Assembly (NCBI GenBank): GCA_963665465.1
Contig: OY762226.1
Location: forward strand, 5,713,612 to 5,777,611
Direction: 5' to 3'
Source of the DNA: Vicinamibacterales bacterium
GTDB lineage: Bacteria; Acidobacteriota; Vicinamibacteria; Vicinamibacterales; UBA8438
DNA: 64,000 bases
How positions within the stretch are numbered: the first letter of the stretch is position 1; each line of letters begins with the position of its first letter. A model generated the notes under the pieces. That model was not told the origin of the DNA and did no database searches. It saw only the letters and a list, made by a program, of their open reading frames with translations. The position numbers and the translations under genes were made by a program. Positions 1-64,000 of this stretch are shown here, in pieces.

Positions 1-662
1 ACGAGCGGCTCGCCCGGCACTACGACGTGCCGAACGTGTACGGCGACCACTTCCGGCGCGTGGGGCTGGGCGCCGACAGCCGGCGGGCCGGCCTGCTGGG
101 GCACGGCAGCATCCTGACGGTCACCTCGTACGCAACGCGCACCTCGCCGGTGCTGCGCGGCAAATGGGTGCTGGAGAACCTCCTGGGCATGCCCCCGCCG
201 CCCCCGCCGCCCGACGTGCCGCCGCTCGACGAAGGCGGAACGGGCGGGGCGGCGCTGTCCATGCGCGAGCGGATGGCGCAGCACCGCGGGAACCCCGCGT
301 GCGCGGCCTGCCATCAGATGATGGATCCGGCCGGCCTCGCCATGGAGAACTTCGACGCGGTCGGTCGCTGGCGGGCGCGCGACGAGAGCTGGCGGGCGAT
401 CGACGCCTCCGGCAGCCTGCCGGGCGGCGGGGAGTTCGATGGGGTCGCCGGCCTGCGGCAGGCGCTGCTGGCGCGCCCGGACCTGTTCGTGCGGACCCTG
501 ACGGAGAAGCTGCTGACGTTCGCGCTGGGGCGCGGCGTGGATCACGCCGACGCGCCGGCCGTGCGGCAGATCCTGCGCGAGACCGCGCGGGACGACAATC
601 GCTTCTCGTCGCTCGTGTCGGCGATCGTCAAGAGTACGCCGTTCCAGATGCGGAGGTCGTAA
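1..662 (+). CDS. DUF1588/DUF1592-family heme-binding protein, C-terminal part (5' end outside window)
   Basis: The frame is open from the window edge. It reads LARHYDVPNVYGDHFRRV, TSPVLRGKWVLENLLG, a poly-Pro linker PPPPPPPPDVPPL, and a CAACH heme-c type motif, which is the typical C-terminal architecture of planctomycete/acidobacterial DUF1592-DUF1588 proteins. Confidence 0.85.
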   Translation, partial: ERLARHYDVPNVYGDHFRRVGLGADSRRAGLLGHGSILTVTSYATRTSPVLRGKWVLENLLGMPPPPPPPDVPPLDEGGTGGAALSMRERMAQHRGNPACAACHQMMDPAGLAMENFDAVGRWRARDESWRAIDASGSLPGGGEFDGVAGLRQALLARPDLFVRTLTEKLLTFALGRGVDHADAPAVRQILRETARDDNRFSSLVSAIVKSTPFQMRRS

Positions 663-1996
663 TGATCGTAACGAAGATGGCGTTGCCGCGGCGGACGTTC
701 CTGCGAGGGCTCGGTGCGACGTGCGCGCTGCCGCTGCTCGATGCCATGGTGCCGGCGCTGAGCGCGGCGCCGCGGCCGGCCCGCCGCCTGGGTTACGTCT
801 TCATCCCGATGGGGATGAACCCGGCGCCGTGGATTCCCGAGACGGACGGACGCCTCACGGAGCTGTCGCCGTCGCTCGCGGCGCTCACGCCGCACCTCGA
901 CGACCTGACCGTGGTGACCAACCTGGAGCTGCGCAACGCCTACTCGGCCGGCAACCACGCGTCGTCGAACGCGGCCTTCCTGAGCTGCGTGCGCGGCAAG
1001 CGCACGGAAGGCAGCGACTACCAGCTCGGCACGACCGTCGATCAGATCGTCGCCAGGGCGGTGGGCCGCGAGACCGTGATCCCGTCGCTGGAGCTCGGCA
1101 CCGACCTGATAGCGCAGGTGGGCAACTGCGACAATGGCTTCGCCTGCGTCTACATGAACTGCCTGTCGTGGTCGTCGCCGACGACGCCGCTGCCGCCGGA
1201 GGCCGATCCGCGCGCGGTGTTCGAGCGTCTGTTCGGCGACGGCGGCACGCCGCAGGAGCGGCAGGCCGAGCTGCGGGCCAACGCCAGCATCCTCGACTGG
1301 GTGCTCGACGACATGGCGCGCCTGCGGTCGCGCCTCGGGGCCGGCGACCGCGCCAGGGTCGGCGACTACCTGGAAACGGTGCGCGAGGTCGAGCGCCGCA
1401 TCCAGCGCGCGGAGCAGCACGCCGCCGCGTCGCCGGCCACGGCGCTCGAGCGCCCGACCAGCGTCCCGGACTCGTGGGAGGAGCACGTCAAGCTGATGTT
1501 CGATCTGCAGGTGCTGGCGCTGCAGACCGATCTGACCCGGGTCATCACGTTCCAGCTGGCCCGCGAGGCGAGCACCCGGACCTATCCCCAGATCGGCGTG
1601 GCCGAGCCGCACCATCCGGTGTCGCACCACGTCAACGATCCCGAGAAGCTCACCAAGCTGGCCAAGATCAACGCCTATCACGCGTCGCTGTTCGCCTATC
1701 TGCTCGGACGGCTGCGCGCCACCGAGGACGGCGACGGGTCGCTGCTCGATCACACGACGTACCTGTACGGCAGCGGCATGGGCAACCCGAACGTGCACGA
1801 TCACAGCAACCTGCCGATCGTCGTTGCGCGCGGCGGGGCCGGGGGCGCAAGGGGCGGCTGGCACCTCCGCTACGCCGAGCCGACGCCGCTGGCCAACCTG
1901 CATCTGGCGCTGCTCGACCACATGGGCGTCCACCTGGACAGCTTCGTGGACAGCACCGGCCGGGCCGGCGCGGTCCTCGAGCCCCTGACGTTGTAG
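662..1996 (+). CDS. DUF1552 domain-containing protein (TAT-signal)
   Basis: ATG 662 overlaps the upstream stop (TAATG). A twin-arginine-like signal MALPRRTFLRGLGATCALPLL is present. This is the conserved partner gene encoded directly after DUF1588 proteins. The 164 start in the ORF track is a shadow-frame extension through the upstream gene. Confidence 0.85.
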   Translation: MIVTKMALPRRTFLRGLGATCALPLLDAMVPALSAAPRPARRLGYVFIPMGMNPAPWIPETDGRLTELSPSLAALTPHLDDLTVVTNLELRNAYSAGNHASSNAAFLSCVRGKRTEGSDYQLGTTVDQIVARAVGRETVIPSLELGTDLIAQVGNCDNGFACVYMNCLSWSSPTTPLPPEADPRAVFERLFGDGGTPQERQAELRANASILDWVLDDMARLRSRLGAGDRARVGDYLETVREVERRIQRAEQHAAASPATALERPTSVPDSWEEHVKLMFDLQVLALQTDLTRVITFQLAREASTRTYPQIGVAEPHHPVSHHVNDPEKLTKLAKINAYHASLFAYLLGRLRATEDGDGSLLDHTTYLYGSGMGNPNVHDHSNLPIVVARGGAGGARGGWHLRYAEPTPLANLHLALLDHMGVHLDSFVDSTGRAGAVLEPLTL

Positions 1997-2015
1997 CCGG
2001 CCGCGGAGGTCATTC

Positions 2016-3500
2016 ATGGAGTGGAGGGTCTGCCCGACCGTCGCCGTGGTGCTGGCGCTGCTGGCCGGCGCCGCCCCGAGCGCCGCGCCCGATGCGCGGC
2101 TGGTCGACGCAGTCAGGCGCGCCGACGAGGCAGCCGTGCGGGCGCTGCTTGCGGAGCGGGTCGATCCCGACACGGCCGAGGCCGACGGCAGCACGCCGCT
2201 GCACTGGGCGGTGCACCATGACCAGCTCGGCATCGCAGAGCTGCTGATCCGCGCCGGCGCGCGGGCGACGGCCGCCAACCGCTACGGCGTGCAACCGCTG
2301 CCGCTGGCCTGCATCAACGGCAATGCCGCGATGGTCGAGCTGCTGCTCGACGCCGGCGCCGACCCGGACACGGTGCTGGCGGATGGCGAGACCGCACTGA
2401 TGACGGCAGCCCGCACCGGTGTGGTCGAGGTCGTGAACCTGCTGCTGGCGCGCGGGGCCGACGTCAACGCGGCCGAGTCGTGGCGGGGGCAGACGGCGCT
2501 GATGTGGGCGGCGGCGGAAGGCAACGCGGAGGTCGTGGCGGCGCTGCTCGCGCACGGTGCGGACGTCGGCGCGGCTTCGCAGGGCGGCTTCACCCCGTTG
2601 CTGTTCGCGGCCCGCGAGGGGCGGATCGACGTGGCCGAGCTGCTGCTCGACGCCGGCGCCAGCCTGGACGATTCGCTGTCGATCAACTCCGACCGCACGG
2701 CCGGGGGCGTGGAGATGGCGCGCGCCTCCAGCGAGGGTCTCGACGCCTTCCTGCTGGCGGTGGGGAGCGCGCACTTCGAGCTGGCGGCGCGGCTGCTGGA
2801 GCGCGGGGCGGATCCCGACGCGGCCCCGCGCGGGTGGACCGCGCTGCACCAGTTGTCGTGGGTGCGGAAGACGGGAGACTCCGGCAGCAACGATCCGCCG
2901 CCCGCGGGCTCGGGCGGCATGGACAGCCTCGACCTCGTCCGGCTGCTGGCGGCCAAGGGGGCGGATCTCGACGCGCGCGTCACGCTGAAGCCGCCGGCCG
3001 GCATCACCGCGTTGAACATGGTGGGCGGCACCCCGTTCCTGCTCGCGGCCCGCACCGCGGACGCCGAGCTGATGAGCCTGCTGGCCGAGCTGGGCGCCGA
3101 CCCGTTGCTGGCCAACGAGGACAACACCACGCCGCTGATGGTGGCCGCGGGCGTGGGCACCCAGTCCCCGGGCGAAGATCCCGGCACCGAGCCGGAGGTG
3201 CTCGAGGCCGTCAAGGTGGCGCTGGCGCTGGGCGGCGAGCTGGACGCCGTGGACGACAACGGCGAGACGGCCATGCACGGGGCCGCCTACAAGCATCTTC
3301 CCGGCGTCGTGACCTTCCTGGCCGACCAGGGCGCGCGGACCGAGGTCTGGAATCGGGAGAATGCCAGGGGCTGGACGCCGTGGCGGATCGTCGCCGGCGT
3401 CCAGCGCGGCGCCAACATCGTCAGCTCGCCCGAGACTGAAGCGGCCGTGAGTGCCGTGATGGCGCGCGCCGGCGTCGCGCCGCCCGACGACCTGCCCTGA
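2016..3500 (+). CDS. Ankyrin-repeat protein, secreted
   Basis: GGAGG lies 6 nt upstream of the ATG and there is an N-terminal signal peptide. Repeated ankyrin units are visible (GSTPLHWAVHHDQLGIAELLIRAGA, GETALMTAARTGVVEVVNLLLARGADVN, GQTALMWAAAEGNAEVVAALLAHGADV, GFTPLLFAAREGRIDVAELLLDAGA and more). Confidence 0.85.
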   Translation: MEWRVCPTVAVVLALLAGAAPSAAPDARLVDAVRRADEAAVRALLAERVDPDTAEADGSTPLHWAVHHDQLGIAELLIRAGARATAANRYGVQPLPLACINGNAAMVELLLDAGADPDTVLADGETALMTAARTGVVEVVNLLLARGADVNAAESWRGQTALMWAAAEGNAEVVAALLAHGADVGAASQGGFTPLLFAAREGRIDVAELLLDAGASLDDSLSINSDRTAGGVEMARASSEGLDAFLLAVGSAHFELAARLLERGADPDAAPRGWTALHQLSWVRKTGDSGSNDPPPAGSGGMDSLDLVRLLAAKGADLDARVTLKPPAGITALNMVGGTPFLLAARTADAELMSLLAELGADPLLANEDNTTPLMVAAGVGTQSPGEDPGTEPEVLEAVKVALALGGELDAVDDNGETAMHGAAYKHLPGVVTFLADQGARTEVWNRENARGWTPWRIVAGVQRGANIVSSPETEAAVSAVMARAGVAPPDDLP

Positions 3501-3598
3501 CGCCGGGCGGCGATTCCTCTCCTCCGTTCTGCCGGTTGGTGGTCTGGTCCGGGACGATGGCCCGGGACCGCCGGGCCGGTGGCGGGTGCGGCATGGGC

Positions 3599-3604
3599 TA
3601 TAGT
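3599..3604 (+). promoter_or_regulatory. -10-like hexamer TATAGT ending 5 nt before the ATG of the PIG-L gene (leaderless candidate)
   Basis: An isolated AT-rich hexamer stands out in GC-rich DNA. There is no Shine-Dalgarno sequence between it and ATG 3610. Confidence 0.35.
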
Positions 3605-3609
3605 GCTGC

Positions 3610-4365
3610 ATGCCGGCGCCGCGCATACTCCTGATCTTCGCGCATCCGGACGACGAGAGCTTCATCGCCGGGGGGTTGGTGCGCCGTCATGCCGACCGCG
3701 GTGGCGAGACGGTGCTCGTGACGGCGACGCACGGCGACGCCGGACGCGTCGGCGACCCGCCGGTCTGCCGCCGGGAGGAGTTGTCGGCGGTGCGTGAGGC
3801 CGAGTTGCGGCAGGCTGCCGGCATCCTCGGCATCGCGGACGTGCGCCTGCTCGATTATCGGGACAAGCACCTCGGCGAGGCGCCGGCCGCCGGTATCCGC
3901 GACGCCCTGGTCCGACGCATCCGCGAGCATCGGCCGCACGTGGTGATCAGCTTCGATCCCGCCGGCATGAACGGCCATGCCGACCATGTCGCGATCGCGC
4001 GCTTCGCGATCGACGCCGTCGCGGCGGCGGCCGATCCCCGCTGGGCCGACGCGGCAGGCGAGCCCTACCGCGTCCCGCGACTGCTCTGGAACGCGCCCGT
4101 TCCGCCGTGGGAGGTGACCCGGCCGCGCACCCTGGGCACGGAGCCGGGCGTCGACTTCGTGATCGACGTGGCGCCGCAGCGGGCCGCGAAGGCGGCCGCG
4201 CTGCGGGCGCATCGCACGCAGCACGTCCCGATCGAGCGCTGCTTCTTCAGCAAGCCGGACGTGGACCGGATCCTGGGGATCGAGGCATTCAGGCAGGCGT
4301 GGGGTCCGGCCCTGGCGCGGGTGCCCGCGGACGACGTGCTGGCCGGCATCGATCTGTCGGAGTGA
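3610..4365 (+). CDS. PIG-L/LmbE-family N-acetylglucosaminyl deacetylase
   Basis: The N-terminal ILLIFAHPDDESFIAGG motif and the downstream HGDAG and HxDH (HADHVAIA) motifs are characteristic of PIG-L (LmbE/MshB/BshB-like) zinc deacetylases. Confidence 0.85.
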   Translation: MPAPRILLIFAHPDDESFIAGGLVRRHADRGGETVLVTATHGDAGRVGDPPVCRREELSAVREAELRQAAGILGIADVRLLDYRDKHLGEAPAAGIRDALVRRIREHRPHVVISFDPAGMNGHADHVAIARFAIDAVAAAADPRWADAAGEPYRVPRLLWNAPVPPWEVTRPRTLGTEPGVDFVIDVAPQRAAKAAALRAHRTQHVPIERCFFSKPDVDRILGIEAFRQAWGPALARVPADDVLAGIDLSE

Positions 4366-4453
4366 CGACATGCACTATCTCCATCCGGCCGTCGCCATCA
4401 CGCCGGAGGTGGTCGCCACTACGGCCCTCGAGTCGACCGAAAGGAGAACGGCG

Positions 4454-5401
4454 ATGACCCGCGCGCTGGTCGTGTTCACGGGTGCCGTGCTGACGCTCGC
4501 GCCGGGATGGACGGCGGCGCAGCCGGCCGACGATGCCGACGTGCCGCGCACGGCGTGGGGGCGGCCGGCCCTGGGCGGCGTCTGGGTCAACGGCGCCACG
4601 ACGCCGCTCGAGCGTCCGGAACAGTTCGGCGACCGGGAGTTCCTCGCGGAAGGCGAGGAGGAAGAGCTGCGGCGGCTGACTGTTCCGGACCGGCTCGGAC
4701 CGATCACGGACGAGGAGCGCGCGCTGGCCGTCGAGGGCGGGCCGGCCTGGCTCGAGCGCGGGACGCTCAGCGGGCGGACGTCGCTGGTCACCGGCCCGAC
4801 CGGCAGGATCCCGCCGCTCACCGCGGCTGCGCGCGAGCGCCTTGCCTCCGGCCTCAACCAGTTCCTCACCGAGCGGGCGGATTCCCACGAGGACCGGGGC
4901 TACAGCGAGCGCTGCCTGCGCTTCGTCAGCGGCGGTCCGCCGATGATGGCGTTCGGCATCGCGAACGTCCACCAGATATTCCAGACCCCGGACCATGTCG
5001 CGTTCCTTCACGAGGAAGGCCACGTCATCCGGATCATCCACCTCAATGAACGACCGCGCATCGACCCCCGCATCAGGCTCTGGAGCGGCGACTCGCGGGG
5101 CCGCTGGGAGGGCGATACGCTGGTCGTCGAGACGACGAACTTCAACGGTGTCGACGGGTTTCGCGGCTCGGGCCCGGCATTGCACCTCACCGAGTGGCTG
5201 ACGCGGGTGGACGACGCGACGCTCCTGTACCGGTTCACGGTCGAGGACCCGGAGACGTGGACGGAGCCGTGGTCGGTCGAGATGCCGCTGCGGGTGTCGG
5301 CGGGATTGCTGTACGAGCACGCGTGCCACGAAGGCAACTACAGCCTGGTGAACATACTGCGCGGGGCGCGGGTGCAGGAGCGCGCCGCGGAGGCGCATTG
5401 A
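4454..5401 (+). CDS. Secreted protein, unnamed paralog family copy P1 (WEGDTLVVETTNF / ACHEGNY motifs)
   Basis: AAGGAGA RBS precedes ATG 4454. Signal peptide is MTRALVVFTGAVLTLAPGWTAAQ. Family motifs are PRTAWGRPALGGVW, TPLERP, GRTSLV, ERCL, QIFQTPDHV, GDSRGRWEGDTLVVETTNF and YEHACHEGNY. It is strongly conserved with seven other copies in the window. Confidence 0.85.
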   Translation: MTRALVVFTGAVLTLAPGWTAAQPADDADVPRTAWGRPALGGVWVNGATTPLERPEQFGDREFLAEGEEEELRRLTVPDRLGPITDEERALAVEGGPAWLERGTLSGRTSLVTGPTGRIPPLTAAARERLASGLNQFLTERADSHEDRGYSERCLRFVSGGPPMMAFGIANVHQIFQTPDHVAFLHEEGHVIRIIHLNERPRIDPRIRLWSGDSRGRWEGDTLVVETTNFNGVDGFRGSGPALHLTEWLTRVDDATLLYRFTVEDPETWTEPWSVEMPLRVSAGLLYEHACHEGNYSLVNILRGARVQERAAEAH

Positions 5402-5473
5402 AACGCGGACGTGGATCCTCGGCAATCGGAGCCGCAGGCGACGATTGCCGGGCTATCGACGAGGAGGAGTGCG

Positions 5474-6442
5474 ATGACACGGGCGATTGCAGCGTTGGCG
5501 GGTGTTCTGCTGGTGCTCGCGCCAGCCGCGGCGGCGGCGCAGGCCGGCGGTGGGGAGACGTGGCGGACGGCATGGGGCGATCCCGACCTGCAGGGTACGT
5601 GGACGAACACCACCACGACGCCCATGGAGCGTCCGAGCGAGTACGAGGGGCGGACGGCGCTGACCGACGAGGAGCGCGCCGAGCTGGACGCCCGGGCCGC
5701 GAGCCGCCGGGACCGCGAGCCGCCGCCCGGCAGCACGGGCGCGTACAACAGCTTCTGGGTCGAGAGCGGGCTGCGGTCCACCCAGACGTCGCTCGTGGTC
5801 GATCCGCCCGACGGACAGCTCCCCGCACTGACCGACCGCGTGCGCGAGCGGGACGCCGCGGTGGCCGCGTCGCGCAACGCCGCACCCGACTCGTACACCG
5901 ACCTGAACCTGTACGACCGGTGCATCACGCGCGGCCTGCCGGGCGCGATGATTCCCGGTTTCTACAACCACAACTACCAGATCTTCCAGACGCCCGACCA
6001 CGTCGTGATCCTGGTCGAGATGATCCACGACGCGCGCATCATCCCGCTGGACGGCCGGTCGCATGTGCCCGAGGGCGTCGGCCAGTGGCTGGGCGACTCG
6101 CGCGCCCGCTGGGAAGGCGAGACGCTGGTGGTCGAGACCACCAACTTCAGCCCCCGGGCGGACGAGCGGGCTGTCAGCGGACCGCTGCACCTCGTGCTGG
6201 CGTCGGGCGCGCAGCTCCACCTCGTCGAGCGCTTCACGCGCGTGGACGCGGACACCATCGACTACCGGTTCACCGTCAACGACCCGCAGACGTACGCGCA
6301 GCCGTGGACGGCGTCCATCCCGATGAGCCGCATCGACGGGCCGCTGTTCGAGTACGCCTGCCACGAGGGCAACTACGGCCTGGAGAACATCCTGCGCGGC
6401 GCACGCAACCAGGAGCGCGCGGCCGCGGCCGGGTCGCGGTAG
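5474..6442 (+). CDS. Secreted protein, paralog family copy P2
   Basis: GAGGAGGAG RBS (5461-5469) precedes ATG 5474. Signal peptide, then WRTAWGDPDLQGTW, TPMERP, QTSLVVDPPDGQLP, DRCI, YQIFQTPDHVVILVEMIHDARIIPLDGRSH, GDSRARWEGETLVVETTNF and FEYACHEGNY. Confidence 0.85.
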   Translation: MTRAIAALAGVLLVLAPAAAAAQAGGGETWRTAWGDPDLQGTWTNTTTTPMERPSEYEGRTALTDEERAELDARAASRRDREPPPGSTGAYNSFWVESGLRSTQTSLVVDPPDGQLPALTDRVRERDAAVAASRNAAPDSYTDLNLYDRCITRGLPGAMIPGFYNHNYQIFQTPDHVVILVEMIHDARIIPLDGRSHVPEGVGQWLGDSRARWEGETLVVETTNFSPRADERAVSGPLHLVLASGAQLHLVERFTRVDADTIDYRFTVNDPQTYAQPWTASIPMSRIDGPLFEYACHEGNYGLENILRGARNQERAAAAGSR

Positions 6443-6513
6443 CGGCGCGGCGGCGGCCGCGCATCGGCAAGGACTGTGGGTCGGAACCGTTCGTCAGGAG
6501 GGAAGACGTGTCC

Positions 6514-7458
6514 ATGCGTCGAATGCTGCTCGTGCTGCTCGTGCTGCTGTTGCCGGTCCCGGGAGTGGCCCAGCCGGCGGAGACCGCCGACACGCCGCGC
6601 ACGCCGTGGGGCCGGCCGGCCCTCACCGGCGTGTGGACCAACTCGAGCCTGACGCCGCTGGAGCGTCCGGACGAGTACGGCGAGCGGGAGTTCCACACGG
6701 CGCCGGAGCTGGCCGAGCTGCAGCAGACCGCCGTCCAGCGGCGCATCGACGCCTTGCGCGGGCCGGAGGCCTTGCTGGCCGTCGAGTTCAGCGAGATCTG
6801 GATGGAGCCGGGCGCGCTGAGCGGCCGGACGTCGCTCATCACCGGGCCGACCGGGAAGATCCCGCCCTACACGCCCGAGGCCGAGGAGCGGCTGGCCGAC
6901 GGCCTCCGGCAGCCGATGACCCAGCGGGCCGACTCCCACGACGATCGGGGCTACAGCGAGCGCTGCCTGCGCTTCGTCACCGGCGGTCCGCCGATGATGG
7001 CGTTCCCGTTCGCGCCCCTCGTCCAGATCGTCCAGACCCCGGACCACGTGGTGATCCAGACCGAGGAGAACCACGAGATCCGCATCGTGCACCTCGACGA
7101 GCGGCCCCACGTCGATCAGCGGATCCGGCTGTGGCGCGGCGACTCGCGGGGCCGCTGGGAAGGCGACACCCTCGTCATCGAGACCACCAACTTCAACGGC
7201 ACGGGCGGGTTCCGGAACTCCGGCCCCGAGCTGCACCTCACCGAACGGCTGACGCGGGTGGACGCCGACACCATCCGCTACGAGTTCACGGCCGACGATC
7301 CGGGAACCTGGACGGAGCCGTGGTCCGCCGAGATGCCGCTGCGGGTCTCACCGGCGCCGATCTACGAGCACGCCTGCCACGAAGGCAACTACACCCTGCC
7401 GCTCGTCCTCAGCGGCGCCCGCGCCCAGGAGCGCAGGGCGGAGGAGGCGGCGAGGTAG
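6514..7458 (+). CDS. Secreted protein, paralog family copy P3
   Basis: GGAGG (6497-6501) lies upstream. Start is ATG 6514, with in-frame GTG 6508 as an alternative. Signal MRRMLLVLLVLLLPVPGVAQ. It is very similar to P1 (RADSHDDRGYSERCLRFVTGGPPMMAF, GDSRGRWEGDTLVIETTNF, YEHACHEGNY). The 5194 start in the ORF track is a shadow extension through P2. Confidence 0.85.
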   Translation: MRRMLLVLLVLLLPVPGVAQPAETADTPRTPWGRPALTGVWTNSSLTPLERPDEYGEREFHTAPELAELQQTAVQRRIDALRGPEALLAVEFSEIWMEPGALSGRTSLITGPTGKIPPYTPEAEERLADGLRQPMTQRADSHDDRGYSERCLRFVTGGPPMMAFPFAPLVQIVQTPDHVVIQTEENHEIRIVHLDERPHVDQRIRLWRGDSRGRWEGDTLVIETTNFNGTGGFRNSGPELHLTERLTRVDADTIRYEFTADDPGTWTEPWSAEMPLRVSPAPIYEHACHEGNYTLPLVLSGARAQERRAEEAAR

Positions 7459-7688
7459 TCGCGTCGCGGCGGAGGTGATGACGGTGGCGCGCGGAGGGTG
7501 CTCCAGACCCGGCTCACCCGCGTCAAGAACCGCGACCATCAACTGGCTGCGGCGACGAGAGCCGACCCTCGCGGTCGTTGCCGGGCGAGCCTCGCTCGTC
7601 GGCAAGAACTCGCCAGGCGAGGGACGCCGCCCCGCCCGCTGGCCCGCGCCGCGGACTGCGAGGGTGCAGTCCGCGGCGTGCCGTCGGC

Positions 7689-8861
7689 TCAGGCGATGCT
7701 CACCGTGCGCGGGAACTGCTGGTGGTTCTCGAGGCCCGTCTGCTTGAACTCCAGCTCCTCGGCGGTCGGCTGGACCCGGCCCTCGGCGTCGGTGGCGCGC
7801 GAGACGAGCGTGTGCTCGCCCGGGGTGGCGCCGTCCCAGTCGTAGCGGAACAGCTTCCAGGAGTAGGTGTCGGAGGCGGTGGCGGCATCCAGGGTGGCGG
7901 GCTGCCAGGCGCCGCCGTCCACGCTGACCTCGACGGACCGCAGCGGCGTGCCGTCGTGGAGCACGAAGCCGTGGACCGTGTGGCGGCCGCCCGAGCTCGT
8001 CACGCGCGCGATCACCGACTTGACGCGCAGGCGGGTGATCTCGGTCTCGTGGTAGCTCACCTCGCCGTCGATCTCCTCGGCCCACAGCGTGCGGTACCAG
8101 CGCGCCTGCCACTTGCCCAGGAAGCGGTCCTGCTGGGCCCGGATGTGGGTCAGCCACTTGACGTTGCTGACGCCGTACCAGCCGGGCACCACGAGGCGCA
8201 GGGGGAAGCCCTGGTCGAGGGTCAGCGGCTCGCCGTTGAGCGCGTAGGCCAGCAGCGGGTCGGGCGCCAGCGCGTCGGTGCGCGACATGCTGCGGGCGAA
8301 CGGCTGGTCCACCGCGTGGGTCTGCCCGCGGAAGTCGACCATCTCTTCGCCATGGTCCGCGCCGACGAAGACCAGCTCGCGGGCGAGGTCGCGCAGGCCG
8401 ACGTGCTCGAGCACCGTGCGCAGGCGGACGCCGGTCCAGCGGCCGTTGCTGGCCAGCCCCTGAATCACCCGGGGGCTGTTGCCGGAGCACTCGAAGCCGG
8501 CGACGGTCTCGTCGCTGCCCATGCCGCGCAGGTCGGCCAGCGACAGCTCGGCCGGCCGCTCGACCAGGCCGCTCACCTTCAGGCTGAATGTGTCCGCCGC
8601 AATCTCCGGCTTGTCGAAGTGCTGGATGGTGTAGAAGTCGTCCCGGGACGTGAGCGGCCCCGCGATCGTCCGGATGTCCAGGACCCGCCGCGTCGGTCCG
8701 AGCGCCGCCCGGCCATAGTCGTCGGGGACGTCGGTGAACGGCACGAGCACCTCGTCCTGGGCCAGCGCCGGCAGGGCCCATTCCGGCAGGCCGATCATGC
8801 CCAGCCCGGCGGCGGCGAGGCCGCCCTTCAGTAGCGTTCGACGGGTCGTCTGGTTCGCCAT
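7689..8861 (-). CDS. Sulfite-oxidase-family molybdopterin oxidoreductase (TAT-exported)
   Basis: GGAAGGA RBS precedes ATG 8861. TAT signal is MANQTTRRTLLKGGLAAAGLG. The core reads FYTIQHFDKPEI...VAGFECSGNSPR...RWTGVRLRTVL and there is a C-terminal dimerisation-type domain, the pattern of SorA/sulfite-oxidase-like Mo enzymes. Confidence 0.8.
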   Translation of the reverse strand: MANQTTRRTLLKGGLAAAGLGMIGLPEWALPALAQDEVLVPFTDVPDDYGRAALGPTRRVLDIRTIAGPLTSRDDFYTIQHFDKPEIAADTFSLKVSGLVERPAELSLADLRGMGSDETVAGFECSGNSPRVIQGLASNGRWTGVRLRTVLEHVGLRDLARELVFVGADHGEEMVDFRGQTHAVDQPFARSMSRTDALAPDPLLAYALNGEPLTLDQGFPLRLVVPGWYGVSNVKWLTHIRAQQDRFLGKWQARWYRTLWAEEIDGEVSYHETEITRLRVKSVIARVTSSGGRHTVHGFVLHDGTPLRSVEVSVDGGAWQPATLDAATASDTYSWKLFRYDWDGATPGEHTLVSRATDAEGRVQPTAEELEFKQTGLENHQQFPRTVSIA

Positions 8862-8936
8862 CGTCTCATTCCTTCCGCTCGGATCGGTCGCCGCGACGTT
8901 CACGCGGTGCAGATTACCACAGTCCGGCAGCCTGCC

Positions 8937-9833
8937 TCAGAACGCGTAGCGCACCGTTACCGAGAGTCCATGGCCGGCGAGATCGGCGGTCGTCCCGGCC
9001 AGTGCGATCTCCAGCGGTTCGCGGCTGCCGTCGCGCCACACGATGCGGCCGGCGCCGCGCCCGGTGTCGATGCCGCCCAGGTGCGTGTAGCGCCAGGCGA
9101 CGTCGAGCGTCGCCCGCGGCCCCAGCGCGGTCGCGACGCCCGCTGCCGGCATCCAGGCCAGGCCGAGCCGCCTCGCGCCCGGAACCACGGTGGTCGTGCG
9201 CGGAAACGCCATGCGGGTCTCGCCGATCGCGATGCGCGACAGGCCGAGGCCGCCGCCGACGAACGGGCTGAAGGGACCGAGCCGGGGCAGGCCGAGCGCC
9301 GGCAGGTCCAGGTACGCGGCCAGCATGCCGGAGACCGCGGAGACCTCGGCCGTGACCGCCTGCCCGCCGGTGGTCTGGACGAAGTTTGCCTGTCCTTCGA
9401 ACGCGACCCGAGGGCGCTGCGAGACGACGGCTTCGAGCCGCAGGGCCGCTCCCGCCGCGTAGCCGATTCCCAGCTCGTAGCCTGCCGTCGTGCCGAAGGC
9501 GCCGAGCGTGCTCAGCGGCATGCCGTCGAGCCCCGTGCCGCACCCGTAAAGGGCGGCCGGGGACGTGCTGGCACAGTCCCGGTCGGTGAAGCGCGCGCGG
9601 TCGGGCCGGTCGAGCAGGACGCCTGCGCGCAGATAGAAGTCGTCCGCCGCCCGGGCCGGCTGTGCGGACGCGGTCGCCGCGGTGGCCGCCAGGACGGCTG
9701 CCGCCGCCGCAGTCCCGAGGCGTGCCGCGCCGCCGCGCCTGCTGGTCAGGTTGCTGGAGATGACGAACCTCCCCGTTGCCGCGCGAGCGGATCGGGACGG
9801 GGCTATAATGCCCTGTCCGGCTCGATTCCGCAC
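8937..9833 (-). CDS. Outer-membrane beta-barrel protein (OMP_b-brl type)
   Basis: Alternating beta-strand pattern with a C-terminal ...SVTVRYAF ending in Phe and a signal-like AAAAAVLAATAATASAQ. The start is uncertain: GGGAGG sits just upstream of codons TTC GTC ATC with no ATG/GTG/TTG nearby, so either the distant ATG 9833 or a non-canonical start is used. Confidence 0.7.
   Translation of the reverse strand: MRNRAGQGIIAPSRSARAATGRFVISSNLTSRRGGAARLGTAAAAAVLAATAATASAQPARAADDFYLRAGVLLDRPDRARFTDRDCASTSPAALYGCGTGLDGMPLSTLGAFGTTAGYELGIGYAAGAALRLEAVVSQRPRVAFEGQANFVQTTGGQAVTAEVSAVSGMLAAYLDLPALGLPRLGPFSPFVGGGLGLSRIAIGETRMAFPRTTTVVPGARRLGLAWMPAAGVATALGPRATLDVAWRYTHLGGIDTGRGAGRIVWRDGSREPLEIALAGTTADLAGHGLSVTVRYAF
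9804..9809 (+). promoter_or_regulatory. -10 hexamer TATAAT upstream of the LON-domain gene
   Basis: A perfect TATAAT lies 38 nt upstream of ATG 9848, and the gene has its own GGGGGGAGGA RBS. Confidence 0.4.
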
Positions 9834-9847
9834 GGGGGGAGGATCTG

Positions 9848-10528
9848 ATGACGGCAGCCAGACTCGCGTGCGCGGCGGTGACGGCCGGCCTGCTCTCGAT
9901 GCCGGTCGGCGCGTCGGCCCAGCCGGGAGCCGGGCTGCCGGCGGCGATTCCCCTCTTCCCGCTGCAGGACGTCATGCTGTTTCCGGACATGTCGCGGCCC
10001 CTGCACATCTTCGAGCCGCGCTACCGCGACATGGTGACCGATGCGGTCCAGGGCGACGGACTGATCGGGATGGTCATGCTCCAACCCGGCCACGAGGCGG
10101 ACTACGAGGGCAATCCACCGATCTTCGAGGTCGGCTGCGCGGGCGAGATCGTCCAGGCCGAGGAGCTCGATGACGGCCGCTGGCTCATTCTGCTGGAGGG
10201 GACGGTCCGCTTTCGCGTACTGAGCGAGGACCACAGCCGCTCGTACCGCATGGCCGACGTCGAGGCGCTCGCCGAGCGGAACGACGCGGACGACCGGCGG
10301 GTGCTGCGCGGCTATCGCGAGCAGCTCGCCGAGGTGTTCACCGCCATGGCGCCCAGCCGCGACGAGCCGCCCGAGGACGTGTCGGACGCGGATCTGGTCA
10401 ACGCGCTCTCGCAGTTCCTGACGCTCGCTCCCGAGGACCGCCAGGCGCTGCTCGAGGCGGATGGGCCGCGCGCGCGCGCCGAGGCGCTGTTCGAGCTGGT
10501 CGGCGAGCCGGCCGGAGGCGGGCGGTGA
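9848..10528 (+). CDS. LON N-terminal substrate-binding domain protein
   Basis: IPLFPLQDVMLFPDMSRPLHIFEPRYRDMV is the hallmark start of the Lon protease N-terminal (LON_substr_bdg) domain. There is no AAA+ or protease domain. Confidence 0.8.
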   Translation: MTAARLACAAVTAGLLSMPVGASAQPGAGLPAAIPLFPLQDVMLFPDMSRPLHIFEPRYRDMVTDAVQGDGLIGMVMLQPGHEADYEGNPPIFEVGCAGEIVQAEELDDGRWLILLEGTVRFRVLSEDHSRSYRMADVEALAERNDADDRRVLRGYREQLAEVFTAMAPSRDEPPEDVSDADLVNALSQFLTLAPEDRQALLEADGPRARAEALFELVGEPAGGGR

Positions 10529-11574
10529 ACCCGGAGCGCCGCGCGGCGCGCGCCGCGCGCATGCCGCTGCTGCTTGCCGCGCTGGTGCTGGCGCCGCTCG
10601 TGGGGGGCGCCCAGGCCGTGGCGCCGGGACCGCAGCGAACAGCCTGGGGCGACCCCGATTTGCAGGGCGTCTGGGACTTCCGCACGATCACGCCCATGGA
10701 GCGGCCGGCGGAGCTGGCCGGCAGGGCGCTGCTGACGGCGGAGGAGGCCGCCAGCTTCGAGGCGCGCGAGAACCGCCGCCAGAACCGCGACCTGGTCGAC
10801 CCGGCGCAGGGCGGGGCCATCTATCCGCCGGCCTCGGAAGGCGGGGTCGTGCCGTACAACGAGTTCTGGTACGACCGCGGCTCGTCGCTCGCGGAGGGCG
10901 GCCGGACCTCGCTCATCGTCGATCCGCCGGACGGACGGCTTCCGCCGTTGGTGCCGGGAACGTCGCAGCAGGGGCGCGCGGTGAGCGCCGACGTCGCCGG
11001 CGAACGTCCCGTCCGGTTCCGCAGCGGCGGCATCGGGGCGGACGGTCCGGAGGACCGGGCGCTCGGCGAGCGCTGCCTGCTCGGCTTCAACGCCGGGCCG
11101 CCGGTGATTCCCAGCGCCTACAACAACACGCTGCAGGTGTTGCAGACGCCGGACCACGTGGTGATTCTGAACGAGATGATCCACGACGCCCGCATCGTGC
11201 CGCTGGATGGCCGCGCGCATCTCCCGCCGTCGATCCGGCAATGGATGGGTGATTCCCGCGGGCGCTGGGAAGGCGACACGCTGGTGGTCGAGACCACCAA
11301 TTTCGGCGACAAGACGTCGAGCTTCAATCCGACGATTCAGAGCGCCGTCGGCACGGGCGTCACGCTGCAGCTCGTGGAACGCTTCACGCGGACCGGCGCG
11401 GGCGCGCTGCGCTACGAGTTCACCGTGGACGATCCCCACACCTTCACGCGGCCGTTCACCGGCGTCATTCCCATGCGGACGGCCGACGGACCGCTCTTCG
11501 AGTACGCCTGCCACGAAGGCAACTACGGGATGTTCAATCTCCTCGCCGGCGCCCGCGCGCAGGAAGGACGGTGA
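10525..11574 (+). CDS. Secreted protein, paralog family copy P4
   Basis: GTG 10525 overlaps the upstream stop (GTGA), with GGAGG 6 nt upstream. Signal peptide, then QRTAWGDPDLQGVW, TPMERP, GRTSLIVDPPDGRLP, ERCL, LQVLQTPDHVVILNEMIHDARIVPLDGRAH, GDSRGRWEGDTLVVETTNF and FEYACHEGNY. Confidence 0.85.
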   Translation: MNPERRAARAARMPLLLAALVLAPLVGGAQAVAPGPQRTAWGDPDLQGVWDFRTITPMERPAELAGRALLTAEEAASFEARENRRQNRDLVDPAQGGAIYPPASEGGVVPYNEFWYDRGSSLAEGGRTSLIVDPPDGRLPPLVPGTSQQGRAVSADVAGERPVRFRSGGIGADGPEDRALGERCLLGFNAGPPVIPSAYNNTLQVLQTPDHVVILNEMIHDARIVPLDGRAHLPPSIRQWMGDSRGRWEGDTLVVETTNFGDKTSSFNPTIQSAVGTGVTLQLVERFTRTGAGALRYEFTVDDPHTFTRPFTGVIPMRTADGPLFEYACHEGNYGMFNLLAGARAQEGR

Positions 11575-11624
11575 CGCGCCCGGCGCAGGGCGCGCACGCG
11601 CACGGATCGCCGACGGGGGAGAGG

Positions 11625-12905
11625 ATGGATGCGATGAGGATGTCAACGATGCGCCGGGTGGCCGTGGCGCTTCCGCTGCTCGCGGCGCTCGGACTGCCCG
11701 GCGCGGGCAATCCGGGCCTCGCGGTCGTCAGCGGCCAGGCGGGAGCCGCCGCTGCCACCCCGTTCACCATCGACGTGCCGGACCCGGTGCTCGACGATCT
11801 GCAGCGGCGGCTGGTCCGCGCCCGCTTTCCGGACGAGCTCGACGGGGCGGGCTGGACGCACGGCACCGACCTGGCCTATCTGCGGCAGCTCGTCGAGTAC
11901 TGGCGGGACGGATACGACTGGCGCGCGCAGGAGCGCACGCTGAACGAGTTCCCGCAGTTCACCATGGACGTCGACGGGCTGGACGTGCACTTCATCCATC
12001 GCCGCTCGCCGGAGCCGGATGCGCTGCCGATCGTGCTGATCCACGGCTGGCCGGGCACCTTCTTCGAGTTCTGGAAGACGGTCGATCGGCTCGCCGATCC
12101 GGTCGCCCACGGCGGGAATGCCGAGGACGCCTTCCACGTGGTGGTCCCGTCGCTGCCCGGCTACGGATTCTCGGAGCGCCCGCGCCGGATGGGGCACTCG
12201 CGGCAGCGGACGGCGCGCATGTTCATGGAGGTGATGGCACGGCTCGGCTACGAGCGCTACGCCGTCCAGGCGGGTGACGTGGGCGCCAGCGTCGCCCACA
12301 ACATGGCTGTGTACGACGCGGACCACGTGGTGGGGTTGCACCTCAACAGCTGCGGCGGCTCGCCGCCCGACCCGGACAATCCGAACGCCGGCCTGACGGA
12401 GGCGGAGATCGAGCGGCTGCGCGAGCGCCGCGAGTACTTCAGTGACGAGGAGCGGGGCTATCAGCGCATCCAGGCGACCCGGCCGCAGACGCTCGGCTAC
12501 GGGCTGAACGATTCGCCCGTGGGTCTGGCCGCCTGGATCGTCGAGAAGTACCGCACCTGGTGCGACTGCAGCGGCGATCCGGAGGCCATCTTCACCAGGG
12601 ACGAGCTGCTGACCACGGTGATGATCTACTGGGCGACCGAGACCGCCACCTCCGCGGCCCGCTACTACTACGAGGGCCAGCATATTCCCGAGCCGCCGTA
12701 CGTGCCGCCGACCGACAGGGTGGAGGTGCCGACCGGCTGCACCGTCTTCCCCGGCGAGCTCGGCTTCAGCCCGCGGAGCTGGGCGGAGACCCGCTACAAC
12801 GTCCAGCGGTTCACGTACATGGAGCGCGGCGGGCATTTCGCGGCGCTGGAGCAGCCGGAGCTGTTCGCCGACGAGCTGCGGGCGTTCTACCGCGAGCTGC
12901 GCTAG
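11625..12905 (+). CDS. Epoxide hydrolase (microsomal EH-like alpha/beta hydrolase with EHN domain)
   Basis: FTIDVPDPVLDDLQRRLVRARFPDE...GTDLAYLRQLVEYWRDGYDWRAQERTLNEFPQF...VHFIHRRS...PIVLIHGWPGTFFEF is the typical epoxide hydrolase N-terminal domain plus the HGWP oxyanion motif. Start was chosen after GGGGGAGAGG; ATGs at 11634, 11640 and 11649 are alternatives. Confidence 0.8.
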   Translation: MDAMRMSTMRRVAVALPLLAALGLPGAGNPGLAVVSGQAGAAAATPFTIDVPDPVLDDLQRRLVRARFPDELDGAGWTHGTDLAYLRQLVEYWRDGYDWRAQERTLNEFPQFTMDVDGLDVHFIHRRSPEPDALPIVLIHGWPGTFFEFWKTVDRLADPVAHGGNAEDAFHVVVPSLPGYGFSERPRRMGHSRQRTARMFMEVMARLGYERYAVQAGDVGASVAHNMAVYDADHVVGLHLNSCGGSPPDPDNPNAGLTEAEIERLRERREYFSDEERGYQRIQATRPQTLGYGLNDSPVGLAAWIVEKYRTWCDCSGDPEAIFTRDELLTTVMIYWATETATSAARYYYEGQHIPEPPYVPPTDRVEVPTGCTVFPGELGFSPRSWAETRYNVQRFTYMERGGHFAALEQPELFADELRAFYRELR

Positions 12906-13014
12906 CGACGGCCAGCGACGGCCCAGCGCAAGGACCCGGAGGCAACCGACGCTCCGCATCCGTCCCGCACGCCGCAGCCCGGACGGCCGGCGCCGGCATC
13001 CGGCCCGCTCGTGG

Positions 13015-15294
13015 TTGCCGCTGGCGCTGGCGCTGCCGTGGGCGGCCGCGCAGGCCGCCGCCGCGCAGCCTCCCGCCGGACCCGTCGATGCCGACTTGCC
13101 GGTCGTCATCCAGGGGCCGCCGCCGCCGGAGCCGCCGGCCGTGTTCACCCGCGACGCCGCCGGCCGCATGACCATCCGCGCCATCCGCCTCGCCGAGCCG
13201 CTAAACATCGACGGCACGCTGGACGAGCCCCTCTACCGGGACGTGCCCGGGATGACCGACTTCGTGCAGGTCGAGCCCATCGAGGGCGCTCCCGCCACGG
13301 AACAGACCGAGATCTGGCTGGCGTTCGACGGCGACAACGTCTACATCAGCGGCCGCTGCTGGGACTCGGCGCCGGAGTCGCGCTGGATCGCCAACGAGCT
13401 GCGCCGCGACAGCTTCAACATCGGCCAGAACGAGTACATCGACATCGTGCTCGACACCTTCTACGACCGCCGCAACGGCATCAACCTGACGGTCAATCCG
13501 CTCGGCGGCCGGATGGACGGGCAGATCACCGACGAGCGGGACTACAGCGCGGACTGGAATCCCATCTGGTCCGTGCGGGCGGGGCGGTTCCCCGGCGGGT
13601 GGACGTTCGAGTCGGCGATTCCGTTCAAGTCCCTGCGCTACCGTCCGGGGCGGACGCAGGTGTGGGGGTTCAGCCTCACCCGCAAGGTGCGCTGGAAGAA
13701 CGAGCTGTCGTCGCTCGTGCCGCTGCCCATCTCGCGCGGCATCATGCTGATCTCGCAGGCCGCGACCGTGGTCGGCATCGAGGCGCCCGACGGCGGGGGG
13801 CGCGTGCTCGAGATCAAGCCGTACGCCATCGCGGACGTGACGACGAATCGTGCCGCGGTGCCGGCGCTCTCGAACGAGCTGCACGCCGAGGCCGGGCTCG
13901 ACGTGAAGTACGCGCTGACGCAGAACCTGGTTGCGGACGCCACCGTCAACACCGACTTCGCCCAGGTGGAGGTCGACGAGCAGCAGGTCAACCTCACGCG
14001 CTTCGGCCTGTTCTATCCCGAGAAACGCGAGTTCTTTCTGGAGAACCAGGGCGTCTTCGCGTTCGGCGGAACGGCGAACAACCTGTACGGGGACGCCAGC
14101 GTCAACGTGCCCATCCTGTTCTACAGCCGCCGCATCGGCCTCGAAGAGCACGGCGCCGTCGCGGCCGAGGTGCCGATGGAGGCGGGCGGACGGCTGACCG
14201 GCCGGCTGGGCGCGTTCAGCGTCGGCGCCCTGCACATCCGGACCGGCGATCAGCCCAGGACCGACACGGTCGCCACCGACTTCTCGGTGATGCGCATCAA
14301 GCGCGACGTCCTGCGTCGCAGCAGCATCGGCGCGCTGGTGGCCCGGCGCTCCGTCTCGCGCCGGGGCGCGGGGGGCAACGACACGTACGGCCTGGACGGG
14401 ACGTTCTCGTTCTACGACGACCTGAACATCAACACCTACTGGGCGCGCACCGCCACCGCGGGCATGCAGGACGAGCTCAGCTACCGGGCGCAGCTCGACT
14501 ACGCCGGCGACCGCTACGGCGTGCAGCTCGAGCGGCTCGTGGTGGGGCGCGGGTTCAATCCGGAGATCGGGTTCCTGCGGCGGGACGACTTCGACGGGAG
14601 CTTCGCCGCGCTGCGCTTCAGCCCGCGTCCGGCGTCCATCGAGGCCATCCGCCAACTGACCTGGGAGGGCCGCGTCGACCACATCGCGGACCGCGCCGGC
14701 CTGCTCGAGACGCGCGAGCAGATCGCGCACTTCGGCGTCGAGTTCGAGAACAGCGACCTGTTCGACGTCTTCTACACCCGCAGCTACGAGTTCCTGAAGG
14801 AGCCGTTCCACATCGCGCCGGACGTCGTGCTGCCGGTGGACGGCTACGACTTCCAGCAGGTGGAGGTCTCGTTCGCTTTCGGCCAGCAGCGGCCTTTCGC
14901 CGGCTCGCTGGGCGTCCAGCGGGGCTCGTTCTACGGCGGGGACAAGACCACCGTCAATCTGGCGCAGGGACGGCTCGAGATCACGCCGCAGCTGTCGCTC
15001 GAGCCCAGCGTCTCGTTCAACTGGATCGATCTGCCCCAGGGGCGGTTCTCGACCGAGCTGGTGACGACCCGGACGACGTACACGCTGTCGCCGTTGATGT
15101 TCGTCAGCGCGCTCGTGCAATACAACTCCAGCAACGCGTCGCTCGGCGCGAACGTGCGCCTGCGCTGGGAGTATCAGCCGGGCAGCGAGCTGTTCGTCGT
15201 GTACAACGAGGCGCGGGACACGCTGCGGCCGGGGCGTCCCGAGCTGCGTGACCGCGCGCTCATCATCAAGATCAACCGGTTGTTCCGGCTGTGA
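13015..15294 (+). CDS. DUF5916 / carbohydrate-binding family 9-like domain protein (probable outer-membrane barrel)
   Basis: IDGTLDEPLY...TDFVQVEPIEGAPATEQTEIWLAFDGDNVYISGRCWD...NDSF...DTFYDRRNG matches CBM9-like N-domains fused to the large DUF5916 beta-rich region. The TTG start comes from the ORF track and the true start is uncertain. Confidence 0.7.
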   Translation: MPLALALPWAAAQAAAAQPPAGPVDADLPVVIQGPPPPEPPAVFTRDAAGRMTIRAIRLAEPLNIDGTLDEPLYRDVPGMTDFVQVEPIEGAPATEQTEIWLAFDGDNVYISGRCWDSAPESRWIANELRRDSFNIGQNEYIDIVLDTFYDRRNGINLTVNPLGGRMDGQITDERDYSADWNPIWSVRAGRFPGGWTFESAIPFKSLRYRPGRTQVWGFSLTRKVRWKNELSSLVPLPISRGIMLISQAATVVGIEAPDGGGRVLEIKPYAIADVTTNRAAVPALSNELHAEAGLDVKYALTQNLVADATVNTDFAQVEVDEQQVNLTRFGLFYPEKREFFLENQGVFAFGGTANNLYGDASVNVPILFYSRRIGLEEHGAVAAEVPMEAGGRLTGRLGAFSVGALHIRTGDQPRTDTVATDFSVMRIKRDVLRRSSIGALVARRSVSRRGAGGNDTYGLDGTFSFYDDLNINTYWARTATAGMQDELSYRAQLDYAGDRYGVQLERLVVGRGFNPEIGFLRRDDFDGSFAALRFSPRPASIEAIRQLTWEGRVDHIADRAGLLETREQIAHFGVEFENSDLFDVFYTRSYEFLKEPFHIAPDVVLPVDGYDFQQVEVSFAFGQQRPFAGSLGVQRGSFYGGDKTTVNLAQGRLEITPQLSLEPSVSFNWIDLPQGRFSTELVTTRTTYTLSPLMFVSALVQYNSSNASLGANVRLRWEYQPGSELFVVYNEARDTLRPGRPELRDRALIIKINRLFRL

Positions 15295-15313
15295 ATCTGC
15301 AGGGGAGGTCGAG

Positions 15314-15817
15314 ATGCGACGCATGTTGGGATGTCTGGCGATAGCGCTCGCGGTGGCGGCAACGGTCGTCGCGGCACAGGAGGGCGAGCAGGGGGCCGAT
15401 CCGTTCAACGGGACCTGGCGCCTGAACATCGAGAAGACGAAGGAGCTGTCCGGCGGCACGTCGCCGGTGCACGAGATCATCACGTTCCGGATCGGCGACG
15501 ACGGGGTGCAGCACTATCAGGTCGAGATCCGGAGCAGCGAGGACGAGCCGCTGCGCAAGGGCTGGTACGACTCGGAGTACAACGAGGCGAAGTTCGTGCC
15601 GTACAACGGCACAGTCTATCCGGAAGGCGCCGGCATGGAGGTCATGACGGTCAAGGTCGACGAGCGGACGCACTACCGCATCGCCCGGACCCGTGAGGGC
15701 GAGGCGCGCTACGTCATGATGCGGCGGCTCGCCGAGGACGGGCAGTCGTACATCTCGGCCGGCTTGCGGACAGACGGCTCGCCGGGGCTGTACCGCTGGA
15801 TGGAGCGGGTGGAATAG
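15314..15817 (+). CDS. Small secreted hypothetical protein
   Basis: GGGGAGG RBS precedes ATG 15314. Signal MRRMLGCLAIALAVAATVVAAQ. I recognise no family. Confidence 0.6.
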   Translation: MRRMLGCLAIALAVAATVVAAQEGEQGADPFNGTWRLNIEKTKELSGGTSPVHEIITFRIGDDGVQHYQVEIRSSEDEPLRKGWYDSEYNEAKFVPYNGTVYPEGAGMEVMTVKVDERTHYRIARTREGEARYVMMRRLAEDGQSYISAGLRTDGSPGLYRWMERVE

Positions 15818-15834
15818 CGCTCCGGGGAGGAACC

Positions 15835-16335
15835 GTGCGAACACGACATTTCGTAGCGGCTGCGGCGCTGGTGGGCGTCGGTGCTGCGATCGGGTGGAGC
15901 TCGGCACCGGTGAACACCGCCGCGGCCGAGGGGACGCTCACGGCGCAGGACTACGCCGAGATCGAGCAGCTCTACTGGCGCTACAACCATGGCGGCGACT
16001 TCCGGGACAGCGAGCTGTGGCTGTCGGCGTTCACGGACGACGCGGTCTTCACCGTGGTGGGCCAGCGGACGCTCCGCGGCAGGGCGGAGCTCGAGGCGAT
16101 GCGCGCGGAGCGGGACGCCGGCCACGGCGACCGGGGGCGGCGTCACTGGAACAACGGCTGGCGCATCGTGCCGACGCCGGACGGCGCCGCGGCCCGCGTC
16201 TACTGGCTCGTGGTGGACGTCGGCACCGGGACGCCGACCACCGACCGGTCCGGCTACTACGACGACCGGTACGTCAGGACCGCGGACGGCTGGCGCATCG
16301 AGGAACGGATCATCACCTTCGACAGCGCCGGGTAG
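15835..16335 (+). CDS. SnoaL-like / NTF2-fold protein, copy 1
   Basis: GGGGAGGA precedes GTG 15835. N-terminal membrane/signal segment, then TAQDYAEIEQLYWRYNHGGDF...YWLVVD...GYYDDRYVRTADGWRIEERI, typical of SnoaL_4/NTF2-like proteins. Confidence 0.7.
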   Translation: MRTRHFVAAAALVGVGAAIGWSSAPVNTAAAEGTLTAQDYAEIEQLYWRYNHGGDFRDSELWLSAFTDDAVFTVVGQRTLRGRAELEAMRAERDAGHGDRGRRHWNNGWRIVPTPDGAAARVYWLVVDVGTGTPTTDRSGYYDDRYVRTADGWRIEERIITFDSAG

Positions 16336-16374
16336 CGCGCTGTGCGTACGCAACCAGGGAGAAGAGGGGGAATC

Positions 16375-16875
16375 GTGAAGACAAGACATCTGTTGGCCGC
16401 AGCGGCGCTGGTCGCAGTCGGCGTCGCAATCGGCTGGATCTCGGCACCGGTGAACACCGCCGCGGCCGAGGGGACGCTCACGGCGCAGGACTACGCCGAG
16501 ATCGAGCAGCTCTACTGGCGCTACAACCACGGCGCCGACTTCCGGGACGGCGATCTGTTCGTGTCGGCATTCGCCGCTGACGCGGTGTTCGAGGTCGGCG
16601 GGCAGAAGATCACGGGCCGGGACGAGCTCACCGCCTACCGCGTCGAGCGGCACGCGGGGCAGAGCGGCGACACCGGGCGCCGCCACTGGAACAACAGTTG
16701 GCGGATCGTGCCGACCGCCGACGGCGCCGAGGCGCGCGTCTACTGGATCCTGGTGGACGTCAGCGGCGGGGCGCCGGATACGGTTGCGTCCGGCTACTAC
16801 GACGACACGTACGTCAAGACTGCCGAGGGCTGGCGGTTCAAGACGCGGACCATCAGCGCCGACCGCGCCGGCTAG
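16375..16875 (+). CDS. SnoaL-like / NTF2-fold protein, copy 2 (tandem duplicate)
   Basis: GTG 16375 follows GGGGGAA. It is a close paralog of copy 1 and shares an 89-nt identical stretch (15901-15989 = 16441-16529). Confidence 0.7.
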   Translation: MKTRHLLAAAALVAVGVAIGWISAPVNTAAAEGTLTAQDYAEIEQLYWRYNHGADFRDGDLFVSAFAADAVFEVGGQKITGRDELTAYRVERHAGQSGDTGRRHWNNSWRIVPTADGAEARVYWILVDVSGGAPDTVASGYYDDTYVKTAEGWRFKTRTISADRAG

Positions 16876-16916
16876 ACTGGGCGTCCGCGCCGTAGAACGG
16901 CGTAGACGCCGCGCGG

Positions 16917-16991
16917 CGCGCCTCGGTGGGCGCTCGCGGGGCACCGGGTCCCCGCGAGCGCCCGCCGGGGGTTCGGGGCGCAGCCCCGTCT
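16917..16991 (+). repeat. Dispersed GC-rich intergenic repeat, copy A (divergent centre, conserved 3' hairpin CGGGGCGCAGCCCCG)
   Basis: It shares CGCGCCTCGG at the 5' end and GCCGGGGGTTCGGGGCGCAGCCCCGTCT at the 3' end with copies at 21579-21655 and 36709-36785. The centre forms an 11-bp perfect palindrome CGCTCGCGGGG/CCCCGCGAGCG. Confidence 0.75.
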
Positions 16992-16996
16992 GATTG

Positions 16997-17016
16997 GAGC
17001 CGGCCGGGGCCGGCTC
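16997..17016. terminator. Perfect palindrome GAGCCGGCC-GG-GGCCGGCTC between convergent genes (possible bidirectional terminator, no T-run)
   Basis: Read directly from the sequence. It lies between the + strand SnoaL gene (end 16875) and the stop of the - strand SnoaL gene (17015). Confidence 0.3.
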
Positions 17017-17542
17017 ACCAGGCTGTCGACTTGGACTCCGTCGCCCAGCGCGTCTCGCTCCAACCCCGCATGGAGCCGCGGGTCTTGATCCGCCACCCGT
17101 CAGGGGTGCGCACGAACGTGTCGAAGTAGTGACCGTGCACGAGGATCGCGGGCGGCGACTGGGTGGTGTCGAGCACCAGCCAGTAGCCCCGGCCCTTGGC
17201 TCCCTCCGGTGTGCCCTTGACCAGGATATTGATGGTCACGTGGGTGATCCCCGTGCCCTCGGCGCCCGGCCGCTGTCGGAACCGTGCGCGCAGCCCCTCT
17301 CTGCCTTCCCAGACTTCGCCGCCGCCGGTCGTGAAGACGGCGTCGTCCGCCCAGGCCGAGAGGTACAGCTCCTCGTCCTGGAAATCGAGGCCCTGGGCGT
17401 AGCGGTAGTAGAGCCGCTCGATTTCCGCGATGTCCTGACCGGTCAGCTCGTCCGAGCCGCCCCGCCCCTGGGCGTACGCCCAGCCGACGGCCGCCACGAC
17501 ACCGACGAGCACGATTGCAACGAACAGACGCCAGTTCCGCAT
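17015..17542 (-). CDS. SnoaL-like / NTF2-fold protein, copy 3
   Basis: GGGAGGA lies 7 nt upstream of ATG 17542. MRNWRLFVAIVLVGVVAAVGWAYAQ, then TGQDIAEIERLYYRYAQGLDF...YWLVLD...GHYFDTFVRTPDGWRIKTR. It is a paralog of the two + strand copies. Confidence 0.7.
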   Translation of the reverse strand: MRNWRLFVAIVLVGVVAAVGWAYAQGRGGSDELTGQDIAEIERLYYRYAQGLDFQDEELYLSAWADDAVFTTGGGEVWEGREGLRARFRQRPGAEGTGITHVTINILVKGTPEGAKGRGYWLVLDTTQSPPAILVHGHYFDTFVRTPDGWRIKTRGSMRGWSETRWATESKSTAW

Positions 17543-17689
17543 GACCATTCCTCCCGTGATGCCGGATGCTCGAGCCGGAGCCTCGCCGAACGCGGGCTCG
17601 CTGGAAGATGCGCGAGACACGGGCAGTATGCTTGCACGAAACGGGCGGCCGGGACCACTGCGCCGCGCCTCCGCCGCGGGCCGTCGTGC

Positions 17690-17695
17690 TATCGT
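17690..17695 (+). promoter_or_regulatory. -10-like hexamer TATCGT ending 7 nt before ATG 17703 (leaderless candidate)
   Basis: There is no SD between the hexamer and the start codon of P5. Confidence 0.3.
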
Positions 17696-17702
17696 TCTGC
17701 GC

Positions 17703-18758
17703 ATGCTGGAGCCACGGCGCCGCGGGGTGCGGCTGCTCGCCTGCTGGAGCGCGCTGCTCGCGGCGCTGGTCGCCGCGCCGCGTCCGTGTCAGGGACAGGT
17801 CGAATCGCGGGCTTCCGGAGACTGGGTGGCGCCGCGCACGCCGGACGGTCAGCCGGATATCCAGGGCGTCTGGACGAATGCCACGATGACGCCGCTGGAG
17901 CGGCCGGGCGACCTCGCCGGCAAGGCGTTCTTCAGCGAGTCGGAAGCGGCGGCGCTGGAGCGCGCCGCGCGAGAGCAGCGGGAGCGTGCGTTCGCGCCGG
18001 GCGCGGTCCGTGTCGAGCGCCTGCCGCCGGGCAGCCGCTTTGCCGGCTACAACGCCGCCATCTGGTCCGGCACGCGCTCGATCGCGCCGACGCGCCGCAC
18101 GTCCATGGTCGTCGACCCGCCGAGTGGCCGCGTGCTGCTGCGGCCGGAAGCGGAGGCCCGGCGCGACTACCTGCTGGCCCGCCGCACCGACAGCCACGAG
18201 CACATGAGCGTCTACACGCGCTGCATCACGCGGGGCGTGCCGGGGGCGCTGATCCCCAACTTCTACAACGCCGGCAACCTGATTCTCCAGACCCCGGGCT
18301 ACGTCGTGATCCTGACGGAGATGATCGGCGAGGCGCGCATCATTCCCCTGGACGAGCGGCCGCCGCTCGCTGCCGCCATCGGCCTGTGGATGGGCGACTC
18401 GCGCGGGCGGTGGGAAGGGCAGACGCTGGTCGTCGAGACGACGAACTTCAGCGAGAAGGGCTGGATCACGCCCAACCAGAACGCCGGCCGGATGCATGGC
18501 GTGCCGGTCACGCGCGGCCTGCGGGTGACCGAGCGGTTCACGCGCGTGAGCGAGGACGTCCTCGACTGGCGCGCCACGGTCGAGGATGCGTCCGTGTACG
18601 CGGCGCCCTGGACCCTCGAGCTCCCGCTCACGCGCGACCCTTCCTACGATCTCTACGAGTACGCCTGCCACGAGGGCAACTACGCCGTGCCCAACATCCT
18701 GCGCGGCGCCCGGGTCCAGGAGCGGAAAGCCGCTGCGGCCAGAGAGTCCGGCCGCTAG
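17703..18758 (+). CDS. Secreted protein, paralog family copy P5
   Basis: Signal MLEPRRRGVRLLACWSALLAALVAAP, then PRTPDGQPDIQGVW, TPLERP, RRTSMVVDPPSGRV, TRCITRGVPG, ILQTPGYVVILTEMIGEARIIPLDERP, GDSRGRWEGQTLVVETTNF and YEYACHEGNY. Confidence 0.8.
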   Translation: MLEPRRRGVRLLACWSALLAALVAAPRPCQGQVESRASGDWVAPRTPDGQPDIQGVWTNATMTPLERPGDLAGKAFFSESEAAALERAAREQRERAFAPGAVRVERLPPGSRFAGYNAAIWSGTRSIAPTRRTSMVVDPPSGRVLLRPEAEARRDYLLARRTDSHEHMSVYTRCITRGVPGALIPNFYNAGNLILQTPGYVVILTEMIGEARIIPLDERPPLAAAIGLWMGDSRGRWEGQTLVVETTNFSEKGWITPNQNAGRMHGVPVTRGLRVTERFTRVSEDVLDWRATVEDASVYAAPWTLELPLTRDPSYDLYEYACHEGNYAVPNILRGARVQERKAAAARESGR

Positions 18759-18800
18759 GATCGCTAGGAGGGGCGGCGGCGCTGTTTCGCGACGCGGCGG

Positions 18801-19286
18801 CTACGCGGCGGGCCAGACGCCCAGCGCCCTGCGCAGGGCGATGAGCTGTCCCACGTGATAGCCGTTGTGATCGAGCAGGATCAGCGCCGCCCGCAGCGTG
18901 TGATGGCCCTCCTTCTCGGCCGCGGGCACCGCGGAGAACAGGTCCAGACCGGAATCCTCGACGAGACGCGCCATCTGCTCGGCGGCGTCCAGCGCGCCCC
19001 GGCAGCTCGCCGACCACGCCTCCGCGGAGGGCGGCTCGGGGGTCGCGGGCCAGTAGCCCGCGGGCCAATCCCGCGCCGCGTACTCCGGATCGCGGCAGTA
19101 GGCGACGAGGTCCTCCGCCGCCAGCCGGAGGTGCTCGACCTGCTGCCAGGCAGTATGCGGGTGCCCTGCCACCGTGCGACCCGCGAGCTCCGCGGGAAGA
19201 CCGTCGAGCGCGGCGGCCAGCCCCGCCTGAGCGTGGCTCCGCCGCAACTGTTTCGCAACCGTCTCTCTCAACTGTGCAGTGCTCAT
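18801..19286 (-). CDS. DinB-family protein
   Basis: MSTAQLRETVAKQL...HTAWQQVEHLRLAAEDL...LILLDHNGYHVGQLIALRR is the DinB/DinB_2 four-helix-bundle signature. The upstream part of the 351-aa track ORF is low-complexity shadow sequence. Confidence 0.7.
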   Translation of the reverse strand: MSTAQLRETVAKQLRRSHAQAGLAAALDGLPAELAGRTVAGHPHTAWQQVEHLRLAAEDLVAYCRDPEYAARDWPAGYWPATPEPPSAEAWSASCRGALDAAEQMARLVEDSGLDLFSAVPAAEKEGHHTLRAALILLDHNGYHVGQLIALRRALGVWPAA

Positions 19287-19380
19287 GGTCGGGAGGATAT
19301 CGCAGCGGCGAGCGGGTTGCCGATCGTCAGCTGCTCGATGGCGCAGCCGCGTCTGGCCAACCCGATCTCGGCATTGCCCA

Positions 19381-19386
19381 TATAAT
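19381..19386 (+). promoter_or_regulatory. -10 hexamer TATAAT upstream of the VWA gene
   Basis: A perfect TATAAT sits in the divergent intergenic region, 36 nt before ATG 19423, which has an AAGGAG RBS. Confidence 0.4.
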
Positions 19387-19422
19387 CGGGCGGTCGAACG
19401 GCAACCCAACAAGGAGCGCGCC

Positions 19423-20316
19423 ATGACCTCCCGGCACCTGCGTCGCACCCTCGTCATCGGCTGTCTGGCCGCGATCGTCTCCGGGGCTCCGCAGGCCGCG
19501 CGGGCGGAGGACCGCCAGCTCTTCATGCTCGTGACGGACCTCTCCGACCAGCCCATGCTGGACGTCCGCGCCGACGAGGTGGACGTGCAGATGGCGGGAG
19601 CCGAATGCAGCATCAAGAACATGCACCTCGACTCGGGGCCCATGAAGGTTGCGCTGCTGGTCGACAACAGCGACGCCGCGGCCCAGTCCCTCAACCCGCT
19701 GCGCGACGGACTGAGCGCGTTCCTGGACGCCCTGCCCCCGGAGCACGAGGTCGGCCTGTTCACCATTGCGGGCCAGGCCCGCCGCCGCGTCGATTTCACG
19801 ACCGACCGCGACGAGCTGAAGGAGCGGGCAACGAGCCTCTTCGTCGACCGCAACACCGGCGTCGTCTACCTGGACGGTCTCGTCGAGACGTGGGAACGCC
19901 GCTTCGACGACGAGGACGCCTGGCCGGTCTTCGTCGTGCTGGTGTACGACGGCGCCGAGGGGAGCCGCAGCGTGCAGCAGGACGAGTTCAACGACTTCGT
20001 GATCGAGCTGCGGATGCGCGCCGCCACGGTCCACGCCGTGCTCGTCTCCACGCGCGGCGGCAACGTGCAGACCGAGGTTTCCACGTTCCTGACGCGGAAC
20101 ACCGGCGGAACCTACCGCGCGCTGGCGGCGCCGACGGCGCTGGCGAACGTCTTCGAGGAGCTCGGGACGCAGATGGGCGAGCATCATGGCGCGGTGCGGG
20201 ACCGGTATCGCGTGGTGTACGAGTGTGAGCCGGACAACGCGTCCGGCTCGATCAGTGCCGGCGTGAGCAGGCCCAACGTGCTGGTTCGGCTGTATCCCGA
20301 CCGCCGCCTGCAGTAG
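19423..20316 (+). CDS. von Willebrand factor A (VWA)-like domain protein, secreted
   Basis: AAGGAG RBS and a signal peptide. MKVALLVDNSDAAAQSLNPLRDGLSAFLDAL...VGLFTIAGQARRRVDFTTDRDEL...VFVVLVYDGAEGS follows the VWA fold pattern (DxS-type MIDAS-like start). Confidence 0.6.
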   Translation: MTSRHLRRTLVIGCLAAIVSGAPQAARAEDRQLFMLVTDLSDQPMLDVRADEVDVQMAGAECSIKNMHLDSGPMKVALLVDNSDAAAQSLNPLRDGLSAFLDALPPEHEVGLFTIAGQARRRVDFTTDRDELKERATSLFVDRNTGVVYLDGLVETWERRFDDEDAWPVFVVLVYDGAEGSRSVQQDEFNDFVIELRMRAATVHAVLVSTRGGNVQTEVSTFLTRNTGGTYRALAAPTALANVFEELGTQMGEHHGAVRDRYRVVYECEPDNASGSISAGVSRPNVLVRLYPDRRLQ

Positions 20317-20450
20317 GCGGAGGCCGGAATTCGAACGGTTCAAGCGCCCGTTCCGGGCTGCGGCTCGCCATGGATCCCGCCATGCACACGGGGGCGCGCC
20401 CGCCCGGACGGCGAGAGCGCCGCCGGCTGCCGGCGACGGGAGGATGCCTC

Positions 20451-21482
20451 ATGAGACAGTGGATTGCGATCGGCCTGCTCGCCGCGCTGGCTTCGGCCCG
20501 CGGTGGTGAGGCGGAGAGCCCGGGCGAGGCGCCGCAGGCGCCGGAAGCGGCCGTCGAAGGCTGCGAACCGGTCGGCGAGCTCCGGTTCATCTGCGACGTC
20601 ATCGGCCCGGAGGACCTGGCCGTCGTGCCGGATTCCGACTGGGTGATCGCCTCGGGCAACCAGGCGGGCGGCCGGATTCAGCTCGTCAGCGTGAGCGGCA
20701 GGACGGCGCGCGTCCTGTTTCCCGGCGCGGCTGCCGGCGAGCGGCTCGACAGCCAGGCGTACCCGACCTGTCCGGGGCCGATCGACCCGACCGAAGGCGA
20801 CGACTTCAGGGCCCACGGCCTGTACCTGAAGCCGGGTCCGGATGCCGTGCACGCGCTGTACGTCGTGCACCACGGGCTGCGGGAATCGATCGAGGTGTTC
20901 GAGCTCGACGCGGGCCCGGCGGAGCCCGTGCTGACCTGGATCGGCTGCGCCGTGGCGCCCGAGGGCGTCACCCTGAACGCGGTGGTGGCCCTGCCTGACG
21001 GCGGGTTCGCCGCGACGGCGCCGCGCATGACCGGCGAGGTGACGAGCGCCGTCTGGGAATGGCAGGCCGGCGGCGGTTGGCAGGTCGTGCCAGGCAGCGA
21101 GGACATCCGGCCCAACGGCCTGGAGATCTCCGGCGACGGCGCGTGGCTCTACGTCGCCGGCTGGCAGGACGAGCGCTTCATCCGCCTCTCGCGCGGGCGG
21201 ACGCCGGTCGAGACGGACGCCGTCCAGCTCGGTTTCCGGCCGGACAATCTGCGCATGGCGCCGGACGGGCTGGTCTACGCGGCCGGACACACCGACTTCC
21301 GGACGCCGAGCGAGGCGTCGAACGTGGCCCGCATCGATCCCGAGACGCTCGAGTTCGAGCGGATCTTCCAGCAGCCCTACCTGGAAGGCTTCGCCGCGGC
21401 GACGACGGCCGTGCCGATCGGCGGGGACATCTGGCTGGGCACGAACCGGGGCGAGATGATCGCGTACTTCCCCGCGCCGTAG
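20451..21482 (+). CDS. Six-bladed beta-propeller protein (SMP-30/gluconolactonase/paraoxonase-like), secreted
   Basis: GGGAGGA RBS precedes ATG 20451, followed by a signal peptide. Weak family resemblance only (PEDLAVVPDSDWVIASG, RPNGLEISGDGAWLYVAG, PDNLRMAPDG). Confidence 0.5.
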   Translation: MRQWIAIGLLAALASARGGEAESPGEAPQAPEAAVEGCEPVGELRFICDVIGPEDLAVVPDSDWVIASGNQAGGRIQLVSVSGRTARVLFPGAAAGERLDSQAYPTCPGPIDPTEGDDFRAHGLYLKPGPDAVHALYVVHHGLRESIEVFELDAGPAEPVLTWIGCAVAPEGVTLNAVVALPDGGFAATAPRMTGEVTSAVWEWQAGGGWQVVPGSEDIRPNGLEISGDGAWLYVAGWQDERFIRLSRGRTPVETDAVQLGFRPDNLRMAPDGLVYAAGHTDFRTPSEASNVARIDPETLEFERIFQQPYLEGFAAATTAVPIGGDIWLGTNRGEMIAYFPAP

Positions 21483-21529
21483 AGCGGAGCGAAGGGGCCC
21501 CCGCAAGCGGACGCCGGGGGTTCGGGGCA
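21483..21529 (+). repeat. Dispersed intergenic repeat, partial copy B-prime
   Basis: AGCGGAGCGAAGGGGCCCCCGCAAGCGGACGCCGGGGGTTCGGGGCA matches the core of copy B located 50 nt downstream. Confidence 0.7.
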
Positions 21530-21578
21530 AGGCCTCGTCCGTTGCAGCGCCGGCGCAGCCGGCGCAAGGCGCGCACAG

Positions 21579-21655
21579 CGCGCCTCGGCGGGAGCGGCGC
21601 GGGGCGAAGGGGCCCCCGCAAGCGGACGCCGGGGGTTCGGGGCGCAGCCCCGTCT
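21579..21655 (+). repeat. Dispersed intergenic repeat, copy B (77 bp)
   Basis: CGCGCCTCGGCGGGAGCGGCGCGGGGCGAAGGGGCCCCCGCAAGCGGACGCCGGGGGTTCGGGGCGCAGCCCCGTCT matches copy C at 74 of 77 positions. It ends 10 nt before ATG 21666. Confidence 0.85.
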
Positions 21656-21665
21656 TGATGACGCC

Positions 21666-22700
21666 ATGAAATACCGACTGATGGGCAACACGGGCGTGTA
21701 CGTATCGGAGCTGTGCCTGGGGGCGATGACCTTCGGGGCGCGCTGGGAGGCGATCGGGGCGTTGGGGCAGGCGGAGGCCGACGCGCTGGTGCACCGGTCG
21801 CTCGACGCCGGGGTCAACTTCTTCGACACCGCCGATGTCTACTCGACCGGGGAATCGGAGCAGATCCTGGGACGCGCGCTGGCCGGCAGGCGGCACGAGG
21901 TGGTCGTGGCCACCAAGGTGCGCGGGCGGATGGGACCGGGTGCCAACGACGTCGGGCTCTCGCGGCTGCACATCATCCAGGCCGCCGAGGCCAGCCTCGA
22001 GCGGCTGGGCACGGACTACATCGACCTCTACCAGATCCATCGCAGCGATGCGCTGACCGACATCGAGGAGACGCTCAGCGCGCTCACGGACCTCGTCAGG
22101 GCGGGCAAGGTGCGCTACATCGGCTGCTCGAACCTGCCCGCCTGGGAGCTGATGAAGGCGCTCGGGATCTCCCGGCAGCGCGGGCTGGAGGCGTTCAAGA
22201 CCAGCCAGTCGTACTATGCGCTGGTCGGCCGCGAGCTCGAGCGGGAGACCGTTCCGCTGCTGCGCGACCAGGGGCTCGGGCTGCTCGTGTGGAGCCCGCT
22301 GGCCGGCGGCTTCCTCACCGGCAAGTTCACGCGCTCGGGCGGAGCGACGGACGCCCGCCGCAGCACGTTCGACTTTCCGCCGATCGACAAGGAGCGGGCG
22401 TTCGACATCCTCGACGTCATGCAGCCGATCGCGGCGGCGCACGAGGCGTCGATCGCGCGCGTGGCGCTCGCCTGGCTGCTGCACAAGGACGTCGTGACCA
22501 GCGTCATCATCGGGGCCAGGCGCCGGGAGCAGCTCGAGGACAACCTCGCGGCGGTGGACCTCGAGCTGACGCCCGAGGAGCTGGCGCGGCTCGACGAGGC
22601 GAGCCGGCTGCCGATCGGCTACCCGCAGTGGATGACCGCGCTGGGCGACGATCGCGAGCCGGGCCAGTCGCGCGACCTCGAGGCGCGGCTCAAGAAGTAG
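21666..22700 (+). CDS. Aldo/keto reductase
   Basis: MKYRLMGNTGVYVSELCLGAMTFG...GVNFFDTADVYSTGESEQILGRAL...ATKV...YIDLYQIHRSD is the canonical AKR motif set. Confidence 0.9.
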   Translation: MKYRLMGNTGVYVSELCLGAMTFGARWEAIGALGQAEADALVHRSLDAGVNFFDTADVYSTGESEQILGRALAGRRHEVVVATKVRGRMGPGANDVGLSRLHIIQAAEASLERLGTDYIDLYQIHRSDALTDIEETLSALTDLVRAGKVRYIGCSNLPAWELMKALGISRQRGLEAFKTSQSYYALVGRELERETVPLLRDQGLGLLVWSPLAGGFLTGKFTRSGGATDARRSTFDFPPIDKERAFDILDVMQPIAAAHEASIARVALAWLLHKDVVTSVIIGARRREQLEDNLAAVDLELTPEELARLDEASRLPIGYPQWMTALGDDREPGQSRDLEARLKK

Positions 22701-22714
22701 GCAGGAGGAACCTC

Positions 22715-23234
22715 ATGCAAGCGACCAGGCGAGCCGCACTCGGCTTCGGCATCCTGCTGGTGGGCGCGGCGCTGCTGCGGGCCGGCGCCGCGGAATCGGA
22801 CCTGCCGGTCATGGATGGTGTCCCGACGGCCGCGCCGGAGGACGTCGGCATGTCTTCCGCGCGGCTGGCGCGTCTCGAGCGCGCGCTGCAGGCGTACGTC
22901 GACCGCAGCGAGGTGGCCGGCGCCGTCTCGCTGGTGGCGCGCAAGGGCAAGGTGGTGCACTTCTCGGCGCTCGGCGACCGGGTCGCGGGCGGCGGCGCGC
23001 CGATGACGCACGACGCCATCTTCCGCATCGCCTCGATGACGAAGCCGATCGCGTCGGTGGCGCTGATGATGCTGTACGAGGAGGGGCATTTCCAGCTTCG
23101 CGATCCGATTGCCCGCTGGCTGCCGGAGTTCGGCGCCATGCAGGTCGCCGAGCCGGCGTCCTATCAGGAGCTGGGCCGGGCGCGCTACCGGACCGTCGAG
23201 GCGGCGCAACCGATCACGGTCCAGCACCTGCTGA
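22715..23234 (+). pseudogene. Serine hydrolase / class C beta-lactamase-family gene, 5' fragment (interrupted by IS)
   Basis: AGGAGGAA RBS and a signal peptide. The SxxK motif is FRIASMTKPIASVALMML. The frame runs ...PITVQHLL and then enters the IS end. Confidence 0.85.
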
Positions 23235-23279
23235 TGGGGCGCCCCCAGTTTTCTTGGACACGGATTAAGGGAGAATCCG

Positions 23280-23717
23280 ATGTCGCAGGAGGTAGGGGGC
23301 ATGGCTGGATCGAGACGGGTGAAGGGAGCTGGGTCGGCGCCGACGGAGGGAGCCCGGAGGGCGACCGGAGTCGGCGCCGACGCGGCGGCGGTGGGGTCGG
23401 GGGCCTTGGCGCCGGGGCAACGGTGGAGCGCGAGCCGGAAACGGGACGTGGTGTTGCGGCTGCTGCGCGGCGAGCCGCTCGACGCGGTCTCGCGTGAAGT
23501 CGGGGTGGAGGTCTATCGCCTGGAGAGGTGGAAGGCGCGGGCGCTGGCCGGCCTCGAGCTGGGCCTGAAGGAGCAGGCCGGTGAGCCGCTGGCCGTGGAG
23601 CTGGATGCGGCCAAGCGGCACATCGGGGAGCTGTCGATGGAGAACGAGCTGTTGCGGTCGCGTGCCCGCGCAGCGGAGCGCCGCCTCCCTTTGGCGACGC
23701 GGAGGTCGCGACGATGA
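23280..23717 (+). CDS. IS3-family transposase OrfA (HTH / leucine-zipper)
   Basis: GGGAGAA lies upstream. RWSASRKRDVVLRLLRGEPLDAVSREVGVEVYRLERWK is followed by a coiled-coil, as in IS3 OrfA proteins. Confidence 0.85.
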   Translation: MSQEVGGMAGSRRVKGAGSAPTEGARRATGVGADAAAVGSGALAPGQRWSASRKRDVVLRLLRGEPLDAVSREVGVEVYRLERWKARALAGLELGLKEQAGEPLAVELDAAKRHIGELSMENELLRSRARAAERRLPLATRRSRR

Positions 23718-24613
23718 GCCAAACGACCTCCGCGACGACGGGGCGACGCTACGGTCTCGAGCGAGTGTGTCGAACGTGGGAGCGGTCGCGCTCGGCGCTC
23801 TACGCCAGGCGGGCTCGCGTGCAGCACCCAGCGCGGGCTGATGGCCCACGCCGCCGCGGGCCGACGCCCGCGCTGTCTGATGCGCAGTTGCTGGCGGCCG
23901 TTCGCAACGACTTGGCCCGCTCGCCGTTCCAGGGCGAGGGCCATCGCAAGGTCCACGCGCGGCTGCGGATTCTCGACGGGGTGCGGGTTTCGCGGACACG
24001 GGTGTTGCGCGTGATGCGCGCGCAGGGCCTGCTCTCGCCTCACCGCGGGCGGCAGGGTGAGCCGAAGCCGCACGACGGCACGATTGTCACCTCGGCGCCC
24101 GACGTCATGTGGGGTACCGACGGCGCGCGGGTGTTGACCGTCGACGACGGCTGGGTCTGGACCTTCGCGGCCGTCGACCACTGGAACGCCGAGTGCGTGG
24201 GCTGGCACGTGTGCAAGGTGGGGAGCCGTTTCGCGGCCCTCGAGCCGGTCGCGCAAGGGCTCCGGCGATGCTGCGGCTCGGTCGAGGCGGACGCGGCCCG
24301 CGGGCTGGCGCTCCGGATGGATCACGGCAGCCAGTATCTGTCGGACCACTTCCTCAACCAGGTCCGCTACTGGGGCATCCGCCCCAGCTTCGGCCTGCTC
24401 GAAGAGCCGGAGACCAACGGCGTCGTCGAACGCTGGAATCGCACGCTCAAGGAGCAGGTCGTCTACGGCCGGGTCTTTCGAAACCTCGCCGACGTGCGCG
24501 CCGCCGTCGCCGAGTTCGTCGAGCGCTACAACCGGTGCTGGCGCCTTGAGAAGCTCGCCTATCGCACGCCACTCGAGGCCCGCGAGGAGTACGAGCTACG
24601 CCAAGCCGCGTAG
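23714..24613 (+). CDS. IS3-family transposase OrfB (rve DDE integrase core)
   Basis: It is in the -1 frame relative to orfA, with an ATGA overlap. DDE motifs are WGTDGA, RMDHGSQY and ETNGVVERWNRTLK. Confidence 0.9.
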   Translation: MSQTTSATTGRRYGLERVCRTWERSRSALYARRARVQHPARADGPRRRGPTPALSDAQLLAAVRNDLARSPFQGEGHRKVHARLRILDGVRVSRTRVLRVMRAQGLLSPHRGRQGEPKPHDGTIVTSAPDVMWGTDGARVLTVDDGWVWTFAAVDHWNAECVGWHVCKVGSRFAALEPVAQGLRRCCGSVEADAARGLALRMDHGSQYLSDHFLNQVRYWGIRPSFGLLEEPETNGVVERWNRTLKEQVVYGRVFRNLADVRAAVAEFVERYNRCWRLEKLAYRTPLEAREEYELRQAA

Positions 24614-24648
24614 CCCAAACTTGTGTCCAAGAAACCGGGTGCGGTACA

Positions 24649-25450
24649 CCAGCACCTGCTGACGCATACGGCCGGCCTGCCCAATACGTACCGCGGGATC
24701 ACGAAGCCGGATTTCGACGCCGTCGCACCGCAGCGCGAGCCGGGGGATACCCTGGCCGCCTTCGCGGGCCGCCTCGCGCGGCTGCCGCTCAACTTCCACC
24801 CCGGCGAGCGGTGGGAGTACGGCCGGGCGACCGACCTGGTGGGGCGGCTGGTGGAGGTCATCTCGGGGCAGCGCTTCGACGAGTTCCTGCGCACGCGCCT
24901 CTTCGAGCCGCTCGAGATGACGGACACCCACTTCCACCTTCCGCGCGCGAAGCTCGACCGCTTCGCCGCGCTGTACCGGCCCGCCGGCGGGAGCGGTCTG
25001 GCGCTCACCGAGGCCCCGACCGCGGACAGCCGCTTCGTGCGGGAGCCGCACAGCTACTTCAGCGGGGCCGGCGGCCTGGTCTCGACCGCGCGCGACTACT
25101 TCCGCTTCAACCAGATGATGCTCAACGGCGGCGTGCTGGACGGCGCGCGCGTCCTGGGGCGCAAGACGGTCGAGCTGATGACCCTGAACCACACGGGCGA
25201 TCACGACATCTGGCTCGTCGGCCCGGGCTACGGCTTCGGTTTGGGCTACGCCGTCGTGCGGGATCCCGGACAGGCGGCCATGCCGTACTCCCCGGGATCC
25301 CACTTCTGGTGGGGTGCGTTCAACACCACCTTCTGGATCGATCCGCGCGAGGAGCTGACCGGCATTCTCCTGACCCAGCTGCGGCCGTACACGCACCTGA
25401 ACATCCGCCAGGACCTGGCGACGCTGACATACCAGGCGGTCGTCGACTGA
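24649..25450 (+). pseudogene. Serine hydrolase / beta-lactamase-family gene, 3' fragment
   Basis: It continues ...QHLLTHTAGLPN...WEYGRATDLVGRLVEVISGQRFDEFL...GGLVSTARDYFRF. Removing the IS and one repeat copy restores ITVQHLLTHTAGLP in frame. Confidence 0.85.
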
Positions 25451-25489
25451 CCGCGCGGGATCGGCGGGCGGCGGCGCGCCGAGTTACGG

Positions 25490-25495
25490 TAGAAT
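25490..25495 (+). promoter_or_regulatory. -10-like hexamer TAGAAT upstream of P6
   Basis: It lies 35 nt before ATG 25531, with a GAGGGGG RBS in between. Confidence 0.35.
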
Positions 25496-25530
25496 CGGGC
25501 TTTCCGGTTATCTCATCGAGGGGGCGGGCC

Positions 25531-26553
25531 ATGAGTCATCGACACGTCGCGGGAGCCGTGCTGTTCACCGTCGCGATCGGCGCATGGGTGCTGGCGCCCG
25601 GCGCGGCGAGTCAGGAGGCCGCGGGGGCGGCCGACGATTACGTCGCGGGCCAGACGCCCTGGGGCGACCCCGATCTGCAGGGGATCTGGGGCGCGGGCTA
25701 CATCTTCACGCCGCTCGAGCGGCCGGCAGATTTCGAAGGGCGGGAGTTCCTGACGGACGAGGAGACCGCAGCCCTGGTGCAGCGGCAGGCATCGACTTTC
25801 GGCATCGGCGCCGGCGCGGGGGCCGGGAACACGACCGGGCGGCCCGAGCGCGGGACGCTCGCCGACTTGCGGGGGGCGTACAACGACGTCTACACCGGCC
25901 GTGGCACCGAGGCGATCGCCACCGGGCGCACGTCGCTGGTCATCGACCCGCCCAACGGCCTGATTCCGTATCTGCCCGGCGCGCGCGCGAGGTGGCAGGC
26001 AGAGCGCCCGCGCGTGACGGACGAGACGGCCGACGGCCCGGAGCAGCGGGGGAGCGACCGCTGCATGGGCGCGTATCTGCCGCTGGCCTACGGGCAGGCC
26101 GCGACCGCGGGCGGGCACAAGCGGATCGTCCAGACGCCGGGCCACGTGGCCGTCTACTACGAGCACGGGCACCACGGCGGCGCCTACCGCGACATCACGC
26201 TCGACGGGCGGCCGCATCCGCCGGCGCACGTCCGGCAGTGGCTCGGACATGCCGTTGGCCGCTGGGAAGGGCAGACGCTCGTCGTCGAGACGAGGAACTT
26301 CACGGGCAGGACGCGGTATCAGGGCGCGACCGAGAACATGACGCTGACCGAGCGCTTCACGCCGACCGCAGCGGACATGATCATGTATCACGCCACCATC
26401 GAGGATCCGGCCGTGTTCAGCGCGCCGTGGACGATCGAGGTGCCGCTCAACCGGCTCGACAACGTCGAGAACCGGATCTACGAGGCCGCCTGCCACGAGG
26501 GCAACTACGCGATGGTCAGCATTCTGGCCGGGGCGCGCCTGAACGAACAGTAG
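25531..26553 (+). CDS. Secreted protein, paralog family copy P6
   Basis: Signal MSHRHVAGAVLFTVAIGAWVLAPGAAS, then QTPWGDPDLQGIW, TPLERP, REFLTDEE, GRTSLVIDPPNGLIP, DRCMG, VQTPGHVAVYYEHGHHGGAYRDITLDGRPH, GHAVGRWEGQTLVVETRNF and YEAACHEGNY. The 24811 start in the track is a shadow extension. Confidence 0.85.
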   Translation: MSHRHVAGAVLFTVAIGAWVLAPGAASQEAAGAADDYVAGQTPWGDPDLQGIWGAGYIFTPLERPADFEGREFLTDEETAALVQRQASTFGIGAGAGAGNTTGRPERGTLADLRGAYNDVYTGRGTEAIATGRTSLVIDPPNGLIPYLPGARARWQAERPRVTDETADGPEQRGSDRCMGAYLPLAYGQAATAGGHKRIVQTPGHVAVYYEHGHHGGAYRDITLDGRPHPPAHVRQWLGHAVGRWEGQTLVVETRNFTGRTRYQGATENMTLTERFTPTAADMIMYHATIEDPAVFSAPWTIEVPLNRLDNVENRIYEAACHEGNYAMVSILAGARLNEQ

Positions 26554-26611
26554 CGTCCGGCTGTGCGCCGTCCGCGCGGGGCCGGGGACGGCCGGATACG
26601 AGGAGGGACAG

Positions 26612-27673
26612 ATGACGTTTCGGCATACGGCGGCGGCCTGCGCGCTGGCCGCCCTGGGCGCGGTCGTGCTGATCGCGGGGGGAGTGGTTTCCGGCCAGGA
26701 GCAGGCCGCCGAGGCGGACGGCTTCACGGCGCCGCGCACGTCGTGGGGCGACCCCGAGCTGGCGGGGATCTGGAGCCCCGGCTACACGCTGACGCCGCTC
26801 GAGCGTCCGGACGAGTTCGAGGGCCGCGAGTTCCTCACCGACGAAGAAGTGGCGGCGCTGGAAGGGGAGCAGGACTCGTCGGCGGGCCGCAACTTCCGGC
26901 CCGAGTCCGGGACGGTGGAGGACGTCGAGGGCGCCTACAACGACGAGTTCACCGGGCGGGGCAAGGACGTCATCCGCACGCGGCGGACGTCGCTGATCGT
27001 CGATCCGCCGAACGGCAGGATCCCGCCGCGCACGCCGGAGGCGATCGAGCGGATCGGGCCGTACCAGCCGCGCCGGGCTGCCGGCGGCGGCGAGATCGAG
27101 ACCGACGTCCGGATACCGTACCCGGTGGATCCGCAGAGCGGGCGCTACGCGGACAACCCGGAGGACCGCGCGCCGGATCGCTGCATGGGCATCACCATGC
27201 CGTTCGTGCGCGGGACGTCGGGAACCTACAGCCGCTTCGTGCAGTCGCCGGAGTCGTTGGCGATCTATCACGAGGACGGCCATCGGGGCGGCGGTTACCG
27301 GACCATCCACCTGGACGGCCGTCCGCATCTGCCGTCGCACATTCGCCAGTGGCTCGGCCACTCCATCGGCCACTGGGAAGGCGATACGCTGGTGGTCGAC
27401 ACGACCAACTTCAGCACCGGCACCAGCTTCTACGGCTCCAGCGAGAACCTGCATCTCGTCGAGCGGTTCACGCGCACGGGGGCCGATCTGGTGATGTACG
27501 AGGTTACCGTCGAGGATCCGACGGTGTGGCAATCCCCGTGGACCGTCGAGATTCCGCTGACCCTGGCGGACAACCAGGCCAACCAGATCTACGAGGCTGC
27601 CTGTCACGAGGGCAACTACGCGATGGTCAGCATCCTGGCCGGCGCGCGCAACCTCGAGGCGCAGGGCAGGTAG
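26612..27673 (+). CDS. Secreted protein, paralog family copy P7
   Basis: GAGGAGGG RBS and a signal peptide. PRTSWGDPELAGIW, TPLERP, REFLTDEE, RRTSLIVDPPNGRIP, DRCMG, YHEDGHRGGGYRTIHLDGRPH, GHSIGHWEGDTLVVDTTNF and YEAACHEGNY. Closest to P6. Confidence 0.85.
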   Translation: MTFRHTAAACALAALGAVVLIAGGVVSGQEQAAEADGFTAPRTSWGDPELAGIWSPGYTLTPLERPDEFEGREFLTDEEVAALEGEQDSSAGRNFRPESGTVEDVEGAYNDEFTGRGKDVIRTRRTSLIVDPPNGRIPPRTPEAIERIGPYQPRRAAGGGEIETDVRIPYPVDPQSGRYADNPEDRAPDRCMGITMPFVRGTSGTYSRFVQSPESLAIYHEDGHRGGGYRTIHLDGRPHLPSHIRQWLGHSIGHWEGDTLVVDTTNFSTGTSFYGSSENLHLVERFTRTGADLVMYEVTVEDPTVWQSPWTVEIPLTLADNQANQIYEAACHEGNYAMVSILAGARNLEAQGR

Positions 27674-27719
27674 AATCCGGCGGCGCACGCCCGCGGCCGC
27701 GCGGGCGTGCGCCAGGGCT

Positions 27720-29537
27720 CTAGGGCAGGCCGAACGCGAGCACCGCGTTCACCGCGGCAATCGCGACGTACTGGGTGCCGTTCACCTGATAGGTGAGCGG
27801 GCTGGCGTGGACGGCGCGCTCGGTATCGTACGCGAACAGCCGCTCGCCCGTCTCCGCGTCGAAACCGTAGAAGTTGCCATTCCCGACGCCCTGGAAGACC
27901 ACGTTGCCCGCGGTCACCAGGTTCCCGCCGTTCGTTGCCCCCTCGCTCTCGACGTGCCAGACCTGTTCGCCCGTGGCCGGATCGTAGGCGGCCAGCGTTG
28001 AGGTCGGGGTCATGCCGGTGCCGCCGAGCTCGGCGATGTTGCCGAAGTGGCCGATGTAGCCCGGGCCCGGCTCCAGGGTGTCGCCGACCACCTTCACCTT
28101 GATGGACCAGGCGTCGTTCTTGCCGGTCACGTACAGCAGGCCGGTGCGCCGGCTGAACGAGGGCGAGCCGTAGTTCGCGCCGCCCGTGTTGCCCGGTGAC
28201 GTGATCACGAACTCGTTCACCTGGTACGGGTGAAAGATCTGCCGCGCGCGCGGCGCGAGCTCGGGGTCGGCAATGGTCGGATACGTGGCGCAGAACGGCT
28301 CCTGCGGGACGCCCCTGGCGTTGTAGGGCACCGGCTGGGTGGGCCACACCTCTTCGCCCGGCACGTCGGTGTTGCGCGGAACGGTCGTCTCGACAATCGG
28401 GTTGAGCGGCTCGCCGGTCGCGCGATCGAGGATGTAGACGTAGCACGTCTTGCCGAGCGAGGCGACCGCCTTGACCGGACGCCCGTCCACGGTGACGTCG
28501 AACAGGATCGGTCCCGAGGCCAGGTCCCAGTCCCAGATGTCATGGTGCAGGGTCTGGAAGTACCATGCCAGCTCGCCCGTCTCGATGTCGATGGCCAGCA
28601 TGGAGTTGGTGAACAGGTTCATGCCGAGCCGCGACGAGCCGTCGTAGTTCGGCGAGGGATTGGCCGCGTTGATGTAGACCATCCCCAGCTCGGTATCGAT
28701 GGCCGGCTGCACCCAGACGCCGCCCCCGTACCGCTTGTCGGAGCTCCAGGTGCCGTTGGCGATCTCCCAGCCCGAGTCCTGCGGTCCCTGGGGGACGGTG
28801 TTGAACACCCAGCGCATGGCGCCCGTCGACCCGTCGAGCGCGGCCAGCAGCCCGCCGGGCAGCAGTCCCTCCGAGAAGGGCAGGCCCACGAACAGGGTGC
28901 CGTCGGCGGACGTCGGCGGGTTGGTCATCGCGAAGCCCATGGCCGTCGTGTCGACCGTGGGCGGATAGGTGTCGGGATACTTGAACGTCAGCGCCTCGCG
29001 CGCCACCTGCAGGAGGCCGTCGCCGCCGAACGATTCGACCAGCTCGCCCGTGCGGGCGTCCACCGCGTACAGGATCTCCCGGCCGAACGCGTAGATCACG
29101 CCGTCGGCGTAGGCCGGTCCGCGTCCGCCGCCCGGAAACGCCGGGTCGCCCTCGAACGTCCACACCGTTTCGCCGGTCGTCGCGTTCAGCGCGGTCAACT
29201 TGGAGCCGTTGTTGAAGTACATCACGCCGTCGACGACGAGCGGTGTGGTCGAGCGCACGATCTCGCGCGGAGGCATCTCGTACACCCACTTGAGCTCGAG
29301 GCTGCCGACGTTCGACGTGTCGATCTGGTCGGGTTGCGCATAGCGCGTGTTGCGGACGTCGAGGTTGTGGAGCGGCCAGTCGACGGTCCCGGCCGGGTCG
29401 ACCGCCGGCGGGGCGCTCTGGCGCACGGTGCGCGCCCCTTCCTGGGCCTGCGCCGGCAGCAGCAGGCCGGCCGCGAGAGCGGCCGCTCCGAGCCCGCCGG
29501 CCGCGAGCCGGCCAGCGATCCGTCCCGATTGCTTCAT
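27720..29537 (-). CDS. PQQ-dependent dehydrogenase (eight-bladed quinoprotein, methanol/ethanol-family-like), secreted
   Basis: GGAAGGAGA RBS precedes ATG 29537, followed by a signal peptide. WPLHNLDVRNTRYAQPDQIDTSNVGSLELKW, repeated propeller W-motifs, and an active-site region HHDIWDWDLASGP. There is no CxxCH. Confidence 0.85.
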   Translation of the reverse strand: MKQSGRIAGRLAAGGLGAAALAAGLLLPAQAQEGARTVRQSAPPAVDPAGTVDWPLHNLDVRNTRYAQPDQIDTSNVGSLELKWVYEMPPREIVRSTTPLVVDGVMYFNNGSKLTALNATTGETVWTFEGDPAFPGGGRGPAYADGVIYAFGREILYAVDARTGELVESFGGDGLLQVAREALTFKYPDTYPPTVDTTAMGFAMTNPPTSADGTLFVGLPFSEGLLPGGLLAALDGSTGAMRWVFNTVPQGPQDSGWEIANGTWSSDKRYGGGVWVQPAIDTELGMVYINAANPSPNYDGSSRLGMNLFTNSMLAIDIETGELAWYFQTLHHDIWDWDLASGPILFDVTVDGRPVKAVASLGKTCYVYILDRATGEPLNPIVETTVPRNTDVPGEEVWPTQPVPYNARGVPQEPFCATYPTIADPELAPRARQIFHPYQVNEFVITSPGNTGGANYGSPSFSRRTGLLYVTGKNDAWSIKVKVVGDTLEPGPGYIGHFGNIAELGGTGMTPTSTLAAYDPATGEQVWHVESEGATNGGNLVTAGNVVFQGVGNGNFYGFDAETGERLFAYDTERAVHASPLTYQVNGTQYVAIAAVNAVLAFGLP

Positions 29538-29697
29538 CTGTGTCGTCTCCTTCCGTCGCCGGTGAATGTCCATCTCCGAAGTATAGCCGTCGTTCCGGGC
29601 CGCACCGCCGGCGGGGCAGGGCGCGGCCGGGGCCGCACGGCAACCGCGTTGGCGCGTGCCGCCCGCCGGCAGCCGCCGACTGGGGTTCAGCTGGGGA

Positions 29698-31152
29698 TCA
29701 GGATGAAGCGGAGTCGGCGAGGCCGGCCAGCCGCCGGACCAGCGCCACCGCCTGCCGGTGGTCGTAGCTGCGGCCGACCATCTGCTTCTCGGCCTCGAGC
29801 GAGCCCTCGGCGTGCACGGCCAGAACCTCCTGGTACGCGCCGAACTCCGATGCCACGAGGTTCTTGACGAACGTGAGCGCCTTCAGGCGGTCCCGGCCGC
29901 CGACACGGTGGCCGGCGTAGTACTTGTCGTAGTAGTGCGCCGTCTCCTCCGACTCGAGGTCCTCGGCGCCCGGGCCCGTCACGAGCGCGCCGCCGGCGAT
30001 GTCCTGCACGTTGCGGACGGCATCGTGATACCCATGGGCGAAGTGGTACTTCGCCATGTTGACGTACAGCGGATCGGGCGCCGCAATGTCCAGCTCGCGG
30101 GGCTTGCCCATCATGGCCGCGTAGTGGGTGAGGCCGCGCAGCGTCTCGGCGTAGCTGATCAGCTGCACGAGCTTCTCCCGCACGTGTCCGGCGCGGGCGA
30201 TGCCGTTCATTTCGGCCATGACCAGCGCCGAGCCCACGAGCGCGTCGACCAGCGGCAGCTTGTACGAGATGGCGGTGAAGCGGTGGTGCTCGACGAACGC
30301 GAGCGCCAGCGGTCCGGCGAACTCGTGCTCGCCCGCGAGGAACACCCGGTCCCACGGCACGAACATGTCGTCGAAGACCGTGGTGGTCTCCATCATCTTG
30401 TGCTGCGCGCTGATGGGGAGCTCCGCGGGCGAGCTCTGCGGCCCGTGCGAGTCGAACGCCGAGGCGAGCAGCACCAGCCCCGGCGTGTTCATCGGGACCG
30501 CGAAGCTGACCGCGTAGTCCCGATCCGCCTCGCCGAGGGCGCGCGTCGGGAGGACGATCAGCTCGTTGGCGTTCGTGCTGACGGAGGTGTGCGCCTTGGC
30601 GCCGCGGACCACGATGCCGTCGTCCCGGCGCTCCACGATACGCACGTACATGTCCGGATCGTCCTGCTCGGACGGCTTGCGGGAGCGGTCCCCCTTGACG
30701 TCGGTCTGGGCGACGGCCACGGCCAGGTCGTTGTCGCGGCAGTGCTCGTAGTAGTCCCGCACGCGCTGCCCGTACCGGGTGCCGTGCTGCTCGTCGACGG
30801 CCGACGACACGCGCAGCAGGCCGCACAGCGCGTCGGTGCCGATTTCCTTGATCAACACGACCAGCGTAGCCCCTTCGGCGGTCGCGAGCTCGATGAGCCG
30901 GCTGCGCTGGAGCAGATCGTCGGGCGTGCGCGGAATCTGGTAGTAGCGGGAGTATTCGCCCGCCTCGTCGCTGACGACGCAGAGGTCGCGGTGGGCCGGG
31001 TCATGCGCCAGGTCGTAGTCGATGGCGGCGTGGGTGGCCGCGACGCCGATGACCGGGTGCGTGGTGACGTCCGGCACGCGGCGGCCCCGGTAGTAGACCG
31101 TCCGTCCGTCGCGCAGGCTGTCGAGGTAGTCGCTCGCCGTTCGCAGTGCCAT
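29698..31152 (-). CDS. HpaB/AbfD-family protein (4-hydroxyphenylacetate 3-hydroxylase / 4-hydroxybutyryl-CoA dehydratase superfamily)
   Basis: DYLDSLRDGRTVYYRGRRVPDVTTHP and RIVERRDDGIVVRGAKAH...EADRDYAVSFAVP are characteristic of this superfamily. There are only three Cys, all in the N-terminal third, and no CxxxC. Confidence 0.75.
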   Translation of the reverse strand: MALRTASDYLDSLRDGRTVYYRGRRVPDVTTHPVIGVAATHAAIDYDLAHDPAHRDLCVVSDEAGEYSRYYQIPRTPDDLLQRSRLIELATAEGATLVVLIKEIGTDALCGLLRVSSAVDEQHGTRYGQRVRDYYEHCRDNDLAVAVAQTDVKGDRSRKPSEQDDPDMYVRIVERRDDGIVVRGAKAHTSVSTNANELIVLPTRALGEADRDYAVSFAVPMNTPGLVLLASAFDSHGPQSSPAELPISAQHKMMETTTVFDDMFVPWDRVFLAGEHEFAGPLALAFVEHHRFTAISYKLPLVDALVGSALVMAEMNGIARAGHVREKLVQLISYAETLRGLTHYAAMMGKPRELDIAAPDPLYVNMAKYHFAHGYHDAVRNVQDIAGGALVTGPGAEDLESEETAHYYDKYYAGHRVGGRDRLKALTFVKNLVASEFGAYQEVLAVHAEGSLEAEKQMVGRSYDHRQAVALVRRLAGLADSASS

Positions 31153-31159
31153 GATGGGT

Positions 31160-31813
31160 CTATCCGAACGTTCCCGGCGTGCCGTCGACGATGAGCTCGG
31201 CGCCCGTTGCCTGCCGCGCCTGGTCGAGCGTGACGCCGGCAGCCAGCTCGCGCAGCGCGAACCCGGCCGGGGTGATGTCGATGACCGCCATCTCGGTGAC
31301 GACCATCGTCACCACCTCGACCCCGGTCAGCGGCAGCGAGCAGCGCTCGACGAGCTTGTGGCCGCCCTTCTTCGTCGCGTGCTCCATCGCCACGATGACA
31401 CGTTTGGCGCCGCCCACGAGGTCCATGGCGCCGCCCATGCCCTTGACCATCTTGCCCGGGATCATCCAGTTCGCCAGATTGCCTTCCTGATCCACCTGCA
31501 GGGCGCCGAGCACGGTCAGGTCGAGGTGTCCCCCGCGGACCATGGCAAACGACTCGACGCTGCTGACGATGGACGAGCCGCTCAGCTCGGTCACCGTCTC
31601 CTTGCCGGCGTTGATCAGGTCGGGATCGACCTGATCGCGCGTCGGATACGGCCCGATGCCGAGCAGGCCGTTCTCGGAATGCAGCGTGATCTCGACGCCG
31701 GGAGGGATGTGGTTGCCGACGAGCGTCGGGATGCCGATCCCCAGGTTGACGTAGTCCCCGTCCTTCAGCTCGCGCGCCACGCGCTTGACGATGCGTTCCC
31801 GTGGGTCAGCCAT
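31160..31813 (-). CDS. scoB: 3-oxoacid CoA-transferase subunit B
   Basis: [26 protein letters not shown]...SENGLLG...GGMDLV-type motifs ([14 protein letters not shown]). It overlaps subunit A by 8 nt. Confidence 0.9.
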
Positions 31814-32501
31814 CCTGGAGCACCAGCCTCTCGATCCGCTTCTCGTAGTGCGTTCCCCTGACCACGTGCTGAACGTAGATGCCGGGCGTCACGATGTGGT
31901 CGGGATCGATGTCCCCGGGCTCGACGATCTCCTCGATCTCCGCGATCGTCACCTTCGCCGCGGCCGCCATCATCGGGTTGAAGTTCTGCGCCGTGCGGTG
32001 ATAGATGAGGTTTCCGAGGCGGTCGCCCTTCCACGCCTTCACGAAGGCGAAGTCGGCGTGCAGCGGCTGCTCGAGGACGTACCCGCGACCGTCGATCATG
32101 CGGGTCTCCTTCCCATCGGCGACCACCGTGCCGTAGCCGGTCGGCGTGAAGAAGCCGCCGATGCCCGCCCCGCCGGCCCGCAGGCGCTCGGCGAAGGTGC
32201 CCTGCGGGACCAGCTCCACCTCGATCTCGCCGGCCAGGAACTGACGCTCGAACTCCTTGTTCTCGCCCACGTAGGTGGCGATCATCTTCGTGACCTGCCG
32301 GGTTCGCAGCAGGACGCCGAGGCCGAAGTCGTCGACGCCGGCGTTGTTGCTGACCGCGGTCAGATTGCGTGTTCCCTGGGCATGGAGGGCGCTGATCAGG
32401 TTCTCGGGAATCCCGCACAACCCGAAGCCGCCCATCATGATCGTGGCACCGTCCGGAATCACCGCGACGGCGCTCGCCGCGTCCGGCAGCACCTTGTTCA
32501 T
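31806..32501 (-). CDS. scoA: 3-oxoacid CoA-transferase subunit A
   Basis: [36 protein letters not shown]...VSNNAG...[19 protein letters not shown] is the canonical family I CoA-transferase alpha subunit. Confidence 0.9.
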
Positions 32502-32543
32502 GAGTGCGGATCATACCATCAGGCCGACCCCACCCGGGGACCT

Positions 32544-32571
32544 GCGGACCGCGGACCACGGACCACGGACT
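32544..32571 (+). repeat. Four tandem heptamers (G/A)CGGAC(C/T)
   Basis: GCGGACC GCGGACC ACGGACC ACGGACT, read directly. It sits in the divergent scoA / SDR intergenic region and abuts the TATCAT box. Confidence 0.8.
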
Positions 32572-32573
32572 GC

Positions 32574-32579
32574 TATCAT
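32574..32579 (+). promoter_or_regulatory. -10-like hexamer TATCAT ending 7 nt before ATG 32587 (leaderless candidate)
   Basis: There is no SD between the hexamer and the SDR start codon. Confidence 0.35.
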
Positions 32580-32586
32580 TCCGGGC

Positions 32587-33378
32587 ATGTCAGCAATCGA
32601 CGTCAGCAGCCTGTTTTCGCTGGAAGGCAAGGTCGCCCTCGTCACGGGCGGGTCACGCGGGATCGGCCGGATGATTGCGGAGGGGTACCTGCAGTCCGGG
32701 GCGACCGTCTACATCACGGCGCGCAAGCGGGAGGCATGCGACCGCACCGCGGCGGAGCTGAGCCACCTGGGCACCTGCGTGTCGCTGCCGGGGGACGTCT
32801 CGACCGAGGAGGGCCGCGCGGGGTTGCTCGAGGCATTGGCCGAGCGAGAGGACAGGCTGCACATCCTGGTCAACAACGCCGGTGCGAACTGGGGCGCACC
32901 CTACGGCGAGTTTCCGGAGAAGGGTTTCCGCAAGGTCATCGACCTGAACCTGACGGCGGTCTTCTTCCTGACCCGGGACCTGACGCCGATACTGGAGCGG
33001 GCTGCCCGCGCGGCGGACCCCGCGCGGGTCATCAACGTCGGGTCCATGGACGGCATTCACGTGCCGACCATCATTCCGACCGGCGTGTTCGCCTATGCGT
33101 CGAGCAAGGGCGGCGTGCACCACCTGAGCAAGTGTCTCGCGGTCGAGCTGGGGCCTCGCCACATCACCGTCAATGCGATCGCGCCGGGCTACTTCGAGAG
33201 CAGGATGACGGCGGAGGTGCTCGTGGAGCACGGGGATCGGATCAGGGGCGCCTGTCCCCTCGATCGGATAGGCAGGCCGGAAGAGATGGCCGGCATCGCG
33301 ATCTACCTGGCATCGCGTGCCGGCGCCTATACGAACGGTGCCGTCATCCCGGTGGACGGCGGCACCTGCATCAATTGA
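32587..33378 (+). CDS. SDR-family oxidoreductase
   Basis: GKVALVTGGSRGIGRMIA (TGxxxGxG), NNAG, and the catalytic YASSKGGV (YxxxK) motif. The 32275 start in the track is a shadow extension through scoA. Confidence 0.9.
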   Translation: MSAIDVSSLFSLEGKVALVTGGSRGIGRMIAEGYLQSGATVYITARKREACDRTAAELSHLGTCVSLPGDVSTEEGRAGLLEALAEREDRLHILVNNAGANWGAPYGEFPEKGFRKVIDLNLTAVFFLTRDLTPILERAARAADPARVINVGSMDGIHVPTIIPTGVFAYASSKGGVHHLSKCLAVELGPRHITVNAIAPGYFESRMTAEVLVEHGDRIRGACPLDRIGRPEEMAGIAIYLASRAGAYTNGAVIPVDGGTCIN

Positions 33379-34291
33379 CGGTGACGGTCACGAAGTCGTA
33401 CGTCGACTTGGCGCCGTCGTGCGCGCGGGCCTGCAGAACGTAGGTTCCGGGCAACGAGAACGCAGCCGATGTCTTCGCCGTCCCTCCCTCCACCATCGAG
33501 AACGGCGGATCGAAGACAACATCGGCGGGCCCGCGCCAGACGAGGTACGACACCGACAGACCCTGCGGCGGCGTCGGCTTGCTCTGCCGGCCGCGTGCGT
33601 TGACATTCAGGAAGGGCACGTTCTTCGGCGGTTCCGGAGAGCCCTCCGGAGGCACCAGAATCGGCGGAATCTCCTGCCCGACGGCGCGGTTGCGCTGAAG
33701 CTGGCGCCGGCCGCGCGGCGTCGGCAGGCCGTCGTCGGTGATGTTGGCGGTCAACTCGAGGCCGCTGTCGAGCGAGACTGCCGCCGGCAGATCGATGCCC
33801 GCGATGGTCGGCGCCACGTTCCGCTGGTTTTCCTCGCCCTGCGTCCGGCCGCCGAACTCGGGATCGATCTCCCACTCCGGCTGCAGCCAGCCGACGGCCT
33901 GCTCGGTCCTGCCCCGCACCGTGAGGGTCCAGATCAGCTCGCGGTCGCCGAAATCGGCGGGCACGGTCACGCTGAAGATCTGGCGGTTGTTGCGCGTGTA
34001 GAAGTAGGTCGGCTGGCCCTGATCGGGACCGCCCGGCTCGATGTTGTTGTCCGGTCCGATCGGGATGTGCAGCTTCTCGAGATAGTTCCGGTTCAGGTAT
34101 CCCAGATGCATCTCGAAGCTGCCGTCGGGATTGCGGGACCAGCCCTGGAAGATCGGCTGGACGTTCTGCCCCTTGTTGTACTTGAGCATGTAGGGCAGGT
34201 GGTCCAGCTGGGCCGGCGCGGCCTGCGGCAGCAGCAGCAGGCCGGCGCCGATTCCGGCGATTGCCAGATACCTGAGTTGCATCCACTTCAT
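33371..34291 (-). CDS. Secreted hypothetical protein with C-terminal Ig/PKD-like domain
   Basis: ATG 34291. Signal MKWMQLRYLAIAGIGAGLLLLPQAAPAQ. The C-terminus ...GTYVLQARAHDGAKSTYDFVTVTVN is Ig-fold-like. It lies 26 nt downstream of the cyt c/Cu-monooxygenase-like gene on the same strand. The rest of the 714-aa track ORF is shadow frame. Confidence 0.7.
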   Translation of the reverse strand: MKWMQLRYLAIAGIGAGLLLLPQAAPAQLDHLPYMLKYNKGQNVQPIFQGWSRNPDGSFEMHLGYLNRNYLEKLHIPIGPDNNIEPGGPDQGQPTYFYTRNNRQIFSVTVPADFGDRELIWTLTVRGRTEQAVGWLQPEWEIDPEFGGRTQGEENQRNVAPTIAGIDLPAAVSLDSGLELTANITDDGLPTPRGRRQLQRNRAVGQEIPPILVPPEGSPEPPKNVPFLNVNARGRQSKPTPPQGLSVSYLVWRGPADVVFDPPFSMVEGGTAKTSAAFSLPGTYVLQARAHDGAKSTYDFVTVTVN

Positions 34292-34317
34292 GACACTTGC
34301 TTCCCGGCTCGCGCCTG

Positions 34318-35664
34318 CTATTGCTGGTTCTGGTTCGTCGCGGCGGCCGCTTCCTGGACAGCCCGACGCTCGGCCAGCTCCTGCTCGTACTCCTCGTCGG
34401 TCAGGTCGTACCAGCCGAGCCACGCAAAGGCCATCTCGTCGATGGTGCGCCCGCCGTTGCCCGTCCAGTTCCTGGGATCCGGATTGGCCCGGAACGACTC
34501 CGTATTGTCGTGCCAACTGATGACGTGCGCCACGGTTCCGGCCGGCACGATGGGCGCCACGTCGTCGGCGTAGTTGTAGACCATGTGCCAGTTGTAGTCC
34601 CAATTGGCGCAGCTGACCATCTCCGTCTCCGCCGGCGATCCGGTCGACGGGTAGATCAGCTCGAAGCACTGGTACGTGCCGAGCGCGTGCATGTGCGGCT
34701 GGAACGCGGTGATGCGCGCCGCCTTGTGGAAGTACGTGTAGCCGTCGGTGCGGACCACCTTGCCGGGCGGAATGTCCAGGTCGGTGACGTGCTGGCCCAA
34801 CTGCTTCGACCAGCGGATGTGCTCGGGGACATGGCCCTTGGGGTGGAACACCATGCCGAGCTCGACCTTGGCGTCGATGTCCTCGCCGACGGAGTGGAGG
34901 TGGTAGTCCAGCCGCATGCGCCGCCACGACTCGAGGAGAAGACCCGAATTCTCCGGGTAGATCTCCGACTGCTTCCCGGAGGCGTACTCGACCAGGAACA
35001 TGGCCGCCGGAATGTCGGTCTCGCCGGCTTCCCGCATCTCCTGCTCGCCGGGGTCGACCGCGAAGGAGAGCGCGTGGTGCACCACCCGGCGCGACGCGTT
35101 GTCGGGCACGCGGGTCTGGATGGCCTTGATGTAGCGGTCCTCGTCCAGATCGAGATCGGTATAGATGTTGCCGAACAGATCCGGCCCCTCCGCCGGCACC
35201 AGATAGGGCGGGAACTCGACGACCAGGTCGGGCTCGCCGATCTGCCACTCGGACGCGTCCGCGAACTCGACCGGCGGCGGCATGTCCTCGGGATTGCCCC
35301 GCGGCGCCCCGTTGTCCACCCACTCGGCCACCAGCGCGATCTCCGCGTCGCTCAACGAGGTGTCGTTCTTGAACTTCTGGATGCCGATGTTCTTGTCGAT
35401 ATGCCAGGGCGGCATCTCGCGATTGACGACGCGGGCCCTGATCGAGCGCGCCCAGGGTCTGACTTCCTGGTAGGTGACCAGCGACATCGGGGCCATCTCG
35501 CCCTGGCGGTGGCACACCTGGCAGGAGCGCTGCAGGATCGGCGCGATGTCCTTGGTGAACGTGACCTCGTCCGACGCCGGGTTCTGCGCCGACGCCAGCG
35601 CCGGTGCGGCGACCAGCGCCGCGAGCAACGCGACACGCGTCAAACCCTGAACATGCTGGGACAT
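34318..35664 (-). CDS. Heme c motif + copper type II ascorbate-dependent monooxygenase (PHM/DBH)-like domain protein, secreted
   Basis: AAGGAGAG RBS precedes ATG 35664, followed by a signal peptide. DIAPILQRSCQVCH is a PSCyt-type CxxCH motif. Ordered His/Met motifs VVHHAL, DYHLH, QPHMHALG and WHMVY follow the HH..H / HxH..M copper-site pattern. Confidence 0.7.
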   Translation of the reverse strand: MSQHVQGLTRVALLAALVAAPALASAQNPASDEVTFTKDIAPILQRSCQVCHRQGEMAPMSLVTYQEVRPWARSIRARVVNREMPPWHIDKNIGIQKFKNDTSLSDAEIALVAEWVDNGAPRGNPEDMPPPVEFADASEWQIGEPDLVVEFPPYLVPAEGPDLFGNIYTDLDLDEDRYIKAIQTRVPDNASRRVVHHALSFAVDPGEQEMREAGETDIPAAMFLVEYASGKQSEIYPENSGLLLESWRRMRLDYHLHSVGEDIDAKVELGMVFHPKGHVPEHIRWSKQLGQHVTDLDIPPGKVVRTDGYTYFHKAARITAFQPHMHALGTYQCFELIYPSTGSPAETEMVSCANWDYNWHMVYNYADDVAPIVPAGTVAHVISWHDNTESFRANPDPRNWTGNGGRTIDEMAFAWLGWYDLTDEEYEQELAERRAVQEAAAATNQNQQ

Positions 35665-35833
35665 ACGAACTCTCCTTTGCGTGGCGGGATGCACGGCTGC
35701 GCCCATGCTTCCTGAGCCCAGTACTTTACCATAGCTCGTTGCGGCTCGTCAGCGGGCGGGGACGGGTTCGCGTGTGGCGCGCGGCAGCCGGAGTTGCTAC
35801 AGTAACGGCGGCGAACGGTTGGGAAATGACCGG

Positions 35834-36262
35834 ATGGCTGACGAGTTGCAGGTGTCTATTCCGGGACGCTTGTCGGAGGTCGACGCCGTGGCGCGCCGGG
35901 TGGAGGAGTTCGGGGACGCGCTCGGTCTGCCGGGACCCAAGGTCTACGTCATCAACCTGGCGCTGGACGAGCTGATCACGAACGTGGTGTCGTACGGCTT
36001 CGGGGGCGTGTCCGAGCCGGAGATCCGGATCACGCTGCGAGTGGAGGGCGCCGCGCTCGTGCTGATCGTGGAGGACAACGGGCAGCCGTTCGACCCGACG
36101 CAGGAGGTGCCGACCGATACCACGTCGCCGTTGGCAGAGCGGCCGATTGGCGGCCTGGGCCTGCACCTGGTGAAGAGCTTCGCCAATCGTCTGTCATACG
36201 AGTTCGCGGACGGTCGGAACCGAGTGATCGTGGAGCATGACCTCGCATCGCCGTCGGCCTGA
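35834..36262 (+). CDS. RsbW/SpoIIAB-like anti-sigma factor serine kinase (HATPase_c_2)
   Basis: INLALDELITNVVSYGF...LIVEDNGQPFDP...ERPIGGLGLHLVKSFANRLSY is the N, G1 and G2 box pattern of RsbW-type kinases. Confidence 0.8.
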   Translation: MADELQVSIPGRLSEVDAVARRVEEFGDALGLPGPKVYVINLALDELITNVVSYGFGGVSEPEIRITLRVEGAALVLIVEDNGQPFDPTQEVPTDTTSPLAERPIGGLGLHLVKSFANRLSYEFADGRNRVIVEHDLASPSA

Positions 36263-36301
36263 GGGTCCGACGGCGGATCCGGACGGACGGGGTGACGAAC
36301 C

Positions 36302-36640
36302 ATGGACATTGAAGTCGCAGAAGAGCGGGACGCCGACGCCCTGGTGTTGCTGCCGGTCGGGCGCCTGGACAGCGCGAACGCGCGCTCCTTCGAGGCAATC
36401 GTGATGGAACGGATCGGCGCCGGTGAGCAGCGCATGGTCGTCGATTTCAGCCGCCTCAACTTCATCAGCAGCTCGGGGATGCGCGTCCTGCTGCTGGCGG
36501 CCAAGCAGTTGCACGCCAGCAAGGGCACGCTGGTGCTGTGCTCGATGCAGGAACACATCCACGAGGTCTTCCGGATCAGCGGCTTCGACCAGATCATTCC
36601 GATCCGGGACTCGCGCGAGGCCGCGCTGGCCGGCAGCTGA
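36302..36640 (+). CDS. STAS-domain anti-sigma factor antagonist (RsbV/SpoIIAA-like)
   Basis: LVLLPVGRLDSANARSFE...VVDFSRLNFISSSGMRVLL...LVLCSMQEHIHEVFRISGFDQIIPI is the typical STAS domain with the phosphorylatable DFISSSG serine motif. Confidence 0.85.
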   Translation: MDIEVAEERDADALVLLPVGRLDSANARSFEAIVMERIGAGEQRMVVDFSRLNFISSSGMRVLLLAAKQLHASKGTLVLCSMQEHIHEVFRISGFDQIIPIRDSREAALAGS

Positions 36641-36708
36641 CGCACGACTGCTCCGTAGGGAGACCCCCTCGGGCTTGGCGTGCGCCCCCGGTCCGGCTCC
36701 TGCGTCGT

Positions 36709-36785
36709 CGCGCCTCGGCGGAAGCGGCGCGGGGCGAAGGGGCCCCCGCAAGCGAACGCCGGGGGTCCGGGGCGCAGCCCCGTCT
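36709..36785 (+). repeat. Dispersed intergenic repeat, copy C (77 bp)
   Basis: It matches copy B at 74 of 77 positions and ends 8 nt before ATG 36794. Confidence 0.85.
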
Positions 36786-36793
36786 GAATAACG

Positions 36794-37600
36794 ATGCCGA
36801 AGGACGAACTGCGCATCTCGCTGTCGCCCCCGCGATTGTCGGCGCTGAGCAGCCTGTCGCAGATGGTCGAGCACTTCGGCGCGTCGCAGGGGCTGCCCGC
36901 GTCGAAGATCTACATGATCAATCTCGCGCTGGACGAGTTGGTCACCAATTCCGTGGGCTACGGCTTCGAGGGGGTCGCCGATCCCCGCATCGAGATCACG
37001 ATGTGGGTCAGCGGCACGCTGCTGGTGCTGACGATCGTCGACAACGGGCGCGAGTTCGATCCGTTGGCGCGTGCGGATCCCGATGTGTCGTCGCCGCTCG
37101 AGGAGCGGCCTGTCGGCGGTCTGGGGCTGCACCTGGTCCGGACGTTCGCCGACCGCCTGACCTACCGGTTCGCCGACGGGCGGAACTGGTTGACGCTGGA
37201 GCACAACCATGCGCCGGGGAGGCAAGAGACGGAGCCGGCCGAGGAACGGGACATGCCGATGGATATCGAAGTTGCGGAAGAACGGAATGACGACGTGCTC
37301 GTGCTGCTGCCCGTTGGCCGGCTGGACAGCGGGAACGCGCGTTCGTTCGAGTCGGTCGTCATGCAGCGCATCAGCGGCGGCGAGCAGCGCCTGATAGTCG
37401 ACTTCAGTCGTCTCGACTTCATCAGCAGCTCGGGCCTGCGAGTGCTCCTGATTGCCGCCAAGGCGTTGAAGGCCGACGCCGGGACGCTCGTGCTCTGCGG
37501 CATGAAGGCGCACATCGAGGAGGTCTTCCGCATCAGCGGCTTCGACCGCATCATTCCCATCAAGGAGTCGCGCGAGGCGGCCCTGGAAGCTGCCGTCTGA
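36794..37600 (+). CDS. Fused RsbW-like kinase + RsbV-like STAS antagonist (single 268-aa ORF)
   Basis: The N-terminal half is paralogous to 35834-36262 (INLALDELVTNSVGYGF, IVDNGREFDP, ERPVGGLGLHLVRTF). The C-terminal half is paralogous to 36302-36640 (MDIEVAEERND..., DFISSSGLRVLL, EEVFRISGFDRIIPI). No in-frame stop lies between the halves. Confidence 0.75.
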   Translation: MPKDELRISLSPPRLSALSSLSQMVEHFGASQGLPASKIYMINLALDELVTNSVGYGFEGVADPRIEITMWVSGTLLVLTIVDNGREFDPLARADPDVSSPLEERPVGGLGLHLVRTFADRLTYRFADGRNWLTLEHNHAPGRQETEPAEERDMPMDIEVAEERNDDVLVLLPVGRLDSGNARSFESVVMQRISGGEQRLIVDFSRLDFISSSGLRVLLIAAKALKADAGTLVLCGMKAHIEEVFRISGFDRIIPIKESREAALEAAV

Positions 37601-37637
37601 CGCACGCCGCCATGCGCGGCGGCGTGCGTCAGCCTGG

Positions 37638-38297
37638 TTACGGCTGGTATTCCCGCAGCACGCGGGCCAGCTCCTCCTCTTCGGCGGCCCAGACCGCCTG
37701 GATCGTCCGCAGCCCCGCTTCGGCGGTGGGTTCCTGGCGGGCGAGCCGGCGGTTGTTCTCGAGCAGCAGCCCCCGCTCGGTCGCCTGGTCCAGGAATCTG
37801 AACAGCAGGTCGTAGTAGCCGTCTATGTTGACGAAGACGCAGGGCTTCTCGTGCAGCTCGAGCGGCTTCTGCGCCCAGGTGAGGGCCTCGAACATCTCCT
37901 CCAGCGTTCCGAAGCCGCCCGGCAGCGCCAGACATCCGTGACACAGCGACTGCATCTTGTATTTCCGCTCGTGCATGGTGTCGACGACGAAGAGGCGGCT
38001 CAGCCCCTCGTGGGCGAGCTCCTGATACGACAGCTGGCGGGGAACGACGCCTGTCGCGAACCCGCCGTTCGACAGCACGGCGTTGGCGAGCACGCCCATC
38101 AGGCCGACGCGTGCGCCGCCGTACACCAGGCCGACGCCGTCGGCCGCCATCAGGCGCCCCAGCGTCTCCGCTTCTTCCACGTAGCGTTTCTCGTAGCCGA
38201 CATGCCCGCCCAGGTAGACGCAGATGTGCTTCATGTTGTCCGGTGCCTTCGCGGCGTCGCGCCGGGCGTGCGGATGCGATTCGCCGCCGGTCGCCAT
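37638..38297 (-). CDS. LOG-family (TIGR00730) nucleotide phosphoribohydrolase
   Basis: ICVYLGG, GLVYGGARVGLMG and PGGFGTLEEMFEALTW are the LOG/lysine-decarboxylase-like family motifs. An alternative start is ATG 38234 (MKHICVYLGG). Confidence 0.8.
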   Translation of the reverse strand: MATGGESHPHARRDAAKAPDNMKHICVYLGGHVGYEKRYVEEAETLGRLMAADGVGLVYGGARVGLMGVLANAVLSNGGFATGVVPRQLSYQELAHEGLSRLFVVDTMHERKYKMQSLCHGCLALPGGFGTLEEMFEALTWAQKPLELHEKPCVFVNIDGYYDLLFRFLDQATERGLLLENNRRLARQEPTAEAGLRTIQAVWAAEEEELARVLREYQP

Positions 38298-38301
38298 CGC
38301 G

Positions 38302-39585
38302 TCAGTCCTCTTCGTCCTGTTCCGGCATGAGCACGAACTCCGGATAGGCTTCGATGCCGAGCTCGGCGACGTCGCCGCCGAGCTCCTCCGCCCGTCGCGA
38401 CACGCGTGCGCCGACCGTTTTTTCGAGGGCGAACCAGGTGAGCCACGAGCTGGCGAACACGAACGCCCCGATGGCGACGACGCCGAGCAGTTGCACGCCG
38501 ATGTTGGCGCCGGCGGCGATGCTGGCCGCCACGGTGCCCCAGGCGCCGGCGAACAGGTGGGCCGGCACGGCGCCGACGACATCGTCCACCTTCACCCTCT
38601 CCAGCAGCTTGATGCCGGCCGTGCAGAGGATGCCGCCGGTAGCCCCGATGATGATGGCCCAGTAGTGGCTGACGAGGTCCGGCCCGGCGGTGATGGAGAC
38701 CAGCCCCGCGATGGCGCCGTTGAGGCCGGCCAGCAGGTCGACCCGGCCGAGGAGCGGTCGCGAGACCGCGATCGCCGCGATGACGCCGGCCGCTCCCGCC
38801 AGGTTGGTGTTGACGAGCACGTGGCTCATCGCCACGACGTCGGCCGCGCTGGCGAGCGCGAGCTGGGAGCCGCCGTTGAATCCGAACCACCCGAACCAGA
38901 GGATGAAGACGCCCAGCGTCACGGCCGGCACGTTGGACGGCGGCGTCGTCAGCACGCCGCCGCTCCGCGGGAACTTGCCGCGTCGCGGGCCGACCACGAG
39001 CGCGCCCGCCAGCGCCGCCCAGCCGCCGGTCCCGTGGACGATGGTCGAGCCGGCGAAGTCCTGGAACCCGAGCGCGTCGAGCCAGCCGCCGCCCCACGTC
39101 CAGGCGCCGACGATCGGATAGATCACGGCGGTCAGCACGAGCGTGAAGGCGAAGAACGACCAGAGGTGGACACGCTCGGCGAGCGTGCCGGAAACGATGG
39201 AGGCGGCGGTGGCCACGAAGACCATCTGGAAGAACCAGTCGGACATGGTGGAGTAGTCGTTCGCGATGACCGCGGCGCGCGCCTCCGCGTCGCCCGCCAG
39301 CAGGGCGACCTCGTCGGGCGACGGGCCGCGAAGGAACGAGAACGATCCGACGAGCCCGCCGACGTCGACGTACATGAGGTTGTAGCCGACGAGGTAGTAG
39401 GCCAGCCCCGCGATGGCGTAGAGGCCGATGTTCTTGAGGCAGATGACCGAGGCGTTCTTCGTCCGCACCGAGCCGGCCTCGAGCATCGTGAAGCCGGCGC
39501 ACATCCACATGACGAGGGCGCCCCACGCGAGAAACGAGAACGTGTTCAGGATGAACTGCAGCTCGTCGGCCGGAAGCTCACGCAT
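38302..39585 (-). CDS. amt: Ammonium transporter
   Basis: GGAGAGGAG RBS precedes ATG 39585. FILNTFSFLAWGALVMWMCAGFTMLEAGSVRTKN...DFAGSTIVHGTGGWAALAGALVVGPR...FGWFGFNGGS are canonical Amt/MEP motifs. Confidence 0.9.
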   Translation of the reverse strand: MRELPADELQFILNTFSFLAWGALVMWMCAGFTMLEAGSVRTKNASVICLKNIGLYAIAGLAYYLVGYNLMYVDVGGLVGSFSFLRGPSPDEVALLAGDAEARAAVIANDYSTMSDWFFQMVFVATAASIVSGTLAERVHLWSFFAFTLVLTAVIYPIVGAWTWGGGWLDALGFQDFAGSTIVHGTGGWAALAGALVVGPRRGKFPRSGGVLTTPPSNVPAVTLGVFILWFGWFGFNGGSQLALASAADVVAMSHVLVNTNLAGAAGVIAAIAVSRPLLGRVDLLAGLNGAIAGLVSITAGPDLVSHYWAIIIGATGGILCTAGIKLLERVKVDDVVGAVPAHLFAGAWGTVAASIAAGANIGVQLLGVVAIGAFVFASSWLTWFALEKTVGARVSRRAEELGGDVAELGIEAYPEFVLMPEQDEED

Positions 39586-39665
39586 CGTGTCGCTCCTCTC
39601 CTGGTGTCTCGTGGCTGCCCGCACGACATCGGCGACGGCTGCCGGTCCGCGCGGCGGTCATGGCA

Positions 39666-40640
39666 TCAGCTCGGCAGGGCGCCGTCGACCTCGTACCGTA
39701 CGTGGTCGATCATGACGAGATCGTGCAGCCCGAGGCACCGCGCCTGCATGCGGCGCAGGCGCTCCTCGCGGTCGTCGAGGCCGGCACCCGCAGGCCACGG
39801 CCGGCGGGCGGTCGCCACCAGCTCGGCCGCCAGCTCGCGGGCGGCGCCCGCCGGGTTGGGGCCCGGGGCGATGGCGCCCATCTCGACCGCCGCCGTCTCC
39901 AGCGAGCGGCAGAGCGAGCGCGACAACAGCGGATCGTCGACGAGCAGATCCAGCACCCGCTGCGGCCGCAGCTCGATGCCGAAGCAGCGCCGGTAGGCGT
40001 CGAAGGCGCCGCAGATGCGCAGCACGCCCGACCACTCGTCGTCGGCCGGATCGTCCCGCGTCCGGACCGCCTCCAGTTGTGCGAGCAGCAGCGCGATCGT
40101 CGACTGGGCCCGCTCGATGGCGCGGCCCAGTTGCAGGAAGCGCCAGCCGTCGTCGCGGTACATGGTGGCGTCCATGACGCCCAGGAAGGTGTCCACGTCC
40201 TGGGCGACCTGCGCGTAGAAGCTCTCGGGAGCGGCCTTCCAGATGTCCTGGATGCGCCGCTCCCGGAGGCGCAGCCAGGCCAGGTTCAGGCACGTCCACA
40301 TCTCGCCGCTGATGCAGTGGCGCGTCTGGCGCGCGTTCTCCCGGGCGTGCGAGAAGCAGTTCCTGATCGAGCCCGGGTTCGTGCGCTCGAAAGTGAGATC
40401 GTCGGCCAGCGTGAACGAATCGGCGAGCGCGAAGTCGTCGTCGGTGCCCGCGAAGCCGACGGCCGGACTGGGCGGCTGCCTGCCCGCTGCAGCGTAGAGC
40501 CGGCGCCACCCCAGGTTGATCTCGCGGACCGGCCGGTCGACCAGCACCTCCACCTGCACGCGCAGCAGGCGGCAGATGTGCTCGGTCCGCTCGATGTAGC
40601 GTCCCAGCCAGTAGAGGCTCTCCGCGCTGCGCGTCAGCAT
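39666..40640 (-). CDS. Alpha-E domain protein (DUF403)
   Basis: MLTRSAESLYWLGRYIERTEHICRLLRV is the hallmark N-terminus of alpha-E proteins, which are encoded after circularly permuted ATP-grasp genes. Confidence 0.85.
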   Translation of the reverse strand: MLTRSAESLYWLGRYIERTEHICRLLRVQVEVLVDRPVREINLGWRRLYAAAGRQPPSPAVGFAGTDDDFALADSFTLADDLTFERTNPGSIRNCFSHARENARQTRHCISGEMWTCLNLAWLRLRERRIQDIWKAAPESFYAQVAQDVDTFLGVMDATMYRDDGWRFLQLGRAIERAQSTIALLLAQLEAVRTRDDPADDEWSGVLRICGAFDAYRRCFGIELRPQRVLDLLVDDPLLSRSLCRSLETAAVEMGAIAPGPNPAGAARELAAELVATARRPWPAGAGLDDREERLRRMQARCLGLHDLVMIDHVRYEVDGALPS

Positions 40641-40641
40641 G

Positions 40642-42075
40642 TCAGTCCTGCAGGACCCACACGTCCTTGCCGCCGCCGCCCTGGCTGGAGTTCACGACGA
40701 TGCTGCCGCGCCGCAGCGCGACGCGGCAGAATGCGCCGGGCACGATGCGGGTCTCGCGGCCGGTGAGCACGAAGGGACGCAGGTCGACGTGCCGCGGCTC
40801 GGGCCGCCCATCGACGAGACAGGGTGCGCGCGAGAGCCGGAGCACCGGCTGCGAGATGAAACTGGCGGGATCCGCGCGCATCTCGCGGGCGTAGGCCTCG
40901 CGCTCTCCCGACGTGGCATGCGGCCCGACGAGCATGCCGTAGCCGCCGGATTCGCCGACGCGCTTCACGACGAGGTGCTCGAGATTGTCCAGCGTGTACT
41001 CGAGCTCCTCGGGACGCCGGCAGACGTGGGTCGGAACGCTCGCCAGGATGGGTTCCTCGTGCAGGTAGTAGCGGATCAGCTCCGGAACGTAGGGGTACAC
41101 GCTCTTGTCGTCGGCGACGCCCGTTCCCGGCGCGTTCGCGAGCGACACGTTGCCGAGCCGGTACGCTGCCAGCAGCCCGGGCACCCCGAGCAGCGAGTCG
41201 GAACGGAACGCGAGCGGATCGAGGAAGTCGTCGTCCACGCGCCGATAGATCACGTCCACCTGCCGCAGCCCTTCGGTGGTGCGCATGTAGACGAACCCGT
41301 CGCGGGTCAGCAGGTCGCGGCCCTCCACCAGCTCCGCGCCGATCTCGCGGGCGAGGAACACGTGCTCGTAGAAGGCCGAGTTCCAGACGCCGGGGGTCAG
41401 CAGCGCGATGCACGGGTCCGGCCGGTCCGGCGGCGCGATTTCCCGGAGCGTCGCGAGCAGCAGATTCCCGTAGTGCTCCACCTCGCGCACCCGGCAGCGG
41501 CGGTACAGGCGCCGCATGCTCGACTTGACGGCCTTGCGGTTGGCGATCATGTAGGACACGCCGGAGGGCACCCGCAGATTGTCCTCGAGCACGAGGAAGC
41601 CGTCGTTCGTGCGTACGACGTCGGTGCCGCAGACGGCCACCCAGGTGCCGTGAGGCGGAGAGAAGCCGCGCATCTCCGTGCGGTACTGGGGACAGTCGTG
41701 GACCATCTCCTGCGGGACGACGCCGTCCGCGATGACGCGGCCGGCTCCGTAGACGTCGGCCAGGAAGAGATTCAAGGTGCGGACGCGCTGGGCGAGGCCC
41801 GCCTCGAGCTGCCGCCACTCGGCGTCCGGCAGGGTGCGCGGCAGGCAGTCGATGGGGATGATGCGCTCGTCCGCCTCGTCGTCGCCGTACACCGTGAAGG
41901 TGATCCCCTCGTTCAGGAACGAGCGGGTGACCCGCTCCTGAATCTCGCCGAGCTCCGCGTCCGAGAGTCTGTTGAGGGCCTCGTGAATGCCGACGCTATG
42001 GGCCCGCGGGACGCCATCGGCCTGGAACATCTCGTCGTAGATGGCTGGGTCGATCTCGTACTTGCTGAAGTCCAT
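40642..42075 (-). CDS. Circularly permuted type 2 ATP-grasp protein (DUF404/DUF407)
   Basis: YDEMF...GVPRAH...LNEGITFTVYGDDEADERIIPIDCLPR...LANAPGTGVADDKSVYPYVPELIRYYL is the typical CP-ATP-grasp type 2 pattern. The stop of this gene and the start of the alpha-E gene are 1 nt apart. Confidence 0.85.
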   Translation of the reverse strand: MDFSKYEIDPAIYDEMFQADGVPRAHSVGIHEALNRLSDAELGEIQERVTRSFLNEGITFTVYGDDEADERIIPIDCLPRTLPDAEWRQLEAGLAQRVRTLNLFLADVYGAGRVIADGVVPQEMVHDCPQYRTEMRGFSPPHGTWVAVCGTDVVRTNDGFLVLEDNLRVPSGVSYMIANRKAVKSSMRRLYRRCRVREVEHYGNLLLATLREIAPPDRPDPCIALLTPGVWNSAFYEHVFLAREIGAELVEGRDLLTRDGFVYMRTTEGLRQVDVIYRRVDDDFLDPLAFRSDSLLGVPGLLAAYRLGNVSLANAPGTGVADDKSVYPYVPELIRYYLHEEPILASVPTHVCRRPEELEYTLDNLEHLVVKRVGESGGYGMLVGPHATSGEREAYAREMRADPASFISQPVLRLSRAPCLVDGRPEPRHVDLRPFVLTGRETRIVPGAFCRVALRRGSIVVNSSQGGGGKDVWVLQD

Positions 42076-42107
42076 GCGGGCCTCGCCGGAAGCCGAAATC
42101 CATTGCG

Positions 42108-42113
42108 ATTGTA
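42108..42113 (-). promoter_or_regulatory. -10-like hexamer TACAAT (minus strand) upstream of the ATP-grasp gene
   Basis: Forward ATTGTA at 42108-42113 reads TACAAT on the coding strand, 32 nt upstream of ATG 42075. Confidence 0.3.
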
Positions 42114-42284
42114 TACCCCGGCGGCGAGCTCGGGAACGCGGCGAGCGGGGAGGCCTCGCCGGCCGGGCGCCCGCTCGTCAACGGCGTGACGCTACCGGCG
42201 GCATCGCGGCCGGCATCCCGGCGCGGAGGCGCCGGTTCCCGCCCGGCAGGGGCGCAGGTCGGTGCTTTCCGCCGCCGGTGTTGA

Positions 42285-42290
42285 TACGAT
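42285..42290 (+). promoter_or_regulatory. -10-like hexamer TACGAT ending 6 nt before GTG 42297 (leaderless candidate)
   Basis: TTGATACGAT stands alone in GC-rich sequence and no SD follows it. Confidence 0.3.
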
Positions 42291-42296
42291 GGCCGC

Positions 42297-44024
42297 GTGG
42301 AGCGCTCCATGCGATGCGCGCTGATCGCCTCGCTCGTGTCGACCGGCCTCGGCGCAGCTCTGGCCGCCCCCGCTGCCGAGGCCCAGTCGCCGGCCGGGTA
42401 CCCGCCGGTGACGACCGAGCGCCTGGTGAGTCCCGGGCCGGCGGACTGGCTCATGTACCGCCGGACCTACGACGGCTGGGGCTACAGCCCGCTCGATCGG
42501 ATCACCGCCGCCAATGTGGCGCGCCTGGTGCCGGTCTGGTCGCTGTCGACCGGCTTGCGGCCGGGCCACGAGTCGCCGCCGCTGGTGAACGGGCGCTTCA
42601 TGTTCGTGACCACGCCGCGCAACAACGTGCTGGCGCTCGACGCGCGCACGGGCGAGCTCCTGTGGCGCTACGTGCGCCGGCTGCCCGCGGGGCTCACGCA
42701 CGGCCACCCCACCAACCGCGGGGCTGCGCTGTACGAGGACAAGGTGTACCTGGCGACCGTCGATGCGCACGTCGTCGCGCTCGACGCGGCCACCGGCGAG
42801 GTGGTCTGGGAGCGGCCTGTCGAGGACTATCGCAGCGGGTACTACATGACGATGGCGCCGCTGGTGGTCGACGGCAAGGTCATGGTCGGGGTCTCGGGCG
42901 GCGAGCGGGGTATCCGCGGCTTCGTGGCGGCCCTCGATGCCCGCAGAGGGACCGAGGTGTGGAAGGCGTACTCCATTCCGACGCCCGATCAGCCGGGCGG
43001 CGACAGTTGGCCGGGCGATGCCTGGCGGACCGGCGGCGCGCCGGTGTGGCTCACCGGCACGTTCGACCCGGCGCTCAACCTGACCTACTGGGGCACGGGG
43101 AACCCGGGCCCCTGGATGGGCGACCAGCGTCCCGGCGACAACCTGTACACCAACTCGGTCATCGCGTTGGATGCCGATACGGGCGAGCTGCGCGGATACC
43201 ATCAGTACCACTGGAACGGATCGTGGGACTGGGACGAGGTCGACGCCCCGCTGCTGGTCGACATCGAACGCGAGGGACGAACGATCGACGCCCTGGTGCA
43301 CCCGGGCCGCAACGGCTATCTGTGGCTGCTCGGCCGCAGCGCGGACGGCATCTCCTTCATCGCGGCCGAGCCGTTCGTGCGCCAGAACGTGTTCACCCGC
43401 CTCGATCCGCGGACCGGCCGCCCCGAGTACGATCCGAATCGCCGGCCGGGCACCGGGGTGCGCGCGTCGTTCTGTCCATCGCTGTGGGGCGGCAAGAACT
43501 GGCCGCCCGCGGCCTACAACCCGCTGACGCGGTACCTGTACGTTCCCGCCAACGAGAATCTGTGCTCGTACATCGAGGGGCGCGAGGCGGAGTACGAGCC
43601 CGGCGAGCGGTTCATCGGCGCCTCGTCGCAGACCTTCGCGCACGAGGACGCCGATCACATCGGCGAGCTGCAGGCCTGGGATCTCGATACGGGCGAGAAG
43701 GCGTGGACCCGCGAGTTCGAATCGCCCAACTGGGGGCCCGTGCTGACCACCGCCGGCGGGCTGGTCTTCGCGGGCGGCACGAACGACCGCTACTTTCGCG
43801 CGTTCGATGCCCGCTCGGGCGAAATCCTGTGGCGGCAGCGCACCAGCTCCGGCATCATCGGGGTACCGGTGTCGTACATGATCGACGGCGTGCAGTACGT
43901 CGCGGTCCAGTCGGGGTGGGGAATCGACGCGCAGCGGATGCAGGGCGCGATCGATCGCAGCCTCGGACAGACCACGCACGTGCCGCAGGGGGGCGTACTG
44001 TGGGTGTTCGCGCTGCGTGACTGA
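42297..44024 (+). CDS. PQQ-dependent dehydrogenase (methanol/ethanol-family-like quinoprotein), secreted
   Basis: Signal peptide. PADWLMYRRTYDGWGYSPLDRITAANVARLVPVWS, GVSGGERGIRGFVAALDARRGTEVW, and active-site region NGSWDWDEVDAPLL. No CxxCH and no vicinal Cys-Cys. Alternative start is ATG 42309. Confidence 0.85.
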   Translation: MERSMRCALIASLVSTGLGAALAAPAAEAQSPAGYPPVTTERLVSPGPADWLMYRRTYDGWGYSPLDRITAANVARLVPVWSLSTGLRPGHESPPLVNGRFMFVTTPRNNVLALDARTGELLWRYVRRLPAGLTHGHPTNRGAALYEDKVYLATVDAHVVALDAATGEVVWERPVEDYRSGYYMTMAPLVVDGKVMVGVSGGERGIRGFVAALDARRGTEVWKAYSIPTPDQPGGDSWPGDAWRTGGAPVWLTGTFDPALNLTYWGTGNPGPWMGDQRPGDNLYTNSVIALDADTGELRGYHQYHWNGSWDWDEVDAPLLVDIEREGRTIDALVHPGRNGYLWLLGRSADGISFIAAEPFVRQNVFTRLDPRTGRPEYDPNRRPGTGVRASFCPSLWGGKNWPPAAYNPLTRYLYVPANENLCSYIEGREAEYEPGERFIGASSQTFAHEDADHIGELQAWDLDTGEKAWTREFESPNWGPVLTTAGGLVFAGGTNDRYFRAFDARSGEILWRQRTSSGIIGVPVSYMIDGVQYVAVQSGWGIDAQRMQGAIDRSLGQTTHVPQGGVLWVFALRD

Positions 44025-44073
44025 TCGGCGCGACGTCGGCGGCAAGCTGGCTTGGGATACGGAGGAGGTAACG

Positions 44074-45090
44074 ATGAGAAGAGGTTTCTTCAGCGCGTTG
44101 TGCATTCTGACGCTGGCAGCCGTGCTTGGACTGCCCGCCGCGGGGCAGGCCCAGGAGCCGGCAGGAGGCTGGACCGCGCCCCGCACCGCCCATGGCCATC
44201 CCGATCTGCAGGGGGTGTGGGCCAACAACAGCGCCACGCCGCTGCAGCGGCCGGCGGCGCTGGCCGACCGCGAGTTCCTGACGGACGAGGAGCTGGCCAA
44301 CCTGCAGGCGCGCGCCAACGAGCTGTTCGCGCTCGACGCCGACGACGCGGCCTTCGGCGACAGCGTGTTCACGGCGGCGCTGGCGGCGGCCGATGACTTC
44401 TCGTCGGCCGACACCCAGACGGGCAACTACAACCAGTTCTGGATGGTCGAGCGCGACTGGGACAACCGCACGTCGCTCATCGTCGATCCGCCGAACGGAC
44501 GCCTGCCGCAGCGGACGCCGGAAGCCGAGGCGCGGATGGCGGCGTACAACGCGGGCCGGCAGCGCCACGCGCACTGGACCGACGACCGGAGTCTCGGCGA
44601 GCGCTGCATCACGTTCGGCGCGCCGCGCCTGGGCGCGGGCTACAACTCCTACTACCAGATCTTTCAGACGGCCGACCATGTAGTCCTGCTGATGGAGATG
44701 GCGCACGACGCCCGCATCATCCCGCTGGCGGACCGGCCGCCCCTCGATGACGACATCCGGCTCTGGCACGGCGACTCGCGGGGGCGCTGGGAAGGCGAGA
44801 CGCTGGTCGTCGAGACGGGGAACTACTCCCCGAAGAGCTACTTCATGGGCGCCAAGGACAACCTGCGCATCGAGGAGCGCTTCACGCGCGTGGCGCCGGG
44901 CGTGCTGGAGTACGAGGTCCGGGTCGATGACTCGGAGACCTGGGCCGACCCCTGGACCGCGGTCATCCGGATGAACAAGAGCGACGACGCGCTCTACGAG
45001 TACGCCTGCCACGAAGGCAACATCGGGATGGAAGGGATCCTGTCCGGCGCGCGCGTGCTCGAGCGGGCGGAAGCGGAGGGCGGGCGCTAG
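44074..45090 (+). CDS. Secreted protein, paralog family copy P8
   Basis: GGAGGAGG RBS precedes ATG 44074, followed by a signal peptide. PRTAHGHPDLQGVW, TPLQRP, REFLTDEE, NRTSLIVDPPNGRLP, ERCI, YQIFQTADHVVLLMEMAHDARIIPLADRP, GDSRGRWEGETLVVETGNY and YEYACHEGNI. It lies 49 nt downstream of the PQQ dehydrogenase on the same strand. Confidence 0.85.
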   Translation: MRRGFFSALCILTLAAVLGLPAAGQAQEPAGGWTAPRTAHGHPDLQGVWANNSATPLQRPAALADREFLTDEELANLQARANELFALDADDAAFGDSVFTAALAAADDFSSADTQTGNYNQFWMVERDWDNRTSLIVDPPNGRLPQRTPEAEARMAAYNAGRQRHAHWTDDRSLGERCITFGAPRLGAGYNSYYQIFQTADHVVLLMEMAHDARIIPLADRPPLDDDIRLWHGDSRGRWEGETLVVETGNYSPKSYFMGAKDNLRIEERFTRVAPGVLEYEVRVDDSETWADPWTAVIRMNKSDDALYEYACHEGNIGMEGILSGARVLERAEAEGGR

Positions 45091-45101
45091 CCCGAATTCG
45101 A

Positions 45102-45144
45102 GGCCGCGGCTCCGCTGCCCGAGGGGGTCGCGGCCCTGTTCTCT
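45102..45144 (+). terminator. GC-rich hairpin between convergent genes (weak terminator candidate)
   Basis: GGCCGCG (45102-45108) pairs with CGCGGCC (45129-45135), extendable by wobble pairs, followed by CTGTTCTCT. Confidence 0.3.
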
Positions 45145-45202
45145 GAACGCGCAGCCACAGTCAGGAGTGCCCGGGACGAAGAGTTGCATTCCGGGCCGGA
45201 GA

Positions 45203-46927
45203 CTATCGGGCAGCCGGCTCTGCCGGCAGCGTGAAGACGAACAGCGCGTTGGGCGCGCCCGGCGCGCGTCCGCCGCCTACCGGTATGGCCAGGTACTGCT
45301 TGCCGTTCACGGCGTACGTCATCGGATAGCCCTGGACCGGCGAGGGCAGGCGCGTGCGGTACAGCACCTGCCCCGTCTGCACGTCGTGCAGGAACAGGTA
45401 TCGATCGCCGTCACCGCTGACCACGAGCCCGCCGCCGGTGGTCAGGGCCGCGCCCAGCGGTCGCGTGGCCGTGCGGTGCCGCCACAGGATCCGTCCCGTG
45501 TCGATGTCCATCGCCACCAGCTGGCCGGCGTGCTCGGGGCTCAGCGGGTGCGGGTTGCTGCCGGTGGTGCGCCAACCGGTCCAGGCCGGGTTGTAGTAGA
45601 AGTAGAGGTCGCCCTCCGGGTGCGCGTGCCGCTCGACCTCGGAGAAGACGCCCCGGGTGCAGCTGGGGGTGATGGGGATGTAGAGGGCCCTCGTCTGCGG
45701 ATGGTAGGCCGTGGCCATCACGTTCCTGATGCCCCGGAAGTCCGGACAGAAAGCGAGCTCCACGCCCGCCTCCGGGATCATGCCCGGGAGATAGGACACG
45801 GCGCCTGTCTGCCGGTCGAGCGACACGAGCGTCTGGAAGCCGAGGTCGTGGGCGTCGACGAACTCGCCCGTCGCCGCGTCGAGCTCCCACAGGATGCCCA
45901 GCTTGCCCATCTTGAAGACCGAGCGACGTCCGCCGTTGTCGATCAGGACGCTCTCGAACACCTCGTCCAGGTCGTGCGATTCACCCGGGACGAACTGGTG
46001 GTACCAGCGCAGGCCGCCGTCCCCGGGCTCGATCGCCAGCACGCTGTTCGTGTACAGCGCATCGCCGTCGGTTCCTCGTGACACGCGCGCCCACGGCTTC
46101 GCCTGCGCGGTGGACCAGTACATCAGGCCCGTCGACGCATCGTAGCTGCCGGGGATCCAGGCGTCGCCGCCGGCCCGGAACAGGAGCGGCAGGTCGCCCC
46201 AGGTATCGCCGCCGGGCGCGCCGGGCTCCGCGATGGTCGACGTGCGCCACAGCTCGCGCCCGGTGTCGGGATCGTGGGCCGAGATGAAGCACACCTCGTT
46301 CTTGTAGCGCTCGCAGCCCGTCATGCCGGCGACGATTCTGCCCTCCGCCACGATGGCGCCGCTCGTGTAGCGGTAGCCGAGGCTGTGATCGGCCACCGCG
46401 TGCTCCCATGCGATCTCGCCCGTCCGCGCGTCGAGCGCGATCAGATGGGCGTCGGCCGTCGTCACGTAGAGGTTGCTGCCGTAGATGGCCAGCGAGCGCA
46501 TCCGGTTGCGGAAGTTCTCGTCCGGCGTGTTCTCGAAGATGCGGCGGTACTCCCAGATGCGGTCCCCGGTCACGGCATCGACGGCCTGGACGTAGCCGTC
46601 GGGATTCGGCAGGTACATGACGCCGTTGTAGACCAGCGGCGTCGGCTGGCTGAGCCCCGGCCGCATCTGCCACGACCAGGCGAGCTGGAGCAGGTGCACG
46701 TTGTCCCGGTCGATCTGGTCGAGCGGGCTGTAGCCCCATCCATCGAGCGTGCGCCGCCAGTGCAGCCAGTCGGCCGGGTCGGGGCTGGCGAGGACGGCGT
46801 CGGTGACCGGCTCGAACGGCCGCGCCTGCGCCGCCGCAGCCGGCGTTTCCCGAGACTGTCCGTTCGCCGCCGTCGCGAGGCCGATGCCGATCGCCAGCAC
46901 GCCGCATGCCACCAGATGCCGTGTCAT
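45203..46927 (-). CDS. PQQ-dependent dehydrogenase (quinoprotein), secreted
   Basis: AGGAGGG RBS precedes ATG 46927, followed by a signal peptide. PADWLHWRRTLDGWGYSPLDQIDRDNVHLLQLAWS and active-site region GESHDLDEVFESVL. No CxxCH. The upstream 105 codons of the track ORF are shadow sequence. Confidence 0.85.
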   Translation of the reverse strand: MTRHLVACGVLAIGIGLATAANGQSRETPAAAAQARPFEPVTDAVLASPDPADWLHWRRTLDGWGYSPLDQIDRDNVHLLQLAWSWQMRPGLSQPTPLVYNGVMYLPNPDGYVQAVDAVTGDRIWEYRRIFENTPDENFRNRMRSLAIYGSNLYVTTADAHLIALDARTGEIAWEHAVADHSLGYRYTSGAIVAEGRIVAGMTGCERYKNEVCFISAHDPDTGRELWRTSTIAEPGAPGGDTWGDLPLLFRAGGDAWIPGSYDASTGLMYWSTAQAKPWARVSRGTDGDALYTNSVLAIEPGDGGLRWYHQFVPGESHDLDEVFESVLIDNGGRRSVFKMGKLGILWELDAATGEFVDAHDLGFQTLVSLDRQTGAVSYLPGMIPEAGVELAFCPDFRGIRNVMATAYHPQTRALYIPITPSCTRGVFSEVERHAHPEGDLYFYYNPAWTGWRTTGSNPHPLSPEHAGQLVAMDIDTGRILWRHRTATRPLGAALTTGGGLVVSGDGDRYLFLHDVQTGQVLYRTRLPSPVQGYPMTYAVNGKQYLAIPVGGGRAPGAPNALFVFTLPAEPAAR

Positions 46928-47027
46928 CGTGGACCCTCCTGCGGACCGCTTCCCGCCGCGATTATCAGCCACGCGGACGCGGGGCGCAACCGGCCCGTGC
47001 GCCGTCTCGACCGGGTCGACTTCGTGA

Positions 47028-47033
47028 TATAGT
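47028..47033 (+). promoter_or_regulatory. Extended -10 candidate TGATATAGT
   Basis: TG-n-TATAGT lies in the divergent intergenic region, about 160 nt upstream of ATG 47194. Confidence 0.3.
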
Positions 47034-47193
47034 CGGCGGTCCGAGCCGGCCCTCGCCGGGCGTGCAGGCCGGGCGTCTGCGCCGCAGCATGGTGTGGACG
47101 CCGGCAGGCCCGGTTGGGCGCCGCATGGCGGCGATTGGCGGGCTGGACAGGGCGCCGGACGGCGGTCGTCATACGCGAGGAGGCAGTTGCGGA

Positions 47194-47723
47194 TGTCGTT
47201 ACGGAGCGTGTTCGAGTGGCTGGAAGCGATGCCGATGAGCACGGCATTGCGCGAGTCGATCTACGGCTATCCGATTCTGCTGACGTCGCATGTGGTGAGC
47301 ATGTGCGTGATTGCGGGTCTGCTGGTGATGATGGACCTGCGCCTGACGGGGATGGGCAATCTGCACACCCCGGTGTCGCACATACAGAACCGCCTGTTCA
47401 AGTGGCAGATGGTGGGTCTGGCGATGTCGATCGTCAGCGGGGGCCTGCTGTTCTACGGGCAGCCGATGCGGTTTTACGGCAACTTCTGGTTCTGGATGAA
47501 GAACCTGCTGCTGCTGGCGGCGCTGGTCAACGCGATGTATTTCCACCAGACGGTCTACCGTTCGGTGGACAAGTGGGACAACGACCCCGTGCCGCCGGTG
47601 CCGGCGCGGGTGGCCGGCGCGCTGGGTCTGGTCTTGTGGGCGGCGGTCATCGTGACGGGTCGGATGATTGCCTACAGCGGTCTGGTTCCGCAGTGGTGGC
47701 TGGACCTGGAGTTGACGCCGTAA
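47194..47723 (+). CDS. Integral membrane protein, paralog 1 of a pair (family not recognised with confidence)
   Basis: GAGGAGG RBS precedes ATG 47194. About 4 predicted TM helices, a DLRLTG motif, and visibly less GC-biased codon usage than its neighbours. Confidence 0.7.
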
Positions 47724-47738
47724 GAGGGCGAGGGCGCA

Positions 47739-48212
47739 ATGGTCCTGGAATTTTTCGAGTGGATGGAAGGCAGCGCGCTGAGCCTGACGTTTCAGTCGGC
47801 GGTCTGGTACAGCCCGCTCATTCAGGTGATGCACCTGGTGGCGGTGGCGTTTTTCTCGGGCTCGCTGCTGGTGGTGGACCTGCGGCTGCTGGGCGTGGGT
47901 CTGACGGCGCAGCCGTTGCGTCAGGTGGCCGAGGACGCGCAGCCGTGGCTGGTGGGGGGGCTGGTGGCGCTGGCGATCACGGGCACGCCGACGATGGCGT
48001 CGACGTCGATCAAGCAGTACTACAGTCCGTTCTGGTGGTGGAAGATGGAGATGCTGCTCTTGGGCCTGATCTTCATCTTCACGGTGCGGCGCAAGGTCAT
48101 CGCGGCCGACGAGGGCTCGTTAGGCCCGGTCTGGCCCAAGGTCGTCGCGCTGACCTCGATGGGCATCTTCCTCGGCGTCACCATCGGCGCCCGCCTCATC
48201 GGACTGTCCTAG
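47739..48212 (+). CDS. Integral membrane protein, paralog 2 of the pair
   Basis: It shares FEWME/FEWLE, HLV/HVV...DLRLLG/DLRLTG, the W-rich third helix and the C-terminal GARLIG/GRMIA motifs with 47194-47723. Confidence 0.7.
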   Translation: MVLEFFEWMEGSALSLTFQSAVWYSPLIQVMHLVAVAFFSGSLLVVDLRLLGVGLTAQPLRQVAEDAQPWLVGGLVALAITGTPTMASTSIKQYYSPFWWWKMEMLLLGLIFIFTVRRKVIAADEGSLGPVWPKVVALTSMGIFLGVTIGARLIGLS

Positions 48213-48225
48213 GGGAGTGACACGC

Positions 48226-49464
48226 ATGACCATGATGCGGAGCCTCGTCTGCAGCGGACTGGCGGCAGTGCTCGCCGCACCGGCCTTCGTCCCGGCCGCC
48301 GGGGCGCAGGACTGGACGCAGTGGCGCGGACCGAACCGGGACGGCGTCGCCGCGGCGTTCGACGTTCCCGCGCCGTGGCCCGACGGGTTGCGCCAACGCT
48401 GGACCGTCGAGGTCGGCTCGGGCTACGCCACGCCGCTGCTGATCGGCGAGCGGCTGTACCTGTACGTCCGGCAGGACGAGGACGAGGTGATGCTGGCGCT
48501 CGACCCGGCGACGGGGGAGACGATCTGGCGTTCGGCCTATCCGGCGCCGTACGAGATGAGTCCGGCCACCAATCCGCACGGCCCGGGGCCCAAGTCGACG
48601 CCGGCCTACGCGGCCGGCCGGCTGTTCACGCTCGGCATGAGCGGTATCGTGAGCGCGTTCGACGCGGACGACGGCGAGCTGCTGTGGCAGGTGCCGGGAG
48701 GTGCGGTCGAGCCGCTGTATCACACGGCGATGTCCCCGGTGGTCGAGGGCGATCTCGTGATCTTCCATGTCGGCGGACATGACGACGGTGCGCTGACCGC
48801 CTTCGATGCGGCGACCGGCGACGTCCGCTGGCGCTGGGACGGTGACGGGCCCTCCTACGGCTCGCCGCTGGTGCTCGACATCGAAGGCGTCCGCCAGGTC
48901 GTCACCTACACGCAGGACAACCTGGTCGGCGTGGCGGTGCAGACCGGCGAGCTGCTGTGGAGCCGGCCGTTCACGACGGCCTACACGACCAACTCGCAGA
49001 CGCCGGTACGGCACGGGGACATGCTGATCCAGTCGGGCCAGGGCAACGGCGTCACCGCCTTCCGGGTGCTGCGCGAGGGCGACGCCTGGACGACCGACGA
49101 CGTCTGGCACGCCCGCGAGGTGGCGCTGGACATGACGAACGGCGTCGTGGCGGACGGGGTGCTGTACGGGCTCTCGCACCTCAACAGCGGTCAGTACTTC
49201 GCCCTCGACCTGAACACCGGCGAGGTGCTGTGGACCGGCAATCCGCGCCAGGCGCAGAACGCGGCGATCCTGAGGTCGGGCCGGACGCTGCTGTCGCTGC
49301 AGGAGGATGCGGAGCTGCTCGTGCTCGACGCCAGCCGGACGGGCCTCGACGTGGTGCAGCGCTACGACGTCGCCGACACCGTGACGTGGACGCAGCCGAC
49401 GCTGTCCGGCAACCGGCTGTTCGTCAAGGATGTCTCGACGCTGACCCTGTGGACGCTCGACTAG
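48226..49464 (+). CDS. PQQ-like beta-propeller repeat protein (BamB-like fold), secreted
   Basis: WTQWRGPNRDGV...YATPLLIGERLYLY...LALDPATGETIWR...VSAFDADDGELLWQ are repeated PQQ-enzyme-repeat blades. In-frame GTG 48217 is an alternative start. Confidence 0.8.
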   Translation: MTMMRSLVCSGLAAVLAAPAFVPAAGAQDWTQWRGPNRDGVAAAFDVPAPWPDGLRQRWTVEVGSGYATPLLIGERLYLYVRQDEDEVMLALDPATGETIWRSAYPAPYEMSPATNPHGPGPKSTPAYAAGRLFTLGMSGIVSAFDADDGELLWQVPGGAVEPLYHTAMSPVVEGDLVIFHVGGHDDGALTAFDAATGDVRWRWDGDGPSYGSPLVLDIEGVRQVVTYTQDNLVGVAVQTGELLWSRPFTTAYTTNSQTPVRHGDMLIQSGQGNGVTAFRVLREGDAWTTDDVWHAREVALDMTNGVVADGVLYGLSHLNSGQYFALDLNTGEVLWTGNPRQAQNAAILRSGRTLLSLQEDAELLVLDASRTGLDVVQRYDVADTVTWTQPTLSGNRLFVKDVSTLTLWTLD

Positions 49465-49490
49465 GAGCTCCCCGGAAGGATGGAAGAACC

Positions 49491-50147
49491 GTGGCACTGA
49501 GGATCAACGACGAAGCGCCCAACTTCAAGGCCGAGACGACCCAGGGGGCGATCGACCTCCACGAATGGATCGGCGACGGGTGGGCCATCCTGTTCTCGCA
49601 TCCGAAGGACTTCACGCCGGTCTGCACGACGGAGCTCGGCTACATGGCCGGCCTCAAGCCCGAGTTCGACAAGCGCAACTGCAAGGTCCTGGGCATCAGC
49701 GTCGACGGCGTGAGCAATCACGAACGGTGGTCGCGGGACATCGAGACGTCGCAGGGGCACCGGGTCACGTATCCGCTGATCGGGGATCCGCAGCTCGAGA
49801 TCGTCAAGCTGTACGACATGCTGCCAGCCGACGCCGGCGACACGAGCGAGGGCCGCACGCCGGCCGACAACGCGACGGCGCGGTCGGTCTTCCTCATCGG
49901 GCCCGACAAGAAGATCAAGGCGACGCTGACCTATCCCATGAGCACGGGCCGGAACTTCGACGAGGTGCTGCGCCTGCTCGATTCCTGCCAGCTGACGGCC
50001 AGCAAGAAGGTGGCGACTCCGGTCAACTGGCGGCAGGGTGACGACGTGATCATCCTGCCGGCGGTGTCGGACGACGAAGCCAGGCAGAAATACCCCGATG
50101 GGTGGCGCTCGCCGCTGCCGTACATCCGCATCGTCCCACAGCCCTGA
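49491..50147 (+). CDS. 1-Cys peroxiredoxin (Prx6 type)
   Basis: LRINDEAPNFKAETTQGAIDLHEWIGDGWAILFSHPKDFTPVCTTELG is the canonical Prx6 N-terminus with the peroxidatic Cys. It uses a GTG start after GGAAGGATGGAAG. Confidence 0.9.
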   Translation: MALRINDEAPNFKAETTQGAIDLHEWIGDGWAILFSHPKDFTPVCTTELGYMAGLKPEFDKRNCKVLGISVDGVSNHERWSRDIETSQGHRVTYPLIGDPQLEIVKLYDMLPADAGDTSEGRTPADNATARSVFLIGPDKKIKATLTYPMSTGRNFDEVLRLLDSCQLTASKKVATPVNWRQGDDVIILPAVSDDEARQKYPDGWRSPLPYIRIVPQP

Positions 50148-50556
50148 GGGTCCGCACGGCGGCCTGCCCGGCGGCGGCGGCCCGCGGAGCCGGGCGCGCT
50201 CGCGTTGCCTGCGCGGGACCGTAGCCGTGTGTCTGCTGGCCGTCTGGGGCTGCGGGGACGCGGGCACCGGCGGGGACGCGGCGTCCCGGGTCACGCCCGA
50301 CGGCGGGCTCCCGCTCGTCAGCGAGAACTGGCGCATCGCCGAGATGGCGACCGCCCACGACGCCTTCACGGTCGAGGTCGAGGTGGCGGACGGGGTGGAT
50401 ACGGCCGCCCTCGCGCGCGAGCTGATCCGGCCGCTGCAGGACCGCTACGCCGAAGTGCTGGTCTACTTTCACGCGCGGGATGCCGACGGCCACCTGCCGC
50501 GGCTGCGGGTGCAGTGGACGGCCGAGCACGGCTACGTCGAGACCCGCTACAGGTGA
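50098..50556 (+). CDS. Hypothetical protein, possible lipoprotein (LAVWGC lipobox-like)
   Basis: ORF with a plausible VAVCLLAVWGCG segment. The start is uncertain and the called start overlaps the Prx 3' end by 50 nt. I recognise no family. Confidence 0.4.
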   Translation: MGGARRCRTSASSHSPEGPHGGLPGGGGPRSRARSRCLRGTVAVCLLAVWGCGDAGTGGDAASRVTPDGGLPLVSENWRIAEMATAHDAFTVEVEVADGVDTAALARELIRPLQDRYAEVLVYFHARDADGHLPRLRVQWTAEHGYVETRYR

Positions 50557-50611
50557 GCCGTGAGCTCGCGCCGCCGGGTGGCGCCGACGCCCGCGGGGGC
50601 GCCACCCGGCG

Positions 50612-51931
50612 CTACCCGAACAGCGCGTTGACGACGAACGTCGCGGCCAGGATGCCGGCAACGTCCGCCAGCAGGCAGGCCGGCACCGCGTGGCGCGTGT
50701 CCTTGACGCCCACCGCCCCGAAGTAGACGGCCAGCACGTAGAAGGTGGTCTCGGTGCTGCCCTGGTAGGTGCTGACCAGGTAGCCGACCAGCGAATCGGG
50801 ACCGTACGTCGTCATCGCCTCCGAGGCCACCCCCATCGCGCCCGAGCCGGACAGCGGGCGGAGCATCGCCATCGGCAAGGCTTCGGCCGGGATGCCTATC
50901 AGGCCGGTCATCGGAGCGGCGAGGCCGATCAGCACGTCCAGCGCTCCGGATGCCCTGAACATCCCGACCAGCACGAGAATGGCGACGAGATACGGAATGA
51001 TGCGGATGGCGACCTGGAATCCGTCCCGGGCCCCCTCGACGAGCGACTCGTACACGCGTACGCCGCGGATCCAGCCGTAGAGCACGAGCGCGGCGATGAC
51101 GGCCGGCAGGAGCCACGACGAGGCCATGTCGCGCAGCACGTCGCCGGCCGGGACGCCCGGGTCGCGGCCGACCAGCGCGCTCATGGCCGCGACCAGGAGG
51201 GTTGCCCAGAAGAGCCAGCCCACCGCCCGCCGGCCTGCGGCGGGACGGCCGGGGGCGACGGCCGCCGCCGACGGGTCGGCCGCCGGTGCGCCGGGCGCGG
51301 CTGCCGCCGTGTCGGGAGCCGGCGCCGAGAGCGGCGGGGGGGCCGAGGCACGGTAGCGCGGCAGGTTGGCCAGCAGCAGGGCAGCGGTCACCCCGACCGC
51401 GGTCGCCGACGCCGTGGCGAACCAGGTGGGCAGCAGGATGCCGGCCGCGTCGGCCGAGCCCAGCGCCGCGCGGATGCCGATCATCCCGGTCGGCAGCAGG
51501 GCCAGCCCCGAGGTGTTGATCGCCAGGAACAGCACCATGTGGTTCGTGGCCACCCCGCGCCGGCTGTTGTGCTTGTCGAGCTCCTCGATCGCCTTGATGC
51601 CGAAGGGGGTGGCCGCATTGGCCAGTCCCATCATGTTGGCTGCGATGTTCAGCAGCATGGCGCTCATGGCCGGGCTGTCCGGCGGCAGTCCCGGGAAGAG
51701 CAGGCGCATGACCGGACTCACGAGCCGCGCCAGGCGGGCCATCAGTCCGGCGTCGGACGCGACGCGCATGAGGCCCAGGAAGAAGGCCATCACGCCCACC
51801 AGGCCGATCGCGAGGTCCACGGCGCCGCGCGCGGACGAGACGACCGCGTCGGTCAGGGCCCGCATCTCCCCGCTGAGCGCCGCGGCGAGAATCGAGGCGA
51901 GGGCGACGACGACGAAGATGCCGTTCAGCAT
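50612..51931 (-). CDS. Nucleoside-recognition (Gate) domain membrane protein, SpmA/SpmB-like fusion
   Basis: MLNGIFVVVALASIL...LLNIAANMMGLANAATPFGIKAIEEL (SpmA-like half), then a Pro/Ala linker and an SpmB-like half. Confidence 0.8.
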   Translation of the reverse strand: MLNGIFVVVALASILAAALSGEMRALTDAVVSSARGAVDLAIGLVGVMAFFLGLMRVASDAGLMARLARLVSPVMRLLFPGLPPDSPAMSAMLLNIAANMMGLANAATPFGIKAIEELDKHNSRRGVATNHMVLFLAINTSGLALLPTGMIGIRAALGSADAAGILLPTWFATASATAVGVTAALLLANLPRYRASAPPPLSAPAPDTAAAAPGAPAADPSAAAVAPGRPAAGRRAVGWLFWATLLVAAMSALVGRDPGVPAGDVLRDMASSWLLPAVIAALVLYGWIRGVRVYESLVEGARDGFQVAIRIIPYLVAILVLVGMFRASGALDVLIGLAAPMTGLIGIPAEALPMAMLRPLSGSGAMGVASEAMTTYGPDSLVGYLVSTYQGSTETTFYVLAVYFGAVGVKDTRHAVPACLLADVAGILAATFVVNALFG

Positions 51932-52020
51932 GTGCCGCTGCTGCTCAATGGTAGCAGGCCGCCGGACGGCGCAACCGCGCTATGCTGTAGCGGAACTCAC
52001 TTGATGGCGAGGAGATGCCG

Positions 52021-53274
52021 ATGCTGAACGGAGCTGTGTCAGGACGGACGTTCCCGGTTGCCGCGGCCGCCGTCCTCGTGGTGGCGCTCAACGTGCCGGG
52101 TGCGGGGCAGGAGGTCGAGCAGCGGCGCGACTGCCTGGACTGCGAGGCGTCGGGCACGCTGCCCGCCGGGCCGCAGGTCTTCCATACGCAGGAGCAGAGC
52201 TTCCGGGTCGTGCCGATGACGGGCCTGGTGCGCCCGTGGGCCATGGCCTTCCTGCCGAACGGCGACCTGCTGATCACGGAGCACGACGGCCGGCTCCGCA
52301 TCGTGCGCGACGGCGTGCTCGACCCCGAGCCCCTGGCCGGCATCCCGGAGGTGTTCACGCCCCGCCGCAAGGGGCTGATGGACGTCGCGCTGCATCCCCG
52401 CTTCCTCGACAACCAGTTCGTCTACTTCACCTACCACAAGGCGAGTCCGAAGCACCGGCTCGCTGCCACGACCGTGCTCGCCCGCGGCAAGTTCGAGGGG
52501 CGGGGCGCACTCGTGGAGGTGCGCGACCTGTTCGTGGCAGACGCCGACTACATGGGCGCGGCCCAGACCTCGCGCATCATCTTCGGCCCGGACGACAAGC
52601 TCTACATGGTGGTCGGCCAGCCGGCGCGCTACGAGGTCGGCTCGTCCGACTACGCGCAGGACCCGTCCAACCACGCCGGCAAGATGCTGCGCCTGAACGA
52701 CGACGGGACGGTCCCCGACGACAACCCGTTCGTCGACACGCCGGGCTACCGGCCGGAGATCTACGCCCTCGGCATTCGCAATTCGAACGGCCTGGCATGG
52801 CACCCGGAGACCGGCGAGCTGTGGGAGACGGAGAACGGCCCGCAGGGCGGCGACGAGGTGAACATCATCCGCGCCGGCGCCAACTACGGCTGGCCGGTGG
52901 TCTCGTACGGCCGGGCGTACTCGGGCGACCTGACCGGCACGCATTCCGGGCCGCAGCGAACCGCCCGCCAGATGGAAGGCGTCCAAGACCCGGTCTTCTT
53001 CTGGAGCCCGTCGATCTCGCCGGCCGGACTGATGTTCTACACCGGCGACCGCTTCCCGAACTGGCAGGGCGACCTGTTCGTCGGCGCGCTGCGGGGCGCC
53101 GAGCTGCAACGCCTGATCTTCAACGACCGCGGCCTGCTGGTGCGCCAGCAGGCGCTGTTGCGCGAGCTCGGGCAGCGCATCCGGGAGGTCCGGCAGGGGC
53201 CGGACGGCCTGATCTACGTGCTGACCGACGAGCAGGACGGGGCACTGCTGCGCCTCGAGCCGGTGGAGCCGTAG
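52021..53274 (+). CDS. PQQ-dependent sugar dehydrogenase (soluble aldose/sorbosone dehydrogenase family), copy 1
   Basis: GLVRPWAMAFLPNGDLLITEHDGRLRIV...GLMDVALHPRF...HAGKMLRLNDDGTVPDDNPF...YALGIRNSNGLAWHPETGELWETENGPQGGDEVNIIRAGANYGWP. ATG 52015 directly abuts GGAG, so ATG 52021 is preferred. Confidence 0.85.
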   Translation: MLNGAVSGRTFPVAAAAVLVVALNVPGAGQEVEQRRDCLDCEASGTLPAGPQVFHTQEQSFRVVPMTGLVRPWAMAFLPNGDLLITEHDGRLRIVRDGVLDPEPLAGIPEVFTPRRKGLMDVALHPRFLDNQFVYFTYHKASPKHRLAATTVLARGKFEGRGALVEVRDLFVADADYMGAAQTSRIIFGPDDKLYMVVGQPARYEVGSSDYAQDPSNHAGKMLRLNDDGTVPDDNPFVDTPGYRPEIYALGIRNSNGLAWHPETGELWETENGPQGGDEVNIIRAGANYGWPVVSYGRAYSGDLTGTHSGPQRTARQMEGVQDPVFFWSPSISPAGLMFYTGDRFPNWQGDLFVGALRGAELQRLIFNDRGLLVRQQALLRELGQRIREVRQGPDGLIYVLTDEQDGALLRLEPVEP

Positions 53275-53361
53275 CCCCCGCCAATCGTCGCCTGACGGCT
53301 CCGCTCGGCGCCCAACCAACCCTGCAGGAGTCCGCGCCGTTCCACGGCGCAGGCTCCTGGT

Positions 53362-55581
53362 CTATCTGGCCGCGGCCGTGGCCGTGTTGCCCAACGCGTC
53401 GGCGGCGCGGATGGCGAGCCGGTCGAGTTCATCGCGGTCGACGTTCAGCCGGAAGCGCTCGACCCGGGAGTCGGCGATCCCGTCGAGGGGGTACAGCACC
53501 TCCCAGCGCGCGGTGTCGAGCGAGTACTCGACCCGGCGCACCGGGGAGTGCCCGTCGCTGACGACGAACGAGACGGCGAACCCGCCGGCCTCCGGCCGCC
53601 CCGCAGCGACGTCGATGCGCGGCGGCGCGTTGTCCACCTCGAACGGCTTGCTCTCGACGACGCCCTCGAGGCCCGCGCCCGGCGCATTGGCATCCGCGTC
53701 GGAGGCGACGAGGCGGACGACGTAGGTGCCGTCGGGGGCGGACGTCGTATCCCAGGTATAGATCGAGCTCTCGATTCCGGTCCGCAACGCACGCCACGTC
53801 GTGTCCGCTTCGGTGCGGACCAGGAGATCGAAGCGCAGCGGATCGTTGTTCGGGTCGCGCGCCGCCCAGACGAATGTGCGCAGCCCCCGGCGGTGGACGC
53901 GGCGTCCCAGCGTTGTCTGCTGGGTGTCGCCCTGCGCAGCGCCCCCGCCGTTCCCGGAACCCGCCTCGGGAGGGTCGTCGAGACCCGCAATGGGCGGATC
54001 GCCGCTCGCGAACGGCCGCTGGAAGGCCACGCCCGGGTCGTGCACGGTCAGTGTCGTGATCTCCGGGCGCAGGTTCTGGGGCAGGTAGGCGGCCGTGACC
54101 GAGAGCAGCGTGGGGGTGTCGGCGCCGCCGCGCAGCTCGGCCTTCCATTGCAGGTAGCGCGCCCTGGGGCTGGTGATGGGGGTGCCGTCCGCGTCGCGAT
54201 ATGCCGCCGACCAGCGGCTCCAGGCGTCGTTGGGCGTGGACGTGTTGCCCGACCGGGTGAACAACCGCAGCGAGCTGTCGCCGGGCGTCAGCGCGTGCCA
54301 GCGCAGCGTCCCCCAGGTGGCGACCGTCCGGGCATCCCGCACGTCCGACACGTACTCGCCCTCGCCGGCCCGGCCGGGAAGCAGTCGATAGACCTTGCCC
54401 GGGTTGGCCGTGGCATAGTAGCTGGCGCCGCCGGCCGCGGCCGCGAAGCTGGTGACCTGGCGCGCGGGAGCCCGTGCGAGCAGCCGGACACGCGGCGGAT
54501 CCTCGGCGACGTGGTAGATCCTGCCGTTCGGGCCGGTGCCGATCAGGAGGTCGCCGCGCGCGTCGATCGAGACGTCGTACGGCGTGTCCTGCGAGGACTC
54601 CCACACCGTGTCCCACGCGCCGTCGGCGCGAATGCGGTAGACGGCGCCCCGCCCCGGCGATGCCGTCCCGGCCGTCCGGGCCGGGCGGGCGGGTGCCGCC
54701 GAAGCCTGTCCGGCATCGGCGACCACGACCGCGGTGACCGTGGTAGACGTGGTCACGCGCGGGACCGCGGGGGCGCTCGAGGGCGGCGGGGCAGACGGGG
54801 CGCTGCGCGGCGCCGACTCGCCGACGGCGACGGCATAGAGCGTGCCGTCACCCGCGACGCGGAGTGCCCGAATCTCCGCGTAGGGCGAGTCGAGGACGAC
54901 GAAGGCGCGCCCGTCGCCGCCGATCCGCAACACCTGTCCCGGCGTGCCGGTGCCGGCCAGCAGGTTGCCCTCGGCGTCTTGGGCCAGGGCGAGAACGTGC
55001 GACGCATCCGCCTCGTGGAACAGGCTTGCCTCGCCGTCCGGGGGCAGGCGGTAGATGCGGCCCTCGTCGCCGGTGGCCACGAAGCGGTTGCCTGCCGCGT
55101 CGGCCGCGATCGCCCAGATGTACCGCTCGTCGGGGTCGAAGATCTGCTCGGAGCCGCCGTTGCCGACCCGGAACAGCGCGCCGTCGGGAGAGGTGCCGAC
55201 CAGCGCCTCGTCCGCGCCGTGGGCGTGGACGGCATGGATGTTCTGCTGCGCGGCCTCGAAGACCGTCGCGGCCCGGCCGTCCGGCGCCAGACGAAACACC
55301 CTGCCATCCCCGCCGCTGCCGATCCACAGCGCGCCGCCCGCCGGCGCGAGCGACCACAGGAACGGGGCGGTCGCCTCGTGGAGCAGCTCCGCGGCGGGGG
55401 CCAGCATCACCCGCCCGTCCGTATCGATCGACACCCCGTCGGCCTCGCCGGCGAGAAACTCCGCCTGCGTCGAGACGCGCCAGAAGACGGGCGACGAGGC
55501 GTGCAGCACGACGAACGGCAGGCAGGCCGCGGCCGCGACTGCGGCGCGGCGAAGGCCGGTGCGCCAGCGCGAGCGCGTCAT
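53362..55581 (-). CDS. Secreted beta-propeller-like repeat protein with C-terminal Ig-like domains (hypothetical)
   Basis: ATG 55581 overlaps the upstream stop (ATGA). Signal MTRSRWRTGLRRAAVAAAACLPFVVL. Repeated xDGxxF/YRxxxDG blades, and C-terminal beta-sandwich-like segments (YTWDTTSAPDGTYVVRLVASD). Confidence 0.7.
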   Translation of the reverse strand: MTRSRWRTGLRRAAVAAAACLPFVVLHASSPVFWRVSTQAEFLAGEADGVSIDTDGRVMLAPAAELLHEATAPFLWSLAPAGGALWIGSGGDGRVFRLAPDGRAATVFEAAQQNIHAVHAHGADEALVGTSPDGALFRVGNGGSEQIFDPDERYIWAIAADAAGNRFVATGDEGRIYRLPPDGEASLFHEADASHVLALAQDAEGNLLAGTGTPGQVLRIGGDGRAFVVLDSPYAEIRALRVAGDGTLYAVAVGESAPRSAPSAPPPSSAPAVPRVTTSTTVTAVVVADAGQASAAPARPARTAGTASPGRGAVYRIRADGAWDTVWESSQDTPYDVSIDARGDLLIGTGPNGRIYHVAEDPPRVRLLARAPARQVTSFAAAAGGASYYATANPGKVYRLLPGRAGEGEYVSDVRDARTVATWGTLRWHALTPGDSSLRLFTRSGNTSTPNDAWSRWSAAYRDADGTPITSPRARYLQWKAELRGGADTPTLLSVTAAYLPQNLRPEITTLTVHDPGVAFQRPFASGDPPIAGLDDPPEAGSGNGGGAAQGDTQQTTLGRRVHRRGLRTFVWAARDPNNDPLRFDLLVRTEADTTWRALRTGIESSIYTWDTTSAPDGTYVVRLVASDADANAPGAGLEGVVESKPFEVDNAPPRIDVAAGRPEAGGFAVSFVVSDGHSPVRRVEYSLDTARWEVLYPLDGIADSRVERFRLNVDRDELDRLAIRAADALGNTATAAAR

Positions 55582-57410
55582 CCTGCCTCGATGTCCACCG
55601 TGAGCGTCCGGGAGCCGGACACCGCGTGGTCGGTGCGGATCTCCCACTCGCCGAGCGTGGCCTGGGAAAGCGGCCGGAGTCCGCTGCCGCTCCGGTCGCC
55701 CTCGAGCACCGCCAGCACCGACTGCGGCAGCGCGGGCATCGGCGCACCCCGGACGACCGCGCCCGGCCGCGAGCTGAGCAGCTTGACGTAGAGGCGGTTG
55801 TTGCGCCGGGTGGCGTTGAGGGTGCGGATGATCTGCTCGACGGTGCCGGAAGTCCGCGCCGAGCGCGTCTCGCGGAGCTCGCGGGCGTTCAGCTGCAACG
55901 CATCCGACACCAGCAGCTGCATCCGCCCTGCCGCGTGGCGAGGAATGTCGACCGTGACGGTCTCGATCAGCTCGGCCCCGCCGTAGCCGCGCGCGAGGAC
56001 ATGGAGCCGCACGGCATCGCCCGGGCGGACGCGCGGCGCGTCGAGCCAGACGCGCTCGATGGTCGCCGTGCGCGGCGTCTCCGCCGACGTGATGTCGATG
56101 TCGATCCCGTCGACCTCGAGGGGTGCGATGCGGTTGTTCAGCAGCGTGGTCAACGGATTGGCAATCGCCCCCGCCGCGCCGAACAGGGCCGTGTCGCCGC
56201 TGTAGATGTCCTCGAACGCGACGTCCGTGTGGCCGCGGACGCGGGTCGTGCTGCTGAGCGCGTAGGTCGATGCCCCGCGCTCGCGGGTCCACGACAGCAA
56301 CGTGCTGAGCACGCCGGTGTAGGTCAGCAACGGTGTGAAGAGCCGGTCCTCGACGACCTCGAACGCGAACTCGCGCGTCAGGCTGCGGGCCGGCTCGTGC
56401 AGCGTGACGCGGACGGGAACCATCGCGGGCCCCGGTCCCAGCGCGCCGAAGATGCCGGTCGAGCGGTCCTGATCCAGGGTCCCGACGACCTCCCCGATGG
56501 CGGCGATCTTCGACGACAGGGCGAGGCTCGGCAACAGCGTCGTCACGGTGGCGCGGGTCATCGGGAAGCGGATCGGCCCGAGGTTGTAGAACGGGTGCCC
56601 GAAGGCGTAGACGCGGCCGTCGTCGACCAGCGTCACCGTGCCGGTGCCCGCCAGCGTCAGGTCGCCCTGCACGAGCGTCGCCCCGATCGGATCGCCCGGC
56701 TGCAGGGGCGCGGCGGCCGGCGGGCGCGGGGTCTGGCCGGCGCCGACGGCGGTCACGAAGCCGCTGCCCCGGAACGCAGCGGTCCACAGCTCGCGGACGC
56801 GCGGATCGAATCCGTTGAGCACCACCGGTGTGGCGATGGGCTGCAGCATGGTGCCCAGCCGCCGGCCTGCCGCTGGCGGCAGGCCGAGCGCGCGCACGTG
56901 ATCGGGTTGCCGGGCGAACGGCCGCGCGCCGTCGAACGCCGCGCCGATCACCGCCTGCACGTCGGCCGGCGTCGCCGGAAACGCCGGCGGCAACGTCGCC
57001 GGCCGCACGACCTCGCTGCGGTTGGCGTCCGACGCCGCCATCTCGCCGATCGGGGTGATGCCGGCGATCGGTTCTCTGGGGAAGGAGCCGAGCGCATAGG
57101 AGACCGCCCCGATCAGCCTGTCGTCGACGTAGACCGGGCTGCCGCTCATGCCCTGGATGACCCCCGTCTCGGCCAGCGGTCCACCGGACAGCCGGGCCAC
57201 GATGACGTTGCGGCGCGGGCCCATGACGTTGCGCAGGACGCCGAGGACCTCGGCCCCGAATTCTTCCCGCCGGCTGCCCTCGAACACGGTGAGGCCGACT
57301 CCGCGCATGCCCGGCCGCACCTCCTCGAGAGGCATGCGCGCCGTCGTTGCCGGCAGTGCCGCGGTGCACAGGCCGGCTGCCAGGCACAGGACGGGGATGA
57401 TGAGTCTCAT
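55578..57410 (-). CDS. SpoIVB-type peptidase S55 domain protein, secreted
   Basis: Signal MRLIIPVLCLAAGLCTAA. GVGLTVFEG...GVLRNVMGPRRNVIVARL...TGVIQGMSGSPVYVDDRLIGAVSYA is the S55 serine-protease core. Confidence 0.75.
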   Translation of the reverse strand: MRLIIPVLCLAAGLCTAALPATTARMPLEEVRPGMRGVGLTVFEGSRREEFGAEVLGVLRNVMGPRRNVIVARLSGGPLAETGVIQGMSGSPVYVDDRLIGAVSYALGSFPREPIAGITPIGEMAASDANRSEVVRPATLPPAFPATPADVQAVIGAAFDGARPFARQPDHVRALGLPPAAGRRLGTMLQPIATPVVLNGFDPRVRELWTAAFRGSGFVTAVGAGQTPRPPAAAPLQPGDPIGATLVQGDLTLAGTGTVTLVDDGRVYAFGHPFYNLGPIRFPMTRATVTTLLPSLALSSKIAAIGEVVGTLDQDRSTGIFGALGPGPAMVPVRVTLHEPARSLTREFAFEVVEDRLFTPLLTYTGVLSTLLSWTRERGASTYALSSTTRVRGHTDVAFEDIYSGDTALFGAAGAIANPLTTLLNNRIAPLEVDGIDIDITSAETPRTATIERVWLDAPRVRPGDAVRLHVLARGYGGAELIETVTVDIPRHAAGRMQLLVSDALQLNARELRETRSARTSGTVEQIIRTLNATRRNNRLYVKLLSSRPGAVVRGAPMPALPQSVLAVLEGDRSGSGLRPLSQATLGEWEIRTDHAVSGSRTLTVDIEAG

Positions 57411-57541
57411 GGGGCGGGGCGCCAGATCGGCCACGTAGTCGATGTGTATAGCGGACCGCAGGCGGCAGGTCAAGGACGTTCGGGGTGCCGGGCAAACCGC
57501 GCTATGCTGTAGCGGAACCTTCCCATGGTCAGGAGATGCCG

Positions 57542-58840
57542 ATGCTGAACCGAGCGAACCGCAGCGGACCGCTGGCCGTTGCCGCCGCCGTCGCAGTGCT
57601 GCTGGGCGGGCCGGCCGCGGCCCAGGACTTCGAGCCGGCGATCGACGACGCGGAGCGGCAGACTGACTGTCAGGGCTGCGAGCCGTCGGTCGCCCTGTCC
57701 GACGAGCCGCGGGTCTTCCGCACGCAGGAACAGACCTTCCGGGTGGTGCCGACGACGGGCCTCGTGCGCCCGTGGGCGCTCACGTTCCTGCCGAACGGCG
57801 ATCTGCTGGTCACGGAGCACGGCGGCCGCCTGCGCATCGTGCGCGACGGCGTGCTGGATCCCGAGCCGCTGGCCGGCATCCCGGAGGTGTTCACCAGGCG
57901 CCGCAAGGGATTGATGGACATCGCGCTGCACCCCCGCTTCGCGGAGAACCAGTTCGTCTACTTCACCTACCACCAGCAGAGCTCGGAGCACCGCATGGCG
58001 GGGACGCCGGTGCTCGCCCGCGGCAAGTTCGAGGGGCGGGGCGCGCTCGTGGAGGTGCGCGACCTGTTCGTGGCGGACGCTCCGTACATGGGAGGCGCCC
58101 AGACGGCTCGTATCGCGTTCGGGCCCGACGGCAAGGTGTACATGGTCATCGGCGTCCCCACCCGCAACCCGGTGGGCCAGGCCGAGAGCGCGCAGGACCC
58201 CGCCGACCACGCCGGCAAGGTGCTGCGGCTGAACGACGACGGGACCGTTCCCGAGGACAACCCGTTCGTCGACACGCCGGGCTACCGGCCGGAGATCTAC
58301 GCCCTCGGCATCCGGAACGCGAACGGGTTCGCGTTCCACCCGGAGACCGGCGAGCTGTGGGAGACGGAGAACGGCCCGCAGGGCGGCGACGAGGTGAACA
58401 TCATCCGCGCCGGCGCCAACTACGGCTGGCCGGTGGTCTCGTACGGCCGGGCGTACTCGGGCGACCTGACCGGCACGTACTCCGGGCCGCAACAGACCGC
58501 CCGGCAGGCGGAAGGCATCGACGACCCGATCTTCTTCTGGAACCCGTCGATCTCGCCGGCGGGCATGCTGTTCTATACGGGCGATCGCTTTCCGAACTGG
58601 CAGGGCGACCTCTTCGTCGGCGCGCTGCGCGGGCGGGAGGTGCAGCGCCTGATCTTCAACGACCGCGGCCTGCTGGTGCGCCAGCAGTCGCTGCTGCGCG
58701 AGCTCAGGCAGCGCATCCGCGAGGTCAGGCAGGGGCCGGACGGCCTGATCTATGTGCTGACCGACGAGGAGGACGGGGCGCTGCTGCGCCTCGAGCCGGT
58801 AGACGCGGAGGCCGCGCCGGCCGGCCGGCCGCGGAATTGA
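57542..58840 (+). CDS. PQQ-dependent sugar dehydrogenase, copy 2
   Basis: It is a paralog of 52021-53274, including a conserved 5' region. Identical tracts are 58256-58311 and 58337-58477. ATG 57536 abuts AGGAG, so ATG 57542 is preferred. Confidence 0.85.
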   Translation: MLNRANRSGPLAVAAAVAVLLGGPAAAQDFEPAIDDAERQTDCQGCEPSVALSDEPRVFRTQEQTFRVVPTTGLVRPWALTFLPNGDLLVTEHGGRLRIVRDGVLDPEPLAGIPEVFTRRRKGLMDIALHPRFAENQFVYFTYHQQSSEHRMAGTPVLARGKFEGRGALVEVRDLFVADAPYMGGAQTARIAFGPDGKVYMVIGVPTRNPVGQAESAQDPADHAGKVLRLNDDGTVPEDNPFVDTPGYRPEIYALGIRNANGFAFHPETGELWETENGPQGGDEVNIIRAGANYGWPVVSYGRAYSGDLTGTYSGPQQTARQAEGIDDPIFFWNPSISPAGMLFYTGDRFPNWQGDLFVGALRGREVQRLIFNDRGLLVRQQSLLRELRQRIREVRQGPDGLIYVLTDEEDGALLRLEPVDAEAAPAGRPRN

Positions 58841-58876
58841 CAGCCCGTTGGGCCGTCTGCTACGGTCTACGTTCAC

Positions 58877-58987
58877 ATGACCCGCAGTGGAACCCGGCGC
58901 GGCACCCCTTGCGGCTACGCCGCAGCCAGTCGCGGCTGGTGGTGGCGCTACGTGTTCAGCGCGCCCGCTGGAGGGGCTGACATGTAG
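58877..58987 (+). CDS. Putative trp operon leader peptide (36 codons, WWW)
   Basis: ATG 58877 ... TGG TGG TGG (58937-58945) ... TAG 58985-58987, reading MTRSGTRRGTPCGYAAASRGWWWRYVFSAPAGGADM. It lies just upstream of a terminator and the aroDE-trpEGDC genes. There is no clear SD, and it falls below the ORF-track length cut-off. Confidence 0.55.
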   Translation: MTRSGTRRGTPCGYAAASRGWWWRYVFSAPAGGADM

Positions 58988-59023
58988 GCCGGCAGGTCGA
59001 CATTCAGGACGAAACGGATTTCG

Positions 59024-59060
59024 AGCCTCTTCAGCCGCAACGGTTGAAGGGGCTTTTTTT
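59024..59060 (+). terminator. Intrinsic terminator / attenuator hairpin with T7 tail
   Basis: 59024-59037 (AGCCTCTTCAGCCG) pairs with 59041-59054 (CGGTTGAAGGGGCT), giving 14 bp including two G-U pairs and a CAA loop. A run of seven T follows, ending at 59060, 17 nt before the aroDE start. Confidence 0.75.
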
Positions 59061-59077
59061 GTTGGAGCGACGAGCGA

Positions 59078-60520
59078 GTGCGAGCCAGGCTGTGCGCGAC
59101 GGTAACGGGCCGGACGATGGCGGAGCTGCGGGCACGCCGCGACGCTGCGGACGGCGCGGATCTGGTCGAGCTGCGACTCGACCAGGTCTGCGAACCGGAT
59201 GTCGCCGCCGCGCTCGCGGGCCGGCGCACGCCCGTGGTGGTGACCTGCCGGCCCGCCTGGGAGGGAGGCGGCTTCGGCGGCTCCGAAGAGGAGCGCCGCG
59301 GACTCCTCGAGCGGGCACTGGAGCTCGGCGCCGACTACGTCGATCTGGAATGGCGGGCCGGACTGGACGACCTGATCCGGGCCAGACGCGGGCGCAACAT
59401 CGTGCTGTCGACGCATGACTTCGAGCGGATGCCCGGCGACCTCGTGGACCGCTACCGGGCCATGCGGGCCACCGGCGCCGAGGTCGTGAAGATCGCCGGC
59501 CGGGCCCGCAACCTGACCGAGACCCTGGCCCTGCCGGAGATCGGCGCCGGCGACCCGGGCCGGGTGCTCGTCGCCATGGGACCGGCCGGCACGGTGTCCC
59601 GCGTGCTGCCCGACCGCTTCGGATCGTCCTGGACCTACGCGGGCGACGGCGTCGCCCCGGGTCAGATCGGCCTGCGCCGCATGCTCGACGAGTTCCGGGT
59701 CCGCTCGGTCACCGACTCGACGCTGCTGTACGGTGTCCTCGGTGCGCCGGTAGGGCACTCGCTGTCGCCCGCGATGCACAACGCCGCCTTCGCCGCCGCC
59801 GGGCAGGATGCGGTCTACCTGCCCCTGGAAGCGGCCGGCGCGGACGACTTCTGGACGTTCGCGCAGGCGATGGAGCTGCGCGGCGCGAGCGTGACGGCGC
59901 CCTTCAAGGAGGCCGTTCTGCCGGGGCTGGCCGCGACGGACGCGCTGGTTGGCCGGGTCGGCGCGGCCAACACCCTGCGAGCCGGCGAGCACGGTTGGGA
60001 GGGCATCAACACGGACGTGCCCGGGTTCCTCGAGCCGCTGACAGGCCGCATGGGGCTGCAGGGCAGCCGCGCGACCGTGCTCGGCGCCGGCGGCGCCGCA
60101 CGCGGCGTGGCGGTGGCGCTCGACAGCGCCGGGGCGCAGGTCACCGTGCGCGCACGCAATGCCGAGCGCGCCGCGGGCGTGGCGCGGCTGGTCGGCGGCA
60201 TTGCCGGCGGGCTGCCGCCGCCGGCCGGCTCCTGGGACCTGCTCGTCAACACGACGCCGGTGGGCACCGCCCCGGGCGTCGGCGACAGCCCGCTGCCCGG
60301 GGGGGCGTTCGACGGCCGGCTGGTGTACGACCTGGTCTACAACCCGGCAACGACCCGCTTGCTGGCGGAGGCGTCGGCCGCCGGCTGCGGCATCCTCGGC
60401 GGGCTGCCGATGCTGGTGGCGCAGGCCGTCAGGCAGTTCGAATGGTGGACGGACACGGCCGTCCCGCGCGAGGTATTCGCCGCGGCAGCGCGGCGGCGGC
60501 TGGCCGCGGCGGGAGACTGA
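59078..60520 (+). CDS. aroDE: Bifunctional 3-dehydroquinate dehydratase (type I) / shikimate 5-dehydrogenase
   Basis: The N-terminal half reads LCATVTG...DLVELRLD...VVVTCRP...YVDLEW...VVKIAG (AroD type I with active-site Lys). The C-terminal half reads LYGVLGAPVGHSLSPAMHNAAF...VTAPFK...NTD...GAGGAARGV (AroE). Confidence 0.85.
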   Translation: MRARLCATVTGRTMAELRARRDAADGADLVELRLDQVCEPDVAAALAGRRTPVVVTCRPAWEGGGFGGSEEERRGLLERALELGADYVDLEWRAGLDDLIRARRGRNIVLSTHDFERMPGDLVDRYRAMRATGAEVVKIAGRARNLTETLALPEIGAGDPGRVLVAMGPAGTVSRVLPDRFGSSWTYAGDGVAPGQIGLRRMLDEFRVRSVTDSTLLYGVLGAPVGHSLSPAMHNAAFAAAGQDAVYLPLEAAGADDFWTFAQAMELRGASVTAPFKEAVLPGLAATDALVGRVGAANTLRAGEHGWEGINTDVPGFLEPLTGRMGLQGSRATVLGAGGAARGVAVALDSAGAQVTVRARNAERAAGVARLVGGIAGGLPPPAGSWDLLVNTTPVGTAPGVGDSPLPGGAFDGRLVYDLVYNPATTRLLAEASAAGCGILGGLPMLVAQAVRQFEWWTDTAVPREVFAAAARRRLAAAGD

Positions 60521-62046
60521 TGGAAGCTGGAATCATGCACGACACGTCGTTCGACGAATTTCGGGAGCGCGCACGAGACGGCACGTTCGTGCCGATCTGC
60601 AAGGAAGTGATGGCCGACCTGCTGACGCCCGTCTCGGCGTTCCTCAAGGTCGCCGAGCACGCCGACAACGCCTTCCTGCTGGAGAGCGTCGAAGGGGGTG
60701 AGCGTCTGGCGCGCTATTCCTTCCTCGGCAAGGACCCCTTCATGGTGCTCCGGGCCCGCGACGGGCGCACGGTCATCGAGCGCGGCGCCGAGCGCGAGGA
60801 GCGTGCGGAACCGTTCATCGACACGCTGCGCGACGTGATGGGGCGCTGCCGGTCGCCGTGGGTGCCCGGGCTGCCCCGGTTCACCGGCGGGGCGGTCGGG
60901 TTTCTGGGCTACGAGGCGGCCGGCTGGTTCGAGCCGTCCCTCGGACGGGCCTGGGCGCAGCACGGCAAGACGGCCGGGGCGGGAGGCGAGCTGGCGGCCT
61001 TCATGCTGTTCGACACGATCCTCGCGTTCGATCACGTGAAGCACCGGATTCTGATCATCGCCAACGCCGCGATCGGCGACGGGGGCGATCTGCGGGGGCA
61101 CTACGACTTCGCGCAGACCCGGATCGGGTTCCTCGAGCGCGAGCTGCGGCGCAGCATCTCCGAGCGCGACGACACGCCGGACGAACGCTTCGAGGTGCGG
61201 TCGAACACGACGCGCGAGGCGTTCGAGGAGAGCGTGCGGACCGCGAAGGAGCACATCCGCCGGGGGGACATCTTCCAGGTCGTGCTCTCGCAGCGCTTCG
61301 AGGCCGACGTGACGGTCGATCCGTTCACCGTGTATCGGACGCTGCGCTACGTGAACCCCTCGCCGTACATGTACTTCATCCGGATGGGTGCGCGCGTCCT
61401 CGTGGGATCGTCGCCGGAGATGCTCGTGCGCGCGGAGGGGACGCACGTCGAGACCCATCCGATAGCCGGCACGCGGCCGCGCGGGCCCAGCGAGGCCGAG
61501 GATGCGCGGTTGGCTGCGGAGCTGCAGCAGGACGAGAAGGAGCGGGCGGAGCACGTCATGCTGGTGGATCTGGGCCGCAACGACCTGGGGCGGGTCTGCA
61601 AGTTCGGGACGGTGACGGTGCCCACCTACATCACGCTCGAGCGCTATTCCCACGTCATGCACCTGGTCTCGCGGGTGGAAGGGGAGTTGACTGCCGACCA
61701 GGACCGCCTCGACGCCCTGGCCGCCTGCTTTCCGGCGGGAACGGTGTCCGGTGCGCCCAAGATTCGGGCCATGGAGATCATCGCGGAGCTCGAGTCGACC
61801 ACGCGCGGCCCGTACGCCGGCGCCATCGGCTACCTCGACTTCGCCGGGCACCTGGACTGCTGCATCACCATTCGGACCATCCTCATCGAGGGCGGCAAGG
61901 CCTACGTCCAGGCCGGCGCCGGGATCGTCGCCGACTCGAGCCCCGCCGCCGAGTTCCAGGAGACCTGCGACAAGGCGTCGGCATTGCTGCGCGCGCTCGA
62001 GATGGCGCAGCGCGGCCGCGGGCCGACGAGCATGGGAGTGAGCTGA
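60520..62046 (+). CDS. trpE: Anthranilate synthase component I
   Basis: ATG 60520 overlaps the aroDE stop (TGATG). LLESVEGGERLARYSF, GDIFQVVLSQRF, NPSPYMYF, GTLSGAPK-type (GTVSGAPKIRAMEII) and GGAIGY-type motifs are present. Confidence 0.9.
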   Translation: MEAGIMHDTSFDEFRERARDGTFVPICKEVMADLLTPVSAFLKVAEHADNAFLLESVEGGERLARYSFLGKDPFMVLRARDGRTVIERGAEREERAEPFIDTLRDVMGRCRSPWVPGLPRFTGGAVGFLGYEAAGWFEPSLGRAWAQHGKTAGAGGELAAFMLFDTILAFDHVKHRILIIANAAIGDGGDLRGHYDFAQTRIGFLERELRRSISERDDTPDERFEVRSNTTREAFEESVRTAKEHIRRGDIFQVVLSQRFEADVTVDPFTVYRTLRYVNPSPYMYFIRMGARVLVGSSPEMLVRAEGTHVETHPIAGTRPRGPSEAEDARLAAELQQDEKERAEHVMLVDLGRNDLGRVCKFGTVTVPTYITLERYSHVMHLVSRVEGELTADQDRLDALAACFPAGTVSGAPKIRAMEIIAELESTTRGPYAGAIGYLDFAGHLDCCITIRTILIEGGKAYVQAGAGIVADSSPAAEFQETCDKASALLRALEMAQRGRGPTSMGVS

Positions 62047-62051
62047 GCGTC

Positions 62052-62618
<567 letters not shown>

Positions 62619-63638
62619 ATGTTTGCCGGCCTCATCGAGAAGCTGCGGCGGCGGCGCGATCTGACCGAGCCGGAAGCGGCGGCGGCCATGGCCGAGATCA
62701 TGGGAGGGCGGGCGACGCCGGCACAGATCGCCGGCCTGCTCGTCGGTCTGTCGATGAAGGGCGAGCGGCCGGCCGAGATCGTCGGTCTCGCCAGGACGAT
62801 GCGCGCCGAGTCGGTGGCGCTGTCACGCTCCTTCGCGAACGTGTTCGACACCTGCGGGACCGGCGGCGACGGCCTGGGCACGTTCAACGTGTCGTCGCTC
62901 GCCGCGCTGGTGCTGGCCGCCTGCGGCGTCCGCGTCGCCAAGCACGGCAACCGTTCGGTGTCGAGCCGCTGCGGCAGCGCCGACCTGTTCGCCGCGTTGG
63001 GCGTGGACGTATCCGCCGCGCCGGCGGTGGTCGAACGCTGCCTGGCCGACGTCGGCATCGCCTTCTTCTTCGCGCCCACGTTCCATCCGTCGATGCGGCA
63101 TGCCGGCCCGACGCGGCGCGAGCTGGGCGTGCGCACGGCGTTCAATCTGCTGGGCCCGCTCACGAATCCGGCGGGCGCGACCAGGCAGCTGATCGGTGTG
63201 CCGAGCCCCGAGTACACGGACCTGATTGCCCATGCCCTCGTGCAGCTCGGATCCGAGCACGCGTGGGTGGTGCACGGTGCGGAAGGGCTCGACGAGATCT
63301 CCCTCGGCGGGCACACGAAGGTCTCGGAATGCCGCGACGGAGCAGTGCATACGTTCTACCTGCACCCCGCCGATTTCGGGCTGGCGCCCATGCCGCTCGA
63401 GCGCCTGCGCGTGACCGACATCACGGAGAGCGCGGCGCTGGCCCGCAGGGTGCTGGACGGCGAGCGCTGCGCCGCGCGGGACTTCGTGGTGGTGAACGCG
63501 GCCGCGGGGCTGTTGGTCGCGGGGCGCGCGGCGTCGCTCCGTGAAGGGACGCGGAGAGCGGCCGACGCGCTCGACGACGGATCGGTCGCAGCCAAGCTGC
63601 GCGAACTGGCCGACGCATCGACGGCGGGGGAGGCGTGA
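62619..63638 (+). CDS. trpD: Anthranilate phosphoribosyltransferase
   Basis: The ATG directly follows the trpG stop. [51 protein letters not shown] and FFFAP are present. Confidence 0.9.
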
Positions 63639-63641
63639 GCA

Positions 63642-64000
63642 TGGTCGAGGGCGCCACCGGGCGGCGCCCGTCGACCCAACGTCCGGATCTGCTCGAGGCG
63701 ATCGTGGCCGCCACGCGGCACGAGGTGCTGTTGCGCGAGAAGCAGGTGAGCACGGCAGCCCTGGAACGGGCGGCGGCTCGTCGTGCGCCGCAGGCCGACG
63801 CGTTTCGGGCGGCGCTGGCCGCGGGCGGCCGCTTCAACGTCATCGCCGAGTGCAAGCGGCGGTCGCCGTCGCGGGGTGTCCTGCGCCCGGACTACCGGCC
63901 GGAACGGATTGCACGCGAGTACGCGGCCGCCGGCGCGTCGGCCGTGTCCGTGCTGACGGAGCCGACGTTCTTCGACGGCAAGCTGAGCGATCTGGCGGCG
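63642..64000 (+). CDS. trpC: Indole-3-glycerol-phosphate synthase, 5' part (3' end outside window)
   Basis: ATG 63642 lies 3 nt after the trpD stop. [12 protein letters not shown]...[17 protein letters not shown]...[18 protein letters not shown] is the canonical TrpC N-terminal region. It is not in the ORF track because no stop is reached. Confidence 0.85.

Follow-up and report, generated by a model that had tools for sequence, protein, structure and literature searches.

A ribosome-mediated (leader-peptide) transcription attenuator of aroDE-trpEGDC, which would turn the operon on when tryptophan is low, very probably lies in the 237-nt gap that separates the stop of the upstream glucose/sorbosone-dehydrogenase (GSDH) gene (58840) from the GTG of aroDE (59078). 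Such an attenuator had been the central claim of an earlier note on the 64-kb stretch of DNA analysed here (the window), and it was supported by finding that relatives conserve the short ORF with its tandem Trp codons, the terminator and a helix mutually exclusive with it. As judged by sequence comparison, a short W-rich reading frame, a terminator and a helix predicted to compete with it are conserved at more than 150 related loci of Vicinamibacteria (Acidobacteriota). The features of the locus are listed in Table 1. Re-reading of the sequence and Pfam searches showed that the positions previously assigned to the leader ORF, the Trp codons, the gap, the terminator and the trp genes were all correct.

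Table 1. Features of the attenuator region and the downstream operon (positions in the window)
Feature	Position	Strand	Description
-35 hexamer TTGACA	58837..58842	+	Overlaps GSDH TGA stop; invariant in the four closest sequences
Extended -10 TGcTACGGT	58858..58866	+	TG 58858-59, hexamer 58861-66; invariant in the four closest sequences
Leader ORF	58877..58987	+	ATG 58877, 36 codons and TAG 58985-87; putative peptide MTRSGTRRGTPCGYAAASRGWWWRYVFSAPAGGADM
Aromatic codon cluster W-W-W-R-Y-V-F	58937..58957	+	Trp 58937-45, Tyr 58949-51, Phe 58955-57
Antiterminator 5' strand (region 2), predicted	58967..58978	+	GCUGGAGGGGCU; codons A-G-G-A; ends 6 nt before stop codon
Spacer, leader stop to terminator	58988..59022	+	Loop of the antiterminator; two small local hairpins (folding)
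Shared strand (region 3)	59024..59035	+	Terminator 5' arm AGCCUCUUCAGC; partner is region 2 or terminator 3' arm
Intrinsic terminator	59023..59060	+	15-bp stem 59023-37 / 59041-55, loop CAA, U7 59054-60
aroDE	59078..60520	+	GTG start; GGAG at 59064-67; Pfam PF01487, PF08501 and PF18317
trpE	60520-62046	+	Pfam anthranilate synthase I; start overlaps aroDE stop as TGATG
trpG	62052-62618	+	Pfam GATase
trpD	62619-63638	+	Pfam
trpC	63641 to window end (64000), partial	+	Pfam

The leader ORF includes three consecutive TGG codons (WWW, TGGTGGTGG), and the first gene behind it encodes a fused type I 3-dehydroquinase/shikimate dehydrogenase (Pfam DHquinase_I and Shikimate_dh). The string TGGTGGTGG was found three times in the window, compared with 0.39 expected; the copies at 47869 and 48033 were rejected as leaders, both being located within one membrane-protein gene. 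When the 237-nt gap was shuffled, a complete WWW-containing ORF arose in 11 of 20,000 shuffles, and it was confirmed that the pattern of ORF and terminator exceeds the chance expectation. Exact look-up of three leader peptides together with AroDE in a collection of 15 billion proteins returned none of them. The look-up thus gave no evidence of gene callers reporting the leader ORFs.

The terminator hairpin (-25.8 kcal/mol, z = -4.7) is located 36 nt past the leader stop codon, and its T-run ends 17 nt before the GTG of aroDE. It was the sole terminator-like site in the region 57000-64000, and no second copy of the motif was detected within the window. The arms were strikingly conserved across the relatives in the form (A)GCCUCUUCAGCC...GGUUGAAGAGGCU followed by a U-run. 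In an alignment of 55 sequences, 96.4% of the terminator core was paired and compensatory changes were seen at 5 of its 11 pairs, and RNAalifold applied to this alignment returned the terminator only. The 3' arm of the terminator was also considered as a Shine-Dalgarno sequence of aroDE, which was rejected because its distance to the start codon ranges from 9 to more than 100 nt.

The distribution of the element was determined by a protein-anchored scan for AroDE using one genome per species. The scan gave 80 loci, mostly from MAGs of Vicinamibacterales or Vicinamibacteria, with a best AroDE identity of 89% and with most loci at 50-65%. The taxonomy guessed from the letters of the window was right, as the closest relatives, those with 89% AroDE identity, belong to Vicinamibacterales. 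A strong terminator was found 9-140 nt before aroDE at 58 of the 80 loci, mostly in Vicinamibacterales, and was absent from the more distant AroDE matches, including those of Blastocatellia, Acidobacteriaceae, Thermodesulfobacteriota and archaea. All 58 terminator-bearing loci had a W-rich short ORF (WW, WWW, WWWW or W-x-W) just upstream of the terminator, the start codon being located 13-31 codons before the W cluster and the stop codon 8-18 codons after the first W. The upstream GSDH gene was present at only 3 of the 53 loci with enough upstream flank, which were those of the three closest relatives. The attenuator unit was kept while the upstream gene changed, indicating that the unit travels with aroDE and not with its upstream neighbor. 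The N-terminal leader codons varied most among the four closest sequences, and the segment from the W codons through the U-tract was almost invariant. Such a pattern would be expected of a leader whose peptide does not matter in itself and in which selection acts on the RNA and the regulatory codons.

An independent scan of metagenome contigs was carried out with a pattern consisting of TGGTGG, a gap of 50-80 nt and the two terminator arms, in which neither region 2 nor the neighboring genes were specified. The pattern matched 120 loci, which were 106 genuine instances, 10 chance matches and four with too little downstream sequence to judge. The 10 matches set aside as chance included, for example, tRNA genes and gene ends with similar terminators. 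Every one of the 106 genuine matches was followed by an aroD(E) homologue 3-143 nt downstream, and by trpE where the contig was long enough, and no genuine instance preceded any other gene. The earlier note had regarded the placement of aroDE under the attenuator as unusual; it is instead the rule in this lineage. At least eight contiguous base pairs between the leader and the terminator 5' arm could be formed in 97% of the 106 instances compared to 8.5% of the shuffles, and the mean energy of the leader-arm duplex was -18.9 kcal/mol, compared with -11.1 kcal/mol for shuffled sequences. Region 2 in the metagenome set started at a median of 15 nt after the first WW (10th-90th percentile, 12-16) and ended at a median of 12 nt before the stop codon.

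In the window, pairing of region 2 with region 3 would give a helix of 12 bp, three of them G-U, with an energy of -22.6 kcal/mol compared to -24.1 kcal/mol for the terminator stem. At every locus the terminator 5' arm had its best partner in region 2 (-12 to -28 kcal/mol). In the relatives region 2 is a purine-rich segment a few codons past the W cluster, with the form G(A/G)AG(A/G)GGC encoding E-G-A, G-E-A or G-G-A. The spacer between the leader stop codon and the terminator was invariant in the four closest sequences and variable in the distant ones. The conservation of the antiterminator was scored on a MAFFT alignment of the 55 sequences. The helix was 84.5% paired, compared with at most 57% when the partner was slid by 1-3 columns, and its covariation score was 0.225 against 0.175 +/- 0.009 for shuffled alignments, none of 500 shuffles reaching 0.225. 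Double-sided changes were seen at 5 of the 12 pairs, for example A-U, G-U and G-C at columns 53:120 and a change of U-A to C-G at columns 51:122. By the two covariation measures that count pairs or pair types, the antiterminator was no better than shuffles. The covariation of the antiterminator appears real but modest, as both helices are highly conserved in sequence. The comparison with related genomes, which had been suggested as a check, thus found the short ORF, the Trp codons and the helices all present, with some covariation.

Folding of the window RNA was consistent with a competition between the two helices. When the RNA was ended at 59037, where the 3' arm has not yet been made, the minimum-energy structure was the antiterminator, with or without the upstream leader. 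The terminator was preferred in the full-length RNA, and an RNA starting from 59001, mimicking the presence of a ribosome at the stop codon, folded into the terminator alone.

A promoter-like sequence precedes the leader ORF. Most loci had TTGACA or TTGAC(G/C), a spacing of 17-18 nt (18 nt in the window) and TGnTAnnnT, and in most of them the end of the -10 hexamer was clustered at 9-14 nt before the leader start codon. This spacing leaves room for a 5' UTR of a few nucleotides only; the leader mRNA is thus probably close to leaderless or fully so, with approximately 2-6 nt of 5' UTR counted from the predicted start site. No Shine-Dalgarno sequence was found before the leader start codon in either the window or the related loci. 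A 5' UTR of 2-6 nt differs from the exact 5'-AUG of classical leaderless mRNAs, and initiation of the leaderless type is assumed here.

We infer leader translation, the transcription start, stalling and Trp-dependent read-through from these sequence features, and the attenuator would operate as follows. Transcription from its own promoter (TTGACA at 58837, 18 nt, TGcTACGGT) would start a few nucleotides before the ATG at 58877, and the near-leaderless 5' end would allow a ribosome to load almost as soon as that end emerges. With plentiful charged tRNA-Trp, the ribosome would pass the W codons and 58967-58978 and reach the TAG at 58985. There it would cover, or would already have unwound, region 2 while RNA polymerase makes 59023-59060, and with region 2 masked the terminator hairpin would form and transcription would end at the U-tract. 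Scarcity of tRNA-Trp would instead stall the ribosome at 58937-45, with its leading edge approximately 12-15 nt downstream. Region 2 would be left naked to pair with 59024-35 once that arm is made, and the resulting antiterminator would block the terminator and let the polymerase enter aroDE and the trp genes.

The footprint of a ribosome extends about 12-15 nt to each side of the decoding center or P/A sites. In the window, region 2 starts 21 nt past WWW and ends 6 nt before TAG. The geometry would thus fit: stalling on the W codons would leave region 2 barely outside the ribosome, which would cover it on reaching the stop codon. The distance from the end of region 2 to the stop codon is 13-15 nt at some loci, where a ribosome on the stop codon would reach over region 2 only in part. 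A conserved region 1:2 (anti-antiterminator or pause) hairpin was also looked for across the related loci, where nothing beyond chance was detected: the best upstream partner of region 2 had a mean z of -0.18 relative to shuffles and was variable in position. Region 2 tended to pair with the sequence before the W codons in partition-function folds, with a mean probability of 0.45. A region 1:2 hairpin is not needed for leader-peptide attenuators as a class. As none was found, the simplest model is a three-segment attenuator and not the full four-segment scheme of E. coli. On this model only a ribosome that completes the leader would cause termination, and a stalled or untranslated leader would read through; such read-through of untranslated transcripts is predicted to distinguish the element from E. 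coli trp.

The W codons of the leader are accompanied by codons for other aromatic amino acids. Over 57 loci, the first eight residues counted from the first W were composed of 35% W, 13.6% Y and 4.6% F. Past this cluster W and Y accounted for 0% and F for 0.3%, and W accounted for 0.2% before it. Tyr was present in the cluster at 48 of the 57 loci and Phe at 20. The codons used were also distinctive: Tyr was encoded by 49 UAU and 32 UAC in the cluster, compared with 92 UAU and 313 UAC in aroDE of the same loci, and Phe by 19 UUU and 8 UUC, compared with 146 UUU and 534 UUC. The bias to U-ending codons was significant by Fisher tests that treated the loci as unrelated (p of approximately 1e-10 for Tyr and 1e-7 for Phe). 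W, Y and F replaced each other at positions of the cluster, each exchange taking two nucleotide changes, as at a related locus having F where the window has Y. These exchanges argue for selection on the encoded amino acid and not on the RNA sequence. We tentatively consider that the cluster could act as a multivalent aromatic sensor, in which starvation for Trp or Tyr, perhaps also for Phe, would stall the ribosome and de-repress the aroDE-trp operon; this reading is suggested by the Y and F codons joining W, by their rare U-ending forms, and by a first gene that covers two steps of the common pathway. If true, multivalent sensing would explain the placement of aroDE under a "trp" leader throughout Vicinamibacteria. 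To our knowledge, no multivalent attenuator for aromatic amino acids is known, and our literature search found no description of one.

The released attenuator RNA of approximately 185 nt, or the leader peptide, may in addition act in trans, which would explain the strong sequence conservation; we regard this as unlikely. The sequences of region 2 and the terminator (GAAGRGGC and GCCUCUUC) are conserved well beyond the needs of a hairpin, and trans functions have precedents in rnTrpL and peTrpL of Sinorhizobium meliloti (PMC6614838 and PMC7298713). However, region 2 must at once encode part of the peptide, pair with region 3 and resemble region 4; this three-way constraint may suffice for the conservation, and the N-terminus of the peptide is not conserved.

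The antiterminator had originally been drawn in another register, with GGCUGA (58975-80) pairing with UCAGCC (59031-36) and AGGC (58986-89) with GCCU (59025-28) so as to bracket the stop codon. That a mutually exclusive helix exists and is conserved held true; the 6 + 4-bp register can be drawn but was neither folded nor conserved. The complementary segments do exist in the sequence, and as 58975-78 overlaps the conserved region 2, a minor alternative register may be formed. This helix appeared in no minimum-energy or centroid fold, however, and for the window as for every relative the strongest duplex was the conserved and covarying register of 58967-78 with 59024-35. The context of the stop codon was not conserved among distant loci. 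It is therefore very unlikely that the attenuator works through the helix first drawn.

Translation may also be irrelevant to the switch, with a protein or a small ligand choosing the fold and the UGG repeats serving as an RNA motif instead of codons. From the W codons to the terminator, the RNA is indeed unusually conserved across loci whose proteins are only 50-60% identical, and the lack of a Shine-Dalgarno sequence at the leader start codon agrees with such a switch. Against it, the UGG triplets were always in one frame with a start codon upstream and a stop codon in a narrow downstream window, the spacing from the -10 hexamer to the ATG was clustered, and the substitutions in the cluster exchanged W, Y and F by two nucleotide changes instead of keeping the nucleotides. 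Known RNA regulators were not recognized, either. Rfam searches of the whole window at the gathering score matched no family, and at E <= 10 the region 58780-59120 gave only terminator-like or spurious matches, such as ctRNA_p42d with 18.8 bits against a threshold of 50. The leader matched neither the Trp_leader covariance model (RF00513) nor the T-box or riboswitch families. TRAP-regulated trp leaders of the Bacillus type have about 9-11 (G/U)AG triplets spaced 2-3 nt apart, whereas the 237-nt gap contained five scattered triplets with no run of four or more. A translation-independent switch is highly improbable on these grounds.

That an ordinary GSDH terminator and a chance ORF in GC-rich DNA coincide here is hardly conceivable: a 36-codon ORF is in itself not unusual in DNA of approximately 70% GC and the terminator does sit downstream of the GSDH gene, but the GSDH stop is separated from the leader ORF by a conserved promoter, the unit stays with aroDE whatever the upstream gene (GSDH at 3/53 loci), all 106 genuine pattern matches precede aroD(E), and complete WWW ORFs were rare in the shuffled gaps.

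Leader-peptide attenuation by tryptophan codons, the preferred reading, is a known mechanism. In E. coli trpL, tandem Trp codons are located upstream of trpE, the antiterminator shares the 5' arm of the terminator, and the position of the ribosome selects the fold. The present element resembles the E. coli and other enterobacterial trpL in its W-codon short ORF, its terminator and a predicted mutually exclusive antiterminator sharing the 5' arm. It differs in that region 2 is inside the ORF and upstream of the stop codon, whereas that of E. coli is downstream of the stop codon, and in that no conserved region 1:2 hairpin was found. The leader has 36 codons and no Shine-Dalgarno sequence compared to 14 codons in E. 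coli, Tyr and Phe codons stand beside the Trp codons, and the first regulated gene is aroDE and not trpE. The E. coli ilvGMEDA leader has Leu, Val and Ile codons and the thr leader has Thr and Ile codons, and the element is like them in that one leader combines codons for different end products of the same branched pathway, multivalence being suggested here by codon composition and bias only.

The nearest precedents for the particular features of the element are those of Corynebacterium glutamicum, whose attenuators reportedly reside on leaderless transcripts. The two systems would share leader-peptide attenuation of trp genes and of a shikimate-pathway gene, and the leaderless transcripts would parallel the near-leaderless arrangement predicted here. 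C. glutamicum belongs to Actinomycetota and the present organism to Acidobacteriota, and no sequence relationship was seen. According to a summary of Neshat et al. 2014 (PMC11802643), trpL of C. glutamicum controls trpEGDCFBA and a separate aroR (Phe-Tyr-Phe) is located upstream of aroF. The aro and trp attenuators are thus separate there, whereas here one leader with W and Y/F codons precedes a fused aroDE-trp operon. In Sinorhizobium meliloti, trpL is a ribosome-dependent Trp attenuator of trpE(G) whose released RNA and peptide have also been shown to act in trans (PMC6614838). The element is similar to this trpL in occurring in a soil bacterium and in combining a Trp-codon short ORF with trp attenuation, and the two differ in sequence, leader length and operon content.

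Naville and Gautheret (2010) reported that functions were associated with hardly any of the predicted acidobacterial attenuators. By their account, leader-peptide systems had until then been limited to Proteobacteria and Actinobacteria, and their own work extended the list to Firmicutes (PMC2965389). The earlier note had not been aware of this leader being described in such genomes; in agreement, a full-text literature search, in which subscription journals were thinly covered, found no published description of the element in Acidobacteriota or Vicinamibacteria. The element is thus a known mechanism in an abundant, lineage-wide instance that is not in Rfam. Precedents exist elsewhere for each of its variant features: the location of region 2 within the ORF, the lack of an evident 1:2 hairpin, the near-leaderless start, the mix of aromatic codons and the leading position of aroDE.

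Most documented cases of leader-peptide attenuation are from Proteobacteria, Actinobacteria and a small number of Firmicutes, and more than 150 putative instances are added here from a soil class dominated by uncultured members. The element can be used for annotating Vicinamibacteria genomes and for seeding a covariance model. The constant linkage of aroDE with the trp genes, together with a cluster of Trp and Tyr (and Phe) codons, raises the question of how the common aromatic pathway is balanced against one of its branches. A further prediction from the element is that transcription and translation in Vicinamibacteria are coupled tightly enough to permit attenuation on an mRNA that is nearly leaderless.

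The spacer between the stop codon of the Trp leader and the terminator showed no variation across the four closest sequences (alignment A2), and folding predicted two small hairpins within it, lying inside the antiterminator loop. In the distant loci the spacer is not conserved.

Features in the window around the leader and its upstream genes
Feature	Position	Strand	Basis or remark
Spacer, leader stop to terminator	58988-59022		Alignment A2 and folding
Glucose/sorbosone dehydrogenase (PF07995), paralogue 1	52015-53274	+	Pfam
Glucose/sorbosone dehydrogenase (PF07995), paralogue 2, 5' of leader	57485-58840	+	Pfam
Further TGGTGGTGG copies	47869-47877; 48033-48041	+	Both within one long ORF

The two further copies of TGGTGGTGG, the Trp-codon run, were rejected as leader peptides because both are internal to a long ORF, which looks like that of a membrane protein. 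The first copy is out of frame with the surrounding ORF, and the second is in frame and encodes ...SPFWWWKMEM... The two glucose/sorbosone dehydrogenase paralogues, 5.5 kb apart, shared 78% protein identity, with 84% DNA identity over a 300-nt stretch. Among the loci compared, only the three closest relatives retained this gene 5' of the leader.

On the 3' side, the aroDE stop and trpE start codons overlap as TGATG (60518-60522), which suggests translational coupling of the two genes within the operon. In three metagenome loci (L090, L164 and L198), the gene following the attenuator matched AroDE solely in its dehydroquinase half, over residues ~5-269, and trpE was located about 830-950 nt past the terminator, indicating an aroD-trpE order without the shikimate dehydrogenase domain.

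Four genome loci (L016, L040, L047 and L064) came from MAGs whose record titles name Bifidobacterium breve, Bifidobacteriaceae or Acidimicrobiia. Their contigs are GC-rich, and the leader-terminator-aroDE arrangement on them is of the Vicinamibacteria type. The bins behind them are probably mislabelled or contaminated.

One clade of genome loci (L004, L012, L015, L033 and L062) had the TGCTAGCCT -10-like element farther 5' of the leader start, along with a GGAG-like sequence before an in-frame GTG. Judging from these sequence elements, leader translation in some lineages may start conventionally, from a Shine-Dalgarno sequence, rather than by the near-leaderless arrangement.
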